This document shows positions 1-64,000 of a DNA stretch of 64,000 bases, one piece after another. This DNA comes from Paragordius varius (Eukaryota > Animalia > Nematomorpha). The notes under the pieces are model-generated. The model had not been told where the DNA came from. It did no database searches and worked only from the letters and a program-made list of their open reading frames with translations. How positions within the stretch are numbered: the first letter of the stretch is position 1; every line of letters begins with the position of its first letter. The stretch covers positions 1,488,001 through 1,552,000 of the forward strand of contig OZ176059.1 of NCBI GenBank assembly GCA_964247055.1, read 5' to 3'. Both the position numbers and the translations under genes were made by a program.

Positions 1-633
1 CATGTGTATTGTGTTACATGCATTTAAGGGAAAGTTTCAAAAAGTTGAATATTTAAGGATGGCGAGGTGATATTAACTAAGATATGTTAGAATCCTATAC
101 AATTTTTATAAAACTATAAGTAGAGACAAAATAATATTTGATAAAATTGAAAAGAATAGCAGCGATTGTCAAATATTTTAAACCGGTAAAAAGATTCAGG
201 AAAATGCTGTATGTAGATTATGCGAGGATAAAACAGGGTTTAACAGTCAAGCGCAAACTTAAAATGGTTTAAATGATATAGAAATCTAAAAAGATGGCCG
301 AAAATTTGTGAATAGATTTATATAATAGAGCTAATTATATTTTGTTACTCCCATTTATGCTAAATATATCTGCGCAGAATTTAGACTTCGAATATGGTTA
401 TTATATATTACTCGTTTTGTACGTAACTTTGTACTATAATACGGTTGTCATAATAATTTCCCAAAATAATTTTAGGGGTAAGAAGCTAATTTTAATCATA
501 TTATAATATTTATAGAACCCTATGCAAACAAATTAATTTTTCGCTATGCATAAAATTTTTTTTGATTCTAATCATTTTTTAATCCAATTTTTTTAAATTT
601 ATGATTTATTTAAAAATAAATTTGAAATTGTAA

Positions 634-1083
634 TTATTTGTCATTTTTAACAAGCATATTTGGTATTCCTTTGTTTATTGGGAAAATATGGTTTGTTTCT
701 GGGCATATCAGTTCCCCTTCTTCTATATCAACCTATATATAATAATTTTATTATTACCTCAAAAAGAGCATGATGGACATTTTGTAGAAAGGCGTCGTCT
801 TTTTCAAAATTTTCTGGTTTCATTTCACTTAATGAATCACCGTATCCAAGCTAATATAATAACACACATTTCAAACTTGTTTTGCAGTTTTTACAAATAC
901 ACCCCAATCAAGTTTTTCTATCATTCGCACAACAAAATCAGAATTAAATTCGACTTCTGTCAATTTTGTTTCTTTAGCCTACAATTAACATATATAAATG
1001 TTTACCTTTAGCTCTAAGGGATAACCAGTTAACACTCCTTTAATGCATCTTGAAGTAAGCATGTTATGGGTTAACAATTTCAT
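634..1083 (-). CDS. TRMT112: TRM112-like methyltransferase activator subunit, 123 aa, 4 exons
   Basis: Exons 1083-1006, 978-877, 850-758 and 732-634, joined by GT-AG introns of 27, 26 and 25 nt, give MKLLTHNMLTSRCIKGVLTGYPLELK/AKETKLTEVEFNSDFVVRMIEKLDWGVFVKTAKQ/LGYGDSLSEMKPENFEKDDAFLQNVHHALFE/VDIEEGELICPETNHIFPINKGIPNMLVKNDK*. The MKLLTHN start and the EG.L.CPE...FPI..GIPNML end are Trm112 hallmarks. Not in the ORF track. Confidence 0.95.
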
Positions 1084-1320
1084 TGTTACGTTATTACGGG
1101 TGTTTAATTTTAAACTAGTGACTGAATATTATCATATTTGTTACATAAAACGGCAATTAATTATTTAAGTATTTTATTTTCATATAAACCATTTTGTGTG
1201 TTAAATAAATTTTTTAGACGAAAAGCAAATTTTTATTTTCAAAATATCACTCGAATATATTATAAATTCTATATAAAAAGGAACAATATTTTAATTTTAA
1301 ATTTTAGATGTGGTCTCAAA

Positions 1321-2012
1321 ATGTCTCATATTTTTGTCCCTTTTTGAAAATGGCCCGATATTATTTTTTAATGTATGCTTATGGCATCAAAAAATATTTT
1401 CGAAAAATGTATACTTTGTTCTAAAAATCAATACAAAATTTTAGTGAAGCTTACGGCTATTTTGATATATAATGGAAACGGTAGATAAACGCTTTAAGAT
1501 ATTGAAAAACCATTCGTATTAAATTTATGTAAAATAGCAGAAAAAATCGTCACTTTGATAAGCCGATCCATCAACACCCCTAAATCGCTTCGGCAAATAG
1601 AACATGCTGTGTTTAGTGGGATAGGAGCAGTATATATTATAATTATCTCGAGTGCAGTAAATCCGTTAATATACTATATCGCCAATATAAGATTAATTCA
1701 AAATTTGCACTAATTAAAAAACGGGAATTGGCAATAAGACGTAGCAAAGTAATTTCTGCAAGAAAATAATCCGTCTCACGCGTACACCTTAAAACTGCTA
1801 TGATAGGATATTCTTCCGCATCCGCTGTATTCTCCGGACCTGGATCCATCCAACTATTACCCCTTCGCATCAATGGGGCACACGCTCGCACAATATTTTG
1901 GAAGAGTTTGAAAATGGCATGACAAATGGTTATCGCAAATGGCAATCAGTTTTGTAGCATGGCATTCATATATTACCTGACTTAAAGGCCAAATGTGTAG
2001 AAGCTGATGGAG
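1321..2012 (+). mobile_element. Decayed mariner transposase remnant
   Basis: Across stops and frameshifts it reads MSHIFVPF...FSEAYG, then CV*WDRSSIYYNYL...SVN, then DILPHPLYSPDLDPSNYYPFASMGHTLAQYF. The last is the mariner HPPYSPDLAPSDY catalytic motif. Confidence 0.8.
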
Positions 2013-2640
2013 AATAATAATAATAATTACATTATATGATATCACTATTTCGAGCGGTCATATCCGTAATCTATTTCGCCGTAGAACCCTGTCTGTGGCG
2101 TCCTCGCGTTTTAGGTTCAGTTTTGCCATGTCCCTCTTACCTGTATCTATCCATCACGTTTTAGGGCGTCCTTTTCCCCTCTTGCCTTTAACAAAAAAAT
2201 CATCAATATTTTTACCAATGTAATTATTATCTCTTCTTTCTACATGTCCGAACCATCTTAAACGATTTACCATCATCTTTTGCGTTACCGGTTTAATTTC
2301 CGTACTTCCTCTTATGTAGACATTCCTCACCTTGTCATTCCTCGTTACACCGCACATCAATCTAAGCATTCTCATTTTAGTAACCTCAAAGTGCCTTTCT
2401 TCTGATTTCTTTATTGCCCATGTCTGTGAGTTGATCATCATTGTTGGCTGTACAAGAGCACTGTAAATCTTACCCTTTACTTTTAGGTCAATATTTTTGT
2501 CGCACAAAACATTTAAGATCTTTTTATAATATGCCCAACTATTTCGAATTCTTAAATTAATATCATGCGTTAATGAACCATCTGCTGCTAAAATCGCTCC
2601 TAAATATTTTCATTCCTCCTGACATTTTAATACTTGAGTA
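2013..2640 (-). mobile_element. 5'-truncated RTE-clade non-LTR retrotransposon (RT C-terminus and 3' tail)
   Basis: KYLGAIL, then ORF 2154-2507 (KGKIYSALVQPTM...RLRWFGHVERR...GKRGKGRPK), ending in an (ATT)n tail at ~2013-2027. Confidence 0.85.
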
Positions 2641-3279
2641 AAATAATAATTAAATTCCCTTAAATTTTTTACAAAAAAAAACCGGTATAAACTTATGACT
2701 ACACTTGATACTCCTTATAAATAAAGATATATTTGAAATAATTTCCTCTCTTATACATTTATTTAGTTGATTAGTATGTGATTTAATTTACACAATGATT
2801 TAAAAATTAAACGAAATAATGCAGATTTAACAAGTCTTAAACAACAATTATAATAAGATATGAATATAAATTCAAAAAATTTGAGCCATATTTCTTTCCA
2901 ATCTTTAAAATGGAAATTATAGTGACAAAATGTAAAAACATAAAGACAAATATTTTATAAAAGACGATAATATTTCAAAACTTGATTATTTATACATAAA
3001 TTATATTTATTTCTGATTTTCATTAATTGTGTTACCAATTAACATTTCTATTCCTTTATCCGCAATTCAAAACGATAAACACAAAAAAGTTTTACATATG
3101 GTATTATGCAAAAAAATATGATTGCCTTTATATTTTTACATTTTGTCTTCATCTTTAAAATAATATTTTTACTGTATCTATGCAAAAAATTATTTATATA
3201 ACAATAAATATGACAAATAATTATTTCAAAAAATTGGTTCCATCTTTCAATCTTAGTTCAACTGGCTAATTTAAGGTAG

Positions 3280-6200
3280 TTATTTGGTTTTAAGTTCTTG
3301 GGCTGTCTTCATTCGCGACAAACGATGTGTAAACAATTGTTGAGCGTATGCATAAAGTTTGAGGTCGAGTTTATTAGCTCGTCGTATGTACCGTCGGACA
3401 GCTTGTATCCGTGGACTATAATACGGACATACATGGATACCCCGACCAAGTAAGGTACTTATCGTAGTATCCAAATCATCAATATGGTGTGAAGCATGAT
3501 CTATGGGTGTACCTACGCCCCCATTTCTAAGTTCCACCCCAAAAGCATGGGAAAACAAGGCCTTAGTTCCATTTATATCCTCCAACAAACCAAAAAATTG
3601 AAAACGGTCTCGAAGATTGCGTTTAGCCGAAGCTAACATATCACGTTCAGCGGCTTTGATTTGCTCCCGACTAGGTGAGTAGATAATAAATGTATAATAT
3701 ATTGTACGATAAATGTTTGGTTTTTGTCAAAGAAACATTAAATAAATAGTATAACTAAATATTTTAATTTCAATAATCATAATGTAATTTCGTGCCGGTT
3801 GGCACTCATCGTATTGTCCTTATTTATTAAAGGTCACGGATCTTCAAATTGTATACATGACTCGAATACTCTAATAAATTAATATTGGGATTATAATTCA
3901 GTTATAATTGAATGAATTTATTAAAGTGAATTTTCGGTTACTACAAGTAATCTTTGTCAATCGTAAAAATAGAATTAAATATAAATTAGAATATAAATTA
4001 AAAATAGTAAAATTAGTTTATTTTTAAAAACACATATAATTCAATTTCGTTTTATATATACCATTTGCACTTCAAGAGTGTCCTTGAACAGTTTGGTCCT
4101 TGAACAGTTTAAGTGGTCCTTGAACAATTCAAGTTGGTCGTTAAAATTTAAATTTTGATTTAACCATAATTTTTCATTTATTTTTTAATTTTATTATTTA
4201 TAAACCTATTTTTTTATTTATTATATATTTATTCATTTTAAAATAAAAATTTTTATTGACAAACCACTTTTTTGTTTCAAACTATTTTTTTTCAATTGAA
4301 CAAAATTATTGACTTTTAAATGTTTTTAATAATAATTAATAACACAGAAAACTTATATCATTTCGAGTTAAAATCTTATAAATATCCAAAATTTTAAGAA
4401 TTTAATAAAGATATACTGTTTCTCAAAGATTATAAGTTGATTTCGATTTAAAATTTATAAATTATAGAAAATAGGTTAAAAACAATAAAATAGATAAATC
4501 ATTTACGTTTGATTGATAAAAATTAAAAACAAAACAGAAAAGTCAAAGGACCAACTTGAAGTGTTTAAGGACCAACTTGAAATGTTCAAGGACCAACTTG
4601 AACTGTTTAAGGACCAACTTGAAGTGTTCAAAGCTGTTCAAGGACCACCTTGAATTGTTCAAGGACCAACTTGAACTGTTCATGGATCAACTTGAACTGT
4701 TCAAGGACCAACTTGAACTGTTCAAGGACCATCTTGAACTGTTCAAGGACCACCTTGAATTGTTCAAGGACCAACTTGAAGTGTGGACACTCTTGAAGTG
4801 CAAATGGTATATCAAAAAATTTAAAATGGTTGAAAAACTAATTCCGATATTAATTGCCTTTTTTTGAATAATAATAATGGAAATACATGCGCTCACCCTT
4901 ATATATAATCCTAAGAAAATATTGGATCAAGATTTATTTATTATAAATTTAAATTGCCAATGTTGGGCAAACAGAGGCATAGCTATAGAAGGGGTACAGA
5001 TTTTACAAAATCTTGATTTTATTTCGAAAAATAGTATTTAAAAGAGCCATAATTTTAAATAATACAGATAAAATGACCCATTTAAGAGTTCGGTTTAAAA
5101 TTGATTTTTTAATACAAGGGGTCGCATGGAGAGGGAGCTGATGCCAGAAATGCAAGCTACGCCTCTGTGGATACATGCACTCTTTTAAAATAATCTAATG
5201 GCAAATTATTATTATCTGTAGAAAAACAGTTTTTAGGTGTTTTTTAATAGTTCACCAATATTGAACCGTATTTTGTAGTTAATAAAAAAGCCTCACATTT
5301 CTTTCAAAGATTTTCAGGCAGGTTCTTTAATATAATTCGGTACTGGATTATGGTCCAATTAAAATTTAGTAAAAGCATATCTGGTTTTGAAGCTAACATA
5401 TATACCCCAAAAACTTTTAAAGTTTCTTTGTTTGTTGTAAAGGGATTACTATTACGATTACAATACAATTATAAAAGCATAAAACAATCGATTATTGCTG
5501 AGGCTTAAAAAGGTTGTTATTAAATAAAAGTTATAAACTATGTGTACATTTAAAAAATATCCTGGAATTAAGCAGCAAAAAAATATTTTAATTCCAATTA
5601 TAAAGCATTATGCAAAATAAAATTAACCATCATCGTACCTGAGAGTTGAAGTGTTTACACACACATCCAAAACATATTGAGGATCACTCAAATGTTTTGT
5701 CATGCGATTGTTGGCCCAATTCGTAGGGCATGTCGCAAATTGTTTAATTGACAAAGGAACTAACGAATTACGTTTTCTTCCTTTTTGTTGGATTACAGTA
5801 GAAGTATTACTACGCTCTATGGTATCATTCCCACAAGAATTTGCAATATATTTGGGTGGTTTTTTAAGGATCATACTACTGATTTGAGTATCTAAAGCTC
5901 CATCTTGCCCAGATTGTGTCGGTGGGCAAAGAATGAACGATCCAGGCCAGGAAACCCCTTGTAAAACAGTGTTTGCATATTCACTCAAATACCGCATCAT
6001 CGGTTCACGCAACATAGTTATGTAATAGTATCTATGTACGTGTAGGTAGTATATACCATTTAGACTTCAAAATCACTTCTTGAAGACTTTAAATTCACCC
6101 TCGAACATTTGTAAATAAGTTTTTGGACTTAATGAAATCAATACTGATGTAAATTATTTCTTTATGACACAGATTTATAATTGTTTTGTATTATTTTATT

Positions 6201-7653
6201 TTTGACAAAATTTTATTTTTTATATATATCAAATATAGGTATTTTTTATTTTTAATATAAATTTATTTTTAGGGTAAATTTAAAACGTTCAGGATAAATT
6301 TGAGTGCATAAGGGTGAATTTAATATATTAGTCGTTGAAATATTCCAGTGTATAATTATATAATTGTAAAAAAGTTTGTTTTAAACATGGGAAAAAATAA
6401 AGTCAAAAACGGATATATCGATACTAACTTACGTGTACTTTAAACCCGTTAATAATTTTTTAATGTTTGTTAAATAAAAATTTAATTTTACAGTGATGTG
6501 AATCTTAAAAATTTGATTTTCACATATGTCCTTATAAAAAATAATTTTTATGCTTAATAATAAGGTTTAACCACCAAGGAATTTGAAATACAATATGTGG
6601 CCAAAACACTTTAAGTCCATTTTTTTGCACAAATAGAAAACTTTTTTTCGAAAAAAATTTTAAGAGTTACTAAATCACAATATATAAAAATTAATACTTA
6701 TAACTACCTAGATTCAGGATGGTATGATCGTTTAAGTCGTTTCTGTAATTTTTCGTAATACATTTTGCCACGTGGTTTTATTACACCCTTATGGTATTCG
6801 AGCCCGTATCTACGTAAGTAACTTCGTAAACTTTTTTGAATCTGGCTGTTGGAAAAAGCATTAAATCCATCATTTTCCTGATCAATATCATCATCATTGA
6901 TTGTTTTAGTTGTTTGATTATTATTTTGATTAGTTCTGTCAGCTTTTAAAACATTTTCGCCCCCGTTGGTCGTCAGTGAAGCGTTTAAATGTAATATAGA
7001 CCTTAAAGCTCCAACATAACCCGCAAATGGAAGACAATCCCTTGTTTGTACATATGTCGCATGAACACCACAGTATGACCAACCATGGGTAGCACGGGTT
7101 TGTAACCTTTAATATTTTGTTTTAAGAGCATGAAATTATTTTAGAAAATGGTAAAAAAAGATTAATTAAGTTGCAGAGATTTTTGGTATTAGTTAGCCCC
7201 GTTTTTAATTTCTAGTTTTTAAATCTAAAGGTGAAAATATCTGTATGTGGGCTCAATCAGAATCGCATTTTATATTAGTTTTTAGTTAGTATTAATTTAA
7301 TCTATGATTTGATAAAAAATATTTAAGTTTCATATACATCAAAAATGAAATAATTAATTTTAAGAAAAGCATTGAAAAGCTTCTTAAAAAATATTTTTTC
7401 CCACATTTGCTAATAAAGTATCTTTCAATTCATGGACGAGTTGGTTATACCCAATCAATTATGATTTTTTTAGTTAATATAGCTTAAAATATACTCTCCC
7501 CTGGTGTTCAAGTGTATGGTAAAATCTATTTTTCTCTATAAATTTTTCAAAAGACTATTTAAACAAATTTTTCTGAAGTTCATACAAGTATATTAATTTA
7601 TCCGATCTTGGTTGATGGTTCCCAACCTGTAAATTTTTTTATAAAAATTAAAA

Positions 7654-7698
<45 letters not shown>

Positions 7699-10600
7699 TG
7701 CTAAAGTCGATTCCGACTAACTGCAACATTGAAAATAAAGCTTCTCCATTCACTGCGATTTCCGGTTTTGGTGTTTAGGTCGGATAATGATTGGTTGGTT
7801 TCTTTAAGGATGTTATCCATCCAACGAGTTCGTCTTCTCCCTCTTTTTCAGGCACCACTCACTTTCTCCAGCATCAGTGATTTTTCAAGTGAGCTGGATC
7901 TCATGATGTGCCCGAAAAAGAAGAGTTTTTGCCGTGTTAAGCTGCCAAGAAGTGACATTTCTGGGTTAATTTTATTTAGAATGGTGGTGTTTGAAACTTT
8001 GTCTGTCCATGTTGTTTGGAGAAGTTTCCTCCATACCCATAATTCGAAAGAGTTTATTAGACGTTCATCATATTTTTTCAATGTCCAGCTTTCCCCCCCA
8101 TACATGAATGTGGGGAAAACTGTAGCTTTGATTAATCTGATTTTGGTTTGTAGTTTAATGTCATGTGACATCCAAATCCTGTTATATTTAAAAGTTACTG
8201 CTTTAGCAATAGCAATTCTTCGCTTTATTTCAGGCGTAGAGTTGTTCTCATTATTAATAATGCTACCTAAGTCGTGTAGCTGCTAACTGTTTCGATCTGG
8301 TTGCCGTTGAGGATTATTGGATTGGTTTGAGCCGGATTTATTTGCATGACTTTTGTTTTTTTGAAATTGATATTTAATTCAAATTTATTGCATTCAGTTG
8401 TAAACACTTGCAAGGCTTGCGATAATGTGTCTACACTGTCTGCGAATAAGACTGTATCATCCGCGTAGTGAACGGATGTAAGTAGGTTCCCACCTACGTT
8501 GCCGTAAGTTTGTGGGATATTTCTTATAATGCACTCCAGGTATGCGTTAAAAAGAATTGGTGATAAAACGCATCCTTGACGGAGGCCGACTTGTACCTTA
8601 CATGAGTCAGATATACCGTGAGGAGTAGATACTACAGCCGTGGAATTTGAATAAATTGAAAATATGATGTTGATTAAATGTGTTGACACTCCGAGTTGTT
8701 TTAGAGCTTTCCGTAGTTTATTGTGCTGGATGGAATCAAATGCTTTGGAAAAATCGACAAAGCACATATGCAATTCTTTGTTAAATTCTATGTGTTTCTC
8801 GATTATCCACCTCATGTTACATATCATCGGCATCCTCTACCTTTTCGAAAACCAGCCTGAATCGTGGATATCTCTGGGTCAAGAATGGAATTTAGACGAA
8901 ACTGTATTATTTTTAGAAAAACTTTGGACACCTGGTTTATGAGCGCTGTGGTGCAATAGTTGTCACACAATTCTGGGTTACCCTTTTTTAAAATCGGAAT
9001 CATAATGGATGTGCACCAATATCATATTTATCTTAGGCGATTTTAACTCAATCATCGGAACAGACAAAACACCTCCTATGACGGGCGGCATGGGCTTGGG
9101 CATAAAAAACGAGAGAGGAGACAGATTGATTGAAATTTGTGCTAACCATCGTTTCTTCGTCGCAAACAGATTTTTTAAACAGCCCAAACGACGTCTATAC
9201 ACATGGCGCTCCCCGTGTCAAAGATACCGTAACCAGATTGACTTCATATTAGGTATGGTAAAATACAAAAGTTCATTTCATAATGTCAAATGCCTACCAG
9301 GATCGGATTGCTACAGCGACCACAACCTATTGATCGCCAAACTCCGAATTAAATTACAACTTCCTATAACATCCAAACCCACAAGAACAAGATTAGATTA
9401 TGATACAATCGACGACAAGTTTAGCACCGCTTTATTAAATCGTTTCGATTGTCTTGATCATAATTCCGAAAACTATCAGGATATAAACTTTTTTTGGAAC
9501 GATATATATACAATCTGCCGAGACACAGCCGACGAATTCTTTTGGCCTCTCAAACGCAATAAACAAAAAATAAAATTGTCAACCAAAAGTCTCGAGATCG
9601 CAGAAAAACGTAAAGAATCCAAAATCAAATGCATATGGGATGAATACAAACAACTAAACAGTGAATTTCAGAAGAGTGCAAGAGAGGACACAAATAAGTA
9701 TTATGACCAACTATGTGAAAAATTAGAAACAGACGCCAAAAATAACCAAAACCTCTTTGCCCATGCAAACAATATTATTCCACACAAAAAAGTTTTTTTA
9801 TAAGGGACCTATGAGAAACGACAACAACTCAATCGTCACTGAAAAAGACGAAATTCGCAAACTATGGCACAAACATATAAACAAACTATACAATGTAAAT
9901 AACCCCCAAACTATTAACGAACTTACTAAACAAAAAGAACCACCTATTATGAAAGAAGAAGTGGAACTCGCTATAAAACACTCTAGCACCGGTAAATCAG
10001 AGGGCCACAAAGACATCCCTACTGAAATAATAAAATACATTCCAATCGATATACTCACCAAATTATTTCAAACCATATTTGAGATGGAAAATTCCTGAGG
10101 ATTGGTGCACACACATATATATATATATATATATAGGATTATAAATAAGACAGCCCGCGTAACTGGATAAAACAAGGTCCTATTATGAAACAACTTTGAA
10201 ATCCTATAACCGGTTTAAAAGTAAGGTTCAAAAATTAATTTAAACTACATTCCGGGCACTTTTTAACAATTATGCACTACTACCCATTTCTTTGCGAATA
10301 ATAACACTTCATATTTCGATTACATTTTAAAAATATAATCGATATAACTTTTATAAATTCGTATCAATATAAATATATTTTATACCAGCTATCATTAAGG
10401 CTTTGGAGTTGTAAATATTTCCTGTAACTTTTAGCACTCTCACCTTTTTTTGCCATCCATGGGTAAAGTAACGTTTTATTTATTATGCCAACAACTGGAT
10501 TAATTACCGTTATATCTTCATCATCTTCAATGGTTTGTTGGCGGCTTTGATAAAATAGGGTATTAGTAATAATTTCGTCTTGTTGTTTAAGGGACGACGA

Positions 10601-11176
10601 TCTAGGACATTGACAAATTTCTTGAGTGTTTTTACGGATAGTTCCACGGCCTTTTTTGCTTAACACTTCATTCGCATTATTTGTCGCCTTAAATTTGGCC
10701 TGACATGCGCAGGGCGGTAATGAGGCGATAGATTGTGTTAGAAATCGATTAAAACGACTCCCTCCCGTTTTTTGAATGTGAACGAAGGCTATGACATCCT
10801 TGGTGACATCAAATTTGACCGGGATAAATGGATCAATCAGGATTTTTGTTTCATCAGTTTTACTTATATTGTTATCAGATTTCGGCATTTCAACTTTTTC
10901 ATCATTTATACTAATATTGTCCTGAGATGCTATAATGAAAGGCAAAGTAGAGTTTATTAGGACAGTTGATAATAAGGGTTTTACATTTTTAATCTTTGCC
11001 ACAGATTTTGGATTTTTGTTATTACCTTTATTACTAGCGTTTGGTAGTTGTTTTCGTAAAGTTGGCTCTGGTTGAACCAAAACAGCATTGATGATTGGAA
11101 AGAATTGATTAGATAGCACAATTATGGTAATTAATAGATGATATAATATATATATTAATTTGGAATTGCTATTCAT
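3280..11176 (-). CDS. HS6ST: Heparan-sulfate 6-O-sulfotransferase, 657 aa, 4 exons
   Basis: Exons 11176-10386, 7106-6708, 6031-5639 and 3670-3280; all introns are GT-AG and phase 2, and the CDS is 1974 nt and open. It has an N-terminal hydrophobic anchor, the 5'-PAPS loop VIAFVHIQKTGG, GWSYCGVHA, YYYITMLREPMMRYLSEY, CPTNWANNRMTKHL, LASAKRNL..FQFFGLLE and NKLDLKLYAYAQQLF, all matching the HS6ST family. Confidence 0.93.
4059..4809. mobile_element. Foldback MITE, type I (TACCATTTGCA termini, 21-bp GAACACTTCAAGTTGGTCCTT subterminal arrays)
   Basis: Starts TACCATTTGCACTTCAAG and ends CTTGAAGTGCAAATGGTA; the 21-bp repeats are inverted between the two arms. Lies in HS6ST intron 3. Confidence 0.85.
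4972..5167. mobile_element. Small hAT-like MITE
   Basis: Terminal inverted repeat CAGAGGCATAGCT / AGCTACGCCTCTG; the flanking 8-mers match only 5/8, so it is old. Confidence 0.45.
7685..10111 (-). mobile_element. RTE/BovB-like LINE with inverted 5' segment, in HS6ST intron 1
   Basis: The minus strand 9020->7685 carries the RT (WCTSIMIPILKKG, FVDFSKAFDS, GLRQGCVLSP, YADD) and a (CAA)n tail. The plus strand 9021->10111 carries the endonuclease C-half and linker (ILGDFNS, NQIDFIL, SDHNLL ... IPEDWCT). Both sides are flanked by (TA)n; the site is empty in unit B near 36200. Confidence 0.9.
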
Positions 11177-12189
11177 GGCACACGGTTGTTGGTTTTATAA
11201 AATGTAAAACGTTAAAAAACTGCTATTCCAAATAGGTTTAGAAGAATGATTTGACAATTTTTTTATTCTTAAGATATATATATAAAGTCTTCCCTTGAAT
11301 ATAAAGGTAAAAATAAGCCGACGATAATGTATGATATTATCTATAAAATCCGAAAAATGGGTCAGTCGGTTCGTTATTGGCGTGAGTATGAGAAAGAAAT
11401 ATTAGTATACGTTGTTTTGTTGACATAAAAGCTTATATCACTTGTTTAAGCTTTTGAGCAAATAACCTATTCATTATTTATTAAACCAGAGGCGGGGGCC
11501 TTTATTTTTACATAGGAAATGTAAAAAAAAATGTAATCTGTATATATCCTGTTAAACCGGTTATATATTTGATTTATTCAACATTGAAAAACTATTTCAA
11601 TGATAATATCCAATCATCAAATACTATATATAATAGGTGTTGTTTGTATGGGCGAACAGATTAAGGGTAAGGAAAAAGGCTATTTAGCTACACTAAATCA
11701 ATATTAGATTTAATATGGACGGGTGTAATAAAAAATTATTTGTTTTTAATTACCCGAATGAATGTTGAATTTAATTTAAACATGGCTGCAAAAAAATAAA
11801 AAATAAATTTGAATAAAATGAAAGAAACATATTGTTAATGTGTAAAAAACTGTTTGTTTGAAACAAAGCTAAATATTTTACGCTTAAAGTATATGCTCGC
11901 CAGCCGATGTAATACAATAGATAATTGACCTCCAAAAAATGTTTATTATACCCCTTTACCAATTTTATTGGGCAAGGTAAAGAGAGGGGTAAATACATAT
12001 TGTCAAAATGTTTAGGTTATACATTAGTATATATATATTGTAAAATGTGGATTAATATACCCAATTAAGGCATATGTTTATGTAACCTATAATCTATTTT
12101 GGGTTAAAAAAACAATGGATTTAAAAGCTGTTCAATAATAATTAAATTTTTTACAAGCATAACGTAGTAGAAACGTTAGGCATACTAGA

Positions 12190-13615
12190 CGGGAATAGCG
12201 ATCCAAAAAGTGTTTGGCCTCGGGTGGCTAAAAAATAGAGAGGCGGGAGTTAAGGTGTGCGGAATAAAAGATGGTAGAAATCAGGTTTATAGAGAGGCAT
12301 GGCTGAAAGACGAAAGAATAATCCCGAAATCTCGAGAGAAAAGTAAAGCTTTTAAAATGTCGATTTACCTATCATACAGAAGACAAGGAAAAAAAATATA
12401 TAAGCATTAATAAGGAACTTGGAAGGCTTGTGAGATTAGTTAAAAAAGAAAAGACGCCATCATTTTATGAGGAGTTAAACAGTAAGCATGGTTTGAACAA
12501 AGTTTTTAAAATTTCTCAACAAAGATACAGAAGAAAGGTGGACTTGCCCCCTTACGCGACCCCTATTAAAGACAAAAACGGCAAATTACTCGTTGAGGCA
12601 GCGAAAATTTTGAAGAGATGGAAAGAATATTTTCAGGACCTTGAATTGGGCTTCAGTGAAACGAATTTACCCGAAACACCAGATTATATATCGCATATTG
12701 AAAGTATAACAAAGGAAGAAGTCCAGGCTGGTTTAGAAGAGATGTCTATAAAAAAGGCTGCAGGCCCAAACGATATTAACATAAACTGTTGGAAAATAAT
12801 GTCAGAGAAAGGTATTGAATTTTCGTCGGATATTAATGATGTAGTTACTACAGGTATGATACAAACCGAATGGAAGTAGGGTTTCACTGTTTCCATTATG
12901 TATAGGATATATTTATGATTGTAATAATTACAGAGGGATAAGATTGATGTCGCATACAATGCAATTTGAGAAAATACTAGAGAAACTAATGAGAAAAATG
13001 GTTAGCATAGAGGGTAATTAATTTGGTTTTATTCTATGAAAGTCTACCATCGATCCGATTCACGAAGTAAGAAGGCTAATTGAAAAGCGTATGGAAATGA
13101 AATAGAAGCTGCATGGTATTTTAATCGATATTGAAAAGGCGTACAGAATACCACGGAGTACAATATGGTGGAGTTTAAGACGGAAAATTTTGAAAGTTAT
13201 ATTAATAAAAAGCATGTACAGCTCTCGCCATACTAGGATTGTCAGATCCTATTGAAATAAACCAAGGCGTCTATCAGGGGTCAGCTACAGTCCGTTGCTA
13301 TTTATAATATGCATGAACAAAATTTCAAAAGATGTGGGGTAATATAGTGGCTGATATTTTCTTTATGCAGACGACATAATAGTGCTATCAGACGAGTTGA
13401 ATTGAAAGAAATAATTAGCAAATGGATTGATGTGTTACGACGGTGCGGTTTAAAAGGTAATAAAAAGAAAACGGAGCTTATAAATTTTGATGGGAAAAAA
13501 CGAAAAACGGAGGGAAGTATATCTACTTGAGACACTTTCAACCGTTTTCAAGGATAGTAAATAAAATGTTGGGTATTAAAAGGTCAGTCGGAATGCAAAT
13601 ATTTAGGAGTTATTT
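12190..13615 (+). mobile_element. Degenerate RTE-type LINE fragment
   Basis: ORF 12430-12879 (IKDKNGKLL...LKRWKEYF...ITKEEV...KKAAGPND), then broken RT with YADD (~13365) and KYLGV (~13600). Absent from unit B. Confidence 0.75.
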
Positions 13616-14707
13616 TAGCAACATTTAATTTTATATTGGTCTGGGTTATAGAGATACCCCAACTTGAATCGAAGTGTTAAAAACATTGAAAAAAAGTTGA
13701 TCTTGCAATCAATAGATATCAACTTCTTGCTGGTAAAATATAATTTGAACCTTGCAGAAGTTATTTATTTACCTTTCCAACCGTAATATTATTTAACTTG
13801 TCTGTAATATTAGCGATTTAACACATTTGATACAAGTTAAGATATCTAACCTCAGACAATATTTAAGTTTGTATTTTAAAAACTACTGAATGGTACCAAT
13901 TTCAATATATGCTTTTAATAAAAATTATATAAATAAGCCTAAAAACTAAATAAAATTTAGTTTTGAAAAGAAAGTTCCATACAAACTATTTCGGCGCCAT
14001 TTTGATTTTACAACATTTTTAAATATCGTGCTTATTTAATTTTAAGGTCAAAATAAAGCTATTTTTTATTTTAATCGCATCTAATATTGATATAAACATA
14101 AAATATAGCTTATTTTTTACTTTTGAATTTAGCTAAGCACACATGTCATGTTGACTAAATTACCTTTGGGTATTTCCTTAAAATAATAAAAACAAGAATT
14201 ATTAATTATATATTTTTTTATTTCGATTAATGTTACTATGTGTATAATTTTACCATGGTTTAAATTCCTTTCATATTCTTTGGAGTATTTAATTTTAAAC
14301 AGTGGGATATCCAACTAACTAAATTTGAATCGAAGGACAGAAATGAATGTATTTTATTCAAGTGTTAAAATAATTGATAGAAAAAAATGGCGGCGAAAAA
14401 AGTATGAGAATTTTTTTACGTATCATTTTATAACGCTGAACGATAAAATATAAAGAAAGCGTATTTTTAAATTAGGAAATTTAAGATAATTTAAATCTGT
14501 CTGGGATATAAACTACCAAATGGACACGAATATTAACCATAATAAAAATAAGTAAATTACCATATTTTTGAATTAATACCAATGCTAATTTTTATATATA
14601 CTTTTCAACAGGCTCTGGGGTATAAAATTACCCTAAACATAAAATGTTAAGTAGATGCAAAAATGCTGGCATTTTATGATAAGTATATTCAACATATACT
14701 ATATACA

Positions 14708-17700
14708 TAAGGTGACCAGATTTTTTGTAGGAAAAAGCGGGAAATATCTGAGAAGGGGGGGGTGTCATTGGGGGGTACAACCAAAAATTTTTATACAAAA
14801 AATTTATTATTTATTTATTTTTAACACAAATATTATAAATATAAAAAATTTGTACCTCACAGGCTGTTTGTACCTTATTCAATAAATTAACATGTGCACG
14901 AACAAAGGGTGAAGTGATTGTAATATTCTAGAAAAAAATAATAAAGACGAAATCATCACAAAGTGCGCTGGGTGATGCAAGAAGCGGCACAAAAAATATT
15001 ATTAACAATTTAGCGAATAATCTTAATCAAAACATTATTGGTAAACAGCGCTATTCAAACAGCTACTGATTAGTTACCCCTGGATGTGAAAAATATAGAT
15101 GTTAAAATGCTTGGATATTGTAGAACTGTTGGTTAGCTCTTTTGCCAGCCATTGAAATATTTATAAAAATGTGATCTCCTAGAATCCTATTTTTTATCAC
15201 AGGACAAAAGTCAAAATTCCAAGTCAAAAAAGGTTAGAAAATAATTTTATACCATTACCTAATCGCAATATTATAAAGCATCCAGAAAAACAAGGCTCAA
15301 TGTATAGCCAGAATATAAAAATGATTTATACAAACAGAAACGATTATTTGGAAGACAAGACGTTGTAATGACACTTTTTTATGATATCTCATTATTAAAT
15401 AAATATATGAATGAAAACTTATATTATGGACAACAGAAAAAAATACGTAGGATAGAAATGGTTAAAATAATCATTTTTAAACAAATTATGTTCCATAAAA
15501 TAATATAATTGTAGTATTTGCATTATCTTTCCCTAAACCACTGCTATTGAACGCGTTTTCACACAGTAAAGTAAGTAAGGACACGGAATCAAATTTAAAT
15601 GTCGAATAAAAGCCATTTTATGTGTTCAAATATAATTTGACAAATTGAAGACTTATACAATATTTAAAGTTATTTTGTTTATTTTTTAACATAAAAACTT
15701 TATAAATATAACAAAATATTTTATTTTTTGGTATATTTTTGTTTGAGTGAATGCGTTTTAGCAGATTGTCATCATTTTAAATATTGTAGAAGTCAAGAAT
15801 TTGTCAAATTATTTTTGACAGATAAAACGGCCTTTAAAGTTTCAACATTTAAATTTGATTTTTCCGATGTCCACACCTGATTTACTGTGGAAAAAACACG
15901 CTCAGTAGCAGCGTTGGTTTCAGGTAAAGATAGTGCGAATCCACGATTTTTAAAATATTATTGTATGTAATATAGGCTTCAAAATGATTAAATATTTCCA
16001 ACCATTTCTTTTCTACTGTATATTTTTCTTTTGTCCATAATTTAAGTTTTTCATTATTAACATATCTATTAATGATACTTCAGAAAAAAGATCATTTTCT
16101 GAAAGATTACTTTTTGAAAATTTTTGGGAGCATATATAATTAAATGATTTTTGAACATTGCACCAATTAAATTCTGATTTTAATGTTATCCAATGAAAAG
16201 GATCAATTTTATTGAATTGCGTCGTCCAGTCTTCCAAATAATCTTTACAGTTTGTATAAAACATTTTTATATGGTACAGGATATCTTGGCGATTTATTAA
16301 GCCTTGTTTTTCTAAATTATTTATTATATTGCGGATGGTTAATGGTATAAAATTATTTTATAACCGTTCTTGACATTGGAATTTTAGGTTTTTAACTTCA
16401 TTGGCTACTTCGATTGTCGAAATGTTGTCACCTTCTATAAATTTAATAACATTTTGAAAGGGAGAAGCTTGATTATGTAAGAATTCTAACCATATTTTTG
16501 AAGAATCATTTTCAAAAAACTTTTTTAAAGTTGCAGGACATTTGTCCTGTGATAAAAAAAAGATTTTAAAGGATCATACATATTTAAAATTCTTTCGATA
16601 GCTGGCATAAAAGCTAACCAACGAGTTTTACAATATCCAAGCATTTTTTATTGAACTTCTGCATTTTCACAGAATTCTTTAAGCGTTTCAACACGTACCG
16701 TGTATATATAAAAATAGGAATATATTTTAACAACTACATTTTCCACATCTAGGGGTAACAAATCAGCAGCTGTTTGAATAGCGTTGTGTATTATATGCGC
16801 TTCACACCCAACGCCAATAATGATTAGGATTATCTGTTAATTTATGAAAAATATTTTTTGTTCCCCTCATTGCTTTTCCACCAAAGTTGGTATGGTGTTG
16901 TCAGCGCAATATGCGATTTTGTCTTTTAAATTATTTTATTCTACAATATGCATTATTAAAGTAAATATTCTTTCGGAATTTTCACCGGGTAGAAAAATTA
17001 AATCTAAAAATTTTAATTTTTACTCCGGTTTCTGAATCAAAATATTTTATTAAAGTGGGAAATAATTTTGTTTCATGGTGATTTGATGCATCAGAGTATA
17101 GGGATAAGAAATTAATTTTCAGCAAATCTTTTATTTCAGAAAATGCTCGTGGCGAAAGGACCTTGCACACAATGGCTTAAGCCTTTGTACGGGCACATGT
17201 AAATTTTATTTGGAATAACGTGCAAATAACCTGTGAGGTACAGTCCATAGATCTAAAGGAATGATTGTGATTAACGGCGTGGAAAGATAACACGCCCTCA
17301 GCTAGTGCCAAATTCTTTTCTTCCTCTCCAAAAGCGGTTTTTTGAAAAAAATCGCTCCTTTTGTAAGATGATGCCGCCATATCTAAACATTTTTTATGTT
17401 TCTGTGTTTTCATATGCTTTGTAATATCATGCTTGTCGTCATATGCTAGGTTGAACGCATATAAGACATTTAACAGATGATTCATTCTTCGTTTTTTTGA
17501 TAAAAGGAAAATCTGTGATTAATTCATCGTTGAATTTACAACCTCTTTTTGTGCTCATATTTATAAACTACTATTAGTATAATAAATATTATATTAACTT
17601 AATTTTCTGGAATAAACGTGTAAGGTACCGATTTGTGGTATCAATTTGTCTTTTAAGCTACCGATTTGTGGTATTTATTTGGCTTTTTAATAATGTTGGG

Positions 17701-18091
17701 AAGTAATAAAACTAAAATATTAGTAAAATAAATATTATATTACCTTAATTTTCTGGAATAAACGTGTAAGGTGCCGATTTGTGGCAAATTTGTCTTATAA
17801 TCTAGAGATTTGTGGTATAACTTGGCTTTTTGATAATGATGACAGTAGTAGTAGGAAGCAAAGTGTATAAACATATTATATAAATTCGAAAAAAATAAAT
17901 ATTTTTAATTTAAAAATAAAAAATTTTAATTTATTATTGAATAGATTAAAGATATTTAATGATAAAAAATTTAAAAAAATTTTTTTTTGTATAATCGTGA
18001 AAAAGCGGGACATTTTAAACGTAGCGGGAGGCGGGACAAAGTGTGAAAAAGCGGGACTGTCCCGCCAAAAGCGGGACGTCTGGTCACCTTA
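14708..18091. mobile_element. Blackjack-type hAT DNA transposon with frameshifted transposase
   Basis: TIR TAAGGTGACCAGA / TCTGGTCACCTTA with GCGGGA subterminal motifs; perfect 8-bp TSD TATATACA (14700-14707 and 18092-18099), with a single copy at the empty site 42557-42564. Transposase on - from ~17558 to ~15720 (SDASNH; LPETNAATERVFS dimerisation motif). Confidence 0.9.
17565..17850. repeat. Two ~143-bp direct repeats upstream of the hAT transposase
   Basis: TTAATTTTCTGGAATAAACGTGTAAGGTRCCGATTTGTGG occurs at ~17600 and ~17745. Confidence 0.7.
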
Positions 18092-18961
18092 TATATACAG
18101 TAAATGCGGACAAACCGTAAATAAAGACAAATATTTTTTCTAAAAGACAACCATACTCAAACCATATAAGCAACTTTGTTATAATCGATAAATATAGAAT
18201 TGATTGTGTTGGTATTATATGTCTCTATTTAAAACTTAGCCATTTTTAAGAATAAATTGATATTAATCTAAATTTAAAATGGTTGTCTTGTAGAAAAAAA
18301 TATTTGTCTTTATGTTTTTACGTTTTGTCTGTATAATTAAAATTTTTACTGTATATTTAAAAAATTTTCTTATTTTTTGCGCACATTTAAGATGGGTATT
18401 ATTGCTGGCCAATTTTTATCACAGTATCATGTGTTATTAAACAAATTTTGTCCATAATTAATTTAAACAAAGTATTGTAAGATAGGCAAAAATTGTTTAG
18501 TTTAATTTCAACATTTTTATGCTCTTTTTTACACTACTGTGTTGCTAAACGACAACTATGCTATGAATCATCCAGTATTTAAATATGCCTACCGTATTTA
18601 AATTATTTTATATTTGATGTGTAATTTATTGAATATCTTTGTGGCCATATATATATGCTTTAAACTTAAAATTTTAGGGACAAAACGTAAAAATATAGAT
18701 TATTATTTATAAAGGACAACCCATAATGTTTTAAACACCATAATTTTGTAAATAGATTACTATTTAGTTACAGTGAAAATATAAATTTATTGTGTTACCC
18801 AATATACATCTCTATGTCATACTTTGCAATTTAAAACAACCAGCTATTTAAATAAATTAAGTTTAAAAGGGTACACTGGCCTTTTGAGCAAAAAGTGTTT
18901 GTTTTTGTATTTTTACGTTGTCTGTATAATTTAATTTTACTCATATATATATATATATATA

Positions 18962-19414
18962 TATCATTTACAATTATTCACCCTTGAACAAATAATTACC
19001 TATATTTTTATATATTTTAAAAAACTAAAATTTACTTAACAGACAATAAAATGCATACTTTTGCTTATATCACATTATAGTTGGGCAATTTGCAACACAA
19101 CAGTAGCGTATAAAAACAACCCGAAATGTTTAAATAATTTTTTACTTCCATTTTTCCATACTGTGTAATATGCAACCATTAAAATGCATACCAAATATAT
19201 AGCATTTACAATTCTTCCCCCTTGAACAATTCAAATTCACCCTCAAATAAAATATGTGTGTTTTATCAAATAATACTAAAAAAATAATAAATTATGCCAT
19301 AAAGATATATTTCATTTAATGAGTGTTAGTTCGAAAACACATATTTAGGGTATGATTGAATTGTTTGAGGGTGAATTTGATTTGTTCAAGGGTGATTTTA
19401 AACTGTAAATGGTA
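18962..19414. mobile_element. Foldback MITE, type II (21-bp GAACAATTCAAATTCACCCTY arrays)
   Basis: Inverted TTCACCC / GGGTGAA repeats ending TGTAAATGGTA; counterpart at ~45677-45958. Confidence 0.7.
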
Positions 19415-19499
19415 TACATACATATATATATATATATATATTGTGTTTGATGTAATTATTTATTGAATAACCTTTTCAAAATTCTTATATATATATATA

Positions 19500-22258
19500 T
19501 TAATAAATTCGAGCGGGATTACAATTGACTCGTTTGTCTTTGATGTAAAAATCGAAGCTACATCGTCCACAAAAATTGGGTATACAAGTAGCGAATGGAT
19601 ATCTCCTACACTTTTTTCTATGGCACGGATCTTTGGCACAGTCAACTAAAGGTTCAGAACAATTTTGACCTAATATATATACAGTAAAAATTGAAATTAT
19701 ACGGACAAAATGTAAAAATATAGACAAATATTTTTTTCTAAAAGTCAACCATACTTTTTAAAACCTTGATGTTTCTCATATAAGCTACTTGGTTACAATC
19801 GAAAAATGCATAATTAATAGTGTAACCAGTATGTATTTCTACTCTATACTTTGGAAAAACAATGAGTTTTATTTAAAAAAATAAAGGAAAAAGAATGGGG
19901 TTGTCTTTTGAAAAAAATATTTGTCTTTATATTTTTAAATTTTGTCCGCATCAATATATTATCACCAAAAATTAAAATTACAATACACAAGACAAAATGT
20001 AAAATTATTGAAAAGACAAAGATTATCTAACGAATAACCATACTTTTGCAAATAAGGAAAAGAAATATGTATAATGGTAACTAGGGTTGTGCATTTGACT
20101 GCTTTTTCAAAAAAATCCGGTCAGACCCAGTCAGACCACGGTCATGACCACTTTTTACCTAAAATACCATTCTTGGATTGCGAAAATATTGTTCAAACAA
20201 CACTTGCGTTCCCCTATTAATGTCATGTTTTTCTTAAAAGTTTGTATTTACTTTTTAATATTATTATTTACGAATATATTCAATCAAATTTAATCAACAA
20301 TTTAGTTTTCAAATAAATTTTGCCACATGTTTGTGGCCTATCTTCAAATATTTAGCTTTTAATACTGGATATTTCAAATAAAATTTTACCTAGTTTGTTT
20401 TACACTTTCTTTCATCATTGAAATATCCAATTATAAAATGTTTTATCATTTTATTGGTTCACACATATGGAATAATTGGATATTTTGCAAAGTGCTTGAT
20501 TGTTTTGTTTTTCGAAATGATTGGATAAGGTTGCAGGTTTAACAATTTTATATTGTTAAATAAATAAATTTTAATTAAATAATCTTACCATCTCTCTTCC
20601 AAAAAAAAATTACCATCATTTTTTCAGAAAACAGCTGTTATTTTAAATGACCATGGTCAAAAAATAAATAGTCACTGACCGGGCCATGACTTGGTCAGCA
20701 TAACCCTTATAGTAACACACACTCAATTATATTACAGTATGAGTGAGTATATATTGCTAAAAAGTTAATTAATTATTACCATGAAATGTCATATGCAGCA
20801 GCAAATACAATTATTATTGTTGCCAATAATATAACAGTAAAAAGTGAAAAAAATATATAAGCCAATAATATTGCCCTTTGCTGTATATGACTAAATAACT
20901 TTCTAGCAATGTATACTTACTCATACTGTATATAAAATTACAAATAGTTTATGTAGTGAAAAAAAGATTTTATTTCTAGAAAAATATATTTTCAATATTT
21001 TTCCTGTATTTTATTATATAATCGATATTAATTCTGAATGTCATTACTATAGGTTGAAATTGCACCCAGAAGACAAAACGTAAAATTATTGAAAAGACAA
21101 ATATTTTTTCAAACGACAATGATAAATACAATCTTAATTCTAATAATTATATAATTTCATTTATGGAATATACAATTGATGGTAGTTTATTTAAAAGAGT
21201 TGTATTATAAAATACAAGATTTAAAAAGTATGGTTGGTTGTTTTTTAGTTAAAAATATTTGTCTTTATATTTTTCCGTTTTGTCCGTATAATTTCAATAT
21301 GTGTAATAGCATTATTATTAGTAAAAATTAAAAATACATACAGAAGACAAAATGTTAAAATATATAAAGTCATGGCATATATTTTTTGCTCGAAAAGACT
21401 GTCGTACTTTTTTAAATTGAAATTCACCCATCGTTTCAGAATGCAAATTATGAATGAAATAGAGATGTATATTGGTAAAACAAACACAATCATTATTACA
21501 CAATTGTAATTAATTAATTATAAATCAAATTCAACCATCAAAACTATATAAAGTATGGGTTTGTTAAAAATATGTTTACAGTAAAAATTGAAATTATACT
21601 GGAGGACAAAACGAAAAAATATAAACACAAATATTTTTCAAAAGACAACCATACTTTTTAAATCTTGGTATTTTATTTAATATCTTTTTAAAGCAGGAAA
21701 TTGATATATATTGATAAAACAATCAATTTTTTATTTTACAACTCTACTAATATAATTTTTAAGAAAAAAAATTAAGGATTAACTAATGGTGTGGTATCTT
21801 TTGAAAAAAAAAATATATTTTACGTTTTGTCCGTATAATTTCAACATTTTACTGTATGAGTATGTGTAAGTATATATTGCTAGAAAGTTACAATATATAC
21901 TTAATCATTCTATATTTCAAAAATTTACATTGACTATGTGTTAATATGGTTTCTTATATTTGTTCTTTTTAACTATTTTAATGAAATACGGACTGAAACG
22001 TAAAAAATATAAGGATAAATGTTTTTATTTTTAAAAGACAATCAATCATACTTTTTTAAACCTTAATTTTTTTCCATAAGCTATAAAATTACGATGGTAA
22101 AATATTAAATCCAATTTGTAATATTAAATAAAATATATCAAAATAATAGAATTTAAAATGGTTGTCTTTTAAAAAAAATTTGTCTTTATATTTTTACGTT
22201 TTGTACGTATAATTTCCATTTTAACTATTTTCTTTATATAACCATAACAATCATACTG

Positions 22259-22300
<42 letters not shown>

Positions 22301-25058
22301 TATTTATTTACATTCACCCTTGAATTCAAATTCACCCTAAATATAAATTATAATTTCGGGCCAATGTAACTCTCATCATTAATAAGAATATTTTTATGGC
22401 ATAATTATTTTTTAAGCATTATTTTAGTTTTAAACAGAATTTATTTTAAAAATATTAAAAAATTATTGTGATTTTTAATCTTAAAAAACACGCATTATTT
22501 AATTACTAGTGAATTTGAATTGTTCAAGGGTGAATTTGAATTGGTCAGGGGTGAATTTATCTGTGCAAGGGTGATTTAAACTGTTCGAGGATGAATTCGA
22601 GTTGGTCAGGGGTGAATTTAAATTGTAAATGGTATATCTATATATTTATAAAAATCGAAAGTGGTGGCTTTGTGATCTGTTTCCGGAAAACCGGTAGACC
22701 CATTCAAATCCAAATGTCGAAAAAATATAATCATTAATGAATGCCCCGACAATAGCATCGCCCTTTTTTGAAATAGGCCCCCAGTTCGGGCCCACCCCGT
22801 GTGAAAAATGGTTTTTTTTAAAACAAAAGTCCACAAAAATCGTGTCTTTGAGACAATTTTCCACAGAACGTGTTGTACCATTTAATTTCTAATATGATTT
22901 TTGTTTACTTATTCGATTGCGCCGAACATTGTCGTCTCGCTTTTTTAATTTAGGCCCTCTTTTTACCCGCTCCTCCCGTAACCATTTTTTTCAGAAGAAC
23001 AAAGTCCACAGAAATATTTTGAATCTATACAATATATTAGTATGAATGCACCGTTTTAAGATTCCTATGAGATCATAGCTATTAAATAATGTTTCGAAAT
23101 AATCCACATATGTGGATCATTTTATTGTCCCTTTTTTCAAATAACCCCCCCTTCCCCCCCCCCGTTCCCCCCAGAAGTCCGAAAGACTTCCCCGGGCTGC
23201 GCAGCAGCACGAGATTTACGCTAGTATATATATATATATACCATCACAATCAACTTTAGTGCCTTTGATATAATAAGTGGCAGCACAAGTCCCACAAAAT
23301 GTGAAAATGCATTCAGCGTTTGGATATCGTGGGCATTTTTCTTCATCACATAAATCTCCTGGACATGGGGCAGGGAACTGATCTTTGGGGCATTCTAAAA
23401 TGTTAAAACGATAAAAAAATATTTGTTTGCATAGACAACCCCATAATTTTTAAATTTTGATGTATATAATATGAGTAAGTACAGTAAAAACTGAAATTAT
23501 ACTTTGGACAAAACGTAAAAATATAAAGACAAATATTTTTTTTCAAAAGACAACTATACTTCTTAACACATAATTTTTGTTATATAAAATAATTACAATC
23601 GTAAATTACATAATTGATTGGGCTACCAATTTACATTTCTATTTTATATTTTGCAGTTTAAAACAATCAGTTAGTTATATCAGAAAAAAATTAAGGTTTA
23701 AAACGTATGTCTTTATATTTTTACTTTTTGTACATAGTATAATTTTAGTTTTTACTATGGATGGTTGTCAGACCTGATAAGCAATTAAACAGTTTGCCCT
23801 CGACATAAAAGTCAGCTCGACAGGACCCACAAAAATTTGGAATGCAAGTTGCGTTAGGAAAATGAGGGCAAATCGCAAATGTACAAGGATCCAAGGGGCA
23901 GTTAACCCTAGGTTCATTAGCTGGACATGATATAATTCTATTATTGTAGTCATCAGCTAAAATTTTAAACATCAGTTAGAGCGATATTTTTTACAGTTAA
24001 ATTTTTAATCTATATATTATACTATTAACAGTTCAAATTCACCCTCGAACAATTTAAATTCACCCTCGAACAATTCAAATTCACCCTAAAAATAAATTAT
24101 GTGTTTTCGAACTAATATAACTCATTAATTATATGAAATATATCTTTATGCCATAATTTATTGTTTTTTCAGTATTATTTTGATTTAATACAAAATTATA
24201 ATAAAATATAGGTAATTTTATATTTAAAACATAAATTTTTTTTGAGGGTGAATTTGAATTGTAAATGGTGTATATAAAAAGTTGAATTCAATGATGTGGA
24301 AATCGTCGTAACGTGAAAATAATATATAATTTCTTGGTTCTCAAATTTTTGCCATAGGCATCATCAGGAGGTTAGTTAAGAATATGGTTTTTTAGCAAAA
24401 TATTAAATATGATTTCGGTGTTTGGCAAAAAAAATTTAACGTAAAAAAGGGGAAATTATACGGATGTAAAAATATAAAAACAAATATTATTTACCTAAAA
24501 GTTATCAAATAATATATAATATATATTTCAAAACTTGATTTATAAACTGATCAAATATTGTTTTGAAATAATAATAAAGTAAAAAATTATACGGAAATGG
24601 TCAAAATATAAAGACAGATGTTTTTTTTCTCAAAGATAACCAAACTTTATTGTTTTAAACAACAATTTATAAAATAGAGATGTATATTGGTAAACAATCA
24701 ATTTTACGATTGTTATTAAATGATTATAATAGGATAAGATAAATTAAGGTTAAAAAGTATGGTATAGATAAAAATATTTTTTGTCTTTATATTTTTACAT
24801 TTTGTCCTCATAATAACGTAAAAACTCAATATAAAATATTTTTTTTATCAAAAAGACGATTTTTACAAAAAAAATATTTGTCTTTATGTCATAATACTAT
24901 AAATTTTTTTCAAAAAAAAAACCCGGTAAAATGCGTTTAAATTTAATTTTTGTATGAAAAATTTAATTACCCGCTGTAATTTCATAACTGTGGTATGATG
25001 ATAAAATTAGAGAGCATATCCAAATTTTAAAGGCTAGGAATTTGTATATATGTCCCAT
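19500..25058 (-). CDS. Predicted secreted cysteine-rich protein with three 8-Cys modules, 197 aa (copy A)
   Basis: Exons 25058-24971 (signal-peptide-like MGHIYKFLAFKIWICSLILSSYHSYEITA), 23956-23774, 23394-23242 and 19669-19500; all introns are GT-AG and phase 1, 594 nt open. Each of exons 2-4 encodes C-x6/8-C-x4-C-x4-C-x7-C-x4-CG-x-C-x12-C. Conserved in copy B. Confidence 0.82.
20082..20708. mobile_element. hAT MITE (TAGGGTTGTGC termini)
   Basis: TSD ATGGTAAC / ATAGTAAC; empty site at 46718-46725; same family as 56533-57252. Confidence 0.85.
20733..20930. mobile_element. ~200-bp TA|CAGT-ended MITE
   Basis: TACAGTATGAGTGAGTATATATTGCTA ... TAGCAATGTATACTTACTCATACTGTA; shared with unit B (46742-46944). 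Confidence 0.7.
22301..22634. mobile_element. Foldback MITE, type II
   Basis: TTCACCC arrays on the left, five GGGTGAAT repeats on the right, ending TGTAAATGGTA. Confidence 0.7.
22637..23224 (+). mobile_element. Non-autonomous Helitron
   Basis: 5' a|TCTATATATTTATAAAA; 3' GC-rich hairpins followed by ATTTACGCTAG|t; inserted in a (TA)n run with no TSD. Confidence 0.8.
24027..24270. mobile_element. Foldback MITE, type II
   Basis: CAGTTCAAATTCACCCTCGAACAA x3 ... GGGTGAATTTGAATTGTAAATGG; counterpart at ~49790-50069. Confidence 0.7.
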
Positions 25059-26661
25059 AGAAAGAAAGTGTGTGGATAAATAAATCATATTTAAGAAAAA
25101 AAAGTATTTTTTATAGTCGAAATTATTATTCAAATGTCGCGGAGTAAAGGACATAATTTTTGTTGTCCAACAAAATAAAAATTAGAAAATTTTGAATAAG
25201 TTCCATAAAAATAAGCCAATTTTAGATCCGGTCATCATTTACGTTATAGCGTGCAAACTTTTTATTTCGTATATGATGAGTTATGGTGGTTTTTTCTAAT
25301 ATATATTAGATTTTAACACTTATCCAAAAATCTATATATATATATATAGGATGTCCTATTAAAAAAACTATAAGAATTTTGGCCTTAATCCATACAATTA
25401 ACATATGTAGATAAATTTACAGTAAAAATTGATTTTGTACTATGTAAAAAAAGTAAAAAAGAATATTTTTTTTGAAAAGAGACAACCAACCATGCTTTTT
25501 TAATTCTAAAATTTTTATATAAATTACTTAATTACTATCCTAAATTACATAAATGATTGTATTACAAATTTACATATCTATTTCCTATTTGCAATTAAAA
25601 ACAATGAGTTATATTTTTTAAAAAAAACAAGTTTATAAAGGTACAGCGCTCTTTTGATAAAAAATATTTGTCTTTATATTTTTAGTTTTTGTTCGCATAA
25701 TTAAACTTTTACTGTAAATCATATTAAACCGTTGAAATATAGCAAATACAGAGTATTGTATAATATATTAATATATAATAGACTCAAGTTTTATTTGTCC
25801 GCAACAATGACCTTTCACTTTTTTGTCCGCAATGACATATTGGGGTAATTATACACCAAAGCTCAATTTTTTTTATACGGGTTTGAAAGTTATTTCTCAA
25901 TTACAATTTAATTGTCATACATTGTTCTCATGTAAATATTAGATACAATAAAAATTTAAATTATACTATGGACACAACGTAAAAATATAAAGACAAATAT
26001 TTATTTCTAAAAGACAACCCCCTACTTTTTCAAACCTTAATTTTTCCAACATAAACTAATTTATTACATTTTCAAATGATATAATTTAGTGTATTAACAG
26101 TTAACATACCTAATCCCTATTTAATCCAAAACAATAAGTAATCTTTTAATCGATTGAATTTAAATAAATATGGGGTTGTCTTTTAGAAAAAAATATTTGT
26201 CTTTATATTTTTATGTTGTCCGCATATAATTTCAATTTTTGCTGTAAAATAGCTTATTTACAATGTAACTTCTAGAATGAATCTTAAATTGGAACAGTTC
26301 CAAACACACGATAGAAGCGAACAGCTGATTTTGAAATAAAAAAATTCCTAGTGAAATGTAATCTGAAAGCTTAGTAAATTTAATTATTTACACTTTTTAA
26401 TTATAAAAAACCTTTTTACTCAAAATAAAATTAAATTGCATTTTCATATTTATCCGTAATATTCTGATTGTTGTTTGAGTTTTATCGATAGGATATAACG
26501 CGGAAAAGATAAGTTGGGATAGAGAGGTTTTAATAATTTTAATTGCAGGTAAACTAAAACATGTATTACAAAATAATACTCAAAAACAGTGAAAATTTAA
26601 AATTTTAAATGAGAAAACGTAAGACAAAGGTTAAGAAACCTAGGTTTTTATCTATCTATAC

Positions 26662-29093
26662 CAGTGGTACTCACCAAAAAAATTTGACGGGCCAAATAAA
26701 ACATATTTTTTTTTCGAGGGCCATGAACCTTATAATGGCAAATATTCCATAGCTATTTGACAACGCACATATTTATACTCTAAATCAGCACAATAAATTT
26801 TTTGCGGGTCGCATGTAAATCCAGCTAAAAATTCGTTTTGTACCATTTAGTTTTAAAAATTAAAATATATTGTAACAACATTTATTTTAATATTAACCAA
26901 TAATTTTTGACAAATTTGGTTTCGCCTCATGGCAGGCCATTCTTAATACGTCGTCCATATGATCATTAGTTAAGCGATTTCTGTAAGTATTCTTAATATA
27001 CTTCATTTTTGAATATGCCGTCTCACATGTGTAAGTTGATGGAAAAATAGTTAAGACAACTTGAGCACATTTTTTTATATTTTCATATTTATTTGGCACA
27101 ACTTGCCAAAACTCTACATATCTTTCTTCTCTACGGTTTTCCTTAAATATAGCTTCCAAATTGGAATCATTTTTAAAATCAACGAATTCTTCAATGATAA
27201 CCGCCTGATCAAAACCGAAAAGCTCAAGTTGCTTAATTTTGGATATATCCATATGCTGGATTTTCCACTAGCTTTAAGCAATTTTTTATATTTTTTAATT
27301 CTTGAAATCTGAATTTCGTCTCATTAGATAAAAATGTTAAATGATTGTCTATTATTAAATTAATATCAATTCCATATTTTCTTTATGAATCGTTTTGAGT
27401 GTTGGAAAATGTAGGAGTGTTTTATCTGTAAAATCTTGTTTATATATTATTAATTTTTCTTCAAAAGCAAATATATGATTAGCAAATTGGGTTATTATTT
27501 TGCTCCCTTGAAACTTGTATTAAAAATACTAAGTTTATAAGTAATGTCGCAAAGGTAGGCTAATAAAACCCACCATTTGTCACTATTAATTTCCTCGTCA
27601 AACTTTCTGTTATCTTTTATAAATAATAGAATTTCATGTCCTAAATCAAAAAATCTATTCAATACTTTGCTAAGGCTTAGCCATCTCACAGCGGTCAAAA
27701 GAATATCATCAAACTCACTGTGGATATCTTTCAGAAGATTTTTGAATTTACGGTGATTGAATTCTCTGCCACGGATGTAGTTAACTATATCCAAAACCGT
27801 TTTAATTTCTAAATTTAGTGATTCATCTTTTACACGCGAAACCAAGTTTTGCTGATGAATAAAGCAGTGAAAGGATAATAGATTTTGCAAATTATATTTG
27901 TTTTTTAAAAGAGAAATAAACCCTTTGTTTATTCCAATCATAGAGGGACAGCCATCTGTGCAGATCGAAACCAATTTTTTCATAGATATACCATTATTAT
28001 CGAAAAAGGTGCTAATTACTTCAAGAAAATCACTGCCTTTTGTGGTATTATTCATTGGTAAAAATTTCAAATATTCCTCGTTGATTATGTTGTCGTTGCA
28101 AAATCTCACGAAGAGCGCACATTGAGGTGTTGAACTTATATCAGTGCTAGAATCGATTGCAATACTGAAGTATTTGCAATTTTTCAGAGCCAATAATGTA
28201 TTGTTAAAAATATATTTAGACATATCTTCAATGCGTCGAGCACATGTTGAATCAGAAAGTTGAAGTTTTTTAATTTGCCTCATGATTTGATCTTTATTAT
28301 GGTATTTATCAAATAAAAAAGTGCAACCATTTATTAAACATTCTTTTATTAGTTGGGAATCAGTAAACGGTTTCATATTTTTTCCTAAAATATAGCATAT
28401 TTCATACGAAGCTAATGTTACAGCTTTTTCCTGGGAAAAAGCTATGGCCATAATAGATTTTTCTTTCTCGTATAATTCCTTAAAATTTTTATATTTTTCA
28501 TTTCTTTCCTCAAGATTTTCTGGTAATTTATGAGAATGATGGATTTTAAAATGTCTTTCAATATTGAATTTTTTTATAATTATATTGTCCTTGCATATAA
28601 GGCAGGTAGCAACATTGTTTTTTAAAACGACAAAAAAATTAGTTTCCCATTCTTTTTTAAAGGAGCGATTTTCATCGGATAATTTACGTTTTTTGGCATT
28701 AGATGTCATCCTTTGAATTTATGTTTAAATATAAAAAAGATAGGAATATAAATTGAATTATGCTATGAAAAACAGGTCGAAATTTAATGATATTGAGTTG
28801 AAAATATTTTATGAGAATGAGTTTTAAAAATGATGCAGGATAGCAGAGAAATGTATGTGCAATGGGTGAAAACAAAAAAGAAATGCAATAAAAATTTCAA
28901 AAAGAAAAGAAGAAGAAACAACGTGTGCCCATAAATCATAAATTTTAAAATCATTTTAATGTAGAAAATTTTTCTATTCAAATTGGGTAAAAAATAAATA
29001 TTATTTAAAAAAAATTAAATATCAGTCATAGTGCATTTTTAAAGCACACTTAGGGCCACATGCGGCCCGCGGGCCGCGGTTTGAGTATCACTG
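26662..29093 (-). mobile_element. Charlie/SPIN-like (GTF2IRD2-type) hAT transposon with frameshifted transposase
   Basis: TIR CAGTGGTACTCA / TGAGTATCACTG, perfect TSD ATCTATAC and GGGCCGC subterminal motifs. ORFs 28709-27495 (FSIAIDSSTD, CTDGCPSM, FHCFIHQ, RWLS) and 27252-26893 (STYTCETAYSKMK) join through about 3 frameshifts. Confidence 0.93.
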
Positions 29094-29980
29094 ATCTATA
29101 CCATATAAATCAGGGATGGTCAACACACCTTCCCCCCATGTGGCATTCCAAAGTATTTCTGCGATCGTCCACAAGAAATTTAGATTAAAAATTGAAACTA
29201 TATAACGTAAAAATATAAATACAAATATTTTTTTAAAAAAAGGCAACCTCATGCTTTTTAAATCAAGATTTATTTCAACATAAGTCATTGTTTTAAACTG
29301 CAAGTTATATAATAATAGATTGTGTCACCAATAAACATCTCAACATAGTTTAAAACAATAGGTTATATTTTAAAAAAATCAGATGTTGTTTTTTAGAAAA
29401 AAATATTTGTCTTTATATTCATACGTTTTGTCCGTATAATTTCAGTTTTTACTGTAAAATGCAAAATTTTGCTAAATCTAAGTATAATTGATTTTTTTCA
29501 AACAAATATTTTGAATTAATTTTTTTCCCGAAAATCGGCACTGATCCAGCAAAAGTTGTTAAAATAAAGAAGTGTTTTTACAATCTTATATTTAAAATCT
29601 ATTAAAATAGTTAATCCCAAATATTTGCCAATGCGACCGACCGGGATTTTTCAATTCCAAAAGGCGACCCACTCAGCCATTTGTGTTGGTGACACGCCTG
29701 ATATAAAGGATATATAAACAACCCAAAATGAGATAGCTATCTAAATAAAAAAATATACAGTTTAGAGTTTTTTCCTTTTTTATTTATTAAAGGGTAAGGA
29801 CTTATATTTTATCCGGACATGTGAAGGCTTTAACACTCGCCTACCTGCCCAGGGCTGACAGTGATGATGGAAAAATTGCATAATTTCGAGGTTCGAACCC
29901 TGGCACGTAGTGTAAGAGTCCGGCAACTTAAATGTAAAAACCCAAAACTTGACTGAAAATGGTTGATATAGTATATAGTA

Positions 29981-31148
29981 GTGCATATATGTATAAACAT
30001 GGTTTTTGCATTAGATAGTAATTTGTCATCTGCAGAGAGGATGACACTCCATCTAACTTCTACATACAATGTAAGTTTTTACACAAACGTCACAGCTATT
30101 TCGGGTATGAATTTGCGGTGTCCATATCTACCATACTTTTTATTTGGCCGAGAACTAATGTACATCGCATCCTTTCCAACTCTACTCGTTATTATAGCAT
30201 TGAAACTTTTAAGCACACTCTGGGCATTACAGTCAGTAAAGTAACGTGCTAGTCGAAGGCAAAAAAATGGCGATACCAGGTAAAAATTAGATAGTTTGAC
30301 GTAGCATATTTTAATACTTTTTCATATTATACGGTCAAATTATTTAATATGCATTACTTAACTTATTCTATTATTTCATTTTATGCATAACACATAGCTC
30401 AAACAAGCGTCGCAAGTCCGCACATTATCGATCAATTGGATCAAGTAACTTGTAAGCAAATCAAGGATGACACCGCGACTAACAAACTTAGTAAAAACAA
30501 CAATTTTTATAGCATGAAAATTAATGTAAATACAAATTACGAAATGAAAAATTTGATGATTAAATCTTCAATATTTGATACGATTACAAACTTATCATCA
30601 GTTTTTTTGTCGGATCAACCAGGCATTTTAATTAATACCACAAAATTTAACATGAACCTAACTAAATGTCTTAAATGCAGCCAGTCCAAATTTTAACGCT
30701 ATTACAACAACTAATAAGTTTGTACAAAATAATGAAACTAACATTAATAATAATATCAACAATATTTGGCTGAAAGCAGCCAAAAAATGAGTCATTTATT
30801 TTGCCTCTCCATCATAGCCATTTTATGTATCATACCGTATGAAATTGCACGTATTTACATGTTCATATGGACAATCAACAGCTTAACAAAATTATACCTT
30901 ACGTTAAATGATACGATGACTTAAATAGTTACAATGAACCAACTTCTGAACAACATTTACAAAATGTTAACCATGAAATAAGGCTTGAAAAATTTTTTCC
31001 TCTCCCTTTAGTTTTGCTTGATTTGTTAAATTACGTTTTCTACATTTATGCCTACATGTTGATTGACAGAAATTTAAAACGACAAACCTTAGGTAAATGT
31101 TATCCAAATAGACGTACCAAATTGGGCCATGTGCTTAAAATGGCATAA
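29981..31148 (+). pseudogene. Possible decayed class A GPCR (TM5-TM7 region)
   Basis: Helices in successive frames: FLFGRELMYIASFPTLLVIIALKLLSTLWAL; LKAAKK/MSHLFCLSIIAILCIIPYEIARIY; LVLLDLLNYVFYIYAYMLIDRNLK. They are broken by stops and frameshifts, and no DRY or TM1-4 was found. Confidence 0.4.
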
Positions 31149-31791
31149 AAACTTACCCTCTGAAAGCGGATTATAAATTTACATATATAAAATGAAAATC
31201 ATGTAAACGACAGTATAGATCATATGGTTCTTTTAGTTTTGGGTCATCTCAGGATAAATAGTGTGGAACAACTGACCAAAATCGAAAACAAAATTTCTCA
31301 TAATTATTATGCAATCGCGGTTTTTTGTGTGCTTAAACGATGTTTGACAATTTCACGCGGTTGAATTTTGAGGATCGATATAAACAATATAAATTCAAAA
31401 ACACTTTGTATAGTATTGAAATATTATACATTCGCAAAATACATCTGAAATGCTAGTAAAGATGATTAAATTTGACAATACTCGTATAGCTTCAAAAGTA
31501 AAGGTATTAAAATAAAATACCTTATCGGAATTAATTTTATATCTTATTGAAGTTTAGATTGACATTGTTTCATACATACTATGAAAATTATTTTTGTAAA
31601 TTTTATATGTTATGATCATTTTTAAATGACAATGTTAATATATTATGAGTGTTGTTGAAAGCTAAAATAAATTATATCAGATCATAAAAATTATAAGAAT
31701 AAAATTCATTCTTTTAACATTCTACAAATCGACAACATCTAATTCATAATATAAAACAAGATTAATAACCGACAACACGTATTTATAGATA

Positions 31792-33015
31792 TACCATTTC
31801 ACAGTCAAAAAAACGTTTTCTAGTCAATCGAAACGTTTTCCCAATCTATAAAAACGTTTTCCCAATCAATAAAAACGGTATTATTTTTGATAATAAATAT
31901 CAAAACAAGATATAAAAATAACTTTTAACCATTATCAGCGTAATATTAGGATATTATTTTTTATGAGAAGACAATTATTGAATGACAATTTAACCAATTA
32001 TATTCCAACGCACAATCTTTGACTTATTCTTTAAAAGTTATATTTTTAAAATTTGATATATATTTAAGAGAGTATTTTTTATTTTATCGATGGTTCGCAT
32101 TAATATTTGTGGAACGCTTCAAACAGTTTTTTAACATATCAAGTTTGACGATAAAAATACTGTCGGAAAAATATCTCAGCAAAAAATTTTTTTGATAAAA
32201 ATGTTTTTAATTTAAAATATTTAATAAACAGGATATTTGACTAAAACAGGGGTGTTAATCAAATGGCTTCGTGGGCCGCATTTTTAAATCAAACAGCACG
32301 GCGTTCCGCATTCGAAATATATACGGGCATTCAAATAATCTTTCGATTAGGCATAAGACTGTAAAATACGAACACAACATAAAAATATTTTTTATTTCGT
32401 TACCAATTTAATAGACTCATTCAGAATAACTGCGTAAGAAATATGAATTTAGTAAGATTTTGCGGGCATAATTTTGCATATGGGTTCCAAATAAATCGCG
32501 GGCCTCACAAAGATACTCGGAAATCCGCGTTTGGCCCCCGCTGGACCAAATAATAAATGTTATCTAAATTAGGGTAAAATTTATATTTAAGATTAATATA
32601 AAGTGTTAAAGTTTGATATAAAAATTGTATATTTTTACTTATAAGTATTTCCATCCGTAACTATAGATTTTTTGAGTTAGCCGCAAATATTAATGCGAAC
32701 CATCAAAACAAAAAATTTATCTTTAAAATATCTCAAATTCCAAAAATATAACTTTTAAAGAATAAGTCAATGATTGAGCGCTGGAATATAATTGAAAAAA
32801 ATGTCATTCAACAATTGTGTTTTTATAAAAAATAATATCCTAATATTACGCTGATAATAGTTTAAATTTATTTTTATATCTTGTTTAGATGTTTATCATA
32901 AAAAAAACCGTTTTTATTTACTGGGAAAACGTTTCAATTGACTGGAAATGTTTCGACTGATGGGGAAAATGTTTCGATTGACTGGGAAAGCGTTTTTTTC
33001 GACTGGGAAATGGTA
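31792..33015. mobile_element. Foldback MITE, type III (TACCATTTC termini, CCCAGTCAATCGAAACGTTTT-like arrays)
   Basis: ~330-bp inverted arms; starts TACCATTTCACAGTC and ends GACTGGGAAATGGTA. Confidence 0.75.
32247..32543. mobile_element. Small hAT-like MITE nested in the type III foldback
   Basis: CAGGGGTG ... CCCCCGCTG ends, GGGCCGC/GCGGGCC motifs, flanks GACTAAAA / GACCAAAT (6/8). Confidence 0.5.
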
Positions 33016-33362
33016 TATATCGAGAAGAACGTTTTAGTATTAACTGTCAGTTCATCCCGTTTTGCATCTCAAAATTTGTTAGCGATTTTCATGTCTTAAA
33101 ATCATAAAATAGGCATTTCAGTTCAATACTAATTTGCCATGATCTTTATAAAGTTTTCCGTTAATTATTTGGATATAAGCGAAAAATATATTATTCGTTT
33201 GTAAATTCCATTTTATATTGTTTGAATCAATATAGAGACAGTATATTCTGAATTTTTCAGCTACTTTAAATTTCGAAAAAGTAAATAAATCACTAAACCC
33301 AATAGGGTGTAGAAATAAATCGATTATTTATACTATCTATAAACATTTGGCAGAAAAATATA

Positions 33363-33984
33363 TACCATTTGCACTTCAAGAGTGTCCTTGAACACTTCAA
33401 GTTGGCCCTTGAACACTTCAAGTTGGTCCTTAAACATTTCAAGTTGGTCCATCACTTCAAGTTTGTCCTTGAACAATTCAGGTTGGTCTTTAAAATTTTT
33501 AAGTTTTAATTTAACCATAATTTTGCATTTATGTTGTTATTATTTATTTTTTTACCTAATTTTCTTTAATTATTATATATTTATTCATTTAAAAATAAAA
33601 TATTTTATTCAAAAACCACTTTTTGTTTCAATTAATTTTTTTAACTTAAAATTATTAACTTTTAAATTTTTTAATGAAAAATCGTAAATAATAACCCAGA
33701 AAACTTATACATTTTTTTAATACGTGTTAAAATCTATAAATATCCAAAATAATTTTAAGAATTAATAAAGATATACGGTATAATGATTAAAAGTTGATGA
33801 TAATTTTAAATTTATGTTAAATAGAAAATAGGTTTAAAATGATAAAATAGATGAGTACACGATTTAATTGATAAAAGTTAAAAACAAAACAAAAATGTTT
33901 AAAGACCAACTAAAAGTGCAAAGACCAACTTGAAATGTTTAAACACCAACTTGAAGTATTCAAGAATACTCTTGAAGTGCAAAT
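33363..33984. mobile_element. Foldback MITE, type I
   Basis: TACCATTTGCACTTCAAG ... CTTGAAGTGCAAAT; counterpart at 55548-56109. Confidence 0.8.
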
Positions 33985-34805
33985 TAAAATTTTTATCTAT
34001 ATATTTCGCCCATGCCTGAGTGTGCTGATGAGTCATATCTAGAAATTGAACTTTTATTTTCCAATTCATTTTGAGTTAATTTCTTCATTATGGGGAAATT
34101 AATGGAAGTTAGGGCTGAAACATTAGCGGTTTTAGGTGTCCATTTATGTATACATGTTGTATCAGCAGGACAAATATTAAAAAATGGAATATTTGATGTC
34201 CATATAATTTTTATTTTAAGGTGACAATATTTTGGGTGAAATTTTCACATAATATTTATAAATTATTTTAACATAATTGTTAGGGTTACATTAGTATAAA
34301 ATTTAAAATAATCTTGGAAAAAGCTTTTGGTTTGCTTTTTTAATAAAAATTTTATCATAAAAATTATATTACCTAAGGGATATTAAAATGCATAGTTATA
34401 ACTGTGAATTTATTACATAATCGTTAAAGATTAATAATACCATAAACTTTGTTTTTAGTCTTTGAATGTTTCTTTTACTATAAACCTTTTCTAACCGTTG
34501 CGCTCTCAATAATCAAAAGTAAGCATCCACCTAATCAAATAATTTTAATAATGCTGATAATATCACTTAAATGTCGGGTTCGGAAGTTGATTTAGCTCTT
34601 ATCTCTGACACGCGGCACACTAACTACTGACTTTACTAAACACTCACTCTAAAATTTAGGCCAAAAACATATCGAGTTTGCCATTGATTTTCTTGTTTTG
34701 ACGTTATTGAAGAGTCAACTGTATGAATAGGTATCAATCACTTTACAAAACTACTTGTATTATATAATTCGATCTTTCAAACTCGATAACCCGTATTAGT
34801 ATGTA

Positions 34806-35097
34806 TACCATTTACAGTTCAAATTCACCCTTAAACAATTCAAATTCCCCCTTGAACCATCCGAACAATTCAAATTCAGCTTAAAATAAATTATGTGTTT
34901 TTTAAACATTAAAAATTACCTATATTTTTTTATATTTTTAAAAATGAAACATTGTTTAAAATTAATATAATACTGAAAAACTAATGTCGTAAAAATATAT
35001 TTCATATTAATGATGAGTTATATTAGCCCATAAACATATAAATTATTTTTAGGGTGAATTTGAATTGTTCAAGGGTGAATTTGAATTGTAAATGGTA
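34806..35097. mobile_element. Foldback MITE, type II
   Basis: TACCATTTACAGTTCAAATTCACCC ... GGGTGAATTTGAATTGTAAATGGTA. Confidence 0.8.
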
Positions 35098-35378
35098 TAT
35101 TATTTCTTCCCAAATAAGTTTTATATGCTGTTGATTATTGATAACGCATTGAAATGCTTTTGGCACAGACTAGAGAAAGTGATGTAATGTAAATCAGCAG
35201 TAGTCAATGTATTATGTGTCAATTTAAGTTTTAGACTGATATGGTAACAGAGTAATTACTTGAGGGAACATTTCATTCAAGCTCAAAGAAACGTATGCTA
35301 AACTTAGGTTTTGTAAACCTTAATTCGTAACAGGCGATCGCGTATTTTAAAAACAATCATTTAGCGATTTGGGAACTA

Positions 35379-35601
35379 TACCATTTGCACTTCAAGTTGG
35401 TCCTTGAACATTTCAAGTTGTGAGCAGTTCAAGTTGGTCCTTGAACACTTAAAATTTTTATTGATTTAACCATAATTTTTGGGTGTATTTTTTATTTTTT
35501 AACCTAATTTTCTTTATGTATTATGTATTTATTCATTTAAAAATAAAAATTTCCATTCAAAAACCACTTTTTTTGATTCAAATTAATTTTTTTCCAATTT
35601 T
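35379..35601. mobile_element. Left half of a type I foldback MITE, cut at the duplication junction
   Basis: Matches the first ~250 bp of the complete copy at 58327-58959, then switches abruptly to HS6ST exon 2 sequence. Confidence 0.8.
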
Positions 35602-36651
35602 AACACCACAGTATGACCAACCATGGGTAGCACGGGTTTGTAACCTTAAATATTTTGTTTTAAGAGCATGAAATTATTTTTTAGAAAACGGTAAAAAAAG
35701 ACTAATTAAGTTTTACAGAGATTTTTGGTATTAGTTAGCCCCGTTTTTAATTTCTAATTTTACCATTAAATTTAAAGTTTAAAATGACTGTATCTGGTCT
35801 CAATCAAAATTGCATTTTATATTAGTTTTTAGTTAGTATTAATTTGATCTATGGTTTGATAAAAAATTTTAAGTTTCAAATGCCTAAAAAATGAATTAAT
35901 TAATTTTAAGAAAGTATTAAGCATTGAAAAGCTTCTTAAAAAAATATTTTTTCCCACATTTGCTAATAAAGTATCTTTTAATTCATGGACGAGTTGGTTA
36001 ATACCCAAAGTATGATTTTTTTCAGTTTAATATAGCATAAAATATACTATCCTTGATGTTTAGTTCGAGTGTATGATAAAATCTATTTTTCTCTATAAAT
36101 CCAACAAACTATTTAAACAAATTTTCTGGGCTTCTATTAATTTATCCGATCTTGGTTGATGGCTCCGACGTAGATATTTTTATATAAATTAAAAAGATAA
36201 TATATGGATTATAAATAAGACTTAAATCATTTTTAGCGGTAAAATTTATTCATTTTATGTTTATTTATTTTGGGTCTTTAGAAGACTTGAATCAAACTAA
36301 GCTCAGAACCGTATTTAATAGTTTCATAATCAAAACCTTTAAATTATTAATATTTGATAGTTCTGATTTTAAACTCGGTAAATTTAGGTTTGAGTAATGA
36401 TATGTGCAGTTTTTTATAAAATATCAAAAATTTGAACTAGGATAGTTAAACTTTTAATGAGCCCGCGTAACCGGATAAAACCAGGTCCTGTTATGAAACA
36501 ACTTTAGAATCCTATAACCGGTTTAAAAGTAAGGAAATTTAAAAATTGATTTTTAAACCACATTCCGGGCGCTTTTTATCAATTATACATTATTACCCAT
36601 CTCTTTATGAATAATAACACTTCACATTTCGCTTACATTTTAAAAATATAA

Positions 36652-36697
<46 letters not shown>

Positions 36698-37495
36698 TAT
36701 TTTATACCAGCTATCATTAAGGCTTTGGAGTTGTAAATATTTCCTGTAACTTTTAGCACTCTCACCATTTTTGGTCATCCATGGGTAAAGTAACGTTTTA
36801 TTTATTATGCCAACAACTGGATTAGCTACCGTTATATCTTCATCATCTTCAATGGTTTGTTGGCGGCTTTGAGAAAATAGGGTATTAGTAATAATTTCTT
36901 CACCTTGTTGTTTAAGGGACGACGATCTTGGACATTGACAAATTTCTTGAGTGTTTTTACGGATAGTTCCTCGACCTTTTTTGCTTAACACTTCATTGGC
37001 ATTATTTGTCGCCTTAAATTTGGCCTGACATGCGCAGGGCGGTAATGAGGTGATAGATTGTGTTAGAAATCGATTAAATCGACTCCCTCCCGTTTTTTGA
37101 ATGTGGACAAAGGCTATGACATCCTTGGTGACATCAAACTTAACCGGGATATATGGATCAATCAGGATTTTTGTTTGATCACTTTTACTTATATTGTTAT
37201 CAGATTTCGGCATATCTACTTTTTCATCATTTATACTAATATTGTCCTGAGATGCCATAATGAAAGGCAAAGTAGAGTTTATTAGGATAGTTGATGATAA
37301 GGGTTTTGCATTTTTAATCTTTGCTACAGATTTTGGATTATTGTTGTTAACTTTGAGACTAGCGTTTGGTAATTGTTTACGTAAAGTTGACTGTGATTGA
37401 ACAGTATTGATGATTGGAAACAATTGATTAGATAATACAATTATGGTGATTAATAGTTGATATAATAAATATCTTAATTTTGAATTGCTATTCAT
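35578..37495 (-). pseudogene. HS6ST: Truncated HS6ST duplicate (intact exon 1 plus 43 nt of exon 2; 284 aa if spliced)
   Basis: Exon 1 37495-36708 is open with its donor kept; the exon 2 acceptor at 35645 is kept. Translation continues LQTRATHGWSYCGV into MITE sequence KIGKKLI* (stop at 35578). It lacks the 3'-PAPS-binding and C-terminal exons. Confidence 0.8.
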
Positions 37496-38401
37496 TGCAC
37501 ACGGTTGTTGGTTTTATGCAAAAATAATAGGATAATAATTTGTAAAAACGTTAAAAAACTATGCCAAATAGGTTTGAACGGATGATCTGACAATTTTTTT
37601 TATTCTTCAAATATATATAAAGCTTTGAATATAAAGGTAATAATAAGCCGACGATAATTTATGATATTATCTATAAAATCCGAAAAATGGGTCAGTCGGT
37701 TCGTTATTTTAGTATTGGCGTGAGTATGAGAAAGAGATATTAGTATACGTTGTTTTGTTGACATAAAAGCTTATATTTCTTGTTTAAGCTTTTGAGCAAA
37801 TAACCTATTCATTATTTGTTAAACAAGAGGCGGGCCTTTATTTTTACATAGGAAATGTAAAAAAAAATTAACGTAATGTATATATCCTGTTTAACCGGTT
37901 ATATATTTGATTTATTCAACATTGAAAAACTATTTCAATGATAATATCCAATCAATAAATACTATACATATGTATATATAGGTGTTGTTTGTATGTGCTA
38001 ACAGATTAAGGGTAAGGAAAAGGCTATTTAGCTACACTAAATCAATATTATATTTAGTATGGACGGACAAGTGTCATAAAAAATATTTATTTTTTATTAC
38101 CCGAATGAATGTTGAATTTAATTTAAACATGGCTGCAAAAAAATAAAAAAAAATTTGAATAAAATGAAAGAAACATATTGTTAATTTGTAAAAAAACTGT
38201 TTGTTTGACATACAAAGCTAAATATTTTACGCTTAAAGTATATGCTAGCTAGCCGCTGTAATACAATGGATAATTGACCTCCAAAAAATGTTTATTATAC
38301 CCCTTTACCAATTTTATTGGGCAAGGTAAAGGGAGGGTAAATACATATTGTCAAAATATTTGGGCTTCACTGATATGTATATTGTATATTAATATAACAA
38401 A

Positions 38402-39690
38402 CTAGCTGGCACTGTCACGCTTCGCTGTGAATCAGTCTCACCGAAAATTATTATTAATAATTTGCAATAAATAGAGGTAATGGAGATAAAAAACACATTT
38501 ATTAAAAAGAATGTCCTTAATCATTCTTTTACAGGTTTTTGCACAGGATCAAATATTGTTTACTCGAAATTGATATCAGAGTTAATATTAAACTATCATT
38601 GGATTTAATTTAAGGTTTTCGTTTTACGAAATCATGGTTAAAATTTTTTATTTTGTAATTGTGTTCACACAGCTTGGATCAAGGGACATAAAAAGAAAAT
38701 CATTTGTGGTCTAAAGGAAAGAATAATATTAGACGAATTCCCCAGAAATATGTTTAACTGAACTCGTATGGCTTTTTAAGTTTTTTGAAAATTCAAAACC
38801 ACGCCATTTTTGTATGGCGTCTCAGTTTTAAACCCAGTAGACCCCTACCCACAGACCTATATGGAAAAAGCGCTGAGTTAAATTCTTTGCCTTTTTAGGG
38901 CAAATATTTGGAATCATCTTTGATACCATCGTCTCATGTTAAATAATCCTTTTAAGATGGTATATGTTTAGGGCATAAAGGCCCCAAATTAACGGCCAAC
39001 AAAAAAACGCCTGCCTTTTTTACCTAGTTAAGGGTAATATTTTAAGCTTTTAATGAACTCATATAGATTCATAAATTTTCTGTAAATTATCTCCAAAACA
39101 ACGCAATTTGCATATAGTGGCGCAGTTTTTGGCGGGTTACCCAGCAAGTATAAAAAGTGTGGGCTTTTGCCTATATATGGGAAATATCTGGAAATATCAT
39201 GGATTCCATAAGTTTCTATTAGACTCATAAATTTTCTGAAATTTGGCTCCAAAGGCATGCTGTATTGATATGGTGAGGCGCACGGGTAGCCCCCTAGCTC
39301 GAATAAAATTTTTGCCTTAGTTCAGGTAATACCTGGAATCATAATTGATTCAAAATGCTCTAGTGGGACCGAAAAATTGCCTCAAAACCAAAAGGTCATT
39401 CTATGGTGGCGCATTTTTCAGGGCAAAGGCCTAATTAAGGGGTAATTTAATAAAACCGCTCTACTTAAATTTTTGCCTTTTTACGGGTAATATTTCAAGC
39501 CGTTATTAAACTCATCTGGCCTGATAGGTTTTCTAAAATTTGCCTCCAAAGTCACGCTGTATCGATATGGTGGCGCAGTTGTTGGCGGATAGACCCCTAC
39601 CCAGAGACCAATATAAAAAAGAGGTTTGATAAAAAAATTGCCATATAGGGGAATACCTGAAATCATCATTCATTCCTTAATATACAGTAT
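38402..39690 (-). mobile_element. Helitron-like element with an internal degenerate minisatellite
   Basis: On - it ends in the hairpin TCACAGCGAAGCGTGA then CAGTGCCAGCTAG|t. About four degenerate units of CTGTATCGATATGGTGGCGCAG...GCGGGTAGCCCC also occur in 52660-53100 and 53950-54790. No clear 5' TC end was found. Confidence 0.45.
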
Positions 39691-39943
39691 GCATTTTAAT
39701 GGTTGCTTATTTCCCATTATAGTAGGGCAATTGGCAACACAGTAGTGTATGGAAAAACAACAAAATGTTGAAACAATTAGGTCCTTTCTTTTTTCCATAC
39801 ACTACAGTATTTGCCCAACTATAGTGTGAAATAAGCAACGATTAAAAATCATACTGTAAATGGAAGAAAATTATATTTTTAGAAGTGTTTTAAGATCAAA
39901 TAAGCCTTTTAGCTTAAAAGTATTCAATTATAATATATATATA

Positions 39944-40640
39944 TACACTGTGTGCAAAAAAGAGGGTTATTTTTAACAAAAAATTTTTTTGTCAGATAGC
40001 TTATGACCAGTGAATTCATTTGCCGCAAAAATTTAAATTTTTTGACGACCTAGTTTTTGAAATCTGGAGAAAATCGAAATCGGAAAAGTGAAAATTAAGG
40101 ATAATTTAAAAATAATGATAAAAGTTGAGATATTATGGTTTATTATCATTTAAGAATATATTTTTAATATATAAATAGCTTAAAATCATAGAGTTAGGGT
40201 TTCAATAAAAGTTCATTTCAAATAGCATTTTTCTTTTAACACACTTAAAAGACAAAAAATTTTGATGAAACTATATTAAAATATTTTTTTATTATTTACT
40301 ACCTAAACTCACTATTAAAATCTTAACATTCATAATATTCGGTAAAAAAATTTATATATCAAAATAAAACCAATATTGTTTTTTGATTTTCATTTTTTTT
40401 GTCATCTGGTTGATGAGTGTATAAAAAATTTATACTGTTTTTTGGAATCTCACATGAGTGGGAGTTAGAGAGTAGCTAACATATGCAAAATAGGATTTTA
40501 AAGTAATAAAATATCACACAATAATCCGTATAAATCCCTGTAACAGGTTTGTTTTAACACAAATTAATATTTTTACCGGGATATGTACGGATATTTGGTT
40601 GCATTTCTACTACTTTTAAATCCTATTTTGCATAAATTGT
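39944..40640. mobile_element. One-armed copy of the TA|CACTG long-TIR element
   Basis: Matches the left arm and centre of 44440-45634. Confidence 0.6.
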
Positions 40641-43433
40641 ATACAAAATGGCATTTTTCAAAAATTTTATTAATAAAATTTTGGGATACTTAAATTAACT
40701 CATGAAACGGTATAAATACCCTATAACACCTTATTGGGATCGCTGTATTGAAATGTATAGCTGATATTAAACTTAATATCAAAAATTTGATGGAAAATTA
40801 GAAATTTATTTTTTTAACAGTAACTTTTCGTTTTTTGCCGCGATGACATATTGGGTTAGTTTAAATCCATCTTGTATATAGACTACTGTTTTGAAAGTTG
40901 ATTTTAGTTAAAATTTAATTGTCAAACATTGTTCTCCTATATTAGATAACAAAGCTTATTTTTACACTTTTGTAACTTCTAGAGTCTGAGATTGTGATAA
41001 CTTAGCACTTGGATACAACACATTAATTAAAGTCCTTCGATTCAAATTGGGGTAGTTGGATACCTCAGGCCTGTTTAAAATTAAATAATTTAAAAATTAT
41101 GGAATGAATAGAAACCATAAAATTTTGCACTTACTTAACATTAATAAACAGAAACATATAAAAAACTTTATTCAATAATATTTAATATTACTTATTTTAA
41201 GGTAAAACCCAAAGGAAAAAATTTAGTCAACATGACAAGTGTGCATGGCTAAATTAAATATGATACAAAATAAACCACTTTTTCTATTTATATCAATGTT
41301 AGATGTGATTTAAATAAAAATTGGCTTTATTTATATATTGAAAAATAAATGAACACTGACATGGAACTTTTTTAAAACGAAATTTTATTCAGATATTTTA
41401 GCTTATTTATATAATTTTCATAAGGATAGATGCATAAATTTAAATTAGGACCGTTTTTTTATTTTGGTCTCGGGTATTTAGATACCCCAATTTGAATCGA
41501 AGTGTTGAAAACATTGAAAAAAGCTGATTTTGCAATCAATAAATATCAAGTGTTTGCTGGTAAAATGTAATTTGAAGCTTGCTAAAGTAATTTATTTACC
41601 TCCGTAATAGCATTTAACTTGCCTGTAGTATTAACGATTTAACACATTTAATACAAATTAAGGTATCTAACCCCAGACAATATTTAAGTTTGTATTTCAA
41701 AAACTACTGAATGGTGCCAATTTTAAATTATGCTTTTATTTTAATAAAAATTATATAAATAAGCGTAACTAAATAAAATTTAGTTTTGAAAAGAAAGCCA
41801 TATCAAACTACTTCGGCGCCATTTTGATTTTACACATTTTTAAAAAATATCGTGCTTATTAAATTTTAAGGTTAAAATAAAGCTATATTTTTAATGACAT
41901 CTAATATTGATATAAACATAAAATATGGCTTATTCTGTAATATTTTTGAATTTAGCTAAGCACACATGTCAGGTTGACTAAATTACCTTTGGGTATTTCC
42001 TTAAAATAACTAAATTAAGTATTATTGAATATATATTTTTTTATTTAGGTACATTAATGTCACTAAGTGTATAATAATTTTACCATGGTTTAAAATCCTT
42101 CCATATTTTTTGGAGTATTTAATTTTAAACAGGTCTGGGGTATCCAATTACCTAAATTTGAATCGAAGGACTGAAATGAATGTGTTTTATTCAAATGTTA
42201 AAATAATTGATAGAAAAAAATGGCGGCGAAAAAGGTATGAGAATTTTTTACATAATTTTCCATTTTATAAAGCTAACCAATAAAAAATAAAGAAAGCATA
42301 TTTTTAAATTCGGCTTTTAATACTTTAAATTTAAGATAAGCGAATTTCAAATCTGTCTGGGATATAAACTAATCCCAAATGGTCACGAAGTGTTAACCAT
42401 AATAAAAATAAGTAAATTAGCATATTTCGAATTAATACCAATGCTAATTTCATTATTATATAATTTTCAACAGGCCCTGGGGTATAAAACTAGAACATGA
42501 AATGTTAGGTAACGCAAAAATGCTGATATTTTATGATAAGCATATTCAACCTATACTATATACAGTAAAGATTAAAATTATGCGGACAAACCGTAAATAA
42601 AGACAAATATTTTTTTCTAAACGACAACCATACTTTTCAAACCATGTAAGCTACTTTGTTACAATTGTAAAATAGAGAATTGATTGTGTTAGTATTATTT
42701 CTCTATTTTAAATTCAGCCATTTTTAACAATATATTGATATTAATCTAGATTTAAAATGGTTGTCTTGTAGAAAAAAATATTGGCTTTATGTTTTTACGT
42801 TTTGTCTTTATAATTAAAATTTTTACTGTATATTTAAAAAATTTTCTTATTTTTTGCGCACATTTTAGATGGGTATTATTGCTGGCCAATTTGTATCACA
42901 GTAGCATGTGTTATTAAAATTTTTGTACATAATTAATTTAAACAAAGTATTGAAAGATAAGCAAAAATTGTTTAATTTAATTTCAACATTTTATGCTTTT
43001 TTCTATACACTACTGTGTTGCCAATCGACAAATATGCTATGATCAGCCAGCATTAAAATGTGCCTACCGTATTTATAATTATTTTATATTCGATGTATTA
43101 TTTATTGAATATCCTTTTTAAAATTTTGTCGCCATATATATATATATATGGTTTAAAATGTAAAATTATAAGGACGAAACGTAAAAATATAGATTCAAAT
43201 ATTTTTTCTAAAGGACAACCCATACTTTCACTATAATTTTGTAGATAGATTATTAATTACAGTGAAAATATAAATTTATTGTATTACCCAATATACATCT
43301 CTATGTCATACTATGCAATTTATAACAACGAGTTATAATTTAAATAAAGTTTAAAAAATACACTGGCCTTTTGAGCAAAAATTTTTGTATTTTTACGTTT
43401 TGTCTGTATATTTTTTTAATTTTTACTTATATA

Positions 43434-44439
43434 TAGGGTGGGGTGGTAAAAAAGTCGCACTTGACTGGTAACTCAAGCGTGGCAAGTTGAGCAAGTTTAC
43501 TTAAGCCAGCAAGTTACACTTAAAGATCGGTGATAAAAAAACACTTAAGTCAAGTCTTTTGTTTATGAATGCAACATTTTTTTGCCACCCAATTAGAATT
43601 TTAGAGAAATTTTTTTAATCATTTTTAGACAAAATTCATGAAATAAGGCACTTAACGATAAAATTAATACAATATGCATTTATTGACGTTTCAAACTCAC
43701 TGGCACGCATCTTTAATATTATGAATTTTTAAATATTGAGCCTGGTAATAATTTTTAGAATGATGAAACCATTCGCCCTTAAAACACTTTCCATTTCTTT
43801 ATCGCACTACGATTTGTTTGGAGTCTATTTGCAAATATGGGAAAATGTTTATACAATATAACATAATTATTTTTAATTAATTATAAACATTACATTTGAA
43901 ATAAATTATGATGAAATAAATTCTTTACATTGGTTAATAGTGAAGTAACCTTTTAATTTTATTAAACGAAGATTTGAAATTTTACAAGATTAATAGTTAA
44001 TTATTAATTTTAAGAAATTTTCGAGAGTCCATTTTTTTGCGGTCACGGAATTGATCATATTTTTATATGCCATGTTATTAAATATTAGCAGAGTTTTTCT
44101 ACAAATTTATCCTCTTTTGTCCCATGAATAGATTAATTAGCCAAAATTTATCAAATTAACAATTGATAGCTTAACAAAGGTTTGAATTACATATAAAACT
44201 AAATTTTATACATAAATAGTTTCCTAAATAATTTTATCCATATTTTTAAATCCGTCAAGTGTGCCCTACACATTTGCAAAATTTTACTTGATCATATGAT
44301 TTTTTATCACCTCCGAATTAAGTTTTCTTGCTTGATTTAAGTCGTTTAGTGTTAAATTTTTTATCACATGAAAGCAAGCCATGACTTGAAAAACTTGCAA
44401 GTCAAGTCAAAAAAAATTTTTTATCACCCGACCGATGTA
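43434..44439. mobile_element. ~1-kb putative non-autonomous DNA transposon
   Basis: Imperfect inverted ends (GGTGGTAAAAAAG..ACTTGAC / GTCAAGT..TTTTTATCACC), TA-flanked, present only in unit B. Confidence 0.35.
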
Positions 44440-45629
44440 TACACTGTGTGCAAAAAAGTGGGTCATTTTGATTTAACGAAATTTTTTTCATGAGATAGCT
44501 TAAGACCAATTCATTTGCCGCAAAAATTTATATTTGTTGACAAACTATTTTTAAATTATTGAGAGAAAATTGAAATCGGGCAAAAAGTGAAAATTAAGGA
44601 TAATTTACAAAATAATGATAAAATTTAAAATATTATAGTTTATTATCATTTTAGGATATATTTTCAATATATAAATAGCCTAAAATTTTATAGTTGGGGT
44701 TTATGAAATTCAGCTCAAAAGTGTTTTTCTTTTAATACACTCACAAGACAATTTTATAAAACTTTTTTAATTATTTACTAGCTAAAATCACTATTAAAAT
44801 CTTAACATCCATATTTTATTCATTAATAAATATATCAAAATAAAACCAAAAAATATTGTTTATTATTTTTACATTTTTTGTCATCTGGTTTGTGAGTGTA
44901 AAATTATACTGTTTTATTTTGGAATCTAACATGAGTGCGAATTATAAAGTTTATAATTTATGCAAAATAGGATTCAAAATCAGTGGAATAACCAACAATC
45001 CGTACAAATCACAATACAAATATTAATTTGTCATAAAACATACAGGGATTTTTAAGGATTGTTGGTTGATATTTGAATACATTTAAATCTATTTTGCATA
45101 AATTATATACGTTCATGTAAGAATCCAAAATAAAACAGTAAAAATTTTTTATACACTTATAAACCAGAAGACAAAAAAATCCAAATATAAAACCAATATT
45201 TTGGTTTTATTTTGATATATAAGTATTTTTTTACTGAATAAAATATGAATGTTAAGATTAATAGTGAGTTTAGGTATAAATAATTAAAAAAAAATTATTT
45301 TAATATAGATTCTTTATTTTTTTTGTCTTTTAAGTGTGATATAAGACAAACGCCATCCTTTGAGCTGAAATTTTATTGAAACCGTAACTATATGATTTTA
45401 AGCTATTTATATATTGAAAATATCTACCTAAAATGATAAAAACCATAATATTTAAAATTTTATCATTATTTTATGAATTATCCTAAATTTTCACTTTTTG
45501 CCCAATTTCGATTTTCTCTCAATATTTCAAAAACTAGGTTGCCAACAAACATAAATTATTACTGCAAATGAATACGCTGATAAGCTATCTCAGCAAAAAA
45601 TAATTTTTAGCTAAAAATTTTTTTGCACA

Positions 45630-45634
<5 letters not shown>
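44440..45634. mobile_element. 1.2-kb TA|CACTG long-TIR (Tc1/mariner-like) foldback element
   Basis: TACACTGTGTGCAAAAAA ... TTTTTTGCACAATGTA, with arms inverted over ~500 bp; present only in unit B. Confidence 0.75.
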
Positions 45635-45673
<39 letters not shown>

Positions 45674-45958
45674 TATATACCATTTACAATTCTTCACCCT
45701 TGAACAATTCAATCCCTTAAATAAAATATATGTGTTTGATCAAAAAATACTGAAAAAATAATTAATTATGCCATAAAGATATATTTATATTTCATATTAA
45801 TATGAGTTAAGTTTGTTCAAAACCATATAATGTATGAGTTATGTTAGTTCGAAAACACATATATGTTAGTTCGAAAACACATTATTTATTTTAGGGTATA
45901 ATGAATTGTTCGAGGGTGAATTTGAATTGTTCAAGGGTGGATTCAAACTGTAAATGGC

Positions 45959-45993
<35 letters not shown>

Positions 45994-46063
45994 ATGTGTT
46001 TGATGTAATTATTTATTGAATAACCTTTTCAAAATTTTCTCGCCATATATATATATATATATA

Positions 46064-46233
46064 TTAATAAATTCGGGCGGGATTACAATTGACTCGTTTG
46101 TCTTTAATGTAAAAATCGAAGCTACATCGACCACAAAAATTGGGTATACAAGTAGCGAATGGATATCTCCTACACTTTTTTCTATGGCACGGATCTTTGG
46201 CACAGTCAACTAAAGGTTCAGAACAATTTTGAC

Positions 46234-46277
<44 letters not shown>

Positions 46278-48490
46278 TATTATACAGTAAAAAATGAAAT
46301 TATACGGATAAAACGTAAAAATATAGACAAATATTTTTTTGTAAAAGTATTAGTCTAAATTTTTAAAACCTTGATGTTTCCCATATAAGCTACTTGGTTT
46401 CAATCGGAAAATACTTAATTCATAGTGTAACCATTATATATATTTCTATTCTATACTTTGGAAAAACAATGAATTTTATTCAAAAAAAATCAAGGAAAAA
46501 GAATGGGGTTGTCTACATGTCCTTATATTTTTAAATTTTGTCCGCATAATTTCACTTTTCACAGTAATTCCTAATATATTATCATCTTGAAATTACAATA
46601 TAGAAGACAAAATGTAAAATTATTGAAAAGAAAAATATTTTTTTGAAACGGATAACCATACTTTTGCAAATAATACTTATTGTTCAGGGTTGCAAATAAG
46701 GAATAGAAATATGTATAATGGTAACACACACTTAAGTATATTACAGTATGAGTGAGTATATATTGCTAAAAAGTTAATTAATTATTACCATGAAATAGCA
46801 TATGAAGCAGCAAAGATAATTATTATTGTTGCTAATAATAATAACAGTAAAAAGTGAAAAAAATATATAAGCCAATAATACTGACTGCCCTTTGCTGTAT
46901 ATGACTAAATAACTTTCTAGCAATGTATACTTACTCATACTGTATATAAAATTACAAATAATTTATTTAGGTTTGTTTAAAATATGTTTACAGTAAAAAT
47001 CGAAATTATACGGGAGGACAAAACAAAAAAATATAAACACAAATATTTTTATTTTCAAAAGACAACCATACTTTTTTAAATCTTAATTTTTTATTTTATA
47101 ATTTATTGCTTAAAGTAGAAAAACAATCAATTTTTTATTTTACAATTGTACTAATATAATTTTTAGAAAAAAATTAAGGATTAAAAAAGTGTGTTATTTT
47201 TGATAAAAAATATTTGTCTTTATATTTTTACGTTTTGTCCATAGTATGAACATTTTACTGTATGAGTATGTGTAAGTATATATATATATATATATATATA
47301 TTGCTAGAAAGTTACAATATATACTTACTCATTCTATATTTCAAAACTTTACATTGACTATGTTAATATGGTTTCTTATATTTGTTATTTAGTTTTAACT
47401 ATTTTAATGAAATACCGACTGAAACGTAAAAAATATAAAGACAAATGTTTTTATTTTCAAAGGACAATCAACCATACTTTTCATAAACCTTAATTTTTCT
47501 TCCATAATTTATAAAATTATGATGGTAAAATATTAAATTTAATTTGTAATATTAAATAAAGTATATTCAAAAATAAAAAAAATGTCTTTATATTTACGTT
47601 TTGTCCGTATAATTTCAATTTTAACTATTTTCCTTATATAACCATAACGATCAGCTTTTATCTATATATTAATAAAAGAAAATGCTGGCTTTGTGATCTG
47701 GTACAGGAAAACGGGTAGACCCAATCAAATCCAAACATCGAAAAAATATAATTATTAATGAATGCCCCGACAATAGCTTCGCCCTTTTTTTGAATTAGGC
47801 CCCCAGTTCGGGCCCACCCCGTGTGAAAAATGGGTTTTTTTGAAAACAGAAGTCCACAAAAATCGTGTCTTTGAGACAATTTTCCGGAGAACGTGTTGGA
47901 CCATTCAATTTCAAATATGATTTATATTTAGTTATTTTCGATTTCGCCGAACATAGTCGTCTCGCTTTTTTGATTTAGGCCCTCTTTTTACCCGCTACCC
48001 CCCGTAAAATGCCATTTTTTCAAAAAAAATAAATATAATTTTTTTCTATTTTTCCCCCAGGTAAACAATATATTGGTATGAATGCACCGTTTTAAAATTC
48101 CCCTATATTCATATTTATATAATGCTTCGAAATAATCCTTATTACAAATAGCTCCCCCCACCCAGAAGTCCGAAGGACTTCCTCGTGCTGCTACGCAGCA
48201 CGAGATTTACGCTAGTATACAATAAAAATTGAAATTATACGGACAAAACGTAAAATTATAAAGACAATTTTTTTTAAAAAAAACTATACTTTTTCAATAT
48301 TTTTTATTATATGAATTATTGTTTAAATTTGCAAAGTATGAAATCGATATTTACATTGTTGACACTCAATTATATATTTTACAATTTTTAACAATTTTAT
48401 TTATATGAAAAAATATAGATTAAAAAGTATGGGTTTAGGTAAAAAATTTGTCTTTATATTTTTTCGTGTCAGTAGTATATCAATTTTTAC

Positions 48491-48531
<41 letters not shown>

Positions 48532-48844
48532 TATTTATTTAAATTTACCCTTGAATTCAAACCCCCTTAAACCATTCAAATTCACCCTAAAAAATTATAA
48601 TTTCGGGCTAATGTAACTCTCATCATTAAGAATATCTTTATGGCATAGTTTATTATTTTTTAAGCATTACTTTAATTTTAAACAAAATTTATTTTAAAAA
48701 TATTAAAAATAAAGGTTTTTTATTTTAAACACATATTTTAGGGTGATTTAAATTGTTCAGGGGTGAATTTGATCAGTTTAAGGGTAAAATTGAACTGTTG
48801 GAGGGTGAATTGGAATTGTTCAAGGGTAAATTTGAATTGTAAAT

Positions 48845-48890
<46 letters not shown>

Positions 48891-51645
48891 ATACCATCAC
48901 AATCAACTTTAGTGCCTTTGATATAATAAGTGGCAGCACAAGTCCCACAAAATGTGAAAATGCATTCAGCGTTTGGATATCGCGGGCATTTTATTTCTTC
49001 ATCACATAAATCTCCTGCACATGGGGCAGGGAACTGATCTTTGGGACATTCTAAAATGAATGTTAAAAGACAAAACATAAAGAAAAAACTCAAATTATAC
49101 GGTGACAAAACGGTGGTAAAATTAAAACGATAAAAAAATATTTGTTTGCATAGACAGGCCCATGCTTTTCGTAATCTTGATGTATATAGTATGAGTAAGT
49201 ACAGTAAAAACTGAAATTATACTATGGACAAAACGTAAAAATATAAAGACAAATATTTTTTTTAAAAGACAACCCCATACATTTTAAAACATAATTTTTG
49301 TTATATAAAATAATAACAATCGTAAAGTACATAATTGTTTGTGCTACCAATTTATATTTCTATTTTATATATTGCAGTTTAAAACAATCAATCAGTTAAA
49401 TTGAAAAATACGGTTTAAAACATATGGTTGGCTGTCTTTAAGGAAAAAAATATGGTTGTCTTTATATTTTTACGTTTTGTCCATAGTATAATTTCAGTTT
49501 TTACTATGGATTGGATGGTTGTCAGACCTGATAAGCAATTAAACAGTTTGCCCTCAACATAAAAGTCAGCTCGACAGGACCCACAAAAATTTGGAATGCA
49601 AGTTGCATTAGGAAAATGCGGGCAAATCGCAAACGTACACGGATCCAAAGGGCAGTTAACCCTGGGTTGATTAGCTGGACATGATATAATTCTATCATTG
49701 TTGTCATCAGCTAAAATTTTGAACATCAGTTATAGCGATATTTTACAGTTAAAGTTTCAATGTTTTTTTAATCTATATATTATATAAAAAGTTGAAATTC
49801 ACTCTTAAACAATTCAAATTCACTCTTGAACAATTCAAATTCACCCTCGAACAATTCAAATTCACCCTAAAATTAAATTATGTGTTTTCGAACTATTATA
49901 ACTCATTAATTATATGAAATATATCTTTATACCATAATTTATTGTTTTTTCAGTATTATTTTGATTTAATACAAAATTTTTATTTTTTAAAATATATTAA
50001 AATATAGGTAATTTTTTATTTTAAAAAACAATATTTTTTTTTGAGGGTGAATTTGAATTGTAAATGGTATATATCAAAAGTTGAAATAATTGAATGATGT
50101 GGAAATCGTCGTAACGTGAAAATAATATATAATTTATTGGCTGTCAAATTTTCGCGCCATAGGCATTATCCGGAGATTAGTTAAGAATATGGTTTTTTTA
50201 GCAAAAAGTTACAAGTAAAAATAAAAATACTTATGATTTCGGTGTTTCAAAAAAAATTTAAAGTAAAAAATGAGAAATTATACGGATGTAAAAATATAAA
50301 AACAAATATTTTTTACCTAAAAGTTATCAATTAATATATAATATATATTTTAAAACTTGATTTTCCCCATATAAACTGATCAAATATTGTTTTGATATAA
50401 TTAAAGTCAACATTGAAATTATACGGACAAATGGTAAAAATATAAAGACAGATGTTTTTTTCTTAAAGATAGCCGTACTTTTCAATCTTGATTTTTTTTA
50501 ATATAACTTCATTGTTTTAAACAACAATGTATAAATAGAGATGTATATTGGTAAACAATCAATTACATATTTTACGATTGTTATTAAATGATTATAATAG
50601 AATAAATTAAGGTTTAAAAAGTTTGGTTATGTTTTGGATAAAAATATTTTTTGTCTTTATATTTTTACATTTTGTCCTTATATTTAAATTTTTACTGTAA
50701 AAGATGCAATAAAAATTGGAATCATACGGACAAAATGTAAAAATATAAAGACAAAAAATATTTTTTAAAAGACTTAAACCTTAACTTATCCTTTTAATAT
50801 CAAATATAATTACAATCGGATCGAGTACCAATTTACATTTCAATTTTGTATTTTTTAATACAATCAATATATTTAAAAATTCACATATAAAAAGTATGGA
50901 GTTGTCTTTATGCAAAAAATATTGTTTTCCTTATATTATTACGTTTTGTCCGAGTATATTTTAATTTTTTACTGCAAAATAATTGTTTAAGAATTTATAT
51001 ACGGTAAATATTTGAAATTTTACAGTAGTGTGTTAAAACGTAAAAACCCAATTAAAATATTTTTTTATATCAAAAAGACAACCATACAAACCTTAATTTT
51101 TCCCATATAAATATACAGTAGTAAGTAAATATACATTTCTAGAAAGTTATTGCCAAATAGTATATACAACAAAGAGGGCAGTATTATTGGTTTATAGTTA
51201 TTTCACCTTTTTTTATTATATTAGCCAATAATGATTCGCTTTGCTGCTGAATATACTATTTGGCATGGCAATAATTATGAACTTTCCAGCAATGTTATAT
51301 TTACTAATAATGAAATTTAATCATAATTATGAAATATATATTATTGACTGTGTTACCATTTACTAATATACATCACACCATTTTATAAATTGCACAGTTT
51401 AAAACAAAGAAGTTTATATCAAGAATTCAAGTTAAAAAAGTATAGCGATTTTTACAAAAAAATATTTGTATTTATGTCATACTATTGACTGTAAATTTTT
51501 TTCAAAAAAAACCCGGTAAAATGCGTTTAAATTTAATTTTTGCATAGAAAATTTAATTACCCGCTGTTTCATAACTGTGGTATGATGATAAAATTAGAGA
51601 GCATGTCCAAATTTTAAAGGCTAGGAATTTGTATATATGTCCCAT
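46064..51645 (-). CDS. Predicted secreted three-module 8-Cys protein, 197 aa (copy B)
   Basis: Exons 51645-51561, 49710-49528, 49050-48895 and 46233-46064; the same phase-1 splice sites, 594 nt open, and all 24 module cysteines kept. Confidence 0.82.
47661..48215 (+). mobile_element. Non-autonomous Helitron
   Basis: a|TCTATATATTAATAAAAG start; 10-bp hairpin CTCGTGCTGC-TAC-GCAGCACGAG, then ATTTACGCTAG|t. Confidence 0.85.
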
Positions 51646-52354
51646 AGAAACAAAGTGTGTGGATAAAAATTAAATAATTTATAAGGAAAAAAAGTATTTT
51701 TTATCGTCGAAATTATTAGTCAAATGTCTCGTGTGAGTAAAGGACAACATTTTTGTTATCTAACAAAATTAAAATTAGAAAATTTTGAATGAAGTCCGTA
51801 AAAATAAGCCAATTTTAGGTCCGGTCATCATTTAGGTCATAAGCGTGAAAACTTTTTTTTTCGTTATGATGAGTTATGGTAGTTTTTTCTAATATATATT
51901 AGATTTTAACACTTATCTAAAAATCTATTAAATATATATATATATATATAGGATATCCTATTGAATAAAATTGTAAGGATTTTGGCCTTAATCCATAAAA
52001 CTAACATATGTAGATAAATATACAGTAAAAATTGATTTTATACTATGTAAAAAAAGTAAAAAAGAGAAATATTTTTTTTGAAGAGACAACCAACCATGCT
52101 TTTTAAATTTTTAAATTTTTATATAAATTACTTAATTACTATCGTAAATTACATAAATGATTGTGTTACAAATTTACATATCTATTTTCTATTTGCAATT
52201 AAAAACAATGAGTTATATTTAAAAAAAAAACAAATTTAAAAAGGTACAGCGGTCTTTGGAAAAAAATATTTGTCTTTACATTTTTACTTTCGTTTCGATT
52301 GAGTGGGAAAATGTTTTTATTGACTGGGAAAACGTTTTGATTGACTGGGAAATG

Positions 52355-55192
52355 CAGGGGTGTACCGAGGGAGGGGGGGCAATGGGGTGCATCATGCCCC
52401 GGGCACTGTTATTTAGGGGCGCCTAAATGATTTTTTAAATCATTATTGTTCGCCATTATCATAAGATCAATTCAATATATGCAACAAAAACATTATTTTT
52501 ATATATAACTAGCGTAGATCTCGTGCTGCTACGCAGCCCGAGGAAGTCCTTCGGACTTCTGGCGGGGGGGATTTTTGATTTTATAAGTAATTTTATTATG
52601 CAGCACGAAGTTTTAAAATGATTCACATAGTGTCATAAGTTTTTTGAAATTTCGCTCCAAAGGCATGCTGTATCGATAATATAGCGCAGTGGCGGGTAGC
52701 CCCCTACCCAGAGGCCAATATAAAAATGTAATTAGATAAAAAATTTGCCTTTTAGCTGGAATCATTCATTCCTAATAGTTTATGGAAGAATGGCTTTAAA
52801 ATAAATAATATTTCAATGATAGCGCATTTTTAGGGCGTAAAGGGACTATTTAACGGCTAATTTAAAAAATCCGCTAGACTAAAATTTTTGACTTTTTACG
52901 GGTAATACTTTAAGCAGCTATTAAACTCATTGCCTGATAGGTTTTCTGAAATTTAGCCCCAGAAGCACGCGATTTAAATATGACGGGTCAGTTTTTCGCG
53001 GGTAGCTCCTTATTCAGCAGCTATCATCAAAGAAATGCTTGGCTAAAATTTTTGCTTTTTAACAGGGAATAAGTGGAATCTTTATTAAATTTTTACGGTT
53101 TCATACCTTAATCGAAAAATAGATTTGAAATTATTTTTGTGGACTTTGTTTTTTTGAAAAAGGTGGTATTTTACGGGGGGAGCGGGTAAAAAGAGGGCCT
53201 AAATTAAAAATGCGAGCCGACTATGTTCGGCGCAATCGAAAATAAGTAAACAGAAATCATATTTGAAATTGAATGGTCCAACACGTTCTCCGGAAAATTG
53301 TCTCAATGACACGATTTTTATGAACTTCTGTTTTCAAAAAAACGCGTTTTGCACACGGGGTGGACCCGAACTGGGGGTCTATTTCAAAAAAAGGGCGAAG
53401 CTATTGTCGGGGCATTCATTAATGATTATATTTTTTGATGTTTGAATTTGAATGGGTCTACCGGTTTTCATGTACCAGATCACAAAGCCAGTATTTCCAT
53501 TTTTATAAATATATAGATTTCCATATTATAAAATTTATTAGAATATTTATATATTTAAAAATAAATAAATTTAGTATCATATAATTATATAGATTTAATA
53601 GATTTAAAATTTATATGACTGTGCTGTCTTATCTATGGTGTTAAGATTAAAACGTTTGTATTTTTTTTTAAATTGTTTTATTGGCTTTAAAAATGGGGGG
53701 GGGGGGGGGGGGGGGAGGGGGGCGCCATAAAAGTTTAATGCCCCGGGCGCCGCAAATGCTCGGTAGGCCACTGAATCCACAAAAATCGTGTATTTGAGAC
53801 AATTTTCCGAAAAACTTGGACGACTGTTCGATTTCAAACATGATTTTTTTTTCGATTGCGCCGAACATAGTCGGCTCGCTTTTTTAAATTAGGCCCTCTA
53901 ACCCCCCCCCCCCCCCCCCCCCCCCCGTAAAATGCCATATAGTTGTTTGAATCTATTTTTACCCAAGGTATGAGACCATAAAATTTCAAAAGGCCAGGTA
54001 TTCCCTGTTAAAAGAAAAAAAATTTTAGACGTGCGTTTTTTTTATATCGGCTGCTGGGTAAACAGATACCCGCTAAAAACTGCCCCGTCATATCGATATA
54101 GTGTGCCTTTGCGGTTAAATTTCAGAAAACCTATCAGGTCATATGAGTTTAATAGGTGCTTAAAATATTACCAACAAGGCAATTTAGATCGTGAGGTTTT
54201 TTAAAATCAGAGGTTAGTTAGGCCCTTCACGCCCTGAAAAATGAGCCACCATAAAATAATTTTATGGTTTTGAGACAATTTTTCCAAAAACTAATGAGAG
54301 CATATGGAATCAATTATGATTCCAGGATTTCCGTAAAAAGGCAAAAATTTTGATCAAGCGCTTTTTTGTATCAGCCTTTCGGTAGGGAGCTACCCGCCTC
54401 AAACTGCGCCACCATATCGAAATAGCGTTATTTAGGAGTTAATTTTAAAACTTATCAGGCCATATAAGTTTAATAAGGACCTGAAATTTTACCCGTAAAA
54501 AGGTAAAAATTTAAGTAGTGCGGTTTTAAATTAGCCGTTAATTAGGCCATTTACGCCCTAAAAATGCGCTACATTGAACTATTATTTAGTTTTGAAGCCA
54601 TTTTTCCAAAAACTATTAAGAACATATGGAATAAATGATGATTCTAGGTATTCCCCTATAAAGGCGAAAATTTTTATCCGTCTTTTTTATATTGGCCTCT
54701 GAGGGGGGGGGGCTACCCGCCAACAACTGGGCCACCATATCGATACAGCGTGGTTTTGGAGGCAAATTTTATAAAATTTAGCAGGCCATAGGACTTCAAT
54801 AAGCAGGGAAGTACCGAGAAGGGGGCAAGGGGGTGCATCATGCCCCGGGCGCCGTTATTTAGGGGCGCCTAAATGATTTTTTAAAATTAAATTTTAATTA
54901 TGCAAAAATAATAAGAACTTTCAAATGAGATTTTTCAGCAATTTAGGTAATAATCCCTATAATATACTCTACTTTTCACCTAATTAGTACCATTGAATAA
55001 ATTTAGTATCATATAAATATAAATATTTAATAAATTTAAAATTTATATGACTGTGCTGCCTTATCTATGGTGTTTAGGTTACAACGTTTGTATTTTTTTT
55101 ACTAAATTGTTTTATTGGCTTTTAAACAAAAGGGGGGAGGGGCGCCATAAAAGTTTTATGCCCCGGGCGCCGCAAATGCTCGGATGCCACTG
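52355..55192. mobile_element. Composite hAT element: two direct MITE copies flanking a Helitron fragment
   Basis: MITE 1 is 52355-53773 and MITE 2 is 54804-55192 (CAGGGRWGTACCGAG ... CTCGG..GCCACTG). Outer TSD GGGAAATG at 52347-52354 and 55193-55200; empty site at 33005-33012. Confidence 0.8.
52509..53517 (-). mobile_element. Non-autonomous Helitron (longer variant) nested in a hAT MITE
   Basis: On -: a|TCTATATATTTATAAAAATGG start and GCAGCACGAGATCTACGCTAG|t end; same family as 22637 and 47661 plus minisatellite units. Confidence 0.8.
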
Positions 55193-55547
55193 GGGAAATG
55201 GTATATATATCGAGAAGAATGTTTTAGTATTAACTGTTAGTTCATTACGTTTTGCATCTCAAATTATGTTAGCGATTTTCTCTATGTCTTAAAATCATAA
55301 AATAGGCATTTCAGTTCAATACTAATTTGCCATGATCTTTATAAATTCCGTTAATTATTTGGATATAAGCGAAAAATATATTATTCGTTAAAAAACTATT
55401 TTTTGAATCAAAATAGTTAAGACAGTAATTTCTGAATTTTTCAGCTACTTTAAATGTTAAAAAAGTAAACAAATCACCAAACCCAATATAGAGCGTAGAA
55501 GTAAATCAATTACCTATACTATCAATAAACATTTGGCAGGAAAAAAT

Positions 55548-56109
55548 TACCATTTGCACAACACTTTAAGTTGGTCCTTGAACATTTCAAGTTGGTCCTT
55601 CACTTTGGTCCTTAAAATTTTTATGTTTTAATTTAACCATAATTTTGCATTTGTTTTTTATTTTATTATTTTTTTAACCTGATTTTCTTTAATTGTCATA
55701 TATTTATTCATTTAAAAAAAGATTTTATTCAAAAACCACTTTTTGTTTCAAATTAATTTTATTTAATTTAACAAAATTTTTAAATTTTAAATGTTTTTAA
55801 TAAAAATCGTAAATAATAACCCAGAAGACTTATATATTTTTTAAATAAGTGTTAAAATCTTATAAATATCCATAAGAAATTAATAATATACGGTTTCTCA
55901 ATGATTAAAAGGTAATATTGATTTAAAATTTATGTTACATAATAGAAAATAGATTAAAAATGATAAAATGAATAATACACGATTTGATTGATAAAAGTTA
56001 AAAACAAATCAAAAATGTTAAAGGACAACTTGAAATGTTCAAGCGCCAACTTGAAATGTTCAAGGACCAATTTGAAGTGTTCAAGGACTCTTGAGAAGTG
56101 CAAATGGTA
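55548..56109. mobile_element. Foldback MITE, type I
   Basis: TACCATTTGCAC ... GTGCAAATGGTA with 21-bp arrays. Confidence 0.8.
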
Positions 56110-56532
56110 TATTTGTAAAATTTTTATCTATTTATTTCGCCCATGCCTGAGTGTGGTGATAAGTCATATCTAGAGATAGAACTTTTATTTTCCAATTCTT
56201 TTTGAGTTAATTTATTCATTATGAGAAAATTAATGAGAGTTAAAGCTGAAACATTAGCGGTTATAGGTGTCCATTTATGTATACATGTTGTATTAGCGGG
56301 ACAAATATTTAAAAATGATTTGATGTCCATATAATTTTTATTTTAAGGTGATAATATTTTGGGTGAAATTTTCACAGATTAATATTTATAAATTATTTTA
56401 ACATAATTGTTAGGGTTACATAAGTATAAAATTTAAAAAAATCTTAGAAAAAGCTTTTGGTCTGCCTTTTTAATAAAAATTTTATTAGAAAAATTATATT
56501 ACCTAATGGATATTAAAATTCATAGTTATAAC

Positions 56533-56905
56533 TAGGGTTGTGCATTTGACTGCTTTTTCAAAAAAGTTCGGCCATGGACGGTCATGACCACTTTTTACCT
56601 AGTAAATAACATGCGATATTGGATTGTTAAAATAATGTTCGAACGACACTTGCGTTTCACTAATAATGTCATATTTTTCTTAAAAGTTTATATTAAACAT
56701 TTTTTAAATATTTATTATTTACAAATATTTACAATAAAATTTAATCAAGAATTTTGTTTTCAAATAAATTTTGCCACATTCTTGTGGCCTTCTGAATCTT
56801 CAAATACATAGCTTTTAATACTGGATATTTCAAATAAAATTTTACTTAGTTTCTTTTACACTTTCATTCATTCAATTATAAAATGTTTTTACATTTTATT
56901 GGTTC

Positions 56906-56941
<36 letters not shown>

Positions 56942-57252
56942 GAAATAATCGCATATTTTGCAAAATGCTTTATTGTTTTGAAATAACTGGATATGCTTAA
57001 TATTAATGTTTTAAGGATGCATGTTTAACAATTTTATATTGTTAAATAAGCATATTTTATTATTTAATTTATATTTTTTAAAAAGTATATTAAAAAACAA
57101 TAAAATCTTACTATCTTTCCAAAAAAAATTACCAACAATTTTTCAAAAAACAGCTGTTTTTTTAAAATGACCATGGTTAAAAAATAAATAGTCACTGACC
57201 AAGTCATGACCCGGTCAATTGACCGGATCATGACTTGGTCAGCACAACCCTA
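56533..57252. mobile_element. hAT MITE (TAGGGTTGTGC termini)
   Basis: TIR TAGGGTTGTGC / GCACAACCCTA, perfect TSD GTTATAAC; empty site at 34395-34402. Confidence 0.9.
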
Positions 57253-58326
57253 GTTATAACGTAAATTTATTACATAATCGTTAAAGATTAAAAATACCTT
57301 ATACTTTGTTTTTAGTCTTTGAATTTTAAAATTATAAGCGTCCCTAAGATAAATTAATATTAATGAAATGGTAATTTTTTAATAATCGAAATTAAAAATG
57401 GCTGTGAGTGACATAAAAGCAATATATAAATGTTTTAATCAAAAAACTTGTTACTTTTTTGGACATTCATTGCCAGCTAGTCATAGTTTGAGTTATTATC
57501 ACATTAGCTTTAAAAATATATTAATTTTAAAAAAATCCTCTCCGCGGGTTTCTCCTATGTCCAATATTAACTATCGATGTATATCATATTAGAATGCATT
57601 TATGGATTTTTACTTACTCTTCCAAATGATATATTACAAAGGCGCATTTGTTGTACATTTTCAATGAAAAACATTTTTTAGTAAAATTCTGATAAAGAGG
57701 GCGCATAATAAAAAAATTGATTTAAACATAATTCTTAGGTGAAATTATAATTTTTATTTCAGATTTCCTGTTAAAATGATACTAAATATCACGAAATACA
57801 AAAATCTCGAGTGGCAGAACAATTTGTTATCTAGTGTAATGTTTGTTAAAGTATAAATCTTTTCTAACCGTTTATGCGCTCTCTCAATAATCAAAAATAA
57901 GCATCCACCTAATCAAGTAATTTTAATAATGCTGATAATATCACTTAAATGTCGGGTTCGGAAGTGGATTTAGTTCTTATCTCTGACACACGTCACACTA
58001 ACTACTGACTTTACTAAAATATCACTCAAAAATTTAGGCCAAAAACCTATCAACTTTGCCATTAATTTTCTTGTTTTGACAATATTAACGCATTGAAATG
58101 CTTTTGGCACAGACTAGAGAAAGTGATTTAATGTAAATCAGCATTAGTCAATGTATTATGTGTCAATTTAATATTAGACTGATATAGTAACAGAGAGAGT
58201 AATTACTTGAGGGAACATTTCCTTCAAGCCCAAAAAAAATGCTAAATTTAGGTTTTGTAAACTCTAATTAGTAACAGCCGATCGCGTATTTTAACAACAA
58301 CCATTTAGCGATTTGGTAACTATGCC

Positions 58327-58959
58327 TACCATTTGCACTTCAAGAGTGTCCTTAAACACTTCAAATGACCCTTGAACATTTCAAGTTGGTCCTTGAACAC
58401 TTTAAGTTGGTCCTTCTTCATGTTGGTTTTTAAAATTTTAAAATTTTGATTTAACCATAATTTTTGGATGTATTTTTTATTTTATTATTTTTTAACCTAA
58501 TTTTCTTTATTTATTATGTTATTCATTTAAAAATAAAAATTTCTATTCAAAAACCACTTTTTTGATTCAAATTAATTTAATTCAACAAAATTATAAAATT
58601 TTAATTGTTTCCAATGTAAAATTGTAAATAATAACCCAGAATACTTATATATTTTTATTTACGGGTTAAAATCTTATAAATTACAAAAATAATTTTAAGA
58701 TATTAATTAAGATATAACGGTTTCTCAATGATTAAAGTTGATATTGATTTAAAATTTTTCGTAAATAATAAAAAATAGGTTAAAAACGATAAATTAGATG
58801 AATGATAAACGATTTGATTGATAAAAGTTAAAAACAAAATAAAAAAGTCAAAGGACCAACGTGAAATGTTCAAGGACCATCTTGAAGTGTTCAAGGACCA
58901 ACTTGAAGTGTTCAAGGACCAACTTGAAGTGTAAGGACACATTTGAAGTGCAAATGGTA
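58327..58959. mobile_element. Foldback MITE, type I (complete)
   Basis: TACCATTTGCACTTCAAG ... TTGAAGTGCAAATGGTA. Confidence 0.85.
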
Positions 58960-59597
58960 TATCACGTACCAACCTTATTACATACATCATTTTACTAATA
59001 AAATTTATTTTAAAATCAAACATTATATATCGAAAACGCCATAATTTTACAGGCGTGATTTCAAATCAATGTAACATCTTACTTGGCAAATTATATAAAA
59101 AATACCGTTAAAATCACACTTTAAAGATATGTATGTATATATATCTATTTGGTTAAAGAATTTATTAAACCTTGTTATAGATGTTATTTTTTAGAAATAA
59201 TATCATATAATGAATGATTCAATAAATGTTTGTATCATTTAAGGCTAAAACATACATTTTATGTTATAAAAGTGGGTTTTAAAAGTTAGATTATTTTTAT
59301 ATATATACATGTAGTATGATTATTCAACAATGAAAGTTTTAAAAAAACTATATTTTCTATCTCCTATAAACAATCACATATACATGTTAAAAATTCTGTG
59401 GAGATTAAAATAAAATTTTGGATAAAATTCGAGCTAAAATATATATATAGTATGACGGCAAGATTGCTTTCGAAAAACTCTGATTAAACACAATTTTGGT
59501 TGTTAATTAAACAAAAAAACAAAAACAAAAATTAAATAAATTATAATGGTTAAAAAATTATGTAATATACACAAAAATATGCAAGTGTGTTAACCTA

Positions 59598-59630
<33 letters not shown>

Positions 59631-59825
59631 GTATATATAACACATGATTTTCGTTTTGTTCTGTATTATAAAAAAAGGGCCGGAGATATATAACTTTAAA
59701 AAATGCGAATCAAATTTTATAGTATTTTCATTTAAAAAGAAAAATGTATCAATCAATATGACACACCATGTGGGGCCTTTTAAAAAAATCTAAAATAATC
59801 TATCATAACCAAGATATACAGCCCA

Positions 59826-62536
59826 TTATTTGGCAATCTTGATAGCTTTTATAAGGTAACCCTTTTCCTTTATAACTTCCCGACTCTTGATAGTTATAAT
59901 GTAACGAAGGACAAAATTGAGTTTCCATTGTTCATAGGTTTGTTTCAACAAGGGTTTTATGCCCTCTCGAAAATCGGTGTCAGATAAAACTTCTATGTAA
60001 CACATAAAAATTTATATAGTTGTAAAATAAAGCATAAAGCATAAACATAAATTAAGATGCCAAAAACAACGTTTTTGCATTAAAACTACAATCAATCAAA
60101 CCTCTTTTGTGAGCGACAGACGAAAATTTATGAAAAGTGACATTTTTACAGCTTATATTGTCAGAATTGATTCGTATATAGATGCAAAATAATATACGGG
60201 AAGAATGTGCACAAAAAATTCTTATACATTATAACATAATAATCTGTGAATACACTCATTTGACACTAAAATACGAATTTCGTTTTAATGTTTGTCATTC
60301 TTTTTTTTAAGTTTATAAACTATACTTTATGAAAGATAATTAATAACAAGATTCTAATACAAAATCAATTTTAACTACAGTGAAAATTTAATTTTTCAAA
60401 CAAACTGCAACATCTAAAAAGTAAATAGCTTTTTATCGATATTCCATATATTAACTAAACTAATTACAACTGAAATATATAATTTGTCAGTGTTATATCT
60501 AAAATAGAATGGAATGATGTGATCTATTTAAAAAATCCGCACAAAGAAGCTACGTTATTTTTTATAAACCATTTACAGTTCAAATTCACCCTTGAAGAAA
60601 TCAAATTCACCCTCGAACAATTCAAATTCACCCTAAAAATAAATTATGTATTTTCGAACTAATAAAACTCATTATTAATATTAAATATATGTTTATGTTA
60701 TAGTTTATTATTTTACAGTATTATTTTAATTTAAAACAAAATTTTTATTTTTTAAAAGTATATAAAATATTGGTAATTTTTAATCTTAAAAAACATATAT
60801 TTTATGGTGAATTTGAATTGTCTAAGGGTGAAATTGAATTGTACATGGTATATAATTATGAACACAAGCAAGAATAAACGTTAAAAAAAATACTGTATTT
60901 ATCATTGTGAGTCAATAAAACTACACCATTTTCATCGGCATAATTTGTAAGATCTTCGGGGACAATGCATGAAAGTACAGAGTTTATTTGATTGCTAGAT
61001 GGTTTAACCTATTTAAGTAAAAAAATTAATAAAAATAGGTAAAAATTTAGTTTAAAAGAAATCAAAACTGATATATATAAAATATTTTTTATGATTGGCT
61101 AAAGGCTATAAAATTAACTAACCACCACCATATACAAAAAATAGCTAGATATTTGGCACAAAATATACGCAATATCATGGCAAAATTCGATAATAATTAT
61201 TTATCAATAAAATGGCCTGAGGGGAGTATTTTATTTAAAATATATGCATATATTCAGGTATAAACTTTATAAAATTGTTTTTATGGTGTTGTGACGAAAA
61301 ATAGTATCAAATAAGTAAAATAATTCGTTGTTATGTACAAATTAAGAACATACAACAATTTTTGTTTCCGATTTATTTTAAACGACGTGAATTATGAGTA
61401 GGCAAATTTATATTTTTTTTGATCAACTACTTTTTTGATTATACGAATTGTCTAAAAGATGATTTTGACTAACTAATGCGGGGAAAAAACATTATACCAA
61501 ATGTAAAAATGATTGCATTTAATGTATCCTAACCATATATTAAATATATATATATATATATGCAATATATAATACTTTGGCCCAACTGGTTAATGCTTCA
61601 AGTTGGCTCTTGTTAAGATCGCTAACACCCATATGTACGACTTTAGGGATGGGGTTATTTTTCATAACATTGTTACAATAATTAATCGTTTCATTACAAT
61701 TAATATCGCAATGTGAATTGCAACAAAGATTATTATTATTATTTTTAAGATCTGTATTATTGCAGATTTTAAAAGTGTAACCATTACATGGTTTGTGTGT
61801 GTCATGAGAATTGGGGGAAGATATATCATTTACGCTGTTTTGAAGGTTGTTATTGTTTATGGAATTTTGATTTAAATTTTGGGAAATTGGTTTATTGCAA
61901 TGCTCACCGTTTGTGCAAACATAAGAGCTGTTTAAATTAGTCGGATCCATCATTGAATGTGATAAAGTATTATTATTATCAAGTGAATCATAATTTTGAT
62001 CACATAAAGTTTCGGCTTTAGCCCAAACAGGCTTAAAATCCTCAAATTTAGTTTTGTGACGACAGTATTCGGGAAACGCGATAATGAGTTGATCCAAATT
62101 ACTAATATCTAATTCAGTCAAAGCTATAAAAATAATATAACATAATAATAATATACCAAATTGTACTGCTTCTATCACGATATCAGGATTCCATTCGTAC
62201 ATAAAAAGTTTGGCTATAAAAATATTCAAAATATAATTTACCACTAATTTTTAAATTTGAGCGTTGTTCAGAATTTCCATTTGTATCATTTTTTGGCAGC
62301 CGAAGAATTAAGGGGAATTCATTATTCTAATAATATAACCTATTATTACTACATTTATTTGTTGTTGATCTTCATATTTTTCATAATGTGACACGATCCG
62401 CGTAATGATATCTTTGAGCTATCAAATTTAAATATTTTCTAACCTCTTCTGTGCTATTTTTATCCTTAAATGGGGAATAATTTAGGATATTTCGCGAGCT
62501 AATGTATAAAATATTGGTGTGTAATTCGTCAATCAT
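59826..62536 (-). CDS. GCLM: Glutamate-cysteine ligase regulatory (modifier) subunit, 376 aa, 7 exons
   Basis: Exons 62536-62444, 62418-62353, 62326-62242, 62213-62157, 62123-61576, 61008-60894 and 59992-59826 (1131 nt open). Motifs EQRSNLKISAKLF, LDQLIIAFP, HMGVSDLNKSQLEALTSWAKVKPSSNQIN, PEDLTNYADENGVVLLTHND and VLRYIITIKSREVIKEKGY match GCLM. Confidence 0.93.
60568..60850. mobile_element. Foldback MITE, type II, in GCLM intron 6
   Basis: ACCATTTACAGTTCAAATTCACCC x3 ... GGGTGAAATTGAATTGTACATGGTA. Confidence 0.8.
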
Positions 62537-62643
62537 ATGGCCTAAAATTAAAAAATGATTATGCCTTTTGATTAGCACACATGCATTTGTAAATTTTTAA
62601 ATTCACGATAAAGTCAAATTTTTTATTGGTGGTTTGTTTTTTT
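62537..62643. promoter_or_regulatory. Putative bidirectional promoter between GCLM and TPK1
   Basis: Only 107 bp separate the divergent ATGs; inferred from gene geometry, with no motif identified. Confidence 0.55.
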
Positions 62644-63813
62644 ATGAATGGTTGCCAAAATATTCGACAAAAAATTATTAATCCATTAAGTTGGATTAAA
62701 AATTCAACTAAACACAATTATGCACTTATAATATTAAATCTTAACCTTTTTAATCATGAAGAAAATGAAAACTTGCTATGTCCATATTTTAAAGTTTATC
62801 AAAATTTTATTCATTCGCTATGGAATCAAGCCAATATTACAATTATAGCCGATGGGGGAATTCGGTTATTACATAAAATTTGGAACAACGGAAAAAGAAA
62901 ATTTATTCCAGATTACATAGTCGGAGATTTCGATTCTGCTCCATCAGACCTATTAACCCTGTTTCAAAATTTGGGCTCTCACATAATACATTATCCGGAT
63001 GAATATCAAACAGATTTCACAAAGTGCCTTAGGATTTTAGCTAAATTGTATCCAAATTTTTTGCAATTTTTTGATGATTCAAATTTTACACAAGTTGTGC
63101 CATCACTACCGGGTCAATCTCTCATAGGCAACACTAATTTTGCTGATAACACCGATGGATTTGACATTTACGTTCTAGGTGGCTTACAGGGACGTTTTGA
63201 TCACATAATGGGTGCAATTAATACGCTCCACATTTTTTATAATAAATATGCCCACTTCAAATCACCGTTGTTAAAGCATGAGAAACAACAGATGGATAGC
63301 TATAACTTAACCCAGGTACCAACCATTGTTTTGTATTCATCGGAAAGTCTTGCCTTTCTTATATATCCTAAAATTAAATATTACATTTATATACCGGCCA
63401 AGTTTTATACGCTTTCATGCGGTATCATTCCATTTTATGGATCTCCCTGTAACGGCATCCAAACACGTGGTCTACGTTGGAATTTGCAATCATCTGACAC
63501 ATTGGCTTGGGGTCACATGATTAGTACATCTAACCGTTACAATGTAACGGAAATGAGCGACATGCCAAATGATAGCCAAACGATTGTTTGTACAAAAAAT
63601 TTGAATAATGGTATTTTAGCCAACAATAAAACACACACCAAAGTAATTTGCTGTGAAAACGTTAATGAAAATTTATTATTTCAGGTGAAAAAAGACAATG
63701 CAACTTCCACTAATAGGGATGATGGGAAATATGTATATATATATTCGGACGTCATTCCAGTTATTTGGACGATGGAATTACCTGATGATTTGTTTACATG
63801 CAGTGAAAGTTAA
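62644..63813 (+). CDS. TPK1: Thiamine pyrophosphokinase, 389 aa, single ORF
   Basis: First ATG at 62644. Motifs YALIILN, IIADGG, PDYIVGDFDS, TDFTKCL, GGLQGRFDH, CGIIP, TRGLRWNL, MISTSN and VIWTM. Confidence 0.95.
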   Translation: MNGCQNIRQKIINPLSWIKNSTKHNYALIILNLNLFNHEENENLLCPYFKVYQNFIHSLWNQANITIIADGGIRLLHKIWNNGKRKFIPDYIVGDFDSAPSDLLTLFQNLGSHIIHYPDEYQTDFTKCLRILAKLYPNFLQFFDDSNFTQVVPSLPGQSLIGNTNFADNTDGFDIYVLGGLQGRFDHIMGAINTLHIFYNKYAHFKSPLLKHEKQQMDSYNLTQVPTIVLYSSESLAFLIYPKIKYYIYIPAKFYTLSCGIIPFYGSPCNGIQTRGLRWNLQSSDTLAWGHMISTSNRYNVTEMSDMPNDSQTIVCTKNLNNGILANNKTHTKVICCENVNENLLFQVKKDNATSTNRDDGKYVYIYSDVIPVIWTMELPDDLFTCSES

Positions 63814-64000
63814 TTATAAGTAAGCAGGAAATGTTCATAACTACTACAAGATTATTCCGATATTATATTGTTATTTGCATAAATTGCTCTTGTTGCATTA
63901 TTATAGTGCAATAGTTATAGTGTGTCTCAATCCGATTTTTTCAGCTATTACCTTAAATAATAATACTCATTTGTAATATGTTTATCTTATTTGTTACGTT

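Follow-up and report, generated by a model that had tools for sequence, protein, structure and literature searches.

Candidate ultra-short introns at ancestral positions in the GCLM orthologue of the horsehair worm Paragordius varius

Very short introns have been described in a few lineages. Across 51 animal genomes, a survey in Mol Biol Evol (September 2026; PMC13644364) found introns of less than 30 bp only in myxobolids and in Dicyema japonicum. Like the worm studied here, Dicyema japonicum and the myxobolids (Henneguya, Thelohanellus, and Myxobolus) are parasitic animals in which GT-AG introns of less than about 30 nt stand at ancestral positions (PMC13644364). Paramecium and other ciliates have introns of the same size class (about 25 nt), in which lengths that are a multiple of three are depleted and in-frame stops occur (PMC5014332). 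Nematomorphs are not mentioned in the 51-genome survey (PMC13644364), and the word "intron" is absent from both the Gordionus genome preprint and a comparative preprint on Mermithidae and Nematomorpha. Within the literature that we searched, ultra-short introns of nematomorphs are unpublished.

Here we analyzed a stretch of 64,000 nucleotides of the Paragordius varius genome (assembly GCA_964247055.1, contig OZ176059.1, positions 1,488,001 to 1,552,000), which we call the window and in which all positions below are counted. The coding sequence of a minus-strand gene for GCLM, the regulatory or modifier subunit of glutamate-cysteine ligase, is interrupted by four GT..AG segments of 25, 26, 28, and 33 nt. 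It is highly probable, in our judgment, that this is a functional horsehair worm GCLM gene with the ancestral metazoan seven-exon structure, in which the first four introns have shrunk to 25 to 33 nt.

Gene structure and protein identity

The gene consists of seven exons and six introns, all on the minus strand, and is listed here in the direction of transcription.

62444..62536, minus strand: exon 1, 93 nt, with the ATG at 62536; its N-terminus reads MIDELHTNILY, against MFDDSHISTIY in the Gordionus protein P0001
62419..62443, minus strand: intron 1, 25 nt, GTTAGA..GATAG, phase 0
62353..62418, minus strand: exon 2, 66 nt, as in elephant shark and Dimorphilus
62327..62352, minus strand: intron 2, 26 nt, GTAGTA..ATTAG, phase 0
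62242..62326, minus strand: exon 3, 85 nt, as in elephant shark
62214..62241, minus strand: intron 3, 28 nt, GTAAAT..TATAG, phase 1
62157..62213, minus strand: exon 4, 57 nt, equal in elephant shark, Gordionus, Dimorphilus, and Sycon
62124..62156, minus strand: intron 4, 33 nt, GTATAT..TATAG, phase 1, a multiple of three and stop-free
61576..62123, minus strand: exon 5, 548 nt, including an insert of 112 codons
61009..61575, minus strand: intron 5, 567 nt, GT..AG, phase 0
60894..61008, minus strand: exon 6, 115 nt, as in elephant shark, Gordionus, Dimorphilus, and Asterias; 90% identity to Gordionus
59993..60893, minus strand: intron 6, 901 nt, GT..AG, phase 1
60562..60855, within intron 6: MITE-like high-copy element, with word depths near 1e6 in each of the four DNA runs
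59826..59992, minus strand: exon 7, 167 nt including the TAA stop, with the conserved C-terminal motif RY..IK.R..I..KGY

A sequence-only reading of this DNA had given the coordinates, lengths, and termini of the four short introns, as well as exon sizes of 93, 66, 85, and 57 nt, and on re-reading these were exact to the base. Exons 6 and 7 were placed by tblastn of the Gordionus protein P0001 against the window, and their boundaries were set from the junction sequences. When the four segments are excised in silico, a single open reading frame of 376 codons and a stop is obtained; the unspliced frame runs into stop codons already within exon 2. The conserved motif SAKLF is rebuilt only by joining across intron 3. 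All six introns have GT..AG borders, and in all six the 3' end is TAG. The four mini-introns start with GTA or GTT and have a GC content of 0.09 to 0.19 (81 to 91% A+T), compared to 0.30 to 0.35 for the exons. For intron 1 the value is 0.16 against 0.31 in the adjoining exons, and intron 4, at 0.09, has the lowest GC content in the whole gene. A T-rich run ahead of the TAG is present only in introns 3 and 4 of the four. An Rfam scan of positions 59000 to 64000 returned no RNA families.

Several searches point to GCLM. A word-index protein search with the translation of exons 4 and 5 had P0001 as its sole match, a protein annotated as "glutamate--cysteine ligase regulator" of Gordionus sp. m RMFG-2023, the Montseny horsehair worm. 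Across 258 aligned columns, the spliced protein and this Gordionus GCLM share 67% identity. No other animal is nearly as close: identity is 59 to 78% for Gordionus and at most 42% for any other animal. BLASTP of the spliced protein gave E values of 3e-27, 6e-26, and 3e-24 for the GCLM proteins of elephant shark, sea urchin, and amphioxus, respectively. The matches come as pairs of HSPs that flank the exon 5 insert (4e-61 and 3e-53 for Gordionus; 3e-27 and 6e-12 for elephant shark), and in most comparisons the N-terminal half is covered by the second HSP. Pfam and PDB sequence searches with the separate exon translations yielded nothing useful.

An exhaustive HMMER search with P0001 returned 394 relatives, and every named one is a GCLM. 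Of the GCLM columns in an alignment of 37 proteins, the spliced protein retains all 7 that are invariant and 16 of the 17 near-invariant ones. Most aligned relatives have two adjacent cysteines (SCC), of which only the first is present here (LSCIV). For the Gordionus orthologue P0001 (not for the window protein), an AlphaFold model with a pLDDT of 90.3 has an aldo-keto-reductase-like fold and superimposes on mouse, rat, and human GCLM with TM scores of 0.89 to 0.90, whereas true aldo-keto reductases reach only about 0.4. Together, the BLASTP and HMMER matches, the family columns, and the predicted fold of P0001 support filing the gene as a GCLM orthologue, and the identity proposed from the sequence thus stands on matches to named GCLM proteins and on the GCLM fold of the Gordionus model.

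Exon 5 differs from that of other animals by an Asn/Cys-rich, lineage-specific insert of 112 codons (61660 to 61995), which Gordionus GCLM does not have; where this exon is undivided in other animals, its length is 203 to 206 nt. We considered whether the insert could be a missed intron. A single long GT..AG pair in frame is available (62003 to 61752), and its use would remove the conserved Cys-Asp of the LCD motif; the insert shows codon periodicity, and none of 20,000 shuffles was stop-free, as the insert itself is. Reading the insert as an intron is therefore rejected.

Age of the intron positions and later shrinkage

For comparison, we collected the GCLM loci of seven other animals and searched in each for exon chains with GT/GC..AG borders that translate exactly to the annotated protein; for every gene this search had one unique solution. 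The intron positions of the window and of these seven animals were then compared on one MAFFT alignment, from which the sea urchin was left out. Vertebrates were represented by the elephant shark in the comparison of GCLM exon structures. The coding exons, with sizes given without the stop codon, are as follows.

Elephant shark (P0161/L006): 135/66/85/57/203/115/167 nt
Gordionus (P0001/L001): 90/69/82/57/206/115/155 nt
Dimorphilus: 114/66/76/57/83/108/115/194 nt
Sycon (sponge): 93/54/82/57/104/96/54/61/197 nt

All six introns of the window coincide with those of the elephant shark in both alignment column and phase. The vertebrate gene is likewise split into seven coding exons by six introns, and its exons 2, 3, 4, and 6 are equal in size to those of the worm. 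The sizes of 66, 85, and 115 nt and the six phases had been claimed to match the human GCLM gene; the shark gene, as the vertebrate examined here, agrees with this, and its 57-nt exon 4 adds a further match. What differs is the length of the introns, which span 132 to 3,024 nt in the shark, and of exon 5, which measures 203 nt there and 548 nt in the window.

The agreement extends well beyond vertebrates. Introns 1, 3, 4, 5, and 6 have the same column and phase in the shark, in the annelid Dimorphilus, in Sycon, and in Gordionus. Seven of the eight animals (window included), among them the sponge, share intron 1 in column and phase, and six of the eight share intron 4; for intron 5 the agreement includes shark, Gordionus, Dimorphilus, Asterias, and Sycon. 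Intron 2 matches the shark column and is in phase 0 wherever it is present, and elsewhere it lies 1 to 6 columns off in a variable loop. Only some of these intron positions are present in Asterias and in Tetranychus, and the amphioxus structure has been remodelled. A rough estimate from base frequencies puts the probability that four GT and four AG dinucleotides fall on the ancestral columns by chance at about (0.05 x 0.05)^4, or 4e-11. The sharing of columns and phases with shark, annelid, and sponge indicates that all six GCLM introns are older than Bilateria and supports the view that the short ones are shrunken ancestral introns. Comparison with other GCLM gene structures, which had been proposed as a check, thus found the intron positions coinciding and not displaced.

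Gordionus GCLM has the same seven-exon structure, with matching protein start and end, in a gene model whose annotation pipeline included RNA-seq (Gordionus genome preprint). There, the orthologues of the four mini-introns are 43, 45, 215, and 10,595 nt long. Between the two hairworms, the length of intron 4 alone varies by a factor of about 320 (33 nt against 10,595 nt), and the 10.6-kb Gordionus intron has no long ORF except one of 157 amino acids. These longer orthologous introns indicate that the shrinkage of the mini-introns is lineage specific.

How such introns would arise and be recognized can be sketched as follows. A deletion bias may have pared the first four introns down to 25 to 33 nt, near the minimum for the spliceosome. 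They would be ordinary U2-type GT-AG introns, presumably recognized by intron definition, with splice signals cut down to a 5' GTA or GTT and a 3' TAG in A+T-rich sequence. Introns hit by transposon insertions would remain long. Introns 5 and 6 have kept a greater length (567 and 901 nt), with a transposon insertion in intron 6. The four introns closest to the start codon are also the four smallest, for which the chance probability is 1/15. This clustering of small introns toward the 5' end of GCLM is no more than suggestive.

Two individuals and the alternative readings

The locus was found in four public sequencing runs (X1 to X4) from two samples, all of them genomic DNA. In runs labelled as RNA under the same species name, the fraction of sampled locus words present was 0.00. 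Compared over positions 59300 to 64000, the genomic contigs read straight through every intron. Record 16 of X2 covers 60814 to 63469 with zero differences, and record 26 of X4 (61754 to 62714) spans all four mini-introns. One joint in X1 and X2, from 60654 to 62133, was set aside as a repeat artefact, as it sets out from within the high-copy MITE and its shorter flank measures just 23 letters.

X3 and X4 represent a second individual that is about 2% divergent. In this individual, intron 2 has lost 1 nt at 62332 (26 to 25 nt) and intron 3 has lost 2 nt at 62237 (28 to 26 nt). One nucleotide is gained at 61044 in intron 5, and single-base indels outside the coding sequence are found at 62637 and 59781. 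Exon 5 has two indels, +TTG and +TAT, each of 3 nt. Within record 26 of X4 (61754 to 62714) the indel list is complete, as the indels add up to the 10 gap letters of that record. Among the variants listed, read in the spliced frame, at least six SNPs in conserved exons are synonymous and at least two are nonsynonymous, both of those in exon 2 are synonymous, and at least two synonymous and at least three nonsynonymous ones lie in the exon 5 insert. Indels that are not multiples of three inside introns 2 and 3, compared to 3-nt indels in the exon, support the conclusion that the mini-introns evolve as noncoding DNA and the exons as coding DNA in the spliced frame. A further polymorphism, at 62422, alters the A of the GATAG at the end of intron 1, and therefore this A is probably not the branch site.

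From these data we infer that the four segments are removed from the RNA by splicing. Animal introns of less than 30 nt are commonly regarded as annotation artefacts (PMC13644364), and on this view the segments could stem from assembly or sequencing errors that shift the frame, or from a decaying pseudogene. We consider this very improbable. Independent runs of two individuals carry the segments (record 16 of X2 and record 26 of X4), and because they are present in the DNA of both with length polymorphism, an assembly error is excluded. Moreover, the GT..AG ends fall exactly on ancestral intron positions, and the rest of the gene has 376 open codons, all invariant residues, and mostly synonymous polymorphism. 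The contention that these are shrunken ancestral introns and not frameshift errors is thus borne out by homologous positions and by the DNA of two individuals. Another way to dispose of such segments is at the level of DNA. The internal eliminated sequences (IESs) of Paramecium are similar in size to the 25 to 33 nt found here, and the segments could be cut out of the DNA by programmed elimination instead of being spliced from RNA. However, the segments end in GT..AG and not in TA..TA, and they stand where other animals have spliceosomal introns. Among the 15 joints listed from the four DNA runs (there are 23 further ones), none skips 62124 to 62443, and the contigs read through, although rare forms could hide. 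We regard programmed elimination as extremely improbable.

Intron 4 deserves separate attention. It is the longest of the four mini-introns, and being a multiple of three and stop-free, its removal is not decidable from the reading frame alone. Among the tiny introns of ciliates, the retained stop-free class with lengths that are multiples of three is invisible to surveillance (PMC5014332). Intron 4 could thus be wholly or partly unremoved, constitutively or in an alternative isoform that escapes nonsense-mediated decay, so that GCLM would gain 11 hydrophobic residues. Translation confirms that retention would give G-ILLLCYIIFI-A in frame and without a stop, as had been pointed out from the sequence (GILLLCYIIFI). 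The weight placed on this property did not hold up equally well. When the interior of intron 4 is shuffled with GT and AG fixed, 35% of the shuffles are stop-free; one third of all lengths are multiples of three, and one such stop-free intron among four is unremarkable. Against retention, intron 4 has exact GT..AG ends at a phase 1 position common to five other animals and a very low GC content, and it corresponds to an exact 11-residue gap against all orthologues. On the Gordionus model it would fall at codon 100, within a predicted helix (residues 91 to 104) in a block with a pLDDT of 95 to 98. As the insertion would lie inside a confidently predicted helix, 11 hydrophobic residues would probably disrupt the fold, and retention is probably harmful to the protein. 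In our view intron 4 is a normal intron. If it were retained now and then, the transcript would evade nonsense-mediated decay and its protein would probably misfold; a functional isoform with intron 4 retained is unlikely.

Comparison with other lineages of ultra-short introns

The preferred reading, a GCLM gene with shrunken ancestral introns, makes GCLM a compact and well-controlled case for adding a nematomorph to the animals with introns of less than 30 bp. After dicyemids and myxobolids, Nematomorpha would be the third lineage of ultra-short animal introns. What is new here is a GCLM in which every tiny intron stands at an ancestral position. The analysis also adds how long the orthologous introns are in another hairworm, as well as population evidence for noncoding evolution and for length polymorphism. 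The natural length variants (28 against 26 nt and 26 against 25 nt) offer material for asking what the shortest spliceable animal intron is. There may also be a practical consequence. The default minimum intron sizes of gene finders and RNA aligners break such genes, and the apparent gene loss in the phylum may be inflated.

A broader idea is that this horsehair worm lineage forms a third independent group with introns below 30 nt, in a transposon-rich genome with tiny introns at the 5' end of genes and long introns downstream. We see slightly less than an even chance for this. If it is true, intron minimization would not simply be a by-product of whole-genome compaction, and there might be a position-dependent rule, for example promoter-proximal, cotranscriptional intron definition.

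The likeness to the dicyemids and myxobolids includes the splice signals, which in these animals are likewise pared down to roughly GTA...AG (PMC13644364). Their genomes have a median intron length of 22 to 27 bp, whereas here tiny introns stand beside introns of 567 and 901 nt, and their splicing is backed by long RNA reads, whereas here it is deduced from DNA. The invariable TAG at the 3' end (six of six) is also unlike their introns (PMC13644364). With the ciliates, the worm shares the possibility that retained introns whose length is not a multiple of three are caught by surveillance, as introns 1 to 3 are of this kind (PMC5014332). Unlike the ciliates, it belongs to the animals and uses the standard genetic code, and one of its four mini-introns is a multiple of three and free of stops.

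Low-complexity insert in exon 5 and variation between individuals

The coding sequence of GCLM, the glutamate-cysteine ligase regulatory subunit gene, contains an insert that has no counterpart in the GCLM of the horsehair worm Gordionus or in any other GCLM compared:

61660-61995, minus strand: low-complexity insert, Asn- and Cys-rich, 112 codons, within GCLM exon 5

The insert is flanked by the conserved motifs LCD and PKV and is free of stop codons, a condition reached by 0 of 20,000 shuffles, and its codon periodicity is strong. It varies by 3-nt indels, and its SNPs are mostly non-synonymous. Over positions 59300-64000, the DNA runs of the second individual (X3/X4) carry substitutions at about 2% of positions relative to X1/X2, together with small indels, a divergence that represents high heterozygosity or population divergence. 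The mini-introns of GCLM are also polymorphic in length between individuals (28 versus 26 nt and 26 versus 25 nt).

Intronic repeats and the neighbouring gene

Intron 6 of GCLM carries a repeat element:

60562-60855: MITE-like element, about 294 nt

Its terminal inverted repeats are 50 nt long and 84% complementary. Each of the four DNA runs gives it a word depth of about 1e6, indicating that the element belongs to an extremely high-copy repeat family. An (AT)n microsatellite (61533-61572) lies at the start of intron 5, directly after the donor site, and was passed over as a repeat when reads were placed on this region. GCLM is arranged head-to-head with a second gene, which consists of one 395-codon ORF:

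62626-63813, plus strand: thiamin pyrophosphokinase gene (PF04263, 4e-26; PF04265, 2e-8)

Only about 90-110 nt separate the two coding starts, and the genes form a very compact divergent pair in a region that is otherwise rich in repeats.

Intron lengths in two horsehair worms

The intron lengths of GCLM (59826-62536) are polarised along the gene, with 25, 26, 28, and 33 nt followed by 567 and 901 nt; the chance probability of such polarity in one gene is 1/15. In the Gordionus orthologue (locus L001, 3001-14949), the first two introns are the shortest two, at 43 and 45 nt. The Gordionus orthologue of the 33-nt intron 4 spans 10,595 nt (L001, 3602-14196), so that the length of this intron differs about 320-fold inside one phylum.
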